A DNA stretch of 64,000 nt from Trypanosoma brucei (GCA_000002445.1 CH464491.1:448001-512000), one strand, 5' to 3'; shown: positions 1 through 64,000, counted from the stretch's first letter. Notes: generated from the sequence alone by a model not told the origin. A program made the numbers and translations.

Positions 1-3000
1 AATGGAAATTTGTATTTTAGTTGTAAGAGTAATGATTATTATATTGCGCTCATTCATGTTACAACTATACCAAATGGACATCTTGTTATTTTGTACTTCA
101 TTCTAACTTTATAACGACATACTCTCACACACATATATTGAATAAATTATTTTGATTATCATTTACTGACAGAAATAACAAAGAAACTTTATTATAAATT
201 ATATCAGAGCGGCATCTTGAGCACCAAGTTATTACAAGGGAAATTATTTTACAACACATTACGTTTCTTGTAAATCTTTTTTTTATACTTGATACAGACA
301 GACATATATTCTCAAGCAGTTCAACGAAATTACACTGCTTCATTAAAATATTTTAACTTATTGTATTTGTTTTGTAATAACATAATTTATCCTATTACAT
401 TTCCTTTCGGAGCTATTTGAACTAACCGTTTATGAAGATGTCATACATTCTGAAGCCTCTTGTACACAAGAATGAAGTGGCGCTGTTCCAATAGAAAATC
501 TTACTTCCCTATCTGGCCTTTGTTTTGTAACGTAACGTTGGCTTGTAATATTTTATGCCCCAAGATGTAACGAACCGAGAAGAAATTTCGTTTGTTTTAC
601 AGACGCCTCCAAATAACCGCAACTGTATGTTTGTTATTTTCTGGATTGTTGAGTCGTCCCCTGCTCTTTTTGCAACATTGAAACCCATTACTTTTCTTCA
701 CTAGTGCGGAATATATTCTATGTTGATGTTTTGTTGTTACTTGGTGATATTTGCGTACCCTACTACTGTAAGATAGCGAAGTAGAAGAACTACATTTCTA
801 AGGGTCGGAGGTTTCTGTTCCTACAGAAGTAAAAGAGTGTTGTGTTTCAAGGGATGCGTGCGCGGTGTGGCAATGTTGTTGAGCAGCGATACTGTCTTGA
901 ACCCATGAAACCAAAAGGTGGAGAATATTTGGCCCCTCAAGGGTAATTATCATAGCATTCCGTGTGTTATTTTTTATAATGGAACTGAAGTGAGCCAGGT
1001 GGGTTTTTTAAATCTTCATACATGAACAGTGGTGTCAATTACCTCCTAGTGCATGCATGATACCGTCTTTCATATATGGATATTGAACCTACCAAACACC
1101 CAATGAATACGACCTTACGCCGTGCGTCACTTGTCTTCAATATTTTGAATGTTGTGTTCACTTAACTTTTCTCACCCTCAATAGTGTTGGAGGTGTGGAT
1201 AAGACTCAGAAAACGCGATACAGTTACGCTACAGAACAATGAAGTAGAGGGTAACGTGCTGATGGCAAAATTTTTACTTTCAATGCCTTTGCGGCCGGCG
1301 TCCTTTCCTCCTCGGTGAAACTCACGATTTTCCTTTCAACATCCCTGCGTTAGATGCATGGCACGCGAAAACATAACCATACCCACATGCAACCGTGTGC
1401 ATTAGGAGTGTGCATAACCGGGATGTTGGGAAAGAGCCCCCGATGCGACGCCGTATCATTTATGACTATGCCGGTGGTCGAAAACAGGGAACTTCCTCGT
1501 TCTCATTGGGCCCACCCATTCATAAGGTCTGGCGGTCGGGGATGGCCTTAATGCGACAGGTACACGTACGGCGACGCTGGAGACGGCTGCATTGTCAACG
1601 GGTAAGCCAAGTTCCTCTATGCGTCCTAATCTTTAGAGTTTTTGGCAGTCGGTTGGTTGAGAGCTCCTGTTTTGAAGAAAAGTAGCCATACCATCTGTTC
1701 TCTGAAGTGCTAAGGGTATCGCGTTTTCTTCCCGAACTCGAAGACGCACTACTTTGGGGATATATAGACTGGCTGTCATTCAGTGCGGATGTTGAGCACA
1801 ACCAAGGGTCCAAATTTTCACAGATGTTAATGAGGTGCCGGGGATCTTTCCCAGTCGAAAAGGCTCGAAATGATCGAGCATTCATGTGACTTCGAAGTCG
1901 ACTTCCACCTTCCGTAAACACAACCACGTACCGGAGTGGGCGAACACATACATTTCATGACGCCCTCGTGTTGGAATAGTATGGTTTCCCATAGGAGAAT
2001 GAACGTCCATACAGATCAGGAATAACAATGGTGCAATACAAAGTCAAAATCCTGTGGTGACCCCTCGGAGTATCAGTCACGTTTTCGCTTACAAAGAAGG
2101 TGCAAACTACGCTCGTGTGTATGCGGTCCCTGGGCCTATTCGCAGCAGTTATGTGTTGCAATCTCACTGCGGGGTCCAATGCGTATTTTAAAGGGCCAAT
2201 TAGAAAAACTTATACGTGGACTTACACAACTAATCCTTTGTCAGTTGATCCAGGTAAACTTTATCAGCAACAGGGTCATGCGGCTGTTCTTTATGGAATG
2301 TAATGGTGGGAAATAGGGGTGAGACCGTGAGGATATTTCGAAACTGCAAATCGTTAGTGAAACAGAAGGGAAAGGGAAAACATTACAGAATAAACTGGTA
2401 AGAACTGATACTCTAAATAAAGGTTGAGAGGGATCTCGCAGAACTGAGTGCAGTTTTGAGCGGTGATTGACAAAAGGCTGTCTCATTAGTTGATTGAGGA
2501 AGAAACTTACGTACCTGGTCCAGTGTGTCGCTTCCTTCTCTTCACTCTAACGGCAACATTGCATTAACTGAATTCTGCAGCTGTTGAGGGGGATGGGCAC
2601 GCAAAAGTACCTTATGTGTTTGGAGGCGCGGGCAAAACCAGGAAAAAGTAGTTCTCGTCACCCTGGTGAGTTTCACCCTCTTCCGTGCAGGTTTGTCTTT
2701 TAGCGTTTTCGGTACCGTTTTCAACATTGCTGTTGGCGCTGCTTCCACGCGGCAACTGCATCCCAATATTCAGATGTCCCTTTAATCCTGTATTTTTCCA
2801 TGTTGCCGATGATTATCGTTTCTGTGCCCGATGAAGCGTCTAAACTCACCAGTTCATTTGTTGAAACTTTTCACTCCTTCTTATTGAATATCCCTATTTT
2901 TTGCGGCGTATGAGAGCCCTCCCCCATTCGTCTTTTGCGTTTGCTTTTATACCCACCCACGGAAAGCAAATTTATTTTCTCCTCGGAATCAACATCCAAG

Positions 3001-5822
3001 GAGCTTTAAGTGTGGAGTGCACCCTGATTTTCGCCTTCGGAGCACCAGACCTCCACTGTATTCAGCCATTCAGGTATTGGATGACTTCTAGGATATTGCC
3101 GGTTTATTATGTCTGAAAAGCATCCTTTTTGGCACTTGACGTGAGGCGGTATTCCACAGCCCACTTTTTTGGTCTTTTCAAACAAATATCAGTCGTGCTT
3201 ATTTGAGCATATCTTGTTTGTTTGCGTGCGACGAAATCTCAGCAATCGTGTATGCCGACTGAGCTTCCTTGCTTTTCGCTTTCTCCCCGCTTGAAATGGA
3301 AACGGAGAACCGTAGAAATAATACCATAGTCCATCTTTGCTTAGATGGGTCGAGAGTGGAAAGCTGTCGGTGTTTCTTGGGAGTTTTGCTCAGGTGATAG
3401 CACAACTCTTGGCTTTATGAATCTTGTCGTCGCTGCCGCCGCCATTTGCCACACATAGATTGGTACCCCTTCGGTTGCCACAATGCGGCGCCAAACAGAT
3501 TTGGCGTATTGGCATCGCTCACCATTTTTCCACGACTCGTGAAAGCGCATGGCTCTCGAGTGCTCGGTCCAAGTGATTTGTACTCCACCTCCGCCGGCAC
3601 TTCCGTAAAGTGTCCCGTTTATCGCTCGGTCACAAATTACAGAACCTGCTATAACTTACCTCTAAATTCTCCTCGTCCGAATTGAGTCACTGTGAGTTCC
3701 ATTTCGTAACTGAATAAACTGTGCGCGAGTCCAGGGATCACGTTCAGTTCTTTGCCCGGTCGTCCCATCATTATGAGCCCGGACCCGACACAGACGTATG
3801 AGGAACAGTGCATGTCGACTCTACACTCCCCGATAAAGTGTTGTTTACTCCGTTTTGTTTTTGAGGGGGCTGTGAGAAGAACTGCCAAGCCCATACCCAT
3901 TGCCAAGTAATGTACAAAACTCATCGATCCCCATTTTCATACCACGGTTAAGAGAAGCGTCGCAAAGAGTGAGTTTTTGAAACGCCCACCGAACCCAACC
4001 GTCACCGCCTCCGCGCGGGAGGCAGGTTAAGGGCACTTCCACCACCTTCTTTACCGCCAGTAAATTAACTTCCATACAATTGAGGACTCGCACACTACAG
4101 AAATCCCCCTCCCAAGCAATTTTAACGGCCGGCGTTGTAGGCACAACAAAGGTTAAAATATTACTCCTCCTGCTCGTTTTCTCTTCATTCAACACAAAAA
4201 AGGCAATGTATGGACTGTTCTGCCCGTTTTTTTTTTTTTGAGAGAGAGGGATAGTGAGGCTTCTGCAGCGGTAAAATTGCGAGTCAAGTGTTACCACGCT
4301 GTGGGAGGACACGACGTATAATGAAGGAAACTTTTTTTTTGCTTGCGGGCGGTTTAAAGGGATATGCGTTTAAACCATTATATCTTGAGTGGGTGGCGCC
4401 CGAAAAAGATCGCGAAGCAGGCATGAAGCTTGCGAAACTTCTTGGGGCTCAAAGGACCAACGACACGGTGAACTTGACAAAATTTGAGGGATGTAGAAGC
4501 TACATGTTGAGGAGAGCACAATGCATTAGCACGGTTCCCTAGGGCACTGGCTTTATGGAAACGGTGGTAAGATACCCGCTGGGGAGGCGAGCCAAACGTG
4601 CATTCATTTGGTGTATGGACTGCTAATAAACAAATGTAACAGGCGGAAGTCGGAGTTGTCGCACGCGGTGAGGCACCCCGTTGAGACGGAAGTATGGACC
4701 GAAACAACCCTCACATATAAAATGAAGCGTTCGCGTCACCCCCCCCCCCCCAGCGGCAGACATTGGCATATATGCGTTCGCGCTTGCACTTCATGTCAAT
4801 TTCGCCACTGAAAGGAGCACTCCATCCTGCGTGTGTGTGTGTGTGTGCTTGCCTGTGCATCTTTTTTCGAACGCCGTTGTTTTTATGTACGAAACGGAGG
4901 GCGGGGAGGGAGGGGAATCCCAGGTGGAAGTTATATTTCATGGCAGGGGAATATTGCTGACAGAATACTGTTACCAGTGCCCCGGCTGGTGGGGTTCGCC
5001 AACACGAAAGGACAATAGTGAAAAAAAATAAGGACTGGGGGAATAAAAATTTACAGAAGTTACACAGTTAAAAACACCATGAGCAATCGACGATTTCCAG
5101 ACCCTCTAGCACCACGATTCGGAGGTATTATTACACATTCCAGAATTTGTAGAGGTTCAAATTCAAGTTCCACGGTTCCAGTAATCCATCAGCCCTCACA
5201 AAACGTGTAAAGAAGCGCCAAGTTACTTCATGAGTCTCATCCGACCCATCTCATTCACGCTTTTCAAATACATACACTACAAAAAATCTACTCCCTCCGG
5301 TCTCCACAGGACGCACAAATTTGTCAGCGTGAACCCTGGTCCATGACGTAGAAAGTGTCTTGCGCCACCCGAAATACGTGGCTGAAGGATTTCGCGGGAC
5401 GGATACAAACCCCGCTGGGTAAAAGTGTGTGGGAGTTATCGTGCCTTCCGGGACCTATCTCCACAGCACATGTTTTCACCTCAGGGCAAAACGCATGTGG
5501 CCGCCTCATGCGAAATGGCATATCGGGAACACACCGCACACAGCACATCGGATACTAGCACCTACTCGACTACAAACAAGTAGAAAACGCACATGCATAG
5601 TACATTACGCCCCAGCAACGGGGGTCCTCCCCATTGATGGACGTGATGCGTGCCGAAGAACGTGGACTGTAATTTTACCCGAGGTGTAAGCGCGATGAAT
5701 CACACCTCGGGTAAAATTACAGTCCACGAGCCTCGTCCACACGACCGGATGGGCAACTGCGTTGGAAACTACTTATGAAACAGAGTTAATAGTTTCTTTT
5801 GTTTAGAGGCGGGGGTCACACG
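1..5822. other. ORF-poor, apparently non-coding region downstream (3') of the minus-strand gene array
   Basis: No ORF longer than 155 aa in any frame over 5.8 kb, whereas long minus-strand ORFs are almost continuous from 5823 onward. The first ~400 nt are AT-rich. C13 run at 4739-4751 and (GT)n at 4831-4847. Confidence 0.45.
5661..5728. other. Perfect 27-bp inverted repeat (potential stem-loop with 14-nt loop)
   Basis: cgtggactgtaattttacccgaggtgt (5661-5687) is the exact reverse complement of acacctcgggtaaaattacagtccacg (5702-5728). The loop is 5688-5701. It lies 95 nt beyond the stop codon of the last minus-strand gene. Confidence 0.95.
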
Positions 5823-7010
5823 CTATTTTCTCAGTGGTCGAATAAGCCATCTAGGGTCTGAAATGTCCGAGAGAGGGCACACACCACTAAGTTTCATATA
5901 CCGGCGTGCGCCCCACACAGTGTGGACTTCTACAGAGCTATTCTCCAATAGACGTCTGTAGGCATTTTTCTGTTGGAAGGAAGAATCTCGAAGGGCTCTA
6001 AACCAACTTGTTTGGTTGAGATATTTGGGCATCAGGTTCCTCCACGCACTAATTGAGGTTGGGAAGTGCAAAACCACGCCACTTTCGACCGAAACACTGT
6101 GGGGATAATGAAAAAAACGCGTCTCGTAATCGAGGGATATAATTCCCCTTCGCAGCAGTAATTTTGGCTTCACATGCTTCGGCCTACTGACGCTCCATGT
6201 CAACACTATAGTCCACATAGTTTGATCACATAGCCAAATAAGGCTCTGGCGTCTCAAATTAAAGAAAACTTTCAAAGCCTCTTTTAGCGCCCACACTCTG
6301 GCTATCACGCCTCCGCCATTAAGATACGACCTTCCCGATTCATTTACCCTTAAAATATTTTCAACTCCCACACCCCTTGTTGCATCCATTGCGTCATCAA
6401 ACAACTTCTTACAGTTTTGAAACTCCGACCTCCCCTCCGGCTTCACCATGATATTCAGCTGAGGAGTAGCGCAACCCTTCTCAGCGGTAAACAACATTGG
6501 AGGTGTCATTTCTCCTCTTAAAATAGCCGTCTCGTTGAACGCTTCAGGGATTTTTGGTGTAGTGTCGAGGAAATGCTTCACTGCCTCCTCCCTAACACCT
6601 GCATCGGTGAAATAGGTATCTCCCCCATCGAACAACATAATCACATCACTTTCGCGCATCTTCTCACGCACCATGTAACTATAAATCCAGTCCCACCTCT
6701 TCACATGCCCATACCAGCCTCCCATGCCCAGTGTCGCAACCGATGCATTAGTGAGTATAGAACTTACAATCATCCTGCACCACCCCGGAGAGTACCTCGT
6801 GTGCACCACAGCATAATACACCCTCGGCGTATAATTTCTACCACTGTCTTTCTTTCTTAACAACGTCCCTGTTTCCTTGTTCCTCACGCTCATTTCTCCC
6901 AAAAACCAGAGCACAGTTAGCAGCATCACCCCCACCATCGCGGCATATAGTCTTCCCCTTGTGCCCCCATAAATTGCCCTAGCCCCTTTCAACATATAAA
7001 AACTTCGCAA
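5823..7010 (-). CDS. Type II membrane protein, putative glycosyltransferase (LH3/PLOD N-terminal GT-like), tandem paralogue 1
   Basis: 395-aa ORF with an N-terminal hydrophobic anchor (LYAAMVGVMLLTVLWFLG). The motif series TLGMGGWYGHVKRW / DVIMLFDGGDTYF / MLFTAEKGC / YLNGGGVIARVW is colinear, from memory, with TLGLGEEW / MIIMFVDSYDVI / LLFSAESFC / FLNSGGFIGF of lysyl-hydroxylase-type GT domains. Alignment to the paralogue suggests the true start is Met6 (6995). Confidence 0.8.
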   Translation of the reverse strand: MRSFYMLKGARAIYGGTRGRLYAAMVGVMLLTVLWFLGEMSVRNKETGTLLRKKDSGRNYTPRVYYAVVHTRYSPGWCRMIVSSILTNASVATLGMGGWYGHVKRWDWIYSYMVREKMRESDVIMLFDGGDTYFTDAGVREEAVKHFLDTTPKIPEAFNETAILRGEMTPPMLFTAEKGCATPQLNIMVKPEGRSEFQNCKKLFDDAMDATRGVGVENILRVNESGRSYLNGGGVIARVWALKEALKVFFNLRRQSLIWLCDQTMWTIVLTWSVSRPKHVKPKLLLRRGIISLDYETRFFHYPHSVSVESGVVLHFPTSISAWRNLMPKYLNQTSWFRALRDSSFQQKNAYRRLLENSSVEVHTVWGARRYMKLSGVCPLSDISDPRWLIRPLRK

Positions 7011-7128
7011 AAAAAAAATGGATTTACTTGGAGAAGGGTGATGCTTTTCCCCTCAACTCGGACACAGTGCGGATGCGTTTTTTTTTTTTTTAACTCTGGC
7101 GAACGGTTCGTAAAAATTCCGTGCGATG

Positions 7129-8292
7129 TTACTTTTTCAACTGCCCACTGAGCCAACTGGGGTCGGAGATGTTAGATATGGGGCATACGGTACTTAACTT
7201 AGCGTCTTTGCGGGAACCCCAGAAAGTGTACATCTCCACAGTGGAATTTTTCAGCAAACGAATGGAGGCCTCCCGCTTGGGGGAAGAATTGCTCAGTGCT
7301 CTATACCAATTTATCTCACTCAGATACTGTGGCAATGTACGCTTCCACACGTGAACTGGTCCCGCAAAATGCAGTATCATTCCACTCATAACCATCGTCT
7401 TGGATGGATAAAGGAAGTAACGCGTCTCATAGTCAAGAGATATTAGCCCCCTTCTCACCAACAGCGCTGGCTTTATATTCTCCGGCCTGGTGATACTCCA
7501 TATTAGCAAGAGTGCCCACATTGACTGGTCGCAACCCCAAACAAACTTTTTTTTTCTGAGGTTAAAGAATGCCTTCAGAGCCTCTTCTAGTGCCCACACC
7601 CTGGCAATTATTCCTCCCCCGTTGAGATACGATCTTCCCGATTCATTCGCCCTTAAAATAGAACGCAACCCTGTGCGATTGGAAACTACGAACGCCTCGT
7701 TGTACAGTTTACTGCACTGATGAGCGCGCTCGCTCTTAGGTGTCTTTACCATGAAATGACTTTGAGGGGTGAAACAGAAATTTTCGGCGGCCATCAACAT
7801 TGGAGGTGTCATTTCCCCTCTTAAAATAGCCGTCTCGTTAAACGCTTCAGGGATTTTTGGTGTAGTGTCGAGGAAATGCTTCACTGCCTCCTCCCTTACA
7901 TCCTCCCCTGTGAAGACCGTATCGCCCCCATCAAATATCACAATCACGTCACCCTCACTCATCTTCTTCTGCCGTAGGTACCGGTACAACCACAACCACC
8001 TGCTCACATGCCCATACCAGCCTCCCATGCCCACTGTGGCAACGCTCACATTAGTGAGTATCGAACTTACAATCATCCTGCACCACCCCGGCGCGTACCT
8101 CGTTTCTGCAACAAGAAAAAACACCCTTGGTATGTGATTACCGTAACTTCCATCCTTCTTCCCCTCCACGCTAGTTTCCCCACTCCCTACATTTCTTAAC
8201 CCCAACCACCAAAAAAATAACATCAGCACCAACCCCATAACATACAACCTGCCCCTTGAATCCCCATAGAATTCCCTAACACCTTTCAGCAT
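7129..8292 (-). CDS. Type II membrane protein, putative glycosyltransferase (LH3/PLOD N-terminal GT-like), tandem paralogue 2
   Basis: 387-aa ORF with an N-terminal anchor (LYVMGLVLMLFFWWLGL). It carries the same motif series as 5823..7010, with identical blocks such as KHFLDTTPKIPEAFNETAILRGEMTPPML and WCRMIVSSILTN. Confidence 0.8.
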   Translation of the reverse strand: MLKGVREFYGDSRGRLYVMGLVLMLFFWWLGLRNVGSGETSVEGKKDGSYGNHIPRVFFLVAETRYAPGWCRMIVSSILTNVSVATVGMGGWYGHVSRWLWLYRYLRQKKMSEGDVIVIFDGGDTVFTGEDVREEAVKHFLDTTPKIPEAFNETAILRGEMTPPMLMAAENFCFTPQSHFMVKTPKSERAHQCSKLYNEAFVVSNRTGLRSILRANESGRSYLNGGGIIARVWALEEALKAFFNLRKKKFVWGCDQSMWALLLIWSITRPENIKPALLVRRGLISLDYETRYFLYPSKTMVMSGMILHFAGPVHVWKRTLPQYLSEINWYRALSNSSPKREASIRLLKNSTVEMYTFWGSRKDAKLSTVCPISNISDPSWLSGQLKK

Positions 8293-8462
8293 ACAAACAG
8301 ATGTCTCTAAGAAATAAAAGGGTACGCACCCAGTGAGTGGACAACTACACGTTAAATCAAGGGAAACGAATAGTTAATGTTAAACATTAGTTTCCCAACA
8401 GTTAAGGCATGTAAATCCGGCACACCACAACACCAAAAACACATAAATATGTGCAACACCGA

Positions 8463-8526
8463 TTATCTCGGGATGCTGATGCTCCCACTCGCCTACATAT
8501 GAAGGCAGTGGGTCTCAATGCATACC
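8463..8526 (-). ncRNA. H/ACA-like (AGA-box) snoRNA candidate 2, copy 1
   Basis: Repeat copy of 9454..9517 (offset -991). ttatctcg at 8463-8470. This is the first element inside the array. Confidence 0.55.
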
Positions 8527-8617
8527 TCGTTAAATGTGAACCCAACGATAACGATATTCTGTGGGACAGATTCAAATAGATGAGACAACAGAGTAGTGTG
8601 CAGGCATTCAATACGTA

Positions 8618-8723
8618 CAACAGTCAGACCTGTTGAGTTTGATTTAGTATTCAATAAGCGCGCTCATAAAGTAAGGCATATTGACCTTCACGTACACATA
8701 ATCGTTGTTTCCATCACACTGCC
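8618..8723 (-). ncRNA. C/D box snoRNA candidate B, copy 1
   Basis: Repeat copy of 9609..9714 (offset -991). D box complement tcag at 8624-8627. Confidence 0.5.
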
Positions 8724-8966
8724 GCGTCTGTTGTGCATTCCCCCCATTTTCTTATCCACCTTCCCACCCAGATACCACAAACAAACCGCATGATCTCTCT
8801 TACACTTTCGAGCCAATACCGTCACCGAAAGTATACTGACAGGCAGCCAGACAGGGTAAGATTTGGTTCTAATGACATAATGCTGCGTAGAGCAAAGGTA
8901 GTGGGGGGGGGGAAAAAAAAGGATGTGGAGAGGGATGGAGGAAGGAAGGGAACGAGCTGCATAGCA

Positions 8967-9070
8967 GGCCATTGCTCAGCCGAAAGGTGATTTTTGATGT
9001 TCCGTTATCAATGCATCGCTCAAACTGTTTGGACCTCGAACAACAATTATGCATCACAGCATCAGTGGCC
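8967..9070 (-). ncRNA. C/D box snoRNA candidate C, copy 1
   Basis: Repeat copy of 9957..10060 (offset -990). ggcc starts at 8967. Confidence 0.4.
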
Positions 9071-9195
9071 AAAAAGAAAACTAGTAGCACACATATACAC
9101 ACACACGAACATAAACATAAACATAAACATAAACAGGGATGAATGACCTATGAGGAAGAGGGTGGATAAAAACAAAATAATAAGGATGGATGATA

Positions 9196-9290
9196 CTCGA
9201 TTCAGTGTGAGCTGAGTTAAAAATTATGTCTTCAAAATGGCTCTACTGCCGTCAGGCTGACAGGAAACTATTGACTGTCATCATTAGAGG
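9196..9290 (-). ncRNA. C/D box snoRNA candidate A (guide to conserved LSU rRNA GUGA*GCUGGGUU)
   Basis: Minus strand: CCUCUA-AUGAUGA(C box, 9278-9284)-22 nt-CUGA(D')-17 nt-UGAAGA(C')-23 nt-CUGA(D box, 9202-9205)-AUCGAG. The flanks CUC/GAG can pair. The 12 nt upstream of D (AACUCAGCUCAC) pair with LSU rRNA GUGAGCUGGGUU, including one G.U. Confidence 0.75.
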
Positions 9291-9325
9291 GGAAGATAAT
9301 GCATTTGAGTGCCAAAACTACAAAT

Positions 9326-9400
9326 GGCTCTCGCGCAACAGGACAGGGGCCACATCCCCACGGCATTAAATGGTTGCCACTGGCCCAAGGGATGCTGCGC
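9326..9400 (-). ncRNA. H/ACA-like (AGA-box, single-hairpin) snoRNA candidate 1
   Basis: Minus strand, 75 nt. Lower stem GCGCAGCA/UGUUGCGC (8 bp, one G.U). Pocket UCCCUU / CUGUCC. Upper stem GGGCCA/UGGCCC (6 bp) with a 28-nt apical region containing GGCA/UGCC. The hairpin is followed by G-AGA-GCC. AGA lies 15 nt from the top of the pocket and 3 nt from the predicted 3' end. Confidence 0.6.
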
Positions 9401-9453
9401 TGTATTGTTTCAACAGCACATAAGCAAAAACACATAAATATGTGCAACACCGA

Positions 9454-9517
9454 TTATCTCGGGATGCTGATGCTCCCACTCGCCTACATATGAAGGCAGT
9501 GGGTCTCAATGCATACC
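9454..9517 (-). ncRNA. H/ACA-like (AGA-box) snoRNA candidate 2
   Basis: Minus strand, 64 nt. Lower stem GG(U)AUGC/GCAUCC. Pocket AUUGAGA / AGCAUCA. Upper stem CCCACUGCC/GGC(G)AGUGGG (9 bp, one bulge) with a 10-nt loop. The hairpin is followed by CG-AGA-UAA. AGA lies 15 nt from the top of the pocket and 3 nt from the predicted 3' end. Confidence 0.55.
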
Positions 9518-9608
9518 TCGTTAAATGTGAACCCAACGATAACGATATTCTGTGGGACAGATTCAAGTAGATGAGACAACAGAGTAGTGTGCAGGCATTC
9601 GATACGTA

Positions 9609-9714
9609 CAACAGTCAGACCTGTTGAGTTTGATTTAGTATTCAATAAGCGCGCTCATAAAGTAAGGCATATTGACCTTCACGTACACATAATCGTTGTT
9701 TCCATCACACTGCC
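9609..9714 (-). ncRNA. C/D box snoRNA candidate B (guide to conserved LSU rRNA CCUGUUGAG)
   Basis: Minus strand: GGCAG-U-GUGAUGG(C-like box, 9702-9708)...UUGAAUA(C'-like)...CUCAACAGGU-CUGA(D box, 9615-9618)-CUGUU. The 5-bp terminal stem GGCAG/CUGUU has two G.U pairs. Guide positions 2-10 upstream of D pair perfectly with CCUGUUGAG of the conserved LSU motif GACCCUGUUGAGCUUGAC. Looser complementarity continues to ~22 nt. Confidence 0.5.
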
Positions 9715-9956
9715 GCGTCTGTTGTGCATTCCCCCCATTTTCTTATCCACCTTCCCACCCAGATACCACAAACAAACCGCACGATCTCTCTTACACTTTC
9801 GAGCCAATACCGTCACCGAAAGTATACTGACAGACAGCCAGACAGGGTAAGATTTGGTTCTAATGACATAATGCTGCGTAGAGCAAAGGTAGTGGGGGGG
9901 GGAAAAAAAAGGATGTGGAGAGGGATGGAGGAAGGAAGGGAACGAGCTGCATAGCA

Positions 9957-10060
9957 GGCCATTGCTCAGCCGAAAGGTGATTTTTGATGTTCCGTTATCA
10001 ATGCATCGCTCAAACTGTTTGGACCTCGAACAACAATTATGCATCACAGCATCAGTGGCC
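9957..10060 (-). ncRNA. C/D box snoRNA candidate C
   Basis: Minus strand: GGCCA-CUGAUGC-U-GUGAUGC (two overlapping C-like boxes)...UGAUAA(C'-like)...CUGA(D box, 9966-9969)-GCAA-UGGCC. The 5-bp terminal stem is GGCCA/UGGCC. I did not recognise an rRNA target, and a 4-nt spacer separates the D box from the stem. Confidence 0.4.
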
Positions 10061-10179
10061 AAAAAGAAAACTAGTAGCACACATATACACACACACGAAC
10101 ATAAACATAAACATAAACAGGGATGAATGACCTATGAGGAAGAGGGTGGATAAAAACAAAATAATAAGGATGGATGATA

Positions 10180-10274
10180 CTCGATTCAGTGTGAGCTGAG
10201 TTAAAAATTATGTCTTCAAAATGGCTCTACTGCCGTCAGGCTGACAGGAAACTATTGACTGTCATCATTAGAGG
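10180..10274 (-). ncRNA. C/D box snoRNA candidate A, copy 2
   Basis: Repeat copy of 9196..9290 (offset +984). C box complement tcatcat at 10262-10268. The sequence appears identical. Confidence 0.75.
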
Positions 10275-10309
10275 GGAAGATAATGCATTTGAGTGCCAAA
10301 ACTACAAAT

Positions 10310-10384
10310 GGCTCTCGCGCAACAGGACAGGGGCCACATCCCCACGGCATTAAATGGTTGCCACTGGCCCAAGGGATGCTGCGC
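10310..10384 (-). ncRNA. H/ACA-like snoRNA candidate 1, copy 2
   Basis: Repeat copy of 9326..9400 (offset +984). Confidence 0.6.
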
Positions 10385-10437
10385 TGTATTGTTTCAACAG
10401 CACATAAGCAAAAACACATAAATATGTGCAACACCGA

Positions 10438-10501
10438 TTATCTCGGGATGCTGATGCTCCCACTCGCCTACATATGAAGGCAGTGGGTCTCAATGCATAC
10501 C
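10438..10501 (-). ncRNA. H/ACA-like snoRNA candidate 2, copy 3
   Basis: Repeat copy (offset +984). ttatctcg at 10438-10445. Confidence 0.55.
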
Positions 10502-10592
10502 TCGTTAAATGTGAACCCAACGATAACGATATTCTGTGGGACAGATTCAAATAGATGAGACAACAGAGTAGTGTGCAGGCATTCGATACGTA

Positions 10593-10698
10593 CAACAGTC
10601 AGACCTGTTGAGTTTGATTTAGTATTCAATAAGCGCGCTCATAAAGTAAGGCATATTGACCTTCACGTACACATAATCGTTGTTTCCATCACACTGCC
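10593..10698 (-). ncRNA. C/D box snoRNA candidate B, copy 3
   Basis: Repeat copy (offset +984). Confidence 0.5.
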
Positions 10699-10942
10699 GC
10701 GTCTGTTGTGCATTCCCCCCATTTTCTTATCCACCTTCCCACCCAGATACCACAAACAAACCGCATGATCTCTCTTACACTTTCGAGCCAATACCGTCAC
10801 CGAAAGTATACTGACAGGCAGCCAGACAGGGTAAGATTTGGTTCTAATGACATAATGCTGCGTAGAGCAAAGGTAGTGGGGGGGGGGGAAAAAAAAGGAT
10901 GTGGAGAGGGATGGAGGAAGGAAGGGAACGAGCTGCATAGCA

Positions 10943-11046
10943 GGCCATTGCTCAGCCGAAAGGTGATTTTTGATGTTCCGTTATCAATGCATCGCTCAAA
11001 CTGTTTGGACCTCGAACAACAATTATGCATCACAGCATCAGTGGCC
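10943..11046 (-). ncRNA. C/D box snoRNA candidate C, copy 3
   Basis: Repeat copy (offset +986). ggcc starts at 10943. Confidence 0.4.
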
Positions 11047-11166
11047 AAAAAGAAAACTAGTAGCACACATATACACACACACGAACATAAACATAAACAT
11101 AAACACGGGATGAATGACCTATGAGGAAGAGGGTGGATAAAAACAAAATAATAAGGATGGATGATA

Positions 11167-11261
11167 CTCGATTCAGTGTGAGCTGAGTTAAAAATTATGT
11201 CTTCAAAATGGCTCTACTGCCGTCAGGCTGACAGGAAACTATTGACTGTCATCATTAGAGG
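11167..11261 (-). ncRNA. C/D box snoRNA candidate A, copy 3
   Basis: Repeat copy (offset +1971). D box complement tcag at 11173-11176. Confidence 0.75.
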
Positions 11262-11296
11262 GGAAGATAATGCATTTGAGTGCCAAAACTACAAAT

Positions 11297-11371
11297 GGCT
11301 CTCGCGCAACAGGACAGGGGCCACATCCCCACGGCATTAAATGGTTGCCACTGGCCCAAGGGATGCTGCGC
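11297..11371 (-). ncRNA. H/ACA-like snoRNA candidate 1, copy 3
   Basis: Repeat copy (offset +1971). Confidence 0.6.
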
Positions 11372-11424
11372 TGTATTGTTTCAACAGCACATAAGCAAAA
11401 ACACATAAATATGTGCAACACCGA

Positions 11425-11488
11425 TTATCTCGGGATGCTGATGCTCCCACTCGCCTACATATGAAGGCAGTGGGTCTCAATGCATACC
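11425..11488 (-). ncRNA. H/ACA-like snoRNA candidate 2, copy 4
   Basis: Repeat copy (offset +1971). Confidence 0.55.
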
Positions 11489-11579
11489 TCGTTAAATGTG
11501 AACCCAACGATAACGATATTCTGTGGGACAGATTCAAATAGATGAGACAACAGAGTAGTGTGCAGGCATTCAATACGTA

Positions 11580-11685
11580 CAACAGTCAGACCTGTTGAGT
11601 TTGATTTAGTATTCAATAAGCGCGCTCATAAAGTAAGGCATATTGACCTTCACGTACACATAATCGTTGTTTCCATCACACTGCC
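11580..11685 (-). ncRNA. C/D box snoRNA candidate B, copy 4
   Basis: Repeat copy (offset +1971). Confidence 0.5.
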
Positions 11686-11926
11686 GCGTCTGTTGTGCAT
11701 TCCCCCCATTTTCTTATCCACCTTCCCACCCAGATACCACAAACAAACCGCATGATCTCTCTTACACTTTCGAGCCAATACCGTCACCGAAAGTATACTG
11801 ACAGGCAGCTAGACAGGGTAAGATTTGGTTCTAATGACATAATGCTGCGTAGAGCAAAGGTAGTGGGGGGGGAAAAAAAAGGATGTGGAGAGGGATGGAG
11901 GGAGGAAGGGAACGAGCTGCATAGCA

Positions 11927-12030
11927 GGCCATTGCTCAGCCGAAAGGTGATTTTTGATGTTCCGTTATCAATGCATCGCTCAAACTGTTTGGACCTCGAA
12001 CAACAATTATGCATCACAGCATCAGTGGCC
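11927..12030 (-). ncRNA. C/D box snoRNA candidate C, copy 4
   Basis: Repeat copy (offset +1970). ggcc starts at 11927. Confidence 0.4.
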
Positions 12031-12155
12031 AAAAAGAAAACTAGTAGCACACATATACACACACACGAACATAAACATAAACATAAACATAAACAGGGAT
12101 GAATGACCTATGAGGAAGAGGGTGGATAAAAACAAAATAATAAGGATGGATGATA

Positions 12156-12250
12156 CTCGATTCAGTGTGAGCTGAGTTAAAAATTATGTCTTCAAAATGG
12201 CTCTACTGCCGTCAGGCTGACAGGAAACTATTGACTGTCATCATTAGAGG
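12156..12250 (-). ncRNA. C/D box snoRNA candidate A, copy 4
   Basis: Repeat copy (offset +2960). D box complement tcag at 12162-12165. Confidence 0.75.
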
Positions 12251-12285
12251 GGAAGATAATGCATTTGAGTGCCAAAACTACAAAT

Positions 12286-12360
12286 GGCTCTCGCGCAACA
12301 GGACAGGGGCCACATCCCCACGGCATTAAATGGTTGCCACTGGCCCAAGGGATGCTGCGC
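12286..12360 (-). ncRNA. H/ACA-like snoRNA candidate 1, copy 4
   Basis: Repeat copy (offset +2960). Confidence 0.6.
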
Positions 12361-12413
12361 TGTATTGTTTCAACAGCACATAAGCAAAAACACATAAATA
12401 TGTGCAACACCGA

Positions 12414-12477
12414 TTATCTCGGGATGCTGATGCTCCCACTCGCCTACATATGAAGGCAGTGGGTCTCAATGCATACC
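12414..12477 (-). ncRNA. H/ACA-like snoRNA candidate 2, copy 5
   Basis: Repeat copy (offset +2960). Confidence 0.55.
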
Positions 12478-12568
12478 TCGTTAAATGTGAACCCAACGAT
12501 AACGATATTCTGTGGGACAGATTCAAATAGATGAGACAACAGAGTAGTGTGCAGGCATTCAATACGTA

Positions 12569-12674
12569 CAACAGTCAGACCTGTTGAGTTTGATTTAGTA
12601 TTCAATAAGCGCGCTCATAAAGTAAGGCATATTGACCTTCACGTACACATAATCGTTGTTTCCATCACACTGCC
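12569..12674 (-). ncRNA. C/D box snoRNA candidate B, copy 5
   Basis: Repeat copy (offset +2960). A sixth copy at 13558-13605 is truncated by the array boundary and lacks the C box. Confidence 0.5.
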
Positions 12675-12915
12675 GCGTCTGTTGTGCATTCCCCCCATTT
12701 TCTTATCCACCTTCCCACCCAGATACCACAAACAAACCGCACGATCTCTCTTACACTTTCGAGCCAATACCGTCACCGAAAGTATACTGACAGGCAGCTA
12801 GACAGGGTAAGATTTGGTTCTAATGACATAATGCTGCGTAGAGCAAAGGTAGTGGGGGGGGAAAAAAAAGGATGTGGAGAGGGATGGAGGAAGGAAGGGA
12901 ACGAGCTGCATAGCA

Positions 12916-13019
12916 GGCCATTGCTCAGCCGAAAGGTGATTTTTGATGTTCCGTTATCAATGCATCGCTCAAACTGTTTGGACCTCGAACAACAATTATG
13001 CATCACAGCATCAGTGGCC
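12916..13019 (-). ncRNA. C/D box snoRNA candidate C, copy 5
   Basis: Repeat copy (offset +2959). ggcc starts at 12916. Confidence 0.4.
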
Positions 13020-13144
13020 AAAAAGAAAACTAGTAGCACACATATACACACACACGAACATAAACATAAACATAAACATAAACAGGGATGAATGACCTAT
13101 GAGGAAGAGGGTGGATAAAAACAAAATAATAAGGATGGATGATA

Positions 13145-13239
13145 CTCGATTCAGTGTGAGCTGAGTTAAAAATTATGTCTTCAAAATGGCTCTACTGCCG
13201 TCAGGCTGACAGGAAACTATTGACTGTCATCATTAGAGG
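13145..13239 (-). ncRNA. C/D box snoRNA candidate A, copy 5
   Basis: Repeat copy (offset +3949). D box complement tcag at 13151-13154. Confidence 0.75.
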
Positions 13240-13274
13240 GGAAGATAATGCATTTGAGTGCCAAAACTACAAAT

Positions 13275-13349
13275 GGCTCTCGCGCAACAGGACAGGGGCC
13301 ACATCCCCACGGCATTAAATGGTTGCCACTGGCCCAAGGGATGCTGCGC
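13275..13349 (-). ncRNA. H/ACA-like snoRNA candidate 1, copy 5
   Basis: Repeat copy (offset +3949). ggctct starts at 13275. Confidence 0.6.
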
Positions 13350-13402
13350 TGTATTGTTTCAACAGCACATAAGCAAAAACACATAAATATGTGCAACACC
13401 GA

Positions 13403-13466
13403 TTATCTCGGGATGCTGATGCTCCCATTCGCCTACATATGAAGGCAGTGGGTCTCAATGCATACC
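13403..13466 (-). ncRNA. H/ACA-like snoRNA candidate 2, copy 6 (variant)
   Basis: Repeat copy (offset +3949). It carries a substitution (gctcccattcgcc versus gctcccactcgcc) that creates a C/A mismatch in the predicted upper stem. Confidence 0.45.
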
Positions 13467-14826
13467 TCGTTAAATGTGAACCCAACGATAACGATATTCT
13501 GTGGGACAGATTCAAATAGATGAGACAACAGAGTAGTGTGCAGGCATTCAATACGTACAACAGTCAGACCTGTTGAGTTTGATTTAGTATTCAATAAGCG
13601 CGCTCTTTTTTTTTGGGAGAGGGTTACTTCTATTTGCTATATTATTTTTCTTGAACTGCAATGCCTTGCGTGAAGAAAATTATGAGGTGAAAAAAAAAGG
13701 TGTCAAGTTTTTGCTGTTATGGAATTGGTTTTTTTAATGCTTACTTGCTAAACTTTTTTTTTTTGGAGCAGAAGTGTTTACACATTTTCTTTTTTTCAAC
13801 TCATCATCCTGTCTTCCATTTTGTTATGTAACTGATCTTTATACAAATAAGAATGGATATTTGCAATGGAGAACGTATCGGTAGGATGGATGTGAGTTCT
13901 GACCCTTTATTCTGTGATCAGTTGTGGGATTTGCAATATATCTCTCGTGCGTTTTTTTAGAAAAAATATACCAAAGGATGAACAACTTAATGGTAAACGT
14001 TGGATCTTTTCTGCCGAATTTTTTCTTTCTTTTCTTCCATAACTTTTTTTTCTTGGAAGGTGGTTCTTTTCTTAACTTCTACCAAAGCATCGCCGCGTTA
14101 TGCAGTGCAAAGAGGCGAGTTTTTTTTATGTCGATCGAACCACCCTTTAAAAACAAGCAAAACCACGGATACGTAAACGTGTTAATGAGGTTGAGTGATA
14201 GCTTTTGTGACCAATCACCTCACGTGTGGTAACGGTAAGTAAAACAAAACGATGTAAAATGCGGCAAGGCAACAACGCATATGCGCAGTCACTTATATAC
14301 GAACAAATAACGAAATGACATATATATAATGGCAATTCATAAAAAGTGAGAGTAACCATGCCTTTGCAGTTGTGGAATCGTTGTTTTCCCTATTTCATCG
14401 ATTCCCTTGGTGGTTTGCCTTCATATGAAGCTGTGTCGGGCGCTTTCGACATACCCATCAATGCAACAATTCAAACTTGCACTCAGTCACTTTTTCCTTT
14501 TCCCCGTATCGGCGTGAGCTCTACGCTATTTCTCCTCCACTCTGTAGATATTGAGACGCTTGAACGATAACGTATATGAAATGCCCAGCAGTTGCAACCG
14601 CAAGCTTACACATGGATCACTGGACCTTTCCCATGCATAAAGCTAAATGCCATCTCCGAGGCAAGGCAAGAGAGTCGTGAAATACATGATCAAACGAAAA
14701 AATACGAAATGAGGCGACAAACGGCGGACTTCGCTCCGCCCAATAACTCAAATAAATAACACGCACCATATCCTGATTGCTTTACATAACATCCATCTCG
14801 CCACCCCTCGTCAGAACAAACAATTC

Positions 14827-16101
14827 TTAAAGACTGTTGATCAAATCTTTCGTAATGTTCTTGTGATGTGCCTCGAGTGTGCCGCCGCCGATCTCAAGCA
14901 ACTTCGCATCCCGCCACAGCCGCTCCACCGGCATATCACGCGCATATCCCATACCACCCATAACTTGCATGGCGTTGTCAGCCGCCCGCTTCGCAACAGG
15001 CGCTGCAAACAATTTTACCGCATCGCTCCCCAGGCGGTTGCAATTTCCTGGCGCCACACTCCTGCTTACAGCATATGTAAGTGATTTGGCCGCCTCCGTT
15101 TCTGCAAACGTCTCGGCAATGTAGCGCTGAATCTGTCCATAATTCCAAATGTGTTTACCAAACGTCTTACGCTCATTGGCATAACACGTCATGAGTTCCA
15201 CGCAACGATCAGCAATACCCACCGCCATTGCGGCCAATGTGAGACGCTCAACCTCCAGGTTACGCATCATTGCCACAAGCCCTTTCCCTTCAGTGCCGAG
15301 CAGATTCTCCTCTCCAAGCACCACATTATCGAAGAAAAGTTGACACATGTGAGACCCACGCATGCCGCACTTGTCAATCTTCTTCCCCACAGAAAACCCC
15401 GATGCACCCTTCTCTACAACGAACGCGGTGATTTTGCCGTCAACCTTTGCATACACAAGAACAAGGTCAGCAACGGTACCATTTGTCACCCACGTCTTGC
15501 CACCGTTAAGAATATACTTTCCATTACTTTCTTTTGTCGCAGTGGTCAGCATACCAAGAACATCTGTACCCGCACCGGGTTCCGACATGCCCATTGCACC
15601 TATGTGCTCGCCTGTAAGCACTTTGGGGAGCCACCGCTCCCGTTGTGCCGCTGTGGAAGCATGATAGAAGTTGTTCACAAAAAGCATCGAGTGAGCCAAG
15701 TAGGCGAGACAAAAGCCTGGATCCACTTTGGAAAGCTCGTGGTGGATAACAACCGCTGCCGTGGCGTCCATTCCAGCACCACCGTCTCCCTCAGGAATGG
15801 TTACACCGAGTACACCAAGGTCACCCAACTCGCGTAGGAGATCAACATTAAAATGCATGTCAATATCGCTCTGTTTTGCCTGCGTTTCAACCCGCTCCGC
15901 TGCGAATCTTTGAACCGTTTCACGCAGCATCTTGTGTTCAGGTGTTGGGTTTAAAAGATAATCCAAGTTAACGGTCGTCGAAGGAGAGAAAAAACGGAGA
16001 CCACATGGTGCTACCAGCGCAGTGTAGTGTCGTCTAATAGACGCTAAACGATACGAGCGCATGCTCAACAGGGGGAAATGAAACAAAACGCTCAAATTCA
16101 A
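14827..16101 (-). CDS. IVD: Isovaleryl-CoA dehydrogenase (acyl-CoA dehydrogenase family), mitochondrial
   Basis: 424-aa ORF with ACAD signatures GMSEPGAGTD and GGKTWVTNG. It has the IVD-type arrangement: Glu in NLEVERLTLA (compare DLERLVLA) and EIGGGTLEAH (compare YEIGAGTSEV). An Arg-rich presequence suggests the real start may be Met14 (16062). Confidence 0.85.
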   Translation of the reverse strand: MNLSVLFHFPLLSMRSYRLASIRRHYTALVAPCGLRFFSPSTTVNLDYLLNPTPEHKMLRETVQRFAAERVETQAKQSDIDMHFNVDLLRELGDLGVLGVTIPEGDGGAGMDATAAVVIHHELSKVDPGFCLAYLAHSMLFVNNFYHASTAAQRERWLPKVLTGEHIGAMGMSEPGAGTDVLGMLTTATKESNGKYILNGGKTWVTNGTVADLVLVYAKVDGKITAFVVEKGASGFSVGKKIDKCGMRGSHMCQLFFDNVVLGEENLLGTEGKGLVAMMRNLEVERLTLAAMAVGIADRCVELMTCYANERKTFGKHIWNYGQIQRYIAETFAETEAAKSLTYAVSRSVAPGNCNRLGSDAVKLFAAPVAKRAADNAMQVMGGMGYARDMPVERLWRDAKLLEIGGGTLEAHHKNITKDLINSL

Positions 16102-16838
16102 TAAGGCTCCTGTTTTCCCCCTCTTTTAATTCCCCACAAGTACAAGTTTCTTTTTCGATAATACCAACGAGATGCCGCAACAATCCACTACCCTCCCGGT
16201 AGTGTCAGCAGTTTCCCCCTTAATTTTCCACTTCCCCCACGATTATCCTCTACCCACCAGTTGGCTGCGCAGCGTCTAAGCACAGCACAAACAGTCACCG
16301 GCGCGTGAAAAAAAAAAAACTTATTCTGTCAAAGGTTTGTCGTCCGATGGCCTCCCGTTTTCGCTTGTTTTTATCCCTACTACTTTTCCCTTCCCTTCAA
16401 TTTTTTTTCAGGCACTGCGTATTTTGGGATGCAACGATGTGTGCAGACACTATCGAGGGAAGAACGAAAGATAGGAAGAAGGCTACAAAACAACAAGTGT
16501 ATTACTAAAAGTGAAGCAGAAGCAAATCCACAGCAAAAAAGGGAGCTCATGTAAACCTCCCCCCCCCTTCTTTTACAGGAAGCCACAAAGTGAGGGGAGC
16601 GATGCGGTCAGCTCACGCTTGCACAAGATCAAACAACAACAACCACAACAACCGACAAATAAGGTAGCGACACTTCCCTTCCTCGAACCAATCCTTCGTC
16701 CCTCTTCTCCAGCTCAGTTTCCAACCACTTTGCCGTTACCGAACCCGACAATATACCTCAAAACCGACACAAACAATATCAGGGAGAACGTACCGCCGTA
16801 GTTTTAAAACATACAAACTGCTTTATGCCATCAGCCAT

Positions 16839-18413
16839 TCATTTTACACCTCCATCGCAGACTCGCACATCTGCAACTGCTTGCTTCTCGGGATGAAAGC
16901 TCATGAAAGTAATCTTCCCATCCTCACTCTCCAAGAACCTCATGTGTCGCACCTGCAGCAGGTCCTGCTCCGCAGCAGTCAATTCATCCACCTTCACCTG
17001 AGACATTAAGCGACGCGTTTCATCCAACAGGAACTCTGAAGAGAAAGAGTTCGTCAACTTTTCACCCTGGTTAACGCTCTCCTCTTTTATTACCATGTGA
17101 ATTGGAGAAGAAAAGCGACCACGGAGCCCCAATACAGCAATGCATTGTTCCAACGGTGAAAAGCACGGTAGAGGGGATTCCGACACGGGTCGGATCTTTC
17201 CTAACAATCCCTTAACGTGCGATGCTCCCTTCAGCATCCCCGCTGTCGGTTTCTTCGTATGTGCTCGAAATTTGTAATCGTAGCACTGACCGGCCACGAT
17301 GGATCTGAGAGCCCACACTGCACCTTTCAACAGCTCCACACCTTCCTCTATCGCCTCCCTCGAGAGTGGGGACTCCTTCATTGTCATTTGTTTAATTTTA
17401 GACATGTACTTGGCCGGTGAACTGACGTCTTTCACTGCCATTACGGCGCGCAGAAACTCAATATCCACATCGAAACCCTCTCCACGTATGAGTGATCTCT
17501 TAAAATAACCACAGTGGAGACGAAGTTCTCTGTAACGACGCCAGAAAACAAGAGCCACCTTTCCAATTCCCTCAAACCAGTCGCCTCCACTAAGCAGCAT
17601 TAGGAAGACGAAATCAATACGATACGACGGTAACAAATCGGGTCGTATTTGATTCCCCGGTGAAGACGACCCCCAGTGTTTGAAAAGTTCACCAACATCG
17701 GTCAGAGCGTAGTCTCGGGGATCCACTATGGTGAATTTGGTATATGGAGTGCAGGCAACACCAACTAGCACCAAGTCGGAATCATTTCCGACGACTATAA
17801 TTTCATCATCTCCCGTATATGTTTGTGACTTCCGTTGCTCCAGCCAGATGGTACGCAAGACACAAACCACTTTTAGCTCGCCTTCACCACCTTCAGCGCA
17901 GCCACTCATAATAATTGTGTAATTCCTTCCCTCTCCCGGTGGCACACAAAATTCACCACCAATCCCAAATGCACATCTCACCGCATCTTCGCACGCAAGT
18001 AAAAATTCAGACCCCGCGATAATTTCTTCGCGTGAAAATGAGATTTCCTGCCCAATGTAGTCGTGATTGTATCTTAACTCGAGCGAACTTGTACACTCGC
18101 TACTGTGTCGCTTGTTATACGATGCACGCCGGGTCTTCTGTGTCTGAAGTTTGGCGCAAGGCGCAACCCCGTCAAAGAGAATCACAAGGGTTTCACTGGG
18201 GGGAAATGCGGAAATGAGCTTCTGCACAGCCTCAACTACTCCTTCAATCACTGACTTGGTGGTGAAAACATTGGTTGGCACGATATAATGAACAATGGCA
18301 TTCATATCTAAAAGCAGGTGGTTGGTCCTCTTGACGACACCGTCCCTGCCCCTGCTCGAACTTCTGACGAGACCATGTTTCTCGACATAATTTCGTAGCC
18401 CCTTGGTGCCCAT
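16839..18413 (-). CDS. Compact, divergent XRN-family 5'-3' exoribonuclease-like protein
   Basis: 524-aa ORF. Its motifs match XRN N-terminal motifs: LLLDMNAIVHY (LYLDMNGIIH), LFDGVAPCAKLQTQKTRR (DGVAPRAKMNQQRSRR), EGGEGELKV (PGEGEHKI) and GNDSDLVLVG (GLDADLIML). All catalytic acidic positions appear to be retained. Confidence 0.65.
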   Translation of the reverse strand: MGTKGLRNYVEKHGLVRSSSRGRDGVVKRTNHLLLDMNAIVHYIVPTNVFTTKSVIEGVVEAVQKLISAFPPSETLVILFDGVAPCAKLQTQKTRRASYNKRHSSECTSSLELRYNHDYIGQEISFSREEIIAGSEFLLACEDAVRCAFGIGGEFCVPPGEGRNYTIIMSGCAEGGEGELKVVCVLRTIWLEQRKSQTYTGDDEIIVVGNDSDLVLVGVACTPYTKFTIVDPRDYALTDVGELFKHWGSSSPGNQIRPDLLPSYRIDFVFLMLLSGGDWFEGIGKVALVFWRRYRELRLHCGYFKRSLIRGEGFDVDIEFLRAVMAVKDVSSPAKYMSKIKQMTMKESPLSREAIEEGVELLKGAVWALRSIVAGQCYDYKFRAHTKKPTAGMLKGASHVKGLLGKIRPVSESPLPCFSPLEQCIAVLGLRGRFSSPIHMVIKEESVNQGEKLTNSFSSEFLLDETRRLMSQVKVDELTAAEQDLLQVRHMRFLESEDGKITFMSFHPEKQAVADVRVCDGGVK

Positions 18414-19678
18414 AACAATTTTCTCTGTGGCACCTTCCCTTCAAAAATAAACAAATAAATAAACGCAGTTTAGGGTAGCGTAGAGTAGTGTAAACGGGAA
18501 GAAAAAGTAAACTCAGCACTGGAGCAACGGCCCTTGCATGCGAAAACAAGTGCACTGAGGGAAAGAAAAGGTGCTATTTCTTTAGGAACCGGAATGTAAA
18601 TTACAGCATCTGAGTAAAAATTCGGGCAATCAGTAAAACCGCAGAACATCGAAAAGAGGCGGTTATTTCACGGAGGAAATGGCACACAGATTATGATAAG
18701 GCAATGTTTTCCGTGGTTCCGCCACAAGCGCGCACCACCTAGTGGGAGACACGGTGAAGTTGAATGTCAACACGACAATTTATAAAATTCTCATTCCGAA
18801 AAGTTCTATAAACGGTCATCACATTCACACGTTGCTCCTCTGACAATATGAAAACTGATTGAGCCGCATTAAACATCATTTCATGTACATCTCTCACCTT
18901 AATCACTTATTTACTGGATTCTCGGTAGTAAAGTCGCTCCATGTTTTGCGAAGATGCCTCCACACACACACGCACACACGCCTACAGTAGCACCAAATTG
19001 CATGAAACATTTCTGAATGTAATGAGTCATTAAGACATAAAAACATATGAACATATAAATATATATATATTTATATGTTTTTATGGGTGTACGGATGAAG
19101 TAACACCACGACATTTGTGCTCGCACCACCGCAAGCAGATTCAACCTTAATGATTTTCACCAGCTCTGGATTTACAATCATCAGCACCTGCTTTACTGTA
19201 TTAATGCACCGTTAGGCGAGCTAAACGTATGCACACACATTTCTCCCCTTCTTTATGGTATTTTTTTTCTTTTCGGTTTTGACTCAACAGAAATGAATAC
19301 CTTGTATACCTTTACTCTTCAACATTACCGAAAGTGATGAAAGTGTTGAATTATTATTATTATTATTTTGACGGTTGTGCGCGTATGTCCGTACGGCATC
19401 TGTCCACTTTCCCCCATCTAAAAAAAAAAAACAGCTCAACCTTGCCCACTTTGTTTTTTATTTCCTCCACAACCACTCCATCCTTCCCCACTCGAGCAAA
19501 CCACATCCCTTCCAGACATACTTTTTCTTTTTCTTTTCATGCCTTTGTCCATGTGGTGATGATAATTGTTATTAGCGTAAAATAACAAGACGTAAAACAT
19601 GAAAAAATAAATAAATAAAAATAAAGATAAAAATGAAGATAAAAAAGGAAGCGTGGAAAGGCATCACCTGAATTACAA

Positions 19679-20716
19679 CTACAATTTCTCCACCCACTTC
19701 TCATAACCCTCCCAGGGAGTGGACTCTCTGCAAATATCTTTTAATCCGCCCTCGCCCTGCTGGAACACCATAAAATGAGGAATTCCAGTCACCTTAATGA
19801 ACGGATGCGTGCGGTAGAGATATTTTGGGTTACCCAAATATACGGAGCGTTCAACATTGCATTGCACATAAACGACGCGGCGCTTCTCCTTCGCTGCCTT
19901 CACTGCGCGCTGCACCATTGGCTCTGCAAGAACACACGGAGGACACCACGACTTGTGGGTTTTGGGATGCGACACACCTTTTATAAGCACCACAAGGATA
20001 TCACCGGGTTGCAGTGCGGCTTTGACCTTCTCAAGTGTAGCATCGAAGTCCCTTGGATTTTTTACCAGAATGTTATCTGTATCATTCGCTGGGCCCATCG
20101 CTGTTTCGACTGGCGGATTGTTAATAAAAAACATGTGCTCCTCATGCGCTTCCACCGCTTCCTTGACAAGTGCTTCGGAAAGTCCAGCGGTGTCACGAGG
20201 AATGGGGCGAAAGGTTTCTGCGCGTCTGAAAAGACGGAGGCAAGTGGCGGGTCCCGAGTTGGAAGAAACAACTCGATGATACATTCCGGGGGGGAGAACA
20301 ATCACGTCACCCATTTTCCCCTCAATGCGTACCCACTCATCCTTCTCATTGCGCACATCCACATAAATAATACCACTTTCCACAATTCGCATTTGTTCAT
20401 CCACGTTAAGGTGTTCCATACTCTCATCCTTCGACGGTGTGGTAAACGTAACCTTCTCCAGTGTTTTGTAACCGAGGTTCCAAATGAGTCGCTGGGCGTA
20501 CGTACGGCCTTCATCGTCATCGGGGTGGCGTTCGTGAAGTGTTGCGACATCTATGCTGCGACTATAAACAAGAAATGTTTCCAATTGCACATCCGTCACG
20601 GGGACGTCTGGTGAGCAGTGACATGGTGCAGTAATATCACCCTCTTGTGTGTTCAATAACCAACTGCTCGGCATTGTTTGATTCTTCCGTTTTGTTTTCT
20701 TTTTTCTTTTTTGCAC
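19679..20716 (-). CDS. Fusion protein: acireductone dioxygenase (ARD cupin) N-terminal domain + TRP14/TXNDC17-like thioredoxin-fold C-terminal domain
   Basis: 345-aa ORF. The N-terminal half is colinear with ADI1 (GIIYVDVRNEKDEWVRIEGKMGDVIVLPPGMYHRV versus [33 protein letters not shown]). The C-terminal half matches TXNDC17 (HKSWCPPCVLAEPMV versus GKSWCPDCVQAEPVV, and VVYVQCNV...GIPHFMVF). The likely true start is Met15 (20674), because the first 14 codons are a Lys-rich translation of an A-rich tract. Confidence 0.8.
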   Translation of the reverse strand: MQKRKKKTKRKNQTMPSSWLLNTQEGDITAPCHCSPDVPVTDVQLETFLVYSRSIDVATLHERHPDDDEGRTYAQRLIWNLGYKTLEKVTFTTPSKDESMEHLNVDEQMRIVESGIIYVDVRNEKDEWVRIEGKMGDVIVLPPGMYHRVVSSNSGPATCLRLFRRAETFRPIPRDTAGLSEALVKEAVEAHEEHMFFINNPPVETAMGPANDTDNILVKNPRDFDATLEKVKAALQPGDILVVLIKGVSHPKTHKSWCPPCVLAEPMVQRAVKAAKEKRRVVYVQCNVERSVYLGNPKYLYRTHPFIKVTGIPHFMVFQQGEGGLKDICRESTPWEGYEKWVEKL

Positions 20717-20822
20717 CTTTAATTAACTTACCTGCACGGGTTTCGCAAAAGTTGACGATGTCTGTAACCTCGATGGGCCCCTAATTAAAGTCCACGATAT
20801 CGGGAACGGGAAGGAAGAGGAG

Positions 20823-20824
<2 letters not shown>

Positions 20825-20878
<54 letters not shown>
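20825..20878. repeat. (CA)27 microsatellite
   Basis: 54 nt of uninterrupted CA dinucleotide in the intergenic spacer. Confidence 0.98.
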
Positions 20879-20879
<1 letters not shown>

Positions 20880-21808
20880 CCAAGGAAAGAAAAAAAAGGA
20901 AAGGAAAGGATAAAAAGATTTTTAAAATATATTTCAAGAATGGTTAAAAAACGTATTGAACAGTGATTGGGAAGAGCTCACAAAACAAAATGATGTTATT
21001 AACTCTCACAAAGTTTTCCCCACTTTTGGAGTCCACATGAATGAGCTGAAGTATACCGCGCAGATTTGTGGTTTCACACATCTCCATATTTTGGGGGAGG
21101 GGGGATCGAAACCGAACCACAGTTAAATGTCGTGTCGCATCATTTCAACAGGACCCGAATGTTTGCCGTCACTTGAAATGTATTTTGACATGCCTCTCAT
21201 CCGGGTGATGTTAAGGGAAAAAGGGAAAGGCAGTAAAACAAAAAACAAAAAAACAAAAAGAAAAAAAATAATAACAACAACAAACAAAAAATAAATACCA
21301 ACTACGCGTGAGAAGGCGAAACTTAAAATGTTATGATGATCTGGACATAAGCCGTCCAACCAGCCCCCGTACAGTTATGGGTTGATTTAATATGTGAAGA
21401 TGCCAATTTTTTTTTGTAATTGCGGCCACATTTAAGTGTTATACCCAATTTATTACCATTCTTAACACCAAATAAACGTCGACTAAACAACATATATAAC
21501 AGTCAAAAATAATTTAGAAAAGAAAAATATAAAACAACTTTTATATACGTTACGGAAGTGGACAGGGGGATCGAAATAAGCTTGCGGTGTGCGTGGAGAG
21601 GGAGGGGAAAGGAACAATAATAACAGTGAAACAAGAAAAAAAAAAGGAAAAAGGTCCGGAGCGAAAAAAAAAAACAAATAGAATTAAAGTGGCCCAGCTA
21701 TGCAGAAGTTATGGAACGGTACGAAAAATATTAAACAGGAGTAATGCACAAAGAGGGGGAGAAGGGAAGATGGCACGACATAAAGTACTGACGCGACTTG
21801 CGCCGACG

Positions 21809-23227
21809 TCAGGTCTTTCCGAAAGTGCGTTCATTCATCACTGCCATTATTTGATTCCTCAGACTTCTTCTTATGATGGGCTTGATGATGAAGAATATCA
21901 AGTTCGGAATGAAACCAGAGAAATCGGCACCGATGGAGCCGATCTTTAAGTTATCGCACCTGCGATATATGGTCACAAACCCACCACCTGCTAGTAAAAT
22001 AATGAGATCAACCTTCAGGGCACAATTCTCTACCTTTAGGTCAACAGTGCCGTGCGTGAAATCAGCCGACTTGTTCTTAGCATTGCGATACGAATACGAC
22101 AGCGTCTCCAAGACAATCCGGCGCAAATTTAAACATATTCTCAGGTATTTTCCCCCTTCCTCCAGTGAAGCATAATTGTGGCTCAACTCCACTGTTTTCA
22201 TCTTGATGGGTCCAAGTTTCACTTCGTATTCCCTGCGTAGGAAGCAACTGACAAAATGTGTGGGCTCAGCCACCAGCTCCCGGCCACACAGCTCCTGCTC
22301 CATCAAACTAAAACACGAGGTAATCAAATCAGGGAGAATGGGGGCCATGTTGTTGCACTTCAAAACAATCTCTCTAAGCACAAAGCATCCGGAGCTGCGG
22401 CTAAAGACATCCGCCCATTGTCGCATCATATTCTTTAGGTTCACACATTCACGTTCCTTTGCCACGGTAAACTCAAGGAGGTCCATGCAGCCCACGGAAC
22501 TACCGCTTATGTTGCAGCTTTCATGTCTCTCCTTACCATCAAACCTGAGGCCTTTGGTACCATCTTCCGAAGCGGTGGCGCAGTTTCGCTCAATACCCAC
22601 ACGATGCACACCAATTCTTGCGACACCAATTTTCGGCATTGCTTTCAGCCGTTGCGCATTCCCTGATGTGTTTGTTGTTTGTTGAGGCTTGGAGTCGATG
22701 GTACTCCCCTCTTCCTCGCGTTTTGCTTCACGTAAAGCAGTAATGTTAGCCCACGGGAGAGTTGGTGTCCGGGTGGGGCCGCCCCGCCGCAACATTTCAT
22801 CATCCTCCTCCGGTAACAACAGGGGCTGCGAGGCAGCGGGGTGTGGTGCAACAAATGGAGGGATGAATTTCACATCCCAAGAAGAAGTATCCACCGGGAA
22901 GGCAATGGCAACTTCGTTATACGCATCATGCTGCGAAACGTTGCTAAGTGGTTTACTCTTCATTTTTTCTATTTTGGCGGCAGCCTCCGCGGACAACGTT
23001 TCTTCTTGCTCATTACACCTCCTCACTGGTTGCGTGTCCTCTACGGATTGTATAAGGTACTTTCCGCAATGCGGCGCCAAGTCCACTTTGCTGTGCACGA
23101 ACCGCACAGCGTCCTCCACATCTTTGTTAAACTTGAGTGCGGCAGCAAAGTATTTTTTTCCAGCATATGGGAAGAGGGCCTGCAACAACAACATGTTGCC
23201 CTCCTCCATAGCACTTCCATTATTCAT
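21809..23227 (-). CDS. Hypothetical protein (possible N-terminal CUE-like helix bundle)
   Basis: 472-aa ORF in the polycistron sense. The N-terminus LLLQALFPYAGKKYFAAALKFNKDVEDAVRFV resembles the CUE pattern (xFP ... Ax..L). No other domain was recognised. Confidence 0.7.
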   Translation of the reverse strand: MNNGSAMEEGNMLLLQALFPYAGKKYFAAALKFNKDVEDAVRFVHSKVDLAPHCGKYLIQSVEDTQPVRRCNEQEETLSAEAAAKIEKMKSKPLSNVSQHDAYNEVAIAFPVDTSSWDVKFIPPFVAPHPAASQPLLLPEEDDEMLRRGGPTRTPTLPWANITALREAKREEEGSTIDSKPQQTTNTSGNAQRLKAMPKIGVARIGVHRVGIERNCATASEDGTKGLRFDGKERHESCNISGSSVGCMDLLEFTVAKERECVNLKNMMRQWADVFSRSSGCFVLREIVLKCNNMAPILPDLITSCFSLMEQELCGRELVAEPTHFVSCFLRREYEVKLGPIKMKTVELSHNYASLEEGGKYLRICLNLRRIVLETLSYSYRNAKNKSADFTHGTVDLKVENCALKVDLIILLAGGGFVTIYRRCDNLKIGSIGADFSGFIPNLIFFIIKPIIRRSLRNQIMAVMNERTFGKT

Positions 23228-23852
23228 TTAAAAGCGACTACACACTTGTGATGATGAAGGGAAGAAGTCTGAGAAGGAAATGATAGACGCGCCTCCACAC
23301 ACAACCATAAGGCGGGTGTCACCGTTTGTTCAAAGCACCGCGCCAACTTAATGCGTTAACCAAGTGAACAAAAACAAAAACAAAAAGGAAAGTAACCCTA
23401 ACCACAAATAATCAAAAAATAGTAAACGTAAACATGAATCTAAGAAAAAGGTATAGGAAACGAAGGTATAGAAAGAAAGGTAATCTTTTACACAAAAAAG
23501 ACCCATTGTTCAACTATCACACTGTATGAGAAAATTACCCTCCTCCCACACACTTCAATAAAACCAAAAAGATAAAACAAAGTAATGCGTGAGGTCACGA
23601 GGATAGAGTGCACCCAATGACATTTAAAAGGTAAAAAAAAAATGAGTGCGCCTAAAACACACGGCATACACACTTCACAAAAAAAAAAGCAAAAAATAAG
23701 TAAATAAACAACAACCAAATACTCAGCTGAAGTACTAGCAATGTTATAAAAGAATAAGTCACCATCTATGGCATCTTTAAAAAAAAAAATGCACCACTAG
23801 CGCTTCCATTTGACAAATATATATATATATATATATATATGTATACGCCCTC

Positions 23853-26800
23853 TCAAGTAGACTTCAAACAGCGCCGAACACGGGCTGCAATACATGGAAA
23901 CGTGGGTTCCCACATCTTTAGGCACTCCGCCTCACGATGCAGCACTTCATCCAACACACATGTTATCCGCCTATCCGTATCAGACACGAGACCGGGGTTA
24001 CATAAGTTAAACCTGCGCTCCATTGCCTCACGGAGGTGCAACGCCACAAAAGTTTCCGGCGCTGGACGCTTGCGGCGCAATGGAGGGGTGTAATCTGACA
24101 CCATTAACACAATGCGGGATGCAACTGCCTCAGCTGCTGTAAGCCATTCCGCGCCCACGCCATCGCTTTCCCGCGGGATGCATCGGTAACGGATGAAACA
24201 GGTTAAAAGTAAGAGAGACCAAAGAAGAGTGTTGCGCGGGTGAGCGATAACCATGTCATCCTTCATACCGTTCAAACAGGGACGGGACACGGAATCGTTA
24301 TTTCCACACAAGTTACCGGTGGAAAAAACTTTACTGTGGCGGAATTCTTCAATCCAGCGACCGGTAGAACTGCACAGTGATGTAATGCATGTCAGAGAGT
24401 CCCAAACAACGTCATGCAACGCACAGAGGTTACGCCTGAATTCTTTGCACTGCCCAAACTCATCGAAAAACTGCGAGAGGAAAAATGTTATCTCCTTGTA
24501 CCCCACATTATGGGTAGTATGCGCATTACGGAAATCAGCATGCGTCATTTGTGCATAAGGCACCGTCTTCACGTCGTGAGTGACCTGCCCAATATCAGAG
24601 CCAACCATGGGGCGAATGGCAATGTTATGAAACAACTCCCCTATAAACAATGGAACAACGCGGAGAAACACACTATTGCGCATGAACGTCTGACGCTCCG
24701 CACAAGCAGCTTCTTTCATAGCGTCCATACTGTTTGGTTTTGTGTTGCTCCTTTCCAAAGCCTCACACTGCGCTTCCATGTAAAACCCCACAAGAACCGC
24801 CCGTCGTAGAGAAGCATTCAGTCGTGGGAGATCTTCCAGTAGACTTGAAACGATATTTAGAAGTTCAGCATGAGGCTGCCGGATCTCGTGCACGTCTGCC
24901 ACAACGCCTTCCACGCCGCCTTCGTTACGAAGGCGGGTTCTTTGGATCGCTGCGTACCGAAATGCACCCAACCAGACAAAAAAATCCAAAATATTGCAAC
25001 GCAGTGCACAATTCACACAAGTGTCATATTTCAGCTCTTGCTCTTTGCCACATTCACCACAGCACTCTTCTGACTTGTCATCACTGTCGGGAGCGGGCGT
25101 CATTGACGTCCGGCACAAGTCTGTGAAACGGCTTTGCAAGGCGCACCGCTCCGCCACACTTTTCGCTGGAAGAAAAAGAGCCGAGTAAAAGTTGTCAGAA
25201 CCGCTGCTTCTCACCCCCGCACGGTTCAAAATTACCCCCGTGGCGAGGCTTCTACAGTTATGGAACAGCCTCTTTACAATGCACAGCACTCTGCACGAAC
25301 GTGGAATGCACACAGCAAAAATATCGACCCCTTCACCTCCGCGAGCACTCCTCCGCTCAATGGGACAGATCACCGTCAACAGAGAAAACATAGTGATAAA
25401 GTAAGCAGAAGAACCAGCAGTGTTTTTCACGGCTGCCATTGCTACGCATAACCACGAGGCTGCTGTGGAAAGCCTCTCTGATTCCACAATAGATTCATAC
25501 CACTTCCTGCTACACCTGTTCTTTGTATCGGACAGAAGCATGCGAAGTACATGCACTAAAGGCTCAATGCTATCGCTTGACAAACTTCTTCGCCGGCAAA
25601 TGTTGGGAAGAACGACGTCGATTACGGATAGGCAAGTCCCCCTTTGAAGAGACGAATCCTGTAGCATAGTGCACAAGCATATAAGATCCGCATCGTGAGA
25701 ATAGCCCTGTATGCCAAAAAAATTTATGGCACGGATCTCATACCGCTCAAGTGCTTCCAAAAGCATAAACGCACACCCCTTTCTAGAAGAATTTGTTGAT
25801 GTCCCCACCCGCACTGCAAGCAACTCCTTGAGCGGCCCGATAACCTTGTGAAGTTGCCGCACGGAAGATATGTGAGGAACCCCATCGCCAATGTACAACT
25901 CCCCCAATATCTTGCACGTAAGATTGCAAAGGCCTTCGAACGACGGCGTGTAAGGCTCACCCGTGTCGTTACTTCGCCCTTCAATGGACATAAACCCGTA
26001 GTGACACAGGGAAATGAGCGATCCCGCCTTCTGCCAATTGGTATTCATCGCCTCAACACTGCGCATACTCTTTCCTCCACGCCCCTCTTCACTCTTTTGC
26101 AACATGTGAAATACGGCAACTAGGGAAATCTTAGTTCGTATTGCTGTCGCGTGTATTTTAGTAAATGAATCCCCCTCAGCCATGTCACCCCACAACATCA
26201 ACCCACCCTCAGCGACAGTCCTGATTTGGTTTAAAGACAAGGACGCCCCTTCCAAATGAGTCCTCAATCGGTTCATAGCATACAAAAGTTCTCCTTCAGC
26301 TCCCTGCTTGCCCGTGTGATCCCCGCGAAGATGATGCGCATACCGCAGTAGTGTGATGATTTGGTCAATACTCAACTTCACAAAGGGAGTACTGCACGAG
26401 CGAAAGCATTGCACTAAACGATATATAAGGCGCCTCTGGCACCTGCTCATTACCGTGCCGTGCTGCAGAGATTCCCAACGCGACGGCTGCTGATTCAGGG
26501 AAATTAGCAAACTCACAGCAAGGTGGTGATGCAGCCGATCCACAAGCGGCTCAAGGTATGCATCCACACGTTCTAAATGGACTGCTCCACCAAGTGCAGG
26601 ACAGAAGAACTTTAAAAAAAGTAGCAGAACGAAAAAAACGGGATCTCCTCCACCTTCCATGCACCCAAACCTATCCACAACCAGTCCGTCAGCGTTAGCG
26701 CCGCTTCCGGAATTAAAGCAACTGTTGTCTTGACGATATGTGCCTCTAATGCCGCAAGGAGGGGACAGGTCGCAACCCTCTTGCAGAAATTTCTCGATGG

Positions 26801-27266
26801 ACAAAAATAATCCTCGTATAAGCTGCACTGAGTACCCATACATATACAATGTCTGTAGAATAGACACAAAGGAGGCGAAGAATGAGTCCCTGTGGTCCGA
26901 CGGGAGACAAATAACTTGGGCCTCACCTTCAACAATCTCCTTCCCTCGCCCACGGACTGCACCACCGCGGTAACAGCGGAGAAAGATTTTCAGAAGATGT
27001 GCAGTTAGAACGGGGTGACGCACATTTAACCCTGATAGTCCCTTAAGAAGGTGGGCAACATGTTTCCCCCGATGAAAGTTCGGGAGCGCTGTTAGAAATG
27101 ATAACACAAATGCATGGACGTCGCGTGGAGGTATGCGCAACTCTCCAAGGGAAAGTACGGTGGTGCTTATCGTGTCCGCATCGTAGAAATGGAGGGAGCG
27201 GTATGCCTGCCGGGCCAATGCTGCCAAAACAGGGACACACTTAGAGAGTGAAGAAAAAGCTGGCAT
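23853..27266 (-). CDS. Large hypothetical protein (1137 aa), no recognised domain
   Basis: Uninterrupted 3.4-kb ORF in the sense orientation. Helical, Leu/Cys-rich composition. Confidence 0.85.
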   Translation of the reverse strand: MPAFSSLSKCVPVLAALARQAYRSLHFYDADTISTTVLSLGELRIPPRDVHAFVLSFLTALPNFHRGKHVAHLLKGLSGLNVRHPVLTAHLLKIFLRCYRGGAVRGRGKEIVEGEAQVICLPSDHRDSFFASFVSILQTLYMYGYSVQLIRGLFLSIEKFLQEGCDLSPPCGIRGTYRQDNSCFNSGSGANADGLVVDRFGCMEGGGDPVFFVLLLFLKFFCPALGGAVHLERVDAYLEPLVDRLHHHLAVSLLISLNQQPSRWESLQHGTVMSRCQRRLIYRLVQCFRSCSTPFVKLSIDQIITLLRYAHHLRGDHTGKQGAEGELLYAMNRLRTHLEGASLSLNQIRTVAEGGLMLWGDMAEGDSFTKIHATAIRTKISLVAVFHMLQKSEEGRGGKSMRSVEAMNTNWQKAGSLISLCHYGFMSIEGRSNDTGEPYTPSFEGLCNLTCKILGELYIGDGVPHISSVRQLHKVIGPLKELLAVRVGTSTNSSRKGCAFMLLEALERYEIRAINFFGIQGYSHDADLICLCTMLQDSSLQRGTCLSVIDVVLPNICRRRSLSSDSIEPLVHVLRMLLSDTKNRCSRKWYESIVESERLSTAASWLCVAMAAVKNTAGSSAYFITMFSLLTVICPIERRSARGGEGVDIFAVCIPRSCRVLCIVKRLFHNCRSLATGVILNRAGVRSSGSDNFYSALFLPAKSVAERCALQSRFTDLCRTSMTPAPDSDDKSEECCGECGKEQELKYDTCVNCALRCNILDFFVWLGAFRYAAIQRTRLRNEGGVEGVVADVHEIRQPHAELLNIVSSLLEDLPRLNASLRRAVLVGFYMEAQCEALERSNTKPNSMDAMKEAACAERQTFMRNSVFLRVVPLFIGELFHNIAIRPMVGSDIGQVTHDVKTVPYAQMTHADFRNAHTTHNVGYKEITFFLSQFFDEFGQCKEFRRNLCALHDVVWDSLTCITSLCSSTGRWIEEFRHSKVFSTGNLCGNNDSVSRPCLNGMKDDMVIAHPRNTLLWSLLLLTCFIRYRCIPRESDGVGAEWLTAAEAVASRIVLMVSDYTPPLRRKRPAPETFVALHLREAMERRFNLCNPGLVSDTDRRITCVLDEVLHREAECLKMWEPTFPCIAARVRRCLKST

Positions 27267-27827
27267 GAATAGAATGTCTCCTCTTTTTTAATATATATAT
27301 ATATATATATATAAGCAACAATTAGAGCTGAAAAAGAAAAAAAAAGTCGCAATTGATTTTTTTTTAAAAAAGAAAGTTCAAAAGGTTGAGTGCACATATT
27401 CACAACCCTGCGGATTCGTATCATTAGCTCATCATGTATTGTAAACACCACTCAGGCTGAAGAGTCGGAACCAATGACATGTCCCTTGGATAGTCCCACG
27501 TACCACATGAAAAGGCACAGAAAAACATTTAAAGAAACAATGAGTCGCCGCCGCCGTGCTTGTCTTGGGATAATAAAAAGGCAACCAAACAAACACCCAA
27601 CCAATGCCACGCGCTCACACAAAGATGCGCAACGGATCAAAAGGAGATTGCCAGAGCGTCTTCTCGCAGATGTCACAAACAAGAGCAGGCACATAAGAGT
27701 CATAACTTATAATAACAAAAAAAAAAAGCAAAGGCATGTCCAGCAGTAAAACGGACAAAAGCCCTAGTCGATGTCCATACCGGCTTGGTTTGCGCACTCA
27801 GTTTCTAATATTACAGAACATCTTGCG

Positions 27828-28571
27828 CTACTTTACTCGCGCCAACACCAGCGTCCCGCAGGGCACGTCTATTCTGTTGTAAAACCACAGCGCATTCTGT
27901 GCCCTCCGTTGGCCGCGTGCATCATCTGCCGTGACTCCCACGGATGAGTGCTTCAGCAAACTCGCCACCCCGCTACCACTCAATGAATTTGAACCACTCC
28001 CGCTAAGTAAAGGCGACTTGTTAGAACGATTGATACCAACATTGTCACCACTAACCGCTTTGTCAACCTCACCGGATGACTGTTCGTCACTCCTCTCGCA
28101 GAGATGTACCACAACGCGGTTACTCATCGACTCCCTGCCGCCATTTATTTCGGATACTTGACACCACGTGCCTTCAAACACCAACTCGCCAAATTCACGA
28201 GTCCGCAACCGCACTATTGGATGCGGAGTCTCCAGCGTGTCTGCATCAAACCTAAGCGCCTCAGGGGCAAATTTGGTTTCCATCCCCGAGGTCCCACCCT
28301 TAGATGCGTCTTGAGCTGAGTTACATAATGTTTCACATATATGCGCATTGCGGAAGAAATCGAGGCAGGGAAAACGGAGGAGAATTGTTCGTTTTTCCTC
28401 CACTGTTAGAATCTCCTCCACGAAAGATTCCTCAGTGTCTTTGCGTTCGGAGTCATCTTCTAACTTAAAATCCTTCTTATCCTCGTTGTGCCTCAGGGAC
28501 CTCGAGGTGGCCGACCGCCCGCGCTTCATCAAGTAGAGGGTTGAAGAAAGAGGTACAGCGGTTCCTTTCAA
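27828..28571 (-). CDS. Hypothetical protein (247 aa)
   Basis: Sense-strand ORF with a Ser-rich, low-complexity C-terminal half. Met15 is an alternative start. No domain recognised. Confidence 0.6.
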   Translation of the reverse strand: MKGTAVPLSSTLYLMKRGRSATSRSLRHNEDKKDFKLEDDSERKDTEESFVEEILTVEEKRTILLRFPCLDFFRNAHICETLCNSAQDASKGGTSGMETKFAPEALRFDADTLETPHPIVRLRTREFGELVFEGTWCQVSEINGGRESMSNRVVVHLCERSDEQSSGEVDKAVSGDNVGINRSNKSPLLSGSGSNSLSGSGVASLLKHSSVGVTADDARGQRRAQNALWFYNRIDVPCGTLVLARVK

Positions 28572-28875
28572 TTATCACAATTGCTCTTCCCTTTCTTTAT
28601 TCACTTTCCCCCGTTCCCTCCCCCTCCTTCTTTATTAATCTTACTGATGTTGCACCGTAAATATATGGTGAAAGAGAAACCGACAAATAAGATTAAGTCA
28701 GAGCGCTAGCGCTTCTTGTGAAACGGGAATGCACGTAACGGTGAATGAAGTAAGTAAGCCCATTACACGGTTCTTTAGAGTTGACATGAACAAAGAAGTA
28801 TAAGAGGGAATAAGTTGGTTGTTAAACTGGGGAAAAGAAAAACACCACAGGTCGCGGCAACCAATATGCCTAAAC

Positions 28876-30102
28876 TCAGATGTGAAACACCTCAACACAT
28901 GTTTGGTAGAACTGTTCTTGGGCTTCCTCCTCTGTAATATTTGCAAGAAAGGCATCCCCCCTCTCTTCCCCCATTGTTCTCACCGTACCAACGTAAGCTT
29001 CGAGTACCTGCCGCAAGTGGCAAGGCTCGGTGCGGCGCTCACTGCAGAGCGTCGGATCAAACGGCTTTCCCCTCCGATTGGTGGGAAACTGAGTTCGAAG
29101 GAAGCGGGCACCATAGTGCTGTTGCCTAATGTCGCACCATGGTGCATCGGTTTCCAGCATCAGCCGATCGCGCGGAATGCTACAAACCTGCTCAGAACGT
29201 TCCTTTTCCCTAAACGCACTGCCGTTTATGCTGAAATAAACACCTGGAATGGCGAGAAGCCGCTCCTGCTCCTCAGGACTCCCATTGTAGCTATGCACAA
29301 CACCTACGAATGGGGTTTCAGATGTCCACGAACGCACCTCCTCTTCAATTAGTTCAACGAAATCCATACCACAATCACGCGAGTGAAGTATGAATGGGAG
29401 ACCCAAAGTCCTGAGAACCCGAAACTGTTGAATAAAGTATTCCCTCTGTACCTCCTTTGGGCAGTAGGAAAGCTCTGCGTAATCCAAACCAATCTCCCCT
29501 ACAGCAACCACAACATCACGATTCTCATTCACCAATTCCACAAGTTTCTCCATACGCTCGTCAGAATGGTGTAGTGAGTCATCGGAATGTTCCCCTGCAG
29601 AGTAATAAGGTACTTGGATCGAAACATCATCTTCTGCTGCAGCTTCAATAGCCTTCCAATCCATCGGCCGTGTCATCTCCGCGCAATGCGCAGGGTGCAC
29701 CCCAACCGTGCAACGAAGGACAGATGGATAGCGACGGCAGAGACGTATCGCCTTTACACACTGCGGAAGGCTCGTACCAGTGATGATGATCTTCCCTACG
29801 TTGTGTTCCACTGCGCGACGCATCACCTCGTCAAAGTTATCATCATGAACACGTCGACCCTTCCAATCAACGCCACGGAAGACGCAATCGGTGAGGTTTA
29901 CCGCAATGTCGACTAAACAAGGAACGGAAGATCCCCTCATGTCGTCTCTAAACGTTGGGTTTATCGTATAATTAGGGGAAAAAATAAGGGAAGGGTCAGA
30001 AGGTGTACAACTACCTACGTCTAAAGACATACGAGAGCTTCCGAATAGACTCAAACTCCCACCGCGGATGAAGTCACGTTTGCACGTAACGTTGTGGTGC
30101 AC
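28876..30102 (-). CDS. TatD-family metal-dependent deoxyribonuclease/hydrolase
   Basis: 408-aa ORF with TatD motifs in order: VDIAVNLTD, VGVHPAHC, AVGEIGLDY, LPFILHSRD, GVVHSYNGS, YFSINGSAF and LMLETDAPWC. The N-terminal ~55 aa may be an over-extension (internal Met25 and Met55). Confidence 0.88.
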   Translation of the reverse strand: MHHNVTCKRDFIRGGSLSLFGSSRMSLDVGSCTPSDPSLIFSPNYTINPTFRDDMRGSSVPCLVDIAVNLTDCVFRGVDWKGRRVHDDNFDEVMRRAVEHNVGKIIITGTSLPQCVKAIRLCRRYPSVLRCTVGVHPAHCAEMTRPMDWKAIEAAAEDDVSIQVPYYSAGEHSDDSLHHSDERMEKLVELVNENRDVVVAVGEIGLDYAELSYCPKEVQREYFIQQFRVLRTLGLPFILHSRDCGMDFVELIEEEVRSWTSETPFVGVVHSYNGSPEEQERLLAIPGVYFSINGSAFREKERSEQVCSIPRDRLMLETDAPWCDIRQQHYGARFLRTQFPTNRRGKPFDPTLCSERRTEPCHLRQVLEAYVGTVRTMGEERGDAFLANITEEEAQEQFYQTCVEVFHI

Positions 30103-30511
30103 TCAAATACACTCAAATATAATATGCCGATGCAGCCTGTGAGCAAATGTGTGATGTCGCTCATGTTAATAAGCAAAGTCCAAGAAAATAGAAAAAACGG
30201 AGACGCACAAAATAGCTGGCACACAACCGAAACAAGTGTGCCTTCACTTCGCACCAACCATAAAACATAACTCATGCAAAAGGTGAGGAAACCCTCATCG
30301 AAGCATACAGAGTTGCAAAGAAAAAAAAAAGGAAGCAAAAGATTAACACTTGCCTGATGGCACGAAAAAAAAAAAGACAGAGAAAACGAAAGCGCTGTGA
30401 AAGAAACCAAGTACACGAAAGGTAAGAGCGCACGTAGAGCGTTTATGTAACTTCCTATGGCGTCCACCATTCCCCTCCTTTTTCCATTATACACATCCTT
30501 CACAGCTGCGC

Positions 30512-33139
30512 TTACGTGTCTAAAACGCTGGCGAGGGTAACAACTTCAACAGAATCCCTCCTAGGAACCAATGGGGCAGGTGGGGACTTTGACTTCACAG
30601 CTGTCGCAGCGTCCGCTAGCCGCTTTTCTTGCTCAGCCTTTCGTTTCTCTTTCTCCATCTTTTGTCGTTTCTGTTCAGCCTTCTTGCGCTTTTTCGTGGG
30701 ACTCGAGCTGAATAACCCTCCTTTCTTACCAATGTCAGCTAAGGAACGGTCGAGCATACCAAAGAAGGAAGGCATTTGCTTCCAACCCGTTGTTGGTTTG
30801 TCGTCAGCGTCGCGTCTCTGGTGAGCAATGCGTTCATCCCACAAAGCTAACATGGAATTGCATGTATCCTCACCAATCTCTTTCTTGCGCGATAGTAACA
30901 AGAAACGCACAACAAATGTTGGGCAATCACCAAAGTCGTCAAGAAGGTCCTTCTGCACGATAAAATCAAAATCTACCGGTTTTCTCACGGCAAGAAGGTT
31001 CTTGACTAGTTCAAGCGCCTTATTCACCTTACTGATAAGCTTACCACGACTATCCGAAATGCGTGCCTTCCACATATCAATTGTTATGACAATGTCACGT
31101 ACAAAACAGTTCACAAACTCATTCCAGTCCTTTGCGGCTTTACTAGACGGATGCCGAACGGCATCTCCGAGAAACTCCATAAGCTCGGTCAAGAATTTCT
31201 GAATGTACCTTTGCATCATGCGATGCGTTACCGTGTGTAGCTGTGAAGCCTCGAAGGAACAGCTGAACTCCTCGTCGATAAAGTCCGCCATAGTGTCGAG
31301 GATTATTCGCGTTGGACTATCCTCTCCCTCATACCAACCTTTTGAGCGGAATACGTCCGGCCACTGCCCCTCGACCATTCGCTCCACATGCAATATAACC
31401 TCATCAATGTAGTGGGAAGCATGATCTACCAGAACATCCTGAGTCTGAATAAACGGTGAGTTGTCTTCAAGGCCCTCTTCCTCGTTCCAATAAGACACAA
31501 ACACGAGCTCAACCGTGTCCATGTTGCGCTCAATCACTGAACAGTCATTGCAAAAGGCATACAAAAACGCAAGTCGTCGCATCTTCCACTCCTCATTGCC
31601 GCTATTTCCACCAGATTTTTGCCTTTGCTCCATCTCCTCCCAACGGTCGTAATCAATTAACAACTTACATTCCGAAAAGTAGCTCTCAATTGCAGCTGCA
31701 CAGGCCCTGCCTATCTGTCGCATGACGTCGACTTCGATCGCCGTTGAGAGACCGGCAAGAGTTTGCTGCAGTACGGCAAACATGTCTTTTGGCCCGGTTG
31801 TAACAGGCAGACCACTAGAGCTCCGAAACGGTTTATTTCCATCCTCCAGGACAGTTCTAGCACATACCTTACATAGTTGCACAAGATGCATCATGAGCCC
31901 GTCCACAGCACCCGCCGTCATGCAGGCCGACAGTTTGTCCAGTGCAGCGATATCAACATGAGATGAGTAGTTTCCATCCTTCAACATCTCCTTGTACCAT
32001 CGCACGAAGTCGGAGGCGGCGATGAGGTCGTTTGCTTTCGCCTCCAACCCCGGGTCCGCATAAATTTCGAGCGATTTCACCACCTCCCCATGCAAGGAAA
32101 CCACTACAATAGGAAATAGAGATAACCTGCTCGAAAGAGGAATCAATGTCATTTCAAGAGCCGAAAGAATCGGCGCTATCTTCTTCATACGATCCAAATA
32201 GGCAACGCCCTGCGCAACAGGATTGGTGAACTCCGCCATCACGTCGTCCACCCACAACTTTTTTGCGCAAGCGGCGACAGCTTCGAATATTTTGGCCTCG
32301 GTGATGAGCGGCTCCCCATCTGCAGAGTACAAGAAACCTTTATCCTCAGTTATCTCAACGGCGCACAACTGCACGCATTCCTCTAATTGCGTAAACTCGG
32401 GTATGGACTGCACCACCGCCCCCATTCGCGGTGGATCCTTAAGCGCCTTTTGGATCGCAGCGGGCACTGAAGTTTCTCTAAAAAGTTTGTAGACACCTTC
32501 AACAAACATCGTCTGCACTAACTCCAGCTTTTCAAAGTAGGGGTCAAACGAGTTTTGGTGTGCTTTGGGGTAGCTGTGCAATTCCTCTGTTACAGTCTGA
32601 CGTATGAGCTGCAGCCGGCACAGCCGTTTGTACACGGCGGCGAACTGTCGCTGCTCCACAAGCCTGTACATGTCTGTGTAACGCAATTCGTTGAGTACTT
32701 CAACCCATTCGATGACAGAAGTAACATTGCTTCGAAGATAATGCAGCTCACGTAGCTGTTTGTAGCTTCCCGAAGTCACATTCATCTGAGCAATGATACT
32801 ACCCTGCTTGATAAAAAGCTCGCGGAGGTCCTGAATTCGCTCCCCACTTTCTTTCACAATCTGCACGGCTCTATGTCCCTCCAACATCTGTGAGGAGGCC
32901 ATTGATTTAATTGCACGCCGGAGTTCCTGTGCTTCTGTCGTACAGGCACGTAGGAGTCGAGGTATAACTGCTTCCAAATCTTCCGCATGCGCCAACTCGT
33001 GGTTTATGGCTGTGTTGACCTCCTCCGCCAGGACCACGCGGTCAGTTTCGGAAAGATAAGGCCAAAGCTCCTCTGCAGTGTAAAATTGTGAAGAATCAAG
33101 CTCACCCAACGCAACATTAGACTGATGTGGGACCGGCAT
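30512..33139 (-). CDS. Large helical protein, possibly exocyst Sec6/EXOC3-like tethering subunit, with Lys-rich C-terminal tail
   Basis: 875-aa ORF. It has loose colinearity with EXOC3 as I remember it (N-terminal coiled-coil region, and C-terminal DCPTFVVRFLLLSRKKEIGEDTCNSML versus DIRDDHIGALLAVRGDASRDMKQTIM). The tail is PTKKRKKAEQKRQKMEKEKRKAEQEKR. The product call is weak. Confidence 0.6.
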   Translation of the reverse strand: MPVPHQSNVALGELDSSQFYTAEELWPYLSETDRVVLAEEVNTAINHELAHAEDLEAVIPRLLRACTTEAQELRRAIKSMASSQMLEGHRAVQIVKESGERIQDLRELFIKQGSIIAQMNVTSGSYKQLRELHYLRSNVTSVIEWVEVLNELRYTDMYRLVEQRQFAAVYKRLCRLQLIRQTVTEELHSYPKAHQNSFDPYFEKLELVQTMFVEGVYKLFRETSVPAAIQKALKDPPRMGAVVQSIPEFTQLEECVQLCAVEITEDKGFLYSADGEPLITEAKIFEAVAACAKKLWVDDVMAEFTNPVAQGVAYLDRMKKIAPILSALEMTLIPLSSRLSLFPIVVVSLHGEVVKSLEIYADPGLEAKANDLIAASDFVRWYKEMLKDGNYSSHVDIAALDKLSACMTAGAVDGLMMHLVQLCKVCARTVLEDGNKPFRSSSGLPVTTGPKDMFAVLQQTLAGLSTAIEVDVMRQIGRACAAAIESYFSECKLLIDYDRWEEMEQRQKSGGNSGNEEWKMRRLAFLYAFCNDCSVIERNMDTVELVFVSYWNEEEGLEDNSPFIQTQDVLVDHASHYIDEVILHVERMVEGQWPDVFRSKGWYEGEDSPTRIILDTMADFIDEEFSCSFEASQLHTVTHRMMQRYIQKFLTELMEFLGDAVRHPSSKAAKDWNEFVNCFVRDIVITIDMWKARISDSRGKLISKVNKALELVKNLLAVRKPVDFDFIVQKDLLDDFGDCPTFVVRFLLLSRKKEIGEDTCNSMLALWDERIAHQRRDADDKPTTGWKQMPSFFGMLDRSLADIGKKGGLFSSSPTKKRKKAEQKRQKMEKEKRKAEQEKRLADAATAVKSKSPPAPLVPRRDSVEVVTLASVLDT

Positions 33140-33705
33140 TAGTTCCTTACTTTATTTATTGGTTGCTCGGTTGGAAAAGTCCTACAAACCTGCAGCAACT
33201 GCGGCAGCCTTCACTACACGGAAAGGAAAAAAATAGGTGATATGTAGAAAACAAAAAGAAAAATACAGATACTATTTGATAGAACAGTTGCAAAGCTATG
33301 ATAATGATGCTATGGGACGTGAAGTTGCAAATACCTCCAATATAACGTGCACGTGCGAACGAACAAACCTGTACAGATTTCCGCAAAACAAAAAAAATGT
33401 TTTTTTTTTAAATACTGTAAACACAAATAATATGAAACGGAGGTAACGGGGAAAATGGTAGCCGCTTCTAAATGGGAAAAAATCCCTGCTGAAACATTTA
33501 CCACTCATCACAGACCCCCCCCCTCCACAATCTCGTTATCGACATATATCACTCACCCTCACGCTGAAATGGCCATGGGCCACACGTCAAACATCCAAAT
33601 CCTTTGAAATCACGGTACGAGGTCTTAGTACAACCCATGCACAATAAATGGAAAAAAAAAAGAAAATTCAAGCGCTTCATTCCCGGACACTACGCATCTC
33701 CGTGC

Positions 33706-34284
33706 TTATTCCTTCCCGACGGCTTGCCGGCGTTTTTCGTAGGCTTCCACGAGCGCATCCACCTTTTCATCCAGTGGCATATTATTTAGATCATTCTTTC
33801 GTGCCTCAATCGCCTCTGCCGAGGTTGGAAGAAGCTCAAACTTCCTGCGCTGGAGCGCCTCCACCTCGCGCGCATAGTCGGGGATTTTAAAGTTGTATTG
33901 CTCGTCCATCTTCCGCGTTTCCACAATGGCACTGTCAATGGTATTCACAACGTGACTTAAGTTACGAGCGTTGTGAATACCGAGCGCTGCTTTACCACCA
34001 AAATAGCCTCCTGCCAGCGAAATCCAACTCGCATAGCGCTGGAGCAGTGGCAAGCGCCCGCTCAGCGAAAGACAGATGGCCATCGTTGTTACCATGGAGC
34101 CACCCATATAACCGTAGTTCCAATACGCACTATCAGCAACAGCTTGGTATTGCTCCATAGACTTGAGCACACGCATCCGATTACCTTCAATGAACACATT
34201 AGCCGTGATAAGGGCTTGGGCATCTTTATCAGCGGGACTAATTTTTGTTGTCTGCTTCTGGAGACTAAGCTGTTGCGCCCACAT
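33706..34284 (-). CDS. Hypothetical small membrane protein (192 aa) with Gly-zipper segment
   Basis: Sense-strand ORF. Hydrophobic and Gly-rich segments GGSMVTTMAICLSLSG and WISLAGGYFGGKAALG, followed by a charged helical C-terminus. Confidence 0.65.
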   Translation of the reverse strand: MWAQQLSLQKQTTKISPADKDAQALITANVFIEGNRMRVLKSMEQYQAVADSAYWNYGYMGGSMVTTMAICLSLSGRLPLLQRYASWISLAGGYFGGKAALGIHNARNLSHVVNTIDSAIVETRKMDEQYNFKIPDYAREVEALQRRKFELLPTSAEAIEARKNDLNNMPLDEKVDALVEAYEKRRQAVGKE

Positions 34285-34828
34285 GTTTCTTTACTTCTTT
34301 AACCTGCACACCCTACAGGTGTTGTTGTTTACCACAGGGTGATAAGTATTTTATTGACGCTGGCGTGCACTGAAAAACAAAAGAGCTACAAGATGAGCCC
34401 CCGGTTGCGTGCTCACGTATCTTGCCTCCCCCCCCCCCTGCTGCTAGAAACGGTCACGCAGTCGTCCAGAGCTTACGTACGCACAGAACGTGATTAACGC
34501 TTATGGGCACACTGCAATGCTTCTTAAGTAGACAAATGAGGGCGCCCAACACACATTTAAAGTGTCAAAACAAAGGGAGGAAATATGGAAGTGAGGAAAA
34601 CAAAAAGGTGAGGCGACAAGGTTTGAAACGGCGAAACACAAATACAAGTGGACGCAATAGAGCGGATATTCGTTGCAGAATGTACAGCAGCGGCATGAGA
34701 CCCTTACGTGCAGAGGATGTGTGAAGTAATGAATCAAACTAAACCGGATTCTCCAAAACAACACCTTCGCTCAACCAACTCCCCTCCTCTGCGGTTCCTT
34801 GTGAAGGAACCAGATCAAGAAAACGATA

Positions 34829-37324
34829 CTACTCTGCCTCAACGGTTGTTTCACCCAGCATCCACGTTTGAAGCGGGTGATACGGCACTTGCGGGTGGTC
34901 GGGAGTATACACGCCAAGTGCACGCCAGTCATGTTTGAGTGCACCGCGACTAAATCCGGGAGCAAGATTTCGCGCGGTAACATGATACTTGTCAAAGAGT
35001 GGTTTGTCCCTTCGATACACGAAACGGGCACGTATGGGATTGTAGTACTGTAGGGTGCACTTACGGTCGCGTACCGGTGTCCTGAGTCGAACGTTATGAG
35101 TCACCAACCTCAGTTCCTTGCTGTGAAGTGAACTCAGTAAAGGCGCACCCTTGTCATAGAGGGAGCGGGATGAAACTAGTAGATTATGTCCACCTTTGAG
35201 AAAACGATAAGGGGTGCGCGCAGTGCAGTTACTGTGCATCAACGTATGAACCTTCACTAACGGCAACTCACGGGCCAAGAACGCGGCAACTGTCCAAAGC
35301 ATAAGGTCTTCATCACAATATGCACCGGCATCATGTAAAAGTATCTCCTCGCTAAACGGAAGGAGAACAGCGCGACCCTTCTCCAACTCGTAGCTGACTA
35401 TCTCGAGGGCGCGGGCGCATGCAATACGTTCCTTCATGCTGGGGCTCGTAAGGGATTTCACTGAAAGTGCTCGCAGGCACGACATGGTGACAATCAAACT
35501 GTCCTTCCCGCTAGGCAGGCGCCGCACGGCGGACACGAGCTGATCGGTCGATGTTGCCATTAGGGACGAGTGTAAAATAAACACAGAGTCAATGCTATTC
35601 AAATACTCTAGCTGAGAGAGCATTGTCATGAGCGGGCGCTTCAGTTTAGGAGCGGTGGCAATCGCTCCACTGTTCCCGGGGAGCGATGAGGTCAAAGGGT
35701 TCAAAGCATTTCTCTCGTTGCTCATAAGCATCTGTACCTGCACATCACGTAACGACGAAGGAATGCGCGAGGTAATCACAGACTGTTCCACACGCAGGCG
35801 ATCGGCCACAAGAGAGCAGTGAAGAAAGGAATTCAAAATGCGGTAGTCAAACAAATTCTGTGTGGCAAACGTATGAGCCACCCCTTTGTCAACCAACGAA
35901 AGGAGAAACTCAGAGCCACTCTCTAGTAGGCCTAAAAGGGTAACTTTATCAGCCTTCACAGAAGCATTGTCAATGGCCTCCTGCAACAAACAGAGCGCTC
36001 TCTTCTTTGTGGGAGTATCCTTAGTGCGGGAAACAGCGGCAAAGAAGTCTGGACCACGGGGAGACGCTGTATCCGACAAAAGGAGCTGCAGAATTTCGTT
36101 GTTACCCGCGTCGCACAACACAGTTACGAGATACATGCGCTCCACGATGGCCCAGTCATGCGCACCCCACGACCCCGAAATGTCATTGCGCACGCGGCGA
36201 AGAAAGGCGTCTGTTATGGTCTTAAAAACATCACCAACAGCCTTTCCGCCGGGCATCACCCCACAAAACCCACTGAGGAGGTCAACCATTTGCTCCCTAG
36301 TACACAAATCAAGCATTGTAGGGATCCGGCCGTCATCCTCCACTCGCAATAGTTCCACCATGAAATCATAAAGCTCCTCCCCGGTTCCCCAGAACGCTGT
36401 GGAGTGGTTAACCCCTATCGCATGTCTGTAATCAGCCCGATTGGAAGGGGCATGATCGGAAAACGTGAACCATTTATTTGGTTCAAACACTTTAATAAGT
36501 GCCATGAACTGAAGTACCTGGATGAACAATGCTGGACTAGCAGACAGTCGCCACGGTTGCTCCCGCACCAACGCTATTGTTGTCGCGTCCACCAGGTTGA
36601 CGTAGGCAGGAAGTAGAGAATTGGGGACGTAGTACGGCCTGCCAAACTTGGAAACCTTCACGGTTAGGAAATTAAGTCCCCGTCCGTCCACAGAAAAAGG
36701 GGCACTAATGGCTGTGAACATCCGTAACAGCTCCTCATCGCTGCGGAAGGACACAGTGGAAGCCATGTCCGCTAGAGCCGCCACCCGCGATTCTATTTGC
36801 GGACGATCTTCAAACTGGGCCACAAGCTCCTCAATAGAACGCGTGCAATGCAGACGATCTATCAAAGGGTAATCTCTTGATACTACGTAGCCCCTCATCT
36901 CCTCCTCATGAGAACATGGACTCATCGTTTGTGATGGAAACCTTGAATCCGCTGCCGGGGTTGTAACATCCTCGGTGTGTCTCTCTGTGATAGCTATTGC
37001 CATGTTACCGTCCCCTTTGCCACTGGTGGCAAATTGATTCTCTTCTTGTAAGGTTTCCTGCAGCAAAACCTCAGTAGCGGCCAACCTACTCCCACGCCGC
37101 CGCTCCTTCGCCGCCTCAATGTCGGGAATGTTCCGCAACCTTACGGGCCCGTACTCCAAGCTTTCGTCGAACTTCGGCAGAGGAAAGGGAGTAAAGTTGT
37201 CTTCCAGATGTTTGGGCTGCATGCTCTCCGGTATTGGTCTATAGCGCACGGTGTTGTGTCCTGAGTCCCGCTCGAACCGCAAACGCAGCGCCACGCTCGA
37301 CGTGAGGGCAAAGCGTCGTAACAT
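34829..37324 (-). CDS. Hypothetical protein (831 aa), probable mitochondrial presequence
   Basis: Uninterrupted 2.5-kb sense ORF. The N-terminus MLRRFALTSSVALRLRF resembles a presequence. No domain recognised. Confidence 0.85.
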   Translation of the reverse strand: MLRRFALTSSVALRLRFERDSGHNTVRYRPIPESMQPKHLEDNFTPFPLPKFDESLEYGPVRLRNIPDIEAAKERRRGSRLAATEVLLQETLQEENQFATSGKGDGNMAIAITERHTEDVTTPAADSRFPSQTMSPCSHEEEMRGYVVSRDYPLIDRLHCTRSIEELVAQFEDRPQIESRVAALADMASTVSFRSDEELLRMFTAISAPFSVDGRGLNFLTVKVSKFGRPYYVPNSLLPAYVNLVDATTIALVREQPWRLSASPALFIQVLQFMALIKVFEPNKWFTFSDHAPSNRADYRHAIGVNHSTAFWGTGEELYDFMVELLRVEDDGRIPTMLDLCTREQMVDLLSGFCGVMPGGKAVGDVFKTITDAFLRRVRNDISGSWGAHDWAIVERMYLVTVLCDAGNNEILQLLLSDTASPRGPDFFAAVSRTKDTPTKKRALCLLQEAIDNASVKADKVTLLGLLESGSEFLLSLVDKGVAHTFATQNLFDYRILNSFLHCSLVADRLRVEQSVITSRIPSSLRDVQVQMLMSNERNALNPLTSSLPGNSGAIATAPKLKRPLMTMLSQLEYLNSIDSVFILHSSLMATSTDQLVSAVRRLPSGKDSLIVTMSCLRALSVKSLTSPSMKERIACARALEIVSYELEKGRAVLLPFSEEILLHDAGAYCDEDLMLWTVAAFLARELPLVKVHTLMHSNCTARTPYRFLKGGHNLLVSSRSLYDKGAPLLSSLHSKELRLVTHNVRLRTPVRDRKCTLQYYNPIRARFVYRRDKPLFDKYHVTARNLAPGFSRGALKHDWRALGVYTPDHPQVPYHPLQTWMLGETTVEAE

Positions 37325-37982
37325 CGTTCTTCTCCTACTTTCCTTTTTATCGCTTTACTTCTCACCTTCTTCTTCACCCCTTCTCACCAGCCACACACTC
37401 TTTCACCTGTAAATAGAGAAAAAAATGTTTGGCCGCCTTCACTTAAGGAATCGCAGTCCCCACCAAAACGCACAAACAAGGTTTGAAGAGGCAACAACAG
37501 CAGTAAATGCAACAGCAACAGCAACAGCTCGTACATATTGAAACGAAGACATATAAAGCTTAGGCAAAGAAGAAGCGATAAGCGAAACTAGGAATAGGAA
37601 CGCAGAAACGAGAACACGCGAATCGTACCGCGACTGCCTTCTTATACAGGCTTTTTTTTTTTGAATACAATCCCTCCGGGTGGGAAAGGGAAGGGAATAT
37701 GGAATATGGGCAAGCACACGCGTCATCCACCCCTTTGGGAACCTTTTACCTTCTCATTCCCAACACGCATAGGCACTCGTAGCGGAGCCCGAGGGTGAAA
37801 CGTGTGCACCCTCTAACTCAGTGCAAACACCCTGCACACACCTCAAAAAAGGTCCGCCATTTTAAAAAAACAAAAGCAAACAGAAGCGTCAACGACAACG
37901 ACAACACGAATTCGCATAAACTCAAATGGCCATAAATGAACACACCGCGGCGGTGGCACTGGGAAAGTGCGGTGCAGTGCGC

Positions 37983-39131
37983 CTACGACAACCTGCGGTA
38001 TAATACAACAAGGGCAAGTAATGCAACAGCAACAATCACCCGGTTCCCCAGCAAGCCGCCAAGGAACACTCTGAAAAACGGTAGCAAATCTTTTGAGTTC
38101 GCTTCCGGACCGTCCCCCGCACCCAAATAAAACCCTGTCTTCGTGAGGGTAAATTTTTGACCCTGACGATGCTTTGGTGTCCGCTCCTTTTTTTTGCTAC
38201 TGGCATTCCCGACTCCAGTTTGAGGGCCAGTAGTCACCTTCTTGTGATCATGCACATGTCGCTCAAACCATTCAACCTCCTCCTTAATTAAACGCACTAA
38301 ATTTGCCTCATACGCCACATGCTCCTCCAAAAGGAATTTGATGTCCTCCACTGGCCCGGGGTACAAAATTCGACTGTGCAGCTGCTTTATACTTCCATCG
38401 CACAACTCAGCTAACTCCTCCACATGCAATTTAGCCTCCTTCAAGGCAGCGGCAGACCGCTGGCTGTCGGATCCCATGAGTTTTCGTGCTTCGTTTGCCG
38501 CCATGAGGTGCTGGTCCACGAGAGAGGCAGTGAATAACAGACTTTGTCGGTTGTCGTGTTCAATCACCTTAGCCGCATACTGCGCCTGCTTTGCAGACAG
38601 CATGAGAAAAAACATAAAGCACAAAAAAAAGAACAGGAATATCAGTATGCCCGTAACATGCCACTTCTGACAAACACCAAACACTGTTCCAGGTATGGAA
38701 TTTGCAACCCGCAGAAATGCATCACCACAAGCCGCTAGTTTACCCATAAAACTCGATGAGTCCTCCTCCTCGCCCACATCGCTATCACCTTCAGGCTGTT
38801 CAGCAGCCGTAACAAGCTGCCTCATTCCGTTTCTTCCATCAGAAGAGCCTTCCTTCTCGCTTTCGCTATCGTCTGTACGCACGTATAGTGTCTTCGTACC
38901 ACCACCACGTCTGCGCCGCTGCACACGTGGGGGACTTTGGTACTGTTGGTTGTACCCCGATTGCGGCAGAACCCGGGGGGTTGGATCCGTAAACGTTAGC
39001 GGGGCCTTGACGTACAATACCTCACGCTCGCCCTGGTTATTGTCAACGATATCATTTGTTCGGGGTCGCCTGGAAACCGCCTCTACGGGGGCATCACGCA
39101 AAGAGTTGCGCTGTCCACTCATTTCTAACAC
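37983..39131 (-). CDS. Hypothetical membrane protein (382 aa), two predicted TM segments
   Basis: Sense ORF with a central TM segment (GILIFLFFFLCFMFFLMLS) and a C-terminal tail anchor (VIVAVALLALVVLY). The N-terminal region is acidic and Ser-rich. Confidence 0.75.
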   Translation of the reverse strand: MLEMSGQRNSLRDAPVEAVSRRPRTNDIVDNNQGEREVLYVKAPLTFTDPTPRVLPQSGYNQQYQSPPRVQRRRRGGGTKTLYVRTDDSESEKEGSSDGRNGMRQLVTAAEQPEGDSDVGEEEDSSSFMGKLAACGDAFLRVANSIPGTVFGVCQKWHVTGILIFLFFFLCFMFFLMLSAKQAQYAAKVIEHDNRQSLLFTASLVDQHLMAANEARKLMGSDSQRSAAALKEAKLHVEELAELCDGSIKQLHSRILYPGPVEDIKFLLEEHVAYEANLVRLIKEEVEWFERHVHDHKKVTTGPQTGVGNASSKKKERTPKHRQGQKFTLTKTGFYLGAGDGPEANSKDLLPFFRVFLGGLLGNRVIVAVALLALVVLYRRLS

Positions 39132-39900
39132 GCTGCACCTTTGCTCTCGACCCCTTTACGTCACCTTGCGTTCACACGCTCTTGAGTGACTTCTTCTCCG
39201 CTTTACCCTTTTCCCTACAATTCTTATCCCTTCTTCTGTCCGTTTCGTACCGGCCGTGCCGGCAACCTCACTGCCGCAAAACGTACGACACCGTACGTGC
39301 ACCGTTACAACTGGTGCGGTCCAGTCGGACTGCGGACACTTAACAGGAAAAAAAAAGGAAACAAAAGAAAAAAGGGAGAGTTGAGGGAACATTCACTTTA
39401 CTTACGTGAAGAAACAAGTTTAGACAAAAGAATATATATATGCATATACGTGCATACGCCAAGGTATTATTGAACTTCCACTTAACACCAAACAGATGAA
39501 GGGGCCAAGCGTGCCTTTACACGAAATCATAAAAAGCTTATTTCAGAAGCCGATACGACTATGAAATGATAAAAAGCTTATGAATGTAAGGACGGCAAGC
39601 ACTTCGCCGAGGTGGTCCAAAACAATTCGAAGTGGCCATATTATTTGTATTCCCGTCCGTGCGTTATATGTATGTCTCCTCCCATGTTCCATTACAACTA
39701 ACGGAGTATCAATAGCGGAAGGTACTCATTCCTTAACAACACACCCCCAGACGCCTGAATTCCCACTTGTGCGATACAAAATATAAACTACGTTCATCAG
39801 GCAACAAAAAAAGAAAAGGAACAAAGGATCCGAGACGCGTGTGGTGGAGGGCCCACAACGTGCAATGTACCAACAACGACGTGCAGTGAACGCCCCGCTG

Positions 39901-40317
39901 TCATTCCTCACACTCTTCCTCTAAAAGACGCTGCGCGCGACGCCGAGCACGGTGAGCAGCGTCAATAAGCGGCTTGTAGCCGATGTCGACAACTTGGCCA
40001 TGTTCATTCCGCACGTACGTATATTGCGCGGCCCTTTGTGCGATATCTGAGTCCGAGTCGCGAAAATACATTACGTAAACCAAATAACTTGAAAAGGAGA
40101 GAGCACTACCAAGCCATATGCCCTGCAGCAACTTCCAGCGCCAGCCATACTGCCAGGCTGGGGGAAGATATGGTCGGAGTTGACGGAAAAAATAACCCCC
40201 TGCACTTTTCGGCAGATCAGGCATGCGTGAACGAGTCATTTGTTGCCCTTTTCGCCGGCGTCGCTCAACCTTCGGCAGTGCTGCCCAAAAAGTCGAACAC
40301 CGGAGCATGGTGTGCAA
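39901..40317 (-). CDS. Hypothetical small single-TM protein (138 aa)
   Basis: Sense ORF with a basic N-terminus, one hydrophobic segment (GIWLGSALSFSSYLVYVMYF) and an Arg/Glu-rich C-terminus. Confidence 0.55.
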   Translation of the reverse strand: MHTMLRCSTFWAALPKVERRRRKGQQMTRSRMPDLPKSAGGYFFRQLRPYLPPAWQYGWRWKLLQGIWLGSALSFSSYLVYVMYFRDSDSDIAQRAAQYTYVRNEHGQVVDIGYKPLIDAAHRARRRAQRLLEEECEE

Positions 40318-40995
40318 CTCCGATAGAGAAATATACGCGTGAATTCTCAGATGCCTGAAGAAAAAACGGAGGTGTGTTCCCCTCCTACAGTCTTAACAGA
40401 GTACCACGGGGAGTAGAGGAACAGAAACCAAGGTGTACGCAAGTTTTCTCTTTCGGCAAAACGGTACCTCTCACCTAATCCCCCATGCATTAACAGACGG
40501 CAAAGAGGGGCAAGATATGTTACCTCCTCTCACAGCGCCTTCTCAACTAACGGCGAGACAGGGAAACAATCAACGGATGAAAAGGGGTCGGGAAAAATTG
40601 ATGGTGCAGAAATTCTTGGAAACCCTGGTTGTGTTGGCACAGCGTCGAAGATCAACAGTGCTAGATGGAACGACAAAGGAGCAAGCAATCAACGCCCTCT
40701 TTAATATACTTAACCCTAACACGTAATGCGGAAAGGGGTGATTCCAGCGAGAGTGAATGGATACGCGGCACTTTCCCCCACCTCCCCCCCCCCTCTTCCC
40801 CTGACCAGCGTTTGTAAAAAATGGAATGGTAACTTTAGCGGAACTTGTGATTTGCAACTCTCTGGGGCATAAGAGGATGAGATAACTACCGGGGGACACG
40901 CCACCCACTTCATAAACCAGAGCTACCGCCTAATCTTCCCCATCCGGTCTCTTCGTTAAACCATCATGAGGAAGAATAGCGCCTTCTCATAATTT

Positions 40996-43146
40996 TCAGC
41001 AAGGGCCCTTCGCATCTCGGGCCAGCTGCTTGTGCAGTATTTCATAATCCATTCTGTCCTTTGCTGAAACAGATGGCTTGACTTTAGACATGCTGACTTC
41101 GAAGTCCTCCATGGTAACGGAGGGCAGCTGCGCATTCGCCACTGCCTCACCACTGGCGTCTCGTTCCATTTGCTCCAGCATCTCCTCGGTGGCGCCACGG
41201 TAGATATTCTTTAGCGCATGCAAGGAGGCCTCCCGCATAAGTGCGGCCAAGTCGGCACCACTAAACCCCTGGAGGCGCTCATCGCGGGCAATACTCGGGA
41301 GATCCACCGACGCGTCAATTGGATAACGGCGTGCATGTGTTTCTAGAATAGAGGCACGCTGCTCCACGGAGGGAAGTGGAACATACAGCATTTTGTCCAG
41401 GCGCCCAGGACGAAGCATAGCCGGATCAATCATATCTGGACGGTTAGTAGCCCCAATGACATACACACTTTCACGTCCCTCCACACCATCCATTTCTGTC
41501 AGCAACTGGTTTACAACGCGCTCACTGCTTGGGTTTGCCCGATCGGAGCCGCGCCGTGGAGCGAGGGCATCCAGCTCATCAAAGAAGAGAACACAAGGAG
41601 CACTTGCACGACCACGAGCAAAAACCATGCGCACACTCCGCTCACTCTCACCAACAAATTTATTCAGCAACTCAGGTCCTTTAATGGATATAAAATTGGC
41701 GCCTGACTGGTTGGCTATAGCCTTTGCCACCAGTGTTTTGCCACAACCTGGCGGGCCGTAGAGCAGCACACCAACTGGATGATCCAACCCAAACCGTCGG
41801 TGAAGCTTTGGCGACCGAATTGGCTGGAGAATGCTGGTGATAAGCTCTTCGCGAACATCCTCAAGAGCACCAATATCATCCCATGTTACGTTGGGGATCG
41901 TCGTGAAGCCCTCCCTCATTGCGCTTGGCTGCACGCGCTTGACGGCCTCCTTCATATTGTCACGTGTCACGACAAAAGACACGAGTTCCTCGGCGTTGGG
42001 ATCGTCCAGTTTATTCTTTTCCTCCAGTTCGTTGTGCTTCTGCCGGATTGCAAGAATGCATGCCTCTTTGACCAGCAGGTGAAGATCTGCACCAACGTAA
42101 CCGGGTGTCATGTTCGCCAGTTCGAAAAAGTCCACGTCCTCTGCCAAATGAAGCTTCTGACAAATTATTTTTAAGATACTGTGCCGTTCGTCGATGGTGG
42201 GGATGCCAAGAGAGATTTCACGATCGAAACGTCCCGCACGGCGCAAGGCGGTATCAAGTGCCTCTGGACGATTCGTAGCCCCCATTACACAAACAACTTT
42301 GTTATGTTGCCGCCACGCCTGGGCAACCTGATCCATGCATGTCAGAAGTTGTCCGACGATGCGGCTTTCCATACCCCGCTGCGCTTGATCGCGACGACCT
42401 GCAATGGTGTCAACCTCATCAATGAATACAATGCTTGGAGCCGCGCTTATGGCATCTAGAAAAAGGTTACGCAGTTTGGCCTCGCTATCACCGCTGATGC
42501 CAGAGACAATTTCGGGAGCGGACACGAAAAAGAGTGGGACTTGCAGGGACCCTGAAATGGCATGCACAAGCTTCGTTTTCCCGCACCCCGGTGGTCCATG
42601 GAGCAGCACACCGCAGGGCGGATCGGCGCCTAAGCGGCTGAATAAATGGGGAGAGCGGATGGGCAATTCAATTAGTTCTTTAATTATTGGAATTTCTCTT
42701 GCAAGCCCGCCCATGTCATCGAGGGTAATACCCGGGATGACGCCGAGCCTTTCGGGTGTGTCTTCCTCACCTCCATCATCGTCTTGTTTGGTTTCCGCAC
42801 GTTTCCGTTTCCTGGAACCCTCCAATCCGTTATCGTCACCACCATTTCTTCGACTACGTTCTGTGAAGTTGCTCTTTTCCCCGCGATCCCTTTCATGGAT
42901 GCCATTTCCCCGTTGAGAAGAGCCATGGAAATACCGGTCGCTTTGCCGTCTCTTCTGCCTGAGCCGCCGCATCTGGTCAGACATATCCCACAGCGGGAAA
43001 TATTTTCTAACAGTCACCGTAACAGTGACCAGCGGTAAATTAAAAATAAGTAAATAAATGTGATATACGGTAAAGGCATATAACCACAACAAAGAGGTAG
43101 ATGAAAGGCCCTCCATCGCGGCGATGGAGGGGTTCGCCAGACGCAA
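40996..43146 (-). CDS. Type II AAA+ ATPase, NVL/Rix7-like (two AAA domains)
   Basis: D1 motifs: GVLLHGPPGCGKT, APEIVSGISGDSEAKLRNLF, IVFIDEVD, RIVGQLLTCMD. D2 motifs: GVLLYGPPGCGKT, LFFDELDAL. These are very close to NVL as I remember it ([31 protein letters not shown]). The N-terminal region is basic and NLS-like. The first 54 codons look non-coding, so the likely true start is the ATG at 42984 (MSDQMRRLRQKRR). Confidence 0.85.
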   Translation of the reverse strand: MRLANPSIAAMEGLSSTSLLWLYAFTVYHIYLLIFNLPLVTVTVTVRKYFPLWDMSDQMRRLRQKRRQSDRYFHGSSQRGNGIHERDRGEKSNFTERSRRNGGDDNGLEGSRKRKRAETKQDDDGGEEDTPERLGVIPGITLDDMGGLAREIPIIKELIELPIRSPHLFSRLGADPPCGVLLHGPPGCGKTKLVHAISGSLQVPLFFVSAPEIVSGISGDSEAKLRNLFLDAISAAPSIVFIDEVDTIAGRRDQAQRGMESRIVGQLLTCMDQVAQAWRQHNKVVCVMGATNRPEALDTALRRAGRFDREISLGIPTIDERHSILKIICQKLHLAEDVDFFELANMTPGYVGADLHLLVKEACILAIRQKHNELEEKNKLDDPNAEELVSFVVTRDNMKEAVKRVQPSAMREGFTTIPNVTWDDIGALEDVREELITSILQPIRSPKLHRRFGLDHPVGVLLYGPPGCGKTLVAKAIANQSGANFISIKGPELLNKFVGESERSVRMVFARGRASAPCVLFFDELDALAPRRGSDRANPSSERVVNQLLTEMDGVEGRESVYVIGATNRPDMIDPAMLRPGRLDKMLYVPLPSVEQRASILETHARRYPIDASVDLPSIARDERLQGFSGADLAALMREASLHALKNIYRGATEEMLEQMERDASGEAVANAQLPSVTMEDFEVSMSKVKPSVSAKDRMDYEILHKQLARDAKGPC

Positions 43147-44110
43147 AAATGGGTAAAACAGCTGCGCGACTGGGAATCTCTTCCACTCGAAGTAATAAGT
43201 TATAACTGAAGAAAAATATTACGACTGGGGGCACAAACGTTTCACAAGATTGCTCTCAGCAATAGTGGTGTGTGCATGAAAACGTGCACATGTAAAAAGA
43301 AAAAAGAGTTGGGTTACAAACCCTCGCTTACAACGTAAGGAGTGTCTTGGCCCGAAACGATGTCTTGGTTGGAAAGGTACAACCCAATTTTCTTTTCCTT
43401 TTTTTTTTCCGATCGCTGAGAAAACTAACACCTCTTACAGTCCACCTCGTGACTTAACCAAACAGACGAAAAAAAAAAGAAAAATGTCGTAACCCCTAGA
43501 ACACTGGGGGCAACGGAATCATCGCTATTCAAAACTTGAAGCGCACAAAACTGCAGAAAGTAAAGAAAACAGCCGAAAGGCATGTGTACTACACTCCCGT
43601 AAGAAAGACCTCCATTACAGGAGTAGGAAATTTTAAAACAGTGATAACACAAATGTGCGAGGAGCAATAACCCGCACCTCACCTTCCCTTTTGCACATGC
43701 ACCCGAGAAATGAGGAGCCAGACATACTACACAGCTATGAAGCGGTGACATGAACTCGGAAGTTAAAAGATTTCCCTACCCGTGTCCTCCACACCAAAAA
43801 ATGGAGGAAAGAAAAAAAAACACGACGAACACGTATCAGCACTTCTCCTACGCTTACTTCTCCTCCTCTTCACAGTCCACTGGTCGTTAGTCGCCTCATC
43901 GGTATCCTTTCCCTGTATCATACAAATTTAACTTCCATCACTACAACAGAAAAAATGATGAGAAGCAAAACCCTAAAAAAAAAAAAACAGACATGTCACT
44001 GTCCGTTTGCGCTTCCCTTGTTGTACTGTTTTTAATAACAGTGGTTTTAACAATGGTATGAAATGATTCAACACCAGCGCTCTCTCATCACTCCTTTGAG
44101 AACCAGAAGA

Positions 44111-45424
44111 CTACCGCCACTCCACGTCTTTAAGGCTCTTTCCTTCCATCAGCAAGTCCCACAGTGGCGACATTTCACGCAACCTTTCCACAGTGCGGGC
44201 ACACTCCTCAACCGTAACATCCACCTCTCGCTCAGTAGTGAAGCGACCGATACCAAATCGAATGGAGGTGTGTGCATTCTCAGCATCAATACCGAGTGCA
44301 CGCAAAACATAACTTGGCTCTAGAGAGGCGCTTGTGCATGCACTTCCACTCGAGACCGCTACCTTCTTCATGCCCATTAGTAAACTCTCACCTTCCACAC
44401 AGGCAAAGCTAATGTTAAGGTTTCCGTGAAATCGGCGCTCAACATCACCATTGAGTGTGATGTGTGTTAAGCGCTTCTGCAAACCCTCCCATAATCGCTT
44501 ACTAAGTTGGGCGATGCGCTCTGAATCACGCTTCATCTCTACCTTTGCTAGCTCACACGCTGCACCCAATCCCACTGCAAGTGGTGTGGCTATAGTGCCG
44601 CTACGCACACCACGCTCCTGTCCACCACCACTCACTGGTGATCGCACACGGACGCGCGGACGGCGTCGCATGTAGAGGGCACCGCAGCCCTTCGGTCCGT
44701 ATATTTTGTGCGAGGATACTGACATGAGGTCAATGTTATCCCGATCCACATCAATATCCAACTTTCCCACCGCCTGCGCGGCGTCAGTATGAAAGAGGAC
44801 CTTCTTTTTCCTGCATATCTTCCCGATTTCGCCAATGGGTTGAATCACACCAATTTCATTGTTCACATACATGCAAGAAACGAGCGCTGTTGTGGGACGG
44901 ATAGCTTCCTCAAGTTTCTGTAGGTTCACAATCCCATTTTTTTCAACGGGAAGGTACGTTACCTCGAAACCCTCCATTTCCAAGTAGCGGCAGGAGTCCA
45001 AAACACACTTGTGTTCTGTTTGAAGGGTTATGAGGTGGTTTTTCTTTTCTTTGTTGTAGTTGGCTACACCTTTTATGGCAATATTGTTGGACTCCGTTGC
45101 GCCGCTAGTAAAAAAAACACCCTTGGGACTCGCTCGAATTAAATCTGCCACTTGCGTCCGCGCCTTCTCAACGGCCTCCTCAGCAGTCCAACCATAACTG
45201 TGTGTACGGCTGTGTGGGTTGCCATACATTTCAGTCATGTAAGGCAGCATCTTATCGAGTACCCGTGGATCTAACGGAGTTGTTGACTGCAGATCCAAAT
45301 ATAGCGGTCGTGGATCCCTTTTAAAAGGCCTTCCAGCGGAGCCTCCAACCGACGAGACTCCCTGACTGATGGCTGATGCGGAGCCACAAGCCGCGCAAAG
45401 AAGTACGCGAACACCACTAAACAT
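44111..45424 (-). CDS. NFS1: Cysteine desulfurase (Nfs1/IscS type, PLP-dependent), mitochondrial
   Basis: 437-aa ORF with SSHKIYGPKGCGALY (PLP-Lys), GGGQERGVRSGT, SSGSACTSASLEPSYVLRALG (catalytic Cys loop) and an N-terminal presequence. Confidence 0.93.
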   Translation of the reverse strand: MFSGVRVLLCAACGSASAISQGVSSVGGSAGRPFKRDPRPLYLDLQSTTPLDPRVLDKMLPYMTEMYGNPHSRTHSYGWTAEEAVEKARTQVADLIRASPKGVFFTSGATESNNIAIKGVANYNKEKKNHLITLQTEHKCVLDSCRYLEMEGFEVTYLPVEKNGIVNLQKLEEAIRPTTALVSCMYVNNEIGVIQPIGEIGKICRKKKVLFHTDAAQAVGKLDIDVDRDNIDLMSVSSHKIYGPKGCGALYMRRRPRVRVRSPVSGGGQERGVRSGTIATPLAVGLGAACELAKVEMKRDSERIAQLSKRLWEGLQKRLTHITLNGDVERRFHGNLNISFACVEGESLLMGMKKVAVSSGSACTSASLEPSYVLRALGIDAENAHTSIRFGIGRFTTEREVDVTVEECARTVERLREMSPLWDLLMEGKSLKDVEWR

Positions 45425-45987
45425 TTCTTTTTAGACGATGCTTTTGGTTCTTTATATATTTTTTTTATTTTTATTTTTATTTTTTAAGGATGGAGGAAAA
45501 ATTGTTGCGGGCAAGGTGAGAGGTTGCGAAGACTGTATCAAGTAAAAAAAAACCATAAAGAAATTATGGTCACTAGGGAAGGACACAACAACAGAGACAC
45601 AAATAAAAACCGCAGAGAGGGGGAAGCATACGAGAAAAAAAAATAGAAATCAGAGTGGAACACGAGGGGGCGGCCAGCAAGCTCCCACGCAAAAAAAAAA
45701 AATTATGTTGAATACACCGAACCCGCCTCCATAGCGGCGCACAAAGCGGGGAAGCCATCGCCTTAAAAACTGCGAATAGGGCGGCATGTGAACGATACTT
45801 CGCTAACGACACGAAGAAACAACGGGGAAATAACGCGGGTGAAAACAACAATAACAACGCATTATGTTGCTGGGTCAACTGATCCATCGAACACGCCACC
45901 TTCACGCACGCCCCAACGCACCTTTCCCTCTTTCCTCCTCCTTCTACTCTCCCTAATCTATCATGCAGATATTCCCACTAAACTGCC

Positions 45988-48654
45988 TCAGTACATTTCC
46001 TCCCCGTGAATGGAACCATCGGCGTTCAAAACACCATCGAAAGCGTCTGATATGCCCATTTCCGATGCAACGTCCCTAATCGCGGCAGCCAACTCCGCCT
46101 GTTGACTCTCCGTGAGAACCGGGGGTGAGTGATGATCTCCCCCACTTCGCTGCGGTCCTCCTTTGGTGAAAAGCTCGTTAAGTGAAGAATACAAAGAGGT
46201 TTCCAAACTCTCAGCCTCACCCGTTGAGGTGGTTTCGGCAGTGCGATGATGCTCTTCATGCGCCCTCCACAAGGCAAGATCAGTGATGCGTAGGAATTGA
46301 CGATAAGTTAGTGATGTGGGGTACGCACGAACCACTTCATTCGGCAGTTTAGCCGTCTGAGGAAGGATACCATAGTGATGAAGCAACTTAAGGACGCCCT
46401 CGCGGCGAATAGGCTGAAGGTTGAGCCTTACATCGTACTCCACTGAACCCAGAGCACCCTGAAGAACCTCTTCCTCAGCTGTAGTAATGATCAACAATCG
46501 CTTCCTTCGAGGCTGAGACACATCCCACTCACTGTGAGGGAACAACCCGGAACTCGACACCGACTTGAACTCGTTAATAGCAGACCTCAATGCATCCGCT
46601 GCACCCGAGTCACCACTGCGAACGTACCGTTCAACATTGTCAACAACTAAACAGTAATCCCCTTTAAAGGCACCGGCGTCACGGAGTGCATCGATGACCT
46701 CCTGGATGTCCCTCGCGGCTCGCCCGCTGAGCTCGCGCCCTGTGAGAAACTTCGTCACGCTAAAGCGAATGCTGCTCACCACATTTCTTGCAAACACAGT
46801 CTTTCCTGAGCCGCTGGAGCCATGAATAACAACTACAGCCGCATTTGTAATTTGGCTGTGCTGAATACTACGCATCAACCGCCGAACTACACCCATCCCG
46901 CGAGATATCGTTCCGTCAAAATCCACAAGCTTATCAACAGCGTTATCCAGTCCCTTACCGTCGCCGGCGAGATCTTGACCACCGTTTACCTGCGCCTTTG
47001 AGTCCCATACATCCCTCAACGCAAGTTGAAAGTCGCTATTGGTAACTTTAAAATGCTCAGTCGCTGCGCCAGAGAGTTCATCCTCAATACCAATATCCCC
47101 GGTGGGGATGCTTGTGTTGAGAGAACTATCGCGGAACCGTAACAATGCGTGACTGACCGCCGCACGAACCGTGCCAGCAACATCGGCACCAGAAAATCCA
47201 CCTGTTCGCTCTGCCAGTATATCCAAGCTGACATCTTCTGCAAGAAAATCCTTATCCCGTAGTTCCCGTGTGTGGATAAAAAACATCTCTCTTCGACCCT
47301 TAACGTCAGGTAGGGGAACCTCAATGACAACTTCAAACCGACCTGGGCGGAGAAGTGCACGGTCAATAGCATGTAACCTGTTCGTCAATCCAATAATAAG
47401 TATATTCCTTGCTTTATTCACGCCGTCCATGATGGTTAGAAATTGGTTAGTTAGTCCATCATACACAGCTTTCGTGGAGCTTTCCTCCCCCAAATCTGCA
47501 CGCCGTTTAAAGAGTGCATCGAGTTCATCCATAATGACAATGTGCAAGCTCTTGCTGTTTGCAGTTTCTTCATCAGCACCAGAAGCATGTCGCGTTCCCC
47601 CGTGCTCATCCTCATCATCATCATCGCCCCACATGTTGTTAGCGTCAAATAGCCTCCGAAGGTTCTTTTCGGAGTCACCAACGTACTTGGAAATAATGTC
47701 AGCCGCGTTGACAATAGTTACCCTCGTCCCTTTACCTTCCAGCTTGGCAATCATACGAGCAATAAGAGTCTTACCGGTTCCCGGCGGCCCATGGAGGAGT
47801 ACTCCACGTACAGGCGGAATATTAAGTGATTCCACCACCCCACGGAGTTGCCGCGTCCTACTCAAGAAAACGCGACGGAAAAGCTCATGTAGTTGCTCAC
47901 TTAATCCTCCAATACCAAGAGAAACCCACTCATCATTCATTGCAGAGTGTCGGACTCTACGGAACATATATTCTAAGGGGTCTTCGGCATCCTCCTCTTC
48001 ATCCTCCTCACCGCCCGAGTGCGATCCATTGCCATACGGCGTGAGGTCCAACTCCACTGCACGGGGGACGGAGGCAAGCGTAACAATTGTAGTCTTGTTA
48101 GAGTTGTCACTCGTTACAGTTTGAAGCAATTTCAGGTTCATCCAAGTGCTCCGTGTGGTCAGCCGTTCCAACCACAGCGGTTTATGCCTCAAACTATCCA
48201 TGGGATTAAGAAGGGTACACGACAAGATCTGCCGCGGGAACAGACTAGAGGGCCTCACATGAAGACACGGCATGGAAATTAAATCAAGATCCTCCTCACC
48301 TCCATGATGTGGTATTGGTGTGTGTTCCTCCAGAACTATGCTTAAGTTCCCCAGCTGTGGGAAACCGCGCCCCCGAACGGTGAGTTGTACCGGATGATAT
48401 GAATTCAAGTCAGAGAAGCACGAAATCGTCTGGCGACCCCTTTCCGTTAGCACAGGCCTAGTGCAGCCGGTAATCCACAATATCTCTAATCTTTGATAAT
48501 TGCTATATTTTGCAGGACCGCCGGGATGATATGAAGCCGCACCCAGATTAACGCTGTAGAGACACGCCACGCACGCGCAAAGAAGAAACAGTGATGAAAG
48601 CGGATTTAGCGTGCGAAACGCTTGCCTTTTGCTAACTGTGGTCTTGACTATCAT
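45988..48654 (-). CDS. NSF-like two-domain AAA+ ATPase with hydrophobic N-terminal segment
   Basis: 888-aa ORF. D1 motifs: GVLLHGPPGTGKTLIARMIAK, SKYVGDSEKNLRRLF, IVIMDELDAL, IIGLTNRLHAIDRALLRPGRFEVVIEVPLPDVKGR (compare NSF [35 protein letters not shown]). D2 has GSSGSGKT and a degenerate Walker B (VVDNVE). The N-terminus carries LSSLFLLCACVACLYSV. Confidence 0.8.
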   Translation of the reverse strand: MIVKTTVSKRQAFRTLNPLSSLFLLCACVACLYSVNLGAASYHPGGPAKYSNYQRLEILWITGCTRPVLTERGRQTISCFSDLNSYHPVQLTVRGRGFPQLGNLSIVLEEHTPIPHHGGEEDLDLISMPCLHVRPSSLFPRQILSCTLLNPMDSLRHKPLWLERLTTRSTWMNLKLLQTVTSDNSNKTTIVTLASVPRAVELDLTPYGNGSHSGGEEDEEEDAEDPLEYMFRRVRHSAMNDEWVSLGIGGLSEQLHELFRRVFLSRTRQLRGVVESLNIPPVRGVLLHGPPGTGKTLIARMIAKLEGKGTRVTIVNAADIISKYVGDSEKNLRRLFDANNMWGDDDDEDEHGGTRHASGADEETANSKSLHIVIMDELDALFKRRADLGEESSTKAVYDGLTNQFLTIMDGVNKARNILIIGLTNRLHAIDRALLRPGRFEVVIEVPLPDVKGRREMFFIHTRELRDKDFLAEDVSLDILAERTGGFSGADVAGTVRAAVSHALLRFRDSSLNTSIPTGDIGIEDELSGAATEHFKVTNSDFQLALRDVWDSKAQVNGGQDLAGDGKGLDNAVDKLVDFDGTISRGMGVVRRLMRSIQHSQITNAAVVVIHGSSGSGKTVFARNVVSSIRFSVTKFLTGRELSGRAARDIQEVIDALRDAGAFKGDYCLVVDNVERYVRSGDSGAADALRSAINEFKSVSSSGLFPHSEWDVSQPRRKRLLIITTAEEEVLQGALGSVEYDVRLNLQPIRREGVLKLLHHYGILPQTAKLPNEVVRAYPTSLTYRQFLRITDLALWRAHEEHHRTAETTSTGEAESLETSLYSSLNELFTKGGPQRSGGDHHSPPVLTESQQAELAAAIRDVASEMGISDAFDGVLNADGSIHGEEMY

Positions 48655-49016
48655 CCTACCAACAATCCCGCCCCTTTGTTGAACTCTAGGTGGGTTGGAG
48701 TACGAAGGAAAGGGAGGGGGAAAAACAATACCTCAGCGCAAGCGGCAAAGGATCAAAGAACAACATGTGCGTGCGTATTCACATAAATTTTCCTAACCAA
48801 GTGCTATCACAAGATGTGAGCTCGTGAAAGACCCAATATCAGAGCGCGATCCCGAGCAAAGTATTCTCATTTTCACCCCCGAATAAGATTTGAAAAAAAA
48901 AATGTCAAAAATAACGATAGTGGAAATTGAAAGAAATGACAAAGCCTGCGTCACAGCATAAAAAATAATAATGATTATGATGATAACGATCATATTCCAA
49001 GTCGAAACCAATCATG

Positions 49017-49583
49017 TTATTTATTTTTTCTCTTTTTTGGCGAGTTGTCTCCCGAACCAGGGGAGCCTGCCTGGGAAAGGGATTGTAAACATCGGATCGC
49101 AGTGAAAAATGGCGCAATTATCCACACCGAGCTCGGCAAAAGAACCATCAGTAACTTATCCAAATAGCCGATATGCCTCGTGTATTCCCCACCCTCCACG
49201 AAATCCATCACGAAGTACAGCAGAGTTTTACTGAAAGTCATAACGCTAACGACCGCTGCCAACTTGATAGCCGACTTCCAGTACCCGCTAAAGGAAAGAA
49301 GGAGGGCAAGTAAGCCAAGAGTGACTTCCAACAAATTCATCCAACTCTGCGCCACAACGAAGGCATCTTCATTCGGGGCGTAACGTCGGTCGTAAGTGGC
49401 GTAAACCGTCCACGGCTGAAATAAAACTAATTCGCCTAAAGGGTGTGGTGTATCAGGTGTTTTAGGGCGGTTAAGGACAAAAACAGCATCAAGCAACACA
49501 ACAGGTGCTGTCAAAAGCAACCAAGCCGTTGCGACCGTAGGGAGGCGCGGTTTCTCCATCGTCGTCATCTCCCCCTCGACCAA
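49017..49583 (-). CDS. Four-TM membrane protein (188 aa), family not identified
   Basis: Sense ORF with four hydrophobic segments (AWLLLTAPVVLLDAVFVL, LLEVTLGLLALLLSF, LAAVVSVMTFSKTLLYFVM, LLMVLLPSSVWIIAPFFTAI) and a basic C-terminal tail. Confidence 0.7.
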   Translation of the reverse strand: MVEGEMTTMEKPRLPTVATAWLLLTAPVVLLDAVFVLNRPKTPDTPHPLGELVLFQPWTVYATYDRRYAPNEDAFVVAQSWMNLLEVTLGLLALLLSFSGYWKSAIKLAAVVSVMTFSKTLLYFVMDFVEGGEYTRHIGYLDKLLMVLLPSSVWIIAPFFTAIRCLQSLSQAGSPGSGDNSPKKRKNK

Positions 49584-50137
49584 TTCCTCACAACTTACCT
49601 AATACAAACTGTTACAATGACCAAAGACTACTGCAACCGGGAGTAACCTGAAAAGGAAAGTGACTAGCAGAATGAGTAAACGGCATATTAAAAAAGAAAA
49701 AATAGCCGAGAGACTAGAAACGAATTCACCGGGAGGCAGAAGTCCAGTATGAACACTTTTATTGTAGAATGGTCAGGTATGTGAATGGGCCCCAGAAGGC
49801 TGCATTTTCCCCCATAATTTTTTCAAAGGGAATGAAAAAAAATGCGCAACTGGGCGGGGGTTCCCGCATCCCGCTTCCGCTGCATTACCTCCATTTCACA
49901 TTATCTCTAAAATCTCTCAAGTTACCTCCATCTGAATGCCTCAACTCGCGTCTTGTTAACGTCGTTATCTTGCCCTCCTCTTCACCTCCAAGTTAGCACA
50001 CGAAATTTTCTAAACAACCCATGTATTTATAATGGAGTAGCCCCTTGCAGCGGCTAACGAATTGTAGCCTTCCTCCAACAACGAAAGCGCCTCGCGTCCC
50101 TCCGCCACCACCGAGCCACCTCGGTTCATTACTACCG

Positions 50138-51850
50138 TTAGTTATGTTCATCATCATCATCGTCGTCGTCATCATCATCATCATCGTCATCGTCATCCCC
50201 AGTGTCGTCATCAGCGTAGTTTCCTGTGTCGTCATCATCATCCCCAGTGTCGTCGCTGCTAAGGGTGGTGTGATCATCATCACTCTCACGGTCATCCCCC
50301 CTACGACCGTACATGGTAGAGCTCTCGCTGTCGCATTCATCTTCGCTGTCCTCACCCTCGCCATCTTTATCGCTGTTATCATCTTCATCGTTGTCATCAT
50401 CGACAGGATCGTGATCGTATATGGAAACCTCGTCACTGCTGTCGTCGCCATCGCTGCTGTCTTCTTCACTGCCGTCACTGTTATCATTACTGTCACCGTC
50501 ACTGTCACCGTCACTCTCGTCATCAACAGGATCATCATCACGCGTAGAGGGTTCGTCGTCACTGCTGCCATCATCGTCCGAATCGTCGGTTTCGCTATCG
50601 TCACTGTAGGACGAGCTGTAAGACCCACTGCCATCATCAGATGAGGCAGCCGAAGAGCTTTCGTCGTCATCTTTCGCATGTCCTGAGGTTGCTTCGAAAG
50701 CGTCTGCTCTGGTTTCGACCTCCATATCGCTGCTCGACCTACCAGAATTCATTCTGAAAGTACTGGCCGCGGCGGAGGCAACCGCGGCGTGAGCGATAGC
50801 CGAGCCCACGGCGCTTGCCCCGGCGGTAGATCCTACAAATCGTTTAGGCGGGGTACGAGTGAGGGATGAAGCACGAACTGGAGCAGCGACCGTACGTTCT
50901 CCCCTCACCATCAACATTTTTGACACCCCTTCCCCACGCGCTTTCCTTGAGAAAGAGTCACCACAACTATCCTCCACGGCAACCGTCTCATCCACCTCCT
51001 CCATACTTCTATAGCGGTGCTCCTTTTTAGTGGTCACCTTTTTCTTTTGTTGAAGGGCATATATAGCCATCTCCCGCTTCACAAGTAGCTCATTCGTTAT
51101 ACGGGCATGGTATTGATGCTGGATACCGAACATATCCCCTAATACCGCGTCCAGGTATTTCATCACAAAAACGAGATTTTCCTCCTCGATGGTGGCGTTG
51201 AAACTTCGCCGATCATCCAAGTTGTACTTCGTCGCTGCCCCTCCCGCGTTCGCAGCATCATCATCCTCATCCTCATCGTCCAGTAGATTGGATCCATCCT
51301 CTGTGTTCTTCGGGCCTGCGGTCACCACTTTTGCAGTTACTTCACCTGCAAGCGCAAAAGCCGATGGTAGTGCAGGGAAGGACTTGCCTTCACGTGCACC
51401 AAAGCCTCCACCCTCCCCTCCTTGCCATCTAGGTATTGGCTTCAAATGTAGCGAAGAGTGTTGTTTTTCCATCGACACGTGCCGCATCTTACCCTCGAAC
51501 GCAGCCAGGAGTGATGCAACATCATAAGGCCGGAGAAAAATACGACCAAAAAAGTAGTCCCCCGTGATATCAGTACTCACTTTACCTCCATTTGGGGCTG
51601 TCCTGTCTTCAGAAATCATCTTCGCTGCCGCCTCCGGTGCCATTCCCACATGACTGTCGGGAGACTGCACACTTAGTACAAGGTGCCGCTGACGGTTGCT
51701 CTTCCACCGCCACAGCAACACAGCCGGGTACTCGACCTCTCCCTTCGCAATGCTTACGGGAGTGCGCAGATCCCGCACAAAAACACTGCGACCACCCGCC
51801 TTGAGAAAGACGGCAGAAGCAAAAGTTACGGCGGAGATGCGGCGCCACAT
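50138..51850 (-). CDS. MRP1-related (Whirly-like) protein with long acidic D/S/E-rich C-terminal tail
   Basis: 570-aa ORF with a presequence-like N-terminus. Three blocks are colinear with the adjacent MRP1 ORF: LVLSVQSPD/LLLISQYPQ, IFLRPYDVASLLAAFEGKMRHVSMEK/VRLRHVDLAYLVGVCKERVPRHRMET, and VFVMKYLDAVLGDMFGIQHQYH/VTLEHFLESALDESFGFRQHYA. The C-terminal ~170 aa are almost entirely D/S/E and end in poly-Asp. Confidence 0.8.
   Translation of the reverse strand: MWRRISAVTFASAVFLKAGGRSVFVRDLRTPVSIAKGEVEYPAVLLWRWKSNRQRHLVLSVQSPDSHVGMAPEAAAKMISEDRTAPNGGKVSTDITGDYFFGRIFLRPYDVASLLAAFEGKMRHVSMEKQHSSLHLKPIPRWQGGEGGGFGAREGKSFPALPSAFALAGEVTAKVVTAGPKNTEDGSNLLDDEDEDDDAANAGGAATKYNLDDRRSFNATIEEENLVFVMKYLDAVLGDMFGIQHQYHARITNELLVKREMAIYALQQKKKVTTKKEHRYRSMEEVDETVAVEDSCGDSFSRKARGEGVSKMLMVRGERTVAAPVRASSLTRTPPKRFVGSTAGASAVGSAIAHAAVASAAASTFRMNSGRSSSDMEVETRADAFEATSGHAKDDDESSSAASSDDGSGSYSSSYSDDSETDDSDDDGSSDDEPSTRDDDPVDDESDGDSDGDSNDNSDGSEEDSSDGDDSSDEVSIYDHDPVDDDNDEDDNSDKDGEGEDSEDECDSESSTMYGRRGDDRESDDDHTTLSSDDTGDDDDDTGNYADDDTGDDDDDDDDDDDDDDDDEHN
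50147..50660. repeat. Trinucleotide-biased low-complexity DNA (GAY/TCN/GAR codons on the minus strand)
   Basis: Runs such as catcatcatcgtcgtcgtcatcatcatcatcatcgtcatcgtcatc. The region is open in several frames on both strands, which produces the spurious ORFs 49993..50679(-) and 50045..50644(+). Confidence 0.9.
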
Positions 51851-52614
51851 TATTCTCTATGACGTACAATTAGAGCACTATGCACGCTTTTAATGTTGTT
51901 CTTCCCTCACTCCCCGCTTGTTTCGTTCCTCCTTCCAATGAACAACGATGATGAGAATAAACTCAAACGATATATGTCTATATATGCGTGTGTATGTTGG
52001 TGTCACTCGCGACAGAAGGATAAATGTCCAAAAAGATCTCCTACGAAGAAAAATACCCACAACCGGTCAATGAAAAGTAATCAAAAAAAGATTTAGGATG
52101 TGTGGTGGTGCAGCCCCAGGGATTAATGAACCAATGGGCCACAGTACCAGTCGATTACTGTCGGACGGTAGAGAAAAAACGAAGGCGGAAAGAGAAAGAG
52201 AAGTATCCAGCAATGTGTACATAAAAAGAAACAAGAGGTTCTTCAAACCTTGATAGGGCCAGGTAAACACGTAATAGCCTGGAGGCAGTGAAAGGAAGGG
52301 ATTTTTCTTTCTTGAAGGAGATTAAAGGGTTGGGGGGAAAAGTCGGATGCGGAAGGAAGACGCAAGAAGTTCCAAAGCGGGTTCAACCCAACACCACTAA
52401 ACCAAACAAATAGACGGTAGGTGCTCACTTGCATTGCACCAAACATCTTGGTACTCAATTCCTTCCAACAACACATCTGTTGTCTATCCTACACAAAAAT
52501 ACAAACACATACGTACGACCTCATCCCTCAACCTTTCCCTTTTCTTCTTTCTTCTTTCTGTTCCCTTCCTTTCCTTTTCATTCGTTCATTTACACACCCA
52601 CTTCCTTCATATCG

Positions 52615-53235
52615 TTAATGGTATCGCGATGTGTCACTTACAGATCGCTTCCGCCTTGCGCCTCCCTCCGCTGAAGATGTCGCTGCAATTTTCTCCCCTC
52701 CCTCTGCGGCCCGCGTGGCATAGTGCTGACGAAACCCGAAGCTCTCGTCCAATGCACTCTCCAAAAAGTGCTCCAACGTCACGGCGAAATGGTTATCAAA
52801 TTTAACAGACCAGTCCTCCATCCGCTGCGAGGCCACGCGATGCACCTTCCCGTGAAGGTGATACCCCTGTGCAGACTTCTCAAAATCGAGCGTATACGCC
52901 TTTGTTTCCATGCGATGACGTGGCACCCGCTCCTTACATACGCCGACAAGATACGCAAGGTCTACATGACGCAGCCTTACGGAAATGCGACGGTCCGCAT
53001 CAAACTGAGGACTTAAATCATTTGGATCCACTTTGCGTGGGCCCAGTTGTGGGTACTGAGAAATGAGAAGCAGCTTCCCATCAACGGCAACACGCGTCAT
53101 TGTTCCGAGCGCAGGGTCATCCCGCACGTCGTGAATTTCAAATTTAGGCAGTGACTGAACGCCGGAAAAAGTAGAAGCGCCACGGGACCAGGCTGAGCGC
53201 ATGGCCGGTCCACGCAGGCATGCGAGTCGAATCAT
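52615..53235 (-). CDS. MRP1: Mitochondrial guide-RNA-binding protein MRP1 (gBP21)
   Basis: 206-aa, Arg-rich ORF with a presequence (MIRLACLRGPAMRSAWSRG). Its size, composition and position relative to IFT88 and Nfs match my recollection of T. brucei MRP1/gBP21. I did not check it against a database. Confidence 0.7.
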   Translation of the reverse strand: MIRLACLRGPAMRSAWSRGASTFSGVQSLPKFEIHDVRDDPALGTMTRVAVDGKLLLISQYPQLGPRKVDPNDLSPQFDADRRISVRLRHVDLAYLVGVCKERVPRHRMETKAYTLDFEKSAQGYHLHGKVHRVASQRMEDWSVKFDNHFAVTLEHFLESALDESFGFRQHYATRAAEGGEKIAATSSAEGGARRKRSVSDTSRYH

Positions 53236-54226
53236 GGCTTTTCTGTGTCAGAATAAAAAAACAAGGGAAAATCACAAGAAAGACAAAAAAGGAAACAAAA
53301 ACGCACCTCGCACCCTATATGGACGGTTCCCTTAGCTTACTGTATCCCCCTTCTTCCCCTCTCTTACGCAGTGAAGAGTGGTTCTTCTGTGAAACTCATA
53401 TAGAGTGTGTGTAAAAATGGGGGAAAATGAGATGAGCAAATATAATATATTTATTTATATTTATACCAAGTATTTAATTCCGGTTAGAAGTAGTGCTACA
53501 TCACAATATCAATGCAGCACCTCGCTTATCATTCCCCCCCCGCCGTACAAACTCATTTCCTTTTGTTGCGACTGTTAACGTGATCCATTCTTGTGGATGT
53601 CAACTACTCAAAGTGGCTCAGCACAATAATAAGCATTCAAAAAGGTGGCATGGGTCTCAGATTTGCTTTCTTTTTTCCCTTTCTTTTCTTATAAATGTCC
53701 TTCCTCTGTTCCTTACGCCCCCTCCCTGTTGTTATAACGACCTCTTGCTGCTAAGAAACAAAAGCAAACAAAAACAAATAAGGAGGAGTACGGACATAAA
53801 GAAGGGTCAAGAAAATAAAACGATTTAAACGTTACAAAGCGAAGAAAAAAAAAGAAAATAAAGCCACGACAGTCCACAATGAATTATTGCCGTACAGTCC
53901 ACACACACACACACACACACTAAACACGTGAGTGGAGGTAATGGGATCTGATGAAGACGTGCAAGCAGCAAAACCAGTTCGTAAAATTGGGGTGAAGTGG
54001 CAGAAACAACTGTGTGACGAAACCAACACCACTAAATTCACAGAAACGTGAGCACACCGCCGTCGTCACCTATTTATTGCATGCTTCAGAGAGTAAGGGG
54101 AAAGGGAAAGGTAAGAAAATCAGTCAAATAACAAGGAACAGCTTACCTTGAGATACCGTTTAATCGAAGCTATTATTTGTTACTATTATTACTATTATTG
54201 TGTTGTGGTTCCCCACGACGCCACAT

Positions 54227-54871
54227 TCAATTCCGCACAACACACCACCCATCGGCATCCCGTTCGTACGCGTTCTTTCTTTTCTTACTCCTCCGTTTCT
54301 TCCGTTGCTCACTTTCCTCCACCTCATCCTTCATATCTAATCCGTCGCCCATTGTCTCCATTTCCTCTTCTTCATTCCCAACTACACCATCGTAAGTGTT
54401 GCTCATGGCTCCAGCACCAGCGAGTTCGTCCTCATCGTCCGCGCCGCCAACATTCATGGAGAGTTGCACGGGATTTACACGACGGTAAACCTCGAGACTC
54501 GCTACGTACCGCTCAACGGTGCTAAAGTCATTTTGGCAACATCTGCAGTACATGTCATGTAAGACGTCACCGACTTCCTTCATACTGTCATCCTCTACAA
54601 TAACCGAGCGAGCTTCACCAAAAAAGTTTTCAAAGAATATCTCCAAATCATCCGAGTACACTTCACCATCCTTCTGAAACCATGACACCAGCTCACGATA
54701 CATTGACGTAAGTGCTGAGAGATCGCAGTGCTGCGAAACAAGATGTAACGCCGTCCATTGATTTAGCACCGCATCCAAACCGACAATAAACCGTTGAAAC
54801 TGCTCCGCTGTGGCGCGATACGGCTGCCGCATTAACTGGAGTCCTACTGGTACTTGTTGTTGCTGCTGCAT
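54227..54871 (-). CDS. Pre-rRNA processing protein TSR2-like
   Basis: 214-aa ORF. FIVGLDAVLNQWTALHLV..., then LEIFFENFFGE...VEDDSMKEVGDVL, then an acidic C-terminus. This follows the TSR2 family pattern (W.aL..A, led.L...m..eF....eD.S..ev) as I remember it. Confidence 0.6.
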   Translation of the reverse strand: MQQQQQVPVGLQLMRQPYRATAEQFQRFIVGLDAVLNQWTALHLVSQHCDLSALTSMYRELVSWFQKDGEVYSDDLEIFFENFFGEARSVIVEDDSMKEVGDVLHDMYCRCCQNDFSTVERYVASLEVYRRVNPVQLSMNVGGADDEDELAGAGAMSNTYDGVVGNEEEEMETMGDGLDMKDEVEESEQRKKRRSKKRKNAYERDADGWCVVRN

Positions 54872-55286
54872 GAAGTGCTGTAAGGTGAAACCAAACGATG
54901 AAAAAGCAAAAAAAGGGGGAAAACTGGCCTTTTCAACGTTTTTCGGTCAAATGTAGTCCAAAGAAAACGGTAAGTTGTCCTCTTTATTACTTTTGTTGTT
55001 GTGTTTCCCCTTCGTTTGTTTCTTTCCTTCTCAAGTTTACACTCCCTCTCCCCCTTTACCTGAAGGAGTAAATGAAGGAGGAGAAAATGAAGTTGATGCT
55101 CCTTACCACTCTTCACACATATAATGATAATAGTGACAACAACAAACAAAAGTCAGTACAAGGAAAAGCAGTCACCACAGCGGCAGAGAAGACCTTTCAT
55201 CGTATGATTAAGAAAAGAAAATTATACTCCTCCCTCTCCCCAGCGCTGGATCCCCTTGTTGCCACCCGAGAAACAAACACAAGCAC

Positions 55287-55307
55287 ACATACATACACAC
55301 ACATACA

Positions 55308-55342
<35 letters not shown>
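55287..55342. repeat. (ACAT)n microsatellite
   Basis: Nine perfect ACAT units from 55301 to 55336, flanked by imperfect units. Intergenic. Confidence 0.95.
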
Positions 55343-56239
55343 GTGTGCATTCCTTTCTCCTTCATAACGCCAATAAATGAAGATTTTAACAACAATAATA
55401 ATAACGGCTGCAATGCGAGCCACGCCATTTCTGATCGTTTTAGTTTCTGTACGCCGTAGGCGTGGGGACAGTGCAAAATGTCAATGAGGAACAATAGCAT
55501 TAGGAACGCATTTCATAGGAACCAAAGTAACAGCAAAAAGGGGGAATAAAAGGCACTCTCTTAACGCTGCTATCGCTGCCGCACGCGCATCATCGGATCT
55601 TTTTCTTTTTTCTGTTGGAGGGAAGGGGGGTTCCATTTGCTGCAGTATGAGGGAATTCCACCACAACTTCTCTTGTCACTTTATTGGTGATCTCCCCATC
55701 TCCCCTCACCCGTGCCCGCGCCCGTATTGTACGTGTTGGATTTTTTTCTGTTGCTTATTCATTTATTACTCGACATGCTAGAGGAACACAAGCAAGTAAA
55801 AGAAGAAGCAAAATAAAGATTCTTACTTGTTTAATTATTGAACTCATTTGGATTGGCTGTCGGCTCCCTTCTCTCCCTTCGCCAACTTTCGTATACCCTT
55901 TTATCAGTTCATCCAAGTTCTGTTTTCCTGTGTGTAACGTCCTGCCTGCGTAAGCACAAAGACTTACGGGAACGGGGGAAAACGAAAAAGACATGAGGAA
56001 ATGGATTGTATGAAGTTGTGTGGGTAAGTTCATAATTTAAAACATAAAAAACTACCTCGCAAGCATGTGCTTGCACCTACACACACAGGTTCCTTCCTTC
56101 TCTGTAATTAAACGGCATGATCCATTACCAGCACCATAATTGTAAAGATTTAAAAAAACGAGTGAAATAAAACAAAAAAGCGAATGAAGTCGAGACAATT
56201 CTTAGAAATACCACGACACCACGCCACATGTTCACACAA

Positions 56240-57112
56240 TCAATCGCTCTCATCACTTTCACAATCCACAAAAGGTTGCAGTGGATACACGACTTCAGGT
56301 TCGTCCCCTGCAACGAGGCTACTGATGTAATCGCCTAAACGCTCTGCCACGCGACGAAGTATTCCTGTCTCTGCGCGGCAGCACCTGTACAAATTGCCAG
56401 GTTGATTGCGACGATCCGAATGTATAGGACAGCGTTCTTCCATATTTGGGCTGGCTCGCTCTTCCGCGTCAACAAGCGGGCTACACGCGGGAATTATGTC
56501 CTCAATCGCTTGCACGGTGTACAACATGGAGTCATCAGGTTGTTGGCTTAACAACCAATGAATAGAAACGCGCGCCATGTTCAACGTATCGCGTGTCGTT
56601 AGAAAAACAACAGCGCCAGTGCGGAGGGGAGTTGCATGTCTGTATCTAAAACTTTGGACAGCATCCATAGCTTCGAATAATTGTTCCACAAGTCTATCTG
56701 GATTGCCCCTGCACGGCAACCAGTTCTTGTCACCCTTCTGCTGAGCCTCCAGGAAATTTGTCTGCGCCTTCTTTATTCCACTAAAATCTTTTAACTTTGA
56801 TATATCCTCTTTCCCTATGTTTGGCGCAATGCCGTGAATATATTTCACCCTCCGCATCCAATCCTCCACAGACTTCTTCTGGCAGCAGAAATCACGGCAG
56901 GAAGGCATGTAAGCAAACCCACCATCGTAAAGAATTTCATTTTGATTTGGTGGTCCCCATGGATGACCGATAGCAAGGTAATGGCCCTCGACGGGGACGT
57001 GGCTTCGTACATTGTCTATGAAACCCACACATTCCTGCGATAAAAGTGTTTGAAATGAGACAAATATCACCGCCGCCTCCGCATCTTCGTCATGAAACTG
57101 GAATTCGCACAT
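56240..57112 (-). CDS. Hypothetical protein (290 aa), Cys-rich, acidic C-terminus
   Basis: Sense-strand ORF with no recognised domain. Confidence 0.7.
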   Translation of the reverse strand: MCEFQFHDEDAEAAVIFVSFQTLLSQECVGFIDNVRSHVPVEGHYLAIGHPWGPPNQNEILYDGGFAYMPSCRDFCCQKKSVEDWMRRVKYIHGIAPNIGKEDISKLKDFSGIKKAQTNFLEAQQKGDKNWLPCRGNPDRLVEQLFEAMDAVQSFRYRHATPLRTGAVVFLTTRDTLNMARVSIHWLLSQQPDDSMLYTVQAIEDIIPACSPLVDAEERASPNMEERCPIHSDRRNQPGNLYRCCRAETGILRRVAERLGDYISSLVAGDEPEVVYPLQPFVDCESDESD

Positions 57113-57562
57113 GAAGCGATTGTCTCACGACGCAGGCTCAGCAAATTTGGCTATAGCCTACAAACAGAGAAGTGGACACTACACGTAAACAAGAAGAAAA
57201 GGGAAAGAAAAAGAAAAGATTCAAAAAAAAGAGAAGAAGGGGAAGTAATCATAACTAAAAATGCTAACGAGAGAGAAATAAAAACAGTGGAAGAATCCAA
57301 ACATCACACAACCTGTCGTTTATGGTTTGCTAATGTTGCCGCGTGTATGTACTTTCTTGCCCTCGCCACTGAAGAGCTAAACACCATCTTGCAAACGGAA
57401 GTTTTCTCTAAACAAAGATTGATTTATTGGCAAATGTATCATATGCCCTGTTCACATATTTCTTGTATGTCTGCTCGTATTCCTCCTCTTCCTCCGTTCA
57501 GGCTCTATGTGACACTCAAACCCAAAATGCGCGGCAGTATATTTGCGAACATAAGTGTGGGT

Positions 57563-57647
57563 CGCATGGTTGGATATGAAGCAGCTTGGAGTTCCACATA
57601 CTCAAAGAGAAAAAGATAACTGCATCTGCTTCATATCCAACCATGCG
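57563..57647. other. Perfect 22-bp inverted repeat (41-nt spacer)
   Basis: cgcatggttggatatgaagcag (57563-57584) is the exact reverse complement of ctgcttcatatccaaccatgcg (57626-57647). It lies in the spacer between the IFT88 stop codon (58339) and the next gene start (57112). Confidence 0.95.
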
Positions 57648-58338
57648 CCTTTTTCTTTCTCTCTCAGTCCTGTCAGACACATACACAGCTCCGTCGGGTG
57701 TGGAGGAGTTTCCCGGGCACACGGCACTGCGTCAAACCCACAGCGGCAACAAAAAGAGAAGGAAAAGCAGACTGTGAGTGAAAAAAAAAAAAGCGGCACG
57801 GCGCATTTGCTCAGCAAAACCAAAGGGAAAGGGGGACCTTTGTTTATCTTATTCACTACGTATGTATACGCATATATATATATATATATATATATAATGA
57901 ATAAAATGAAAGGGAGGAGAATTCAGACAAAATTTAAATGCACCAGCACCAACCCACTGTACGATCAGCAACAACACAAAACACTACCAAACGCTGGTAT
58001 GCCGGAGGGACAAGCGAAGCAAGTATGACCACGATTTTCTCCTGGAAGTTTTCAAGTCCTTGATCGTGATTCTTTTCTTCATTAATTCTAAAGAAATGAT
58101 GACCATAACTATTTTTTTTTCTCCAGTAACACTATTCTTTTTTTTTCTTTTCCTTTGCCCTCCTCCACTAAAGCGAGCACACGTATCATTGTCGTCTATA
58201 TATATATATATATATATATTTACATATATATGTACAGGCGTATATGCAAACACTTCAATAAATCCCCCCTTGGCCAACGCAGGCACCAGTTCGTATGTGT
58301 TTCCAACCCCTTTTTGTTCCTCTACGAGCATATCCTTT

Positions 58339-60741
58339 CTATATTCCCGGGAGGTCAATTTCATCTCCACTGCTTTGCACCGCCTTTTTTCGGGCCACCG
58401 AGGACTGCGACTCACCCACGATGTCGTCCTCATCGGCACCTGACAAGGTCGACTTATCGCCCAGCCCAACTGTTGCGCGTCGTCCGGCGGTGGCTGCACC
58501 GGGGGCCGCGCTAGTGGGTGAAACCGTCTTTGCACCGTCATCGTCGTCAGCGCCGCCACTCACGGCACTGTCTTCCACCTGGCGGCGCTCTTCTAATTTC
58601 TTTACTTTCATGAACCACTCATTTGCTTCATCGATCAAACCAGCATCCTTACATAGGTGAACCAGATACCGCAAGCACTCAAGGTTCTCCGGGTACTTAC
58701 GGTGAAGCGCCTCGTAGAGTCGCTTGGCCTGCACGTAATCTCCGCGGCGGCGATGACACGAGGCGACCATGAGTTGCCACTTCACCTCCTGTGGTTGAAT
58801 TTGTGAGGCACGCTCAAAGAATTGAATGGCCTTGTCGTACACCTCATTCTTCACAAAGTAAGCACCAAGCCAAGAGATAACATCCATATTCACCTGGAAG
58901 TAGCGATAAGCCTCCAAATAATAATGGAACGCTTGACTGTCGTCCCCTTCGCGAGCGTAGAGGGAACCCATACGTGCCAAAATATTAGGATCGGTCGGAA
59001 CACGGCCAACAAGCCTATTAAACCACTCAGAGGTGGCAGGACTGCTCACTAGATCGCTGATATCAGCAATCTGATATACAATTTCATGGCTATCAACTAG
59101 CGACTGGCCCCGCTTGAACATCTTCAAGGCTTCCTCGTACAAGCCAAGCCGCTTCGCTGTGAGTCCGAGGTTATATATAGCTTCAATGTTGTCGGCCTCA
59201 ACGGCAAGCGCATCATTGTAGTAAGTTCGTGCCTTTTCATAATCAGCTTTGATGAAGAAGAAATTTCCCTTGTTAACAAGCGCTCTTGCATTGTAACGGT
59301 TTGCTTCAAGACTCATATCGCTATACCTCTCGCCACTTTCATAATCCCCTTCCAGGAAGTACAAGTATGCTAAATTCGTTGCCGCTCGCGCCCGCAGTAA
59401 CTTATCCTTCTTCTCGAAAGCCTTCAGTCCCTCGGTAGCTTCCTTGTAACTGTTATGCTTCAGGTAGTAGAGGCATTTGCACATCTCCAATTCACTTGCC
59501 AAATGCGACGAGGAGTCACGCATCTCGTAATGGCGGAGACGTTCAATTAAGTAATCATACCCAGCACGCCAATCCTTTTCGATGACGGGGGCAATCAACC
59601 GAGCAGCCGTCATAATACAGTAAAGAAAGTGTGTACGTTCCTCCTTAATCTTCTCCCGCAAAGAGTCGTCTACGAGAACATCCTTTTCCCCCTCCTCGAT
59701 TTCGTCTTCCCCTTCCGCACCGAGTGTTTTAAATGTTAACATCTTCTGGAATGTCCGCTTCATCCGCTCGGTTTCACCCAATGCATAGTAACACAAAAGG
59801 AGGTTAAAGGCCGCGTCGATGTCACCGTTCCCTTCCATAATGGCTTCGTAACTGCTCACCGCATCGCGATACTGCCCAAGTTTCACAAACGCATTGCCAA
59901 CGTTTCTCATAAGTTTATAGCGCAGTTCCTTGGAAGCCGACGGAGTCTCGTCCAACGTCATTCGGTACATTTTAATGGCAAGCAAATACTTATTTTGTGC
60001 GGCGTAAATATTTCCCATATTTACCCGAAGCCGTGAAGCATATGGAAACTGCAGATTGCGGATAATTAAATTATATGTGTTCAGTGCCTCGGTATACATT
60101 TGGTGGTTCTGGTACTGAACCGCTAGGTTAAAGTGCACGGCGTAAGTGAGGTCAGAGTTGATTTGATCCGCAAGGCCCAAGTTCTCACGCTGCTTGCAGA
60201 GGAAGCGCTCCTTCTTACCGGCTTCTTTCGCCTTCTCTAATGCGCCTCCGTAGTCTTTGCGCAGTGCCAATACAGCGCTCTCCTCAATGAGTTTGTGCGT
60301 CATTTTTTCAATTTCCACGCACTGCTCCTCGGGGCTGTTCTCCCCCCGCTTCTTGAGTGGTGGTGCCGGCCCCATTGCCATTGCCGTACGGCCCTGTCCT
60401 GTTGGGTCAAACACTGCACCATTAACATTGCGTCCCTTCGCTGCATTAAAGCCAACTCCGCGGTTGGACGTCATGGGTCGGGCCGCAGCTCCGCCAAAGT
60501 TTTCTAAGCGGCTACCGGGAACGCCCCACGCTGAGCCACCGCTCTCTCCACCCCACTTTGACGGAGGCGCCTGCATGAGCGGGTTCTTCACTCCTCCAGG
60601 ACCTCCATTGGCACCAGCTGGCATGCCTCGTGGGAAGCCCTGAGTCCCGCCCTGCGCCATGTCACCGAACGCATCTTGCATCTCCGGTTCAAATGAAGCA
60701 TAAATATCTTCCTCCATGCCGTCACCCTGTTGTAAGTCCAT
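58339..60741 (-). CDS. IFT88: Intraflagellar transport protein IFT88 (TPR repeat protein)
   Basis: 800-aa ORF. ALNTYNLIIRNLQFPYASRLRVNMGNIYAAQNKYLLAIKMYRMTLDETPSASKELRYKLMRNVGNAFVKLGQYRDAVSSYEAIMEG is colinear with human IFT88 ALNTYQVIVKNKMF...MNMGNIYLKQRNYSKAIKFYRMALDQVPSVNKQMRIKIMQNIGVTFIQAGQYSDAINSYEHIM (from memory). TPR repeats occur throughout. Confidence 0.92.
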   Translation of the reverse strand: MDLQQGDGMEEDIYASFEPEMQDAFGDMAQGGTQGFPRGMPAGANGGPGGVKNPLMQAPPSKWGGESGGSAWGVPGSRLENFGGAAARPMTSNRGVGFNAAKGRNVNGAVFDPTGQGRTAMAMGPAPPLKKRGENSPEEQCVEIEKMTHKLIEESAVLALRKDYGGALEKAKEAGKKERFLCKQRENLGLADQINSDLTYAVHFNLAVQYQNHQMYTEALNTYNLIIRNLQFPYASRLRVNMGNIYAAQNKYLLAIKMYRMTLDETPSASKELRYKLMRNVGNAFVKLGQYRDAVSSYEAIMEGNGDIDAAFNLLLCYYALGETERMKRTFQKMLTFKTLGAEGEDEIEEGEKDVLVDDSLREKIKEERTHFLYCIMTAARLIAPVIEKDWRAGYDYLIERLRHYEMRDSSSHLASELEMCKCLYYLKHNSYKEATEGLKAFEKKDKLLRARAATNLAYLYFLEGDYESGERYSDMSLEANRYNARALVNKGNFFFIKADYEKARTYYNDALAVEADNIEAIYNLGLTAKRLGLYEEALKMFKRGQSLVDSHEIVYQIADISDLVSSPATSEWFNRLVGRVPTDPNILARMGSLYAREGDDSQAFHYYLEAYRYFQVNMDVISWLGAYFVKNEVYDKAIQFFERASQIQPQEVKWQLMVASCHRRRGDYVQAKRLYEALHRKYPENLECLRYLVHLCKDAGLIDEANEWFMKVKKLEERRQVEDSAVSGGADDDDGAKTVSPTSAAPGAATAGRRATVGLGDKSTLSGADEDDIVGESQSSVARKKAVQSSGDEIDLPGI

Positions 60742-61424
60742 CTGCAGTAACTCACCACGAACTTACTCGAATAAATGTATAATATATGATGATGAATAGG
60801 CCTGTCCTCTCTTACCTTGTACCCTCCACTTCAAGCAGTAAAGAACCCCTCTCTGATATTGCTGTCGGTGACGGCGTTGCAACAAATGATAATAAAAAAT
60901 ATTCTTTTCTTTATTTCGACTCAAATTCCTCCAACTTACCCTCTCAGCTAACTGGCTCTCTCCTACTTTTTGCGTTGTTCTTCAAATTCCCACTTGGAAT
61001 CTACCAACGTGGAAAAAAAAAGACGAAAAACAAGGAAGAAATAGGGGGAAATGCTAAAGTGAAGTTAGGTAGCTCCGCCAAAATGAGTAAACGTAACAAC
61101 AAAAAATTGATTCAAACCCCACCTCAACCCATACACTTGAGGAGGACTCGGGAAAAGTGGTTGTTCGTACATGTCGGAAACGAAAAGCACCATCATAAAA
61201 ATTCTCAGAGAGCAAAAAAAAAAGACACGTATAACCTGACAAACACGTATCGACATATTTTATCGGCGTAATGTTCCTCCAGCAACCCCCACACTCAACA
61301 GCACTACTTTCCCCGCATATCTTAATTTCCCTGTCTCCGAACACTCCCTCGCTCCCCACACAAACGCAAACCCACACACACACACACACACACACACTTA
61401 ATTTAAGGTTGGTCTTTTAATGTA

Positions 61425-62408
61425 TTAGAAGGTTGGGGGCGGCAGCTGCCATTGAGTTTGGTTGCTATCGGGGTTCAATGGCATATGGTTCCCACCACTT
61501 GCCACACTTGCTATAGGATGATGAATTGCTGAAGGTTGCTGAGATTGATAACTAAATTGTTGTTGGTATGTGTGTTGCGGTGATAATGGTGGTTGTTGCA
61601 CTGTTGGTGGATGCGGTACACTTTGCGGGTACATCTGCTGGGGAAACGGACTACATCCTAAATTAGTTGTATTCACCATGTCTGAACCATAAGGTGGCTG
61701 CTGCGGACCACTGGAAAAATGTTGTTGAGCAACCTGAGAGTAAGATTCGGGACCCGGCGTCGGTGCTGAAGTCGTAGCGAAGTAGTCCGGAAGGGCGTAC
61801 TGCGGCCGGTGAGGAATATTCCCAGTAGATCGCTGCGTACCAAATGGACCATGACCATACGAACCCGGTTGCTGCGACAGACCAGAAACAAATGGCTGAC
61901 CACCTTGGTTCACACGGGACAGTGGCGCCCCCACAAAAGACGATGACCCGCGTTGCATTGGTGGCGGTGGCGGCAGCGGAACGGCCTTTTCCCCTGAACG
62001 CTCAAGTTCCTCCTCCTGCAAGCGCTGCTGGAACTCAGCCTTTATACTCTCCGGTGCATCGGGGCTCACGTTCCAGCGATTTAGCTCCTTATCAAAGTAG
62101 TACCAGTTCTTCGACACGGGGAGACCGTTTTCGTCCAACTCTACCTTATCACTGTTACACGCACTGTGGGCACCACTGTTGCATGCCCCACTGAAAGGAG
62201 CGTCCAAACCGAGGTTTCCCACACCCCCGTGGCTGTTATCACCGGAACCAAAAACAACATCCGTCAATTTGTGCAAGCATGTGTCTATCCTTGACGCACC
62301 AGCGGATCCTGGACGAGATTCTAACGTGGAACCATCTCCAGAGGCTCCGCGGCCGCCAATGTTAATGCCAAGTTTTGTGCTCAGCCAGCCAACAGCTTGC
62401 AGAGACAT
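61425..62408 (-). CDS. Q/P-rich low-complexity protein (about 328 aa)
   Basis: The ORF extends to 62720, but codons 1-104 translate a polypyrimidine/AT-rich spacer. The first plausible start is the ATG at 62408 (MSLQAVGWLSTKLG), 35 nt downstream of a polyY-AG signal. The C-terminal 200 aa are rich in Q, P, S and Y. Confidence 0.7.
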   Translation of the reverse strand: MSLQAVGWLSTKLGINIGGRGASGDGSTLESRPGSAGASRIDTCLHKLTDVVFGSGDNSHGGVGNLGLDAPFSGACNSGAHSACNSDKVELDENGLPVSKNWYYFDKELNRWNVSPDAPESIKAEFQQRLQEEELERSGEKAVPLPPPPPMQRGSSSFVGAPLSRVNQGGQPFVSGLSQQPGSYGHGPFGTQRSTGNIPHRPQYALPDYFATTSAPTPGPESYSQVAQQHFSSGPQQPPYGSDMVNTTNLGCSPFPQQMYPQSVPHPPTVQQPPLSPQHTYQQQFSYQSQQPSAIHHPIASVASGGNHMPLNPDSNQTQWQLPPPTF

Positions 62409-62442
62409 ACGCTTAGAGTCGGTAGTTTCTATTCCAATCTTG

Positions 62443-62495
62443 CTACATGTGGGGTACAAAAAAAAAGTGTAAGGAAGGGAGGGAGGGAGGGGTGA
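62443..62495 (-). promoter_or_regulatory. Polypyrimidine tract + AG: candidate trans-splice acceptor for the 61425..62408 gene
   Basis: The minus strand reads cccctccctccctcccttccttacactttttttttgtaccccacatgtAG. The AG is at 62444-62443 and the ATG at 62408. Confidence 0.55.
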
Positions 62496-63709
62496 TAAAA
62501 ATAAATAATTCGGCTGGTTAGCCAACCCAGCAGTAATGATATTCCCGAGAAAGAAAATATAAGAAAAAATGTCCAAAAACAAATAACAATACTTTATGTG
62601 AAATAATAGGAACTCTGCAGACTGCAGTAAATAGTTCAGTACACTACACAATCCACTGCTCACGCACATGCACACAGACAACAGTGCAAGATTAGTTTCA
62701 ACAAACCGCGTGACATACAAAATTCGCCCTCAGGCAAGAACTGTTAGGGAAACTTTAATTATGCTGGCCTCTAGCCTTCACCACTGCGCGAAACCATTGT
62801 CTTTAGTGCGTCAACCCCATTCATCTCACCCCCTTGTCTTTCATGAAAGGGGAGTAAACTTAAGAAAAAAAAATAGTTTTAAAAAAAGGGAAATAAAAAC
62901 CTTCCACACAGGCTCCTCGTACCAAAAAAAGGCTACGCCCATAGCAACGGTCACGCATAGGCACGAAACAGCAAAAAAAAAACGGCACCTGCACACCCGA
63001 ACAAAAATACAGCGATCACACGAGCATATGGGGGGAAAAAAAAAGCATTCATATCAAAAGGACTCATTTAATCAACACCAACACGCAGGTCCAGGCACAT
63101 GCGAGGTAGCTCATATGGGGCCGCATCTGCGCCATGACAACCGCTGCATGCTACCCAGTTAACGGTATTTCACTCGTAAACTCACTATGTGTTCAAACAA
63201 ACAAAACTGATCCCAAAATATCAAAATAAAAATGAACAGAGAACAGGAAAAGGTCACCCCTCAGCTGTGTCAACGCATGTGAAGACCTTGTAAAACATAA
63301 ACATCGACAGAAAGTAAATAAGTGGAACAAAAAACGCCCCAACTCCCGCAAATACATCACTGGGGTGCACATACACAAAAAATCACCAGGAGTTCCAAAG
63401 AACAGCGGACAAGCGCCAGCAAATGTGAGGGCTGAGGAGGGAAAAAGACAAAGAAATGCGCGTGTGGTCATAAAATAGCTAGTGGTGGTGTCAACCCAAC
63501 CATCCAATACGATGAATGTAAGGAAAAAAAGAAAACGCAGCAAAGAGACCTCGTTTTTTGCAGATAGCGCCAATCCACACAAAGAGGGAAGCTGTGAGAA
63601 CACAGCAAAGCAGCGAGTCTTTACACAGAGTCACGTTTGTAGTTTGATAGTGGCTGACATCAAACCATTACCCAATAGACAATCGTCTTTTCGCATCGTA
63701 AAAGATGTG

Positions 63710-64000
63710 TCACCCCCTCACGCAGTGAGCAACACGCATTTCCGTTTCGTTCACTTTTCCTAAGCACAACTCGATAAGTCGCCGTACATTATCTCCTTCA
63801 GCGGTGGTTGGGCCCGACGACCGGAGTACCTGCAGCCGATATACTAGAAAACTACGAATGCACCCGAAGTTCCAGTTTGTCCCACCCATTAGTAAGTTCT
63901 CCACATGGTCGTGCCACGCACCAACATCATCACCAAATAACGTCAAACGCACCTCATCTCCCAGAAGCATCCAAAGTCGATTTGCGTCCCTACAGAAGGC
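63710..64000 (-). CDS. C-terminal fragment of a hypothetical protein (ORF open to the window edge)
   Basis: The reading frame has no stop from 64000 down to the stop at 63710 (AFCRDANRLWMLLGDEVRLTLFGDD...). It is in the sense orientation of the polycistron. Confidence 0.45.
   Translation of the reverse strand, partial: AFCRDANRLWMLLGDEVRLTLFGDDVGAWHDHVENLLMGGTNWNFGCIRSFLVYRLQVLRSSGPTTAEGDNVRRLIELCLGKVNETEMRVAHCVRG

Follow-up and report, generated by a model that had tools for sequence, protein, structure and literature searches.

Tb927.11.1700, the Trypanosoma brucei gene directly downstream of MRP1, very probably encodes an ancient, strongly diverged third paralogue in the gRNA-binding family of kinetoplastid MRP1 and MRP2, namely an imported protein in which a Whirly core is joined to a disordered tail. 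This gene (hereafter gene X, and X for its product) was analyzed within a stretch of 64,000 nucleotides (GCA_000002445.1 CH464491.1:448001-512000), which we refer to as the window. In trypanosome mitochondria, MRP1 and MRP2 were the earliest guide-RNA-binding proteins to be discovered, and to our knowledge the family has consistently been regarded as consisting of these two members. Together these proteins (MRP1/gBP21 and MRP2/gBP25; PF09387; PDB 2gia, 2gid, 2gje) form a kinetoplastid mitochondrial gRNA-binding, RNA-annealing heterotetramer. The two genes lie within positions 50138-53235 of the window:

52615..53235, minus strand: MRP1/gBP21 gene, Tb927.11.1710; 206 amino acids, basic, pI 9.6, with PDB and Pfam matches.
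50138..51850, minus strand: gene X, Tb927.11.1700 (Tb11.55.0010, UniProt Q386Y4); 570 amino acids, span including the stop codon; very probable third MRP-family paralogue.

Both open reading frames and their coordinates had been given correctly in a preliminary description of this DNA. The first is T. brucei MRP1/gBP21, as identified by comparison with PDB 2gia_B (E = 2e-123) and Pfam PF09387 (E = 7e-32), and its 23.253 kDa is the molecular weight listed for Tb927.11.1710. The second was assigned to Tb927.11.1700 because its molecular weight, 61.63 kDa, exactly matches that of the published entry, the current name of which is still "hypothetical protein, conserved". MRP2 (Tb927.11.13280) is absent from the window and is indeed encoded elsewhere, as that description had it. 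A literature search with the identifier Tb927.11.1700 returned only prefix matches to Tb927.11.17000, and none were obtained with the older, UniProt or guessed Leishmania identifiers. Likewise, a literature search combining Whirly, MRP paralogue and kinetoplast found no paper describing a relationship between X and the MRPs, and the exact X sequence had no match in a collection of 15 billion proteins.

The signal linking X to MRP1 is real, yet it can be established only by profiles and structure because the similarity between single sequences is at chance level. BLASTP recovered only a helix block (E = 95), and the Smith-Waterman score of 39 was reached by 171 of 2000 shuffles (p ~0.09). When a 17-sequence X-family profile was aligned with a 24-sequence MRP1 profile, hhalign gave a probability of 90.8% and P = 1.2e-6 over 89 columns. 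The score of 50.8 was above all 100 column-shuffled controls (14.0±2.8, maximum 24.4), exceeding them by ~13 standard deviations, and the reversed profile scored 12.7. The block similarity originally proposed is thus better than shuffled controls for profiles and no better than chance for single sequences. Two of the three colinear blocks proposed (YLDAVLGDMFGIQHQYH versus FLESALDESFGFRQHY, and IFLRPYDVASLL...MRHVSMEK versus VRLRHVDLAYLV...PRHRMET) reappeared in the profile alignment in the same register. The third, LVLSVQSPD versus LLLISQYPQ, does fall on the equivalent strand β3, but it is not significant alone, and the extended hhalign alignment placed it one residue off with near-zero confidence. 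In repeat 1, hhalign pairs FLRPYDVASLL of X with RLRHVDLAYLV of MRP1. Invariant residues of X line up with invariant residues of MRP1 (A112/A94, L233/L158, L237/L162, and F241/F166 in X/MRP1). Of six conserved basic residues in X, four (R55, R103, R107, and K174) align to conserved basic residues of MRP1 (K54, R83, R89, and R133).

Searches with hidden Markov models placed X at a similar distance from both known members. An MRP1-only HMM scored a short, divergent X homologue (P0020) at 29.0 bits and bona fide MRP2 at 23.9-25.7 bits, with only ~10 bits for T. brucei X alone. The X HMM gave 13.6 bits for MRP1 and 13.6 bits for MRP2, and MRP1 was its second-best match among the window's 411 six-frame ORF segments. 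Because X lies at roughly equal distance from MRP1 and MRP2, we regard it as a third branch of the family and not as a copy of MRP1. T. brucei X and all 17 family members went without a match to Pfam PF09387, which has a gathering score of 25.3 bits, although E-values up to 10 were allowed, and none of them matched the Pfam Whirly profile. phmmer with MRP1 alone did not detect MRP2 either. At the level of sequence profiles, the homology of X with MRP1/MRP2 is statistically supported and comparable to the relationship between MRP1 and MRP2.

The predicted structure was also compared with known ones. The AF2 model of X had a pTM of 0.71, with 148 residues at a pLDDT of at least 90, and the top seven Foldseek matches in the PDB were all MRP1/MRP2 chains, at a structure-based sequence identity of 10-16%. 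The core is therefore Whirly-like in the models, with the MRP1/MRP2 structures nearest to it, as the preliminary description had expected. Both AF2 models contain two ββββα repeats in one chain, which corresponds to the type I PC4-like (intramolecular two-repeat) topology as defined in PMC7549692. Residues 25-272 are thereby predicted to fold as a single-chain Whirly/type I PC4-like domain (ββββα-ββββα), which would bear three loop insertions specific to the lineage and end in a long helix. A PDB sequence search found X in no solved structure, editing and mitoribosome complexes included, and PDB sequence searches with X, the X profile or the short homologue P0020 returned no MRP match. The segments of X are distributed as follows:

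51779..51850, minus strand: presequence-like N-terminus, residues 1-24 (MWRRISAVTFASAVFLKAGGRSVF); net charge +4 with no D/E, predicted helix at 8-17, TargetP-positive.
51488..51778, minus strand: predicted Whirly repeat 1, residues 25-121; AF2 pLDDT 90-97 in strands and helix; hhalign.
51026..51487, minus strand: predicted Whirly repeat 2, residues 122-275; AF2 models, hhalign and HMM alignments to MRP1 repeat 2 and α2.
51233..51322, minus strand: acidic loop insertion, residues 177-206 (LLDDEDEDDDAANAGG...); net charge -9, pLDDT <50, between β7 and β8.
50726..51025, minus strand: predicted disordered, mildly basic Ser/Ala-rich linker, residues 276-375; pLDDT <50, no secondary structure.
51005..51016, minus strand: conserved RYRS motif, residues 279-282, within the linker.
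50141..50725, minus strand: predicted disordered D/E/S tail with a poly-Asp end, residues 376-570; 93 D/E and 35 S among 195 residues, net charge -86, pLDDT 31-46.
50148..50197, no strand assigned: trinucleotide microsatellite, (TCA)n on the plus strand; TRF period 3, 16.7 copies.

In the models, repeat 1 comprises β1 (25-36), β2 (39-50), β3 (53-62), β4 (~100-106), and α1 (108-118), with a low-confidence loop insertion at 63-100. Repeat 2 comprises β5 (125-129), β6 (132-138), a loop (139-163), β7 (164-176), β8 (207-222), and the long helix α2 (223-272/275), which carries an L-x3-L-x3-FG motif. Both the presequence-like N-terminus, which is free of acidic residues and carries a published TargetP-positive mark, and the extreme D/S/E tail, which ends in D16-EHN, are as first described. 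The acidic insertion exists too, but it had been placed between the two half-domains and sits instead within repeat 2; it is missing from two short bodonid-like homologues (P0020 and P0021). Residues 277-570 have a pLDDT <50 and lack secondary structure in the AF2 model, and are predicted to be disordered. Within this region, the RY-x-S motif recurs in Trypanosoma, Phytomonas, and three further homologues (P0014, P0018, and P0021), and the microsatellite, read as GAT/GAC codons on the minus strand, encodes the terminal poly-Asp.

The whole protein has a pI of 4.2 and its structured core a pI of 9.6. The "opposite charge" relative to MRP1 in the preliminary description is hence a property of the disordered tail and loop insertions only, whereas the folded core is basic like MRP1. 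With its 61.6 kDa and acidic pI, X departs from the small (~21-25 kDa), strongly basic profile typical of the MRP family. Tails of Trypanosoma X proteins have net charges of -47 to -77, and X in other kinetoplastids has an acidic patch and, after it, a C-terminus rich in Lys. Judged from these sequences, the extreme acidic tail is a Trypanosoma-specific elaboration.

Orthologues of X were found across Kinetoplastea. An hmmsearch of 1.84 billion protein representatives with the X profile produced 21 matches. One strong-looking match (P0016), an Ig-like repeat protein of bacterial type with 4341 amino acids and 32 repeats, was rejected because its score was a spurious sum over repeats. The other named matches were kinetoplastid except for one from a ciliate transcriptome, likely a contamination. 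Apart from the rejected sequence, this search returned only X orthologues and no MRP1/2. A word-indexed homologue search performed poorly for X owing to low-complexity words. According to the homologue search and published proteomics, X is kinetoplastid-restricted, nuclear-encoded, and mitochondrially imported. The succession TSR2-like, MRP1, X, EBP-like has been retained in Leishmania and in kinetoplastids that diverged very far. In T. brucei the outer two genes are:

54227..54871, minus strand: upstream neighbour, TSR2-like (WGG) protein, Tb927.11.1720; Pfam PF10273, 28.3 bits; 24.6 kDa entry.
49017..49583, minus strand: downstream neighbour, ORF for a small multi-pass membrane protein; part of the conserved gene order.

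On L. major chromosome 27, MRP1 is followed by X, and this order is kept in a contig from a divergent kinetoplastid, where X is only 21% identical, as well as in two further lineages. The TSR2-like gene is also found beside MRP1 in L. major and at one other locus (L003), and at another (L005) X is followed by a gene with a weak Pfam EBP match and a sequence resembling the ORF at 49017..49583. Gene X would most likely have originated by tandem duplication beside MRP1 before the split of the sampled kinetoplastid lineages, with adjacency kept since. Profile homology, fold, and synteny all support the central reading of the preliminary description, a divergent MRP1-related paralogue with a Whirly-like core and an acidic tail.

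Published proteomics bear on where X resides. In the supplement of PMC5436138, X is listed in the Panigrahi/Mach mitochondrial-proteome column, marked as part of the ATOM40-dependent importome, and TargetP-positive, which answers the question of localisation raised at the outset in favour of the mitochondrion; import would be directed by the N-terminal presequence. X was detected with 6-12 peptides in several published proteomes, its summed MS intensities reached ~1/3 to 1/6 of the MRP1 values measured alongside, and its abundance was steady on Pam16/Pam18 depletion (ratios about 0.93-1.04). The PMC5436138 supplement's reference lists for RNA editing, MRB1, and the mitoribosome do not contain X, nor do the available supplementary files of a genome-wide kDNA-maintenance screen, and X is not mentioned in a 2026 review of editing complexes or in the available supplementary files of the TrypTag paper.

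On the one hand, X shares with MRP1/2 its restriction to kinetoplastids, mitochondrial import, the predicted single-chain ββββα-ββββα Whirly fold, L-x3-L-x3-FG in α2, (R/L)-L-R-x-x-D-(V/L)-A at the β4/α1 junction, a basic folded core with conserved basic residues at aligned positions, and a gene that directly adjoins MRP1. On the other hand, it is ~2.5 to 3 times larger, lies below the Pfam threshold and at only 10-16% structure-based identity, carries three loop insertions (one of them acidic) and an α2 of ~50 residues, and has been found neither in crystals of MRP1/2 nor in those published lists of editing factors that were examined. Unlike MRP1, it also has a ~300-residue disordered tail that turns the whole protein acidic (pI 4.2 versus 9.6). 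Plant Whirly proteins (p24/PBF-2, WHY1-3; PDB 1l3a, 3n1h, 4kop) are likewise organelle-targeted; they are homotetrameric ssDNA binders, with no detectable sequence relationship to X. They also have an acidic/aromatic tail at the C-terminus that reportedly autoregulates DNA binding; conceptually it parallels the tail of X, but it is short compared with ~300 residues. PC4 with its SEAC (Ser/acidic) region, T7 gp2.5, bacterial SSB, and HMGB1 each combine a nucleic-acid-binding domain with a disordered Ser/Asp/Glu-rich segment that competes with nucleic acid over the basic surface or recruits partners, and that can be tuned by CK2-type phosphorylation. By analogy, X appears to follow this plan, with a nucleic-acid-binding-type domain joined to a Ser/Asp/Glu-rich disordered segment, and the PC4 domain belongs to the PC4-like superfamily. 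Finally, the actinomycete proteins SsgA/SsgB (PDB 3cm1, 6suj, 6slc) differ from X in being bacterial cell-division proteins with no known nucleic-acid binding, no tail, and no sequence similarity to it. They show that a Whirly fold can serve roles without nucleic acid, and the fold alone is no proof of RNA binding.

By analogy with MRP1/2, the basic β-sheet core of X may bind single-stranded nucleic acid, most likely mitochondrial RNA, a proposal for which we see an even chance. The disordered remainder of ~300 residues would have grown in Trypanosoma, partly via trinucleotide repeats, into the extremely acidic Ser-rich tail. More tentatively, and on the lower side of probability, this tail could act as an intra- or intermolecular polyanion that competes for the basic surface (autoinhibition) or docks basic partners such as MRP1/2. 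Because tail acidity is not conserved outside Trypanosoma, a mechanism that needs an acidic tail cannot be the ancestral function.

Could X be an unrelated protein whose Whirly-like AlphaFold model and blocks shared with MRP1 are convergent or spurious? The pairwise comparisons, which were not significant by BLASTP or Smith-Waterman, the lack of a Pfam MRP match, and the low structure-based identity would suit such a view. We nonetheless consider it very improbable and effectively already refuted by the profile and structure evidence. Specifically, the hhalign score surpasses every shuffled control, the MRP1 HMM ranks an X homologue above the accepted paralogue MRP2 (which phmmer with MRP1 alone misses too), and across the entire PDB the best structural matches are MRP1/MRP2. 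The coinciding invariant residues and the conserved tandem position point in the same direction. A different role, in which X would bind kDNA as ssDNA in the manner of plant organellar Whirly proteins and serve kDNA maintenance, repair or replication instead of RNA metabolism, seems quite unlikely. In its favour, ssDNA-binding proteins typically end in an acidic tail that competes with the ssDNA, T7 gp2.5 and bacterial SSB being examples. However, the closest structural and sequence relatives of X are the RNA-binding MRP1/2, the plant Whirly Pfam model has no match, X is absent from the available files of the kDNA-maintenance screen, and it keeps its abundance on depletion of the kDNA-replication regulators Pam16/Pam18.

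X might instead be a regulatory or alternative MRP1/2 subunit, either forming hetero-oligomers with MRP1 and/or MRP2 via the Whirly helices or binding their basic RNA platform with its acidic tail, an RNA mimic that would gate gRNA-mRNA matchmaking. Shared family and organelle, equidistance from MRP1 and MRP2, conserved position beside MRP1 across kinetoplastids, and sufficient abundance relative to MRP1 are all consistent with this. A precedent from trypanosome mitochondria is p22, an acidic protein that stimulates RBP16, which is basic and binds RNA. We still judge it unlikely, since the MRP1/2 crystals (heterotetramer; PDB 2gia/2gid/2gje) and purified complexes hold two proteins only, X is missing from the PMC5436138 editing/MRB1 lists and the 2026 editing-complex review, adjacency within kinetoplastid polycistrons does not imply co-regulation, and the hyper-acidic tail is Trypanosoma-specific. 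It seems a rather long shot that X is a regulatory third MRP component whose core co-assembles with or competes against MRP1/MRP2 while its polyanionic, possibly phosphorylated tail acts as an RNA mimic on the annealing platform. If that were true, gRNA-mRNA matchmaking would be gated by transcript or life-cycle stage, and the partial, transcript-specific phenotypes of MRP1/2 knock-down could be explained.

As a divergent paralogue, X would add to the MRPs a third member that is conserved in the sampled kinetoplastid lineages, expressed, imported, and located beside MRP1 since before their split. This gives Tb927.11.1700, together with orthologues from Leishmania, T. cruzi, and others, a structural and a candidate functional annotation. 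X is also a natural case in which a predicted Whirly/PC4-like domain is linked to a polyanionic tail that evolves rapidly. For researchers of RNA editing it represents a new candidate, which may be redundant with MRP1/2 or regulate them, and which may account for unexplained RNA- or kDNA-binding activities.

The 570-aa ORF (hereafter X) that the preliminary description placed immediately downstream of MRP1 and MRP1 itself are both present on the minus strand. Their neighbourhood in the window is as follows.

49017–49583: small membrane protein, neighbour of X
50138–51850, minus strand: X, 570 aa, 764 bp downstream of MRP1 and in the same transcriptional direction
52615–53235, minus strand: MRP1/gBP21, 206 aa, essentially identical to PDB 2gia_B (E=2e-123), Pfam PF09387 'MRP' (E=7e-32)
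54227–54871: TSR2-like WGG protein, Tb927.11.1720, upstream of MRP1
Downstream neighbour in the window: AAA ATPase

The calculated masses of X (61,630 Da) and MRP1 (23,253 Da) match those tabulated for Tb927.11.1700 (Tb11.55.0010, Q386Y4, "hypothetical protein, conserved") and Tb927.11.1710 in the supplement of PMC5436138, which identifies X as Tb927.11.1700 and the window as part of T. brucei chromosome 11.

Similarity between X and MRP1 was not demonstrable from single sequences. BLASTP aligned the C-terminal helix block with no better than E=95, 171 of 2000 shuffles reached the top Smith-Waterman score of 39, a Pfam scan of X gave no match, and neither phmmer nor hmmsearch with X recovered MRP1/2 from PDB sequences. 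Such comparisons are a weak test, because phmmer with MRP1 also missed its accepted partner and paralogue MRP2.

Orthologues of X were gathered from Trypanosoma and, by exhaustive HMM search, from across the kinetoplastids. Aligning 17 sequences of the N-terminal domain of X with 24 MRP1 sequences in hhalign gave Prob 90.8% and P=1.2e-6 over 89 columns. The profile score (50.8) exceeded those of all 100 column-shuffled MRP1 alignments (14.0±2.8, maximum 24.4); the reversed profile scored 12.7. Two of the three colinear blocks proposed earlier, one including MRHVSMEK versus PRHRMET, were paired in exactly the proposed register. The third (LVLSVQSPD versus LLLISQYPQ) lies on the equivalent β3 strand but is not significant by itself, and there the extended alignment is off by one residue, at near-zero confidence. 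An MRP1-only HMM, built without any X sequence, scored 29.0 bits (E=4e-7, proteome-sized search) against P0020, a short 312-aa homologue of X, 23.9–25.7 bits against T. brucei MRP2, 18.0 bits against another X homologue, P0021, and 10.2 bits against T. brucei X. The P0020 alignment runs almost without gaps from α1 through α2, and, judged from these profiles, the slowly evolving homologues of X are a stronger, independent link to MRP1. The HMM of X scored MRP1 and MRP2 at 13.6 bits each, and X appears roughly equally distant from the two. When the window's 411 six-frame ORF segments were searched with this HMM, MRP1 ranked second (E=7e-4); no MRP2-like ORF occurred among them, in agreement with MRP2 being encoded elsewhere. 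Invariant residues of the X and MRP1 families coincide at A112/A94, L233/L158, L237/L162, and F241/F166. These scores and shared invariants indicate that X belongs to the superfamily as much as MRP2 does. One candidate homologue, P0016 (4341 aa, on a 288 kb ENA contig), was rejected despite 82 bits against the X profile as a repeat-amplified false positive: this bacterial-type protein has 32 tandem repeats of ~110 aa, whose weak matches to the β1–β3 region (each E 0.02–5) were summed.

AlphaFold2 modelling of the X-family alignment gave a pTM of 0.71, with pLDDT >=90 in 148 residues. The first predicted repeat comprises β1 (25–36), β2 (39–50), β3 (53–62), a low-confidence loop (63–100), β4, and α1 (108–118); the second comprises β5 (125–129), β6 (132–138), a loop, β7 (164–176), an acidic loop (177–206), β8 (207–222), and a long α2 (223–275). 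In the model this order is that of the type I PC4-like, or Whirly, topology (ββββα-linker-ββββα; PMC7549692). The reading of X as an MRP1 relative with a Whirly-like core is thus upheld by the hhalign P-value, the MRP1 HMM match to P0020, and the predicted topology. In the full-length model only residues 25–272 are folded, apart from a short N-terminal helix (8–17), and residues 277–570 have pLDDT 31–46 and no secondary structure.

Gene order is conserved as well. L. major chromosome 27 carries WGG, MRP1, X (647 aa, X HMM E=1.5e-82), and then a 196-aa protein; a compact contig of a very divergent kinetoplastid carries WGG, MRP, and X (P0020); two more lineages show MRP then X, and X then an EBP-like gene; and in T. 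grayi and T. vivax the MRP1 and X orthologues lie on contigs of equal size. This adjacency indicates that the pair is older than the split of the kinetoplastid lineages sampled, and tandem duplication would be the simplest origin. Convergence as the source of the X–MRP1 resemblance is very unlikely. The order WGG, MRP1, X, EBP-like membrane protein is shared by T. brucei, Leishmania, and divergent kinetoplastids (window 45988–54871; contig loci L001, L003, L005, and L006). The genes beyond it vary: T. brucei has an AAA ATPase, L. major a TPR protein, and L003 a CH-domain protein. An X homologue (P0021/P0053) is also recorded in an MMETSP transcriptome labelled as that of the ciliate Platyophrya macrostoma, most likely as contamination from a bodonid kinetoplastid and not as a ciliate gene.

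The presequence-like N-terminus noted earlier was corroborated: residues 1–24 carry a charge of +4 with no acidic residue, and include the model helix 8–17, and the protein is TargetP-positive. So was the extreme D/S/E tail, since residues 376–570 (D/E 93/195, S 35/195) have a net charge of -86 and terminate in D16-EHN. The acidic insertion exists (177–206, net -9), but sits between β7 and β8 and not between the half-domains. Likewise, the supposed opposite charge of X holds for its disordered parts only, whereas its structured core is basic (pI 9.6 vs 8.9 for the MRP1 core). A trinucleotide microsatellite at 50148–50197 encodes the terminal poly-Asp and a second at 51256–51277 part of the acidic loop (TCA/TCG on the plus strand, read GAT/GAC); their lengths likely differ between strains, and they produce long spurious ORFs in the remaining frames. 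In the T. b. equiperdum orthologue P0001 (DPX39_110023200), the annotated start at Met70 would remove β1–β3, and after 'DDGSGS' the protein shifts to an alternative Thr/Met-rich frame, equivalent to the window ORF 49993–50679 (minus strand); this shift appears to reflect a frameshift or misassembly within the repeat-rich tail. All other Trypanosoma orthologues back the acidic frame.

Strongly negative tails (net -47 to -77) were found only in Trypanosoma orthologues. In Leishmaniinae, Phytomonas, and the short, possibly bodonid, P0020 and P0021, an acidic patch is followed by a Lys-rich C-terminus with a hydrophobic end motif (...TMSF, ...TMAF, ...DIFDL, or ...LLFDF; compared in P0005–P0012, P0017, P0020, P0021, P0054, and L001:12238–14181). 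Leishmaniinae tails have an additional conserved block of ~70 residues, RFVRDGSVAAAEV...GAFRS..GEV.GTF.YER. In Trypanosoma this block and the Lys-rich/hydrophobic end have been lost or replaced by D/E/S repeats. The ancestral X probably had a bipolar disordered tail following its presequence, Whirly core, and short RY-x-S motif. RYRS (residues 279–282, window 51005–51016), ~35 residues past the FGIEH end of α2, is kept in Trypanosoma and Phytomonas and in two giant homologues, P0014 and P0018, and takes the form RYAS-ELED in P0021 and P0054. It may serve as a linear motif or phosphosite within an otherwise unconserved linker. The giant versions (P0014, 1403 aa, L004:2032–6243; P0018, 1623 aa) come from kinetoplastid contigs of lower GC (0.48 in L004), with predicted N-terminal extensions of ~200 residues and tails 900 to 1150 residues long; in L004 the gene lies directly downstream of MRP1.

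Published proteomics agree with the mitochondrial localisation of X. The PMC5436138 supplement places Tb927.11.1700 in the mitochondrial reference set (Panigrahi/Mach proteome column), as TargetP-positive, and in the ATOM40-dependent importome, where its depletion ratio is 0.71 vs 0.70 for MRP1 and MRP2. X is imported into the mitochondrion, and joins an MRP-type Whirly core to a disordered polyanionic tail. In PMC11349236 it was quantified with 6–9 peptides, stayed steady on Pam16/18 depletion, and is still named "hypothetical protein, conserved". The literature searched, which covered few subscription-journal papers, contained no main-text mention of Tb927.11.1700 and no description of a third kinetoplastid MRP/Whirly protein; a review of PC4-like domains from 2020 and one of editing complexes from 2026 were among the papers covered.

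The core of X would bind single-stranded nucleic acid, with RNA the likeliest ligand: of its six conserved basic residues, four (R55, R103, R107, and K174) align with conserved basic residues of MRP1 (K54, R83, R89, and R133), and its closest relatives bind RNA via the β-sheet (PMC7549692). A less likely rival reading makes X a kDNA/ssDNA-binding protein. The polyanionic tail may compete for the core surface or bind basic partners. Comparable cases are plant Whirly C-termini, the PC4 SEAC region, the tails of T7 gp2.5 and SSB, and the trypanosome p22-RBP16 pair. In another, also less likely, rival reading, X would regulate MRP1/2 directly or form part of that complex; it is absent from the RNA-editing, MRB1, and mitoribosome columns of the PMC5436138 supplement. 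As a third branch of the MRP family, X is ancient, previously unannotated, and of new architecture.
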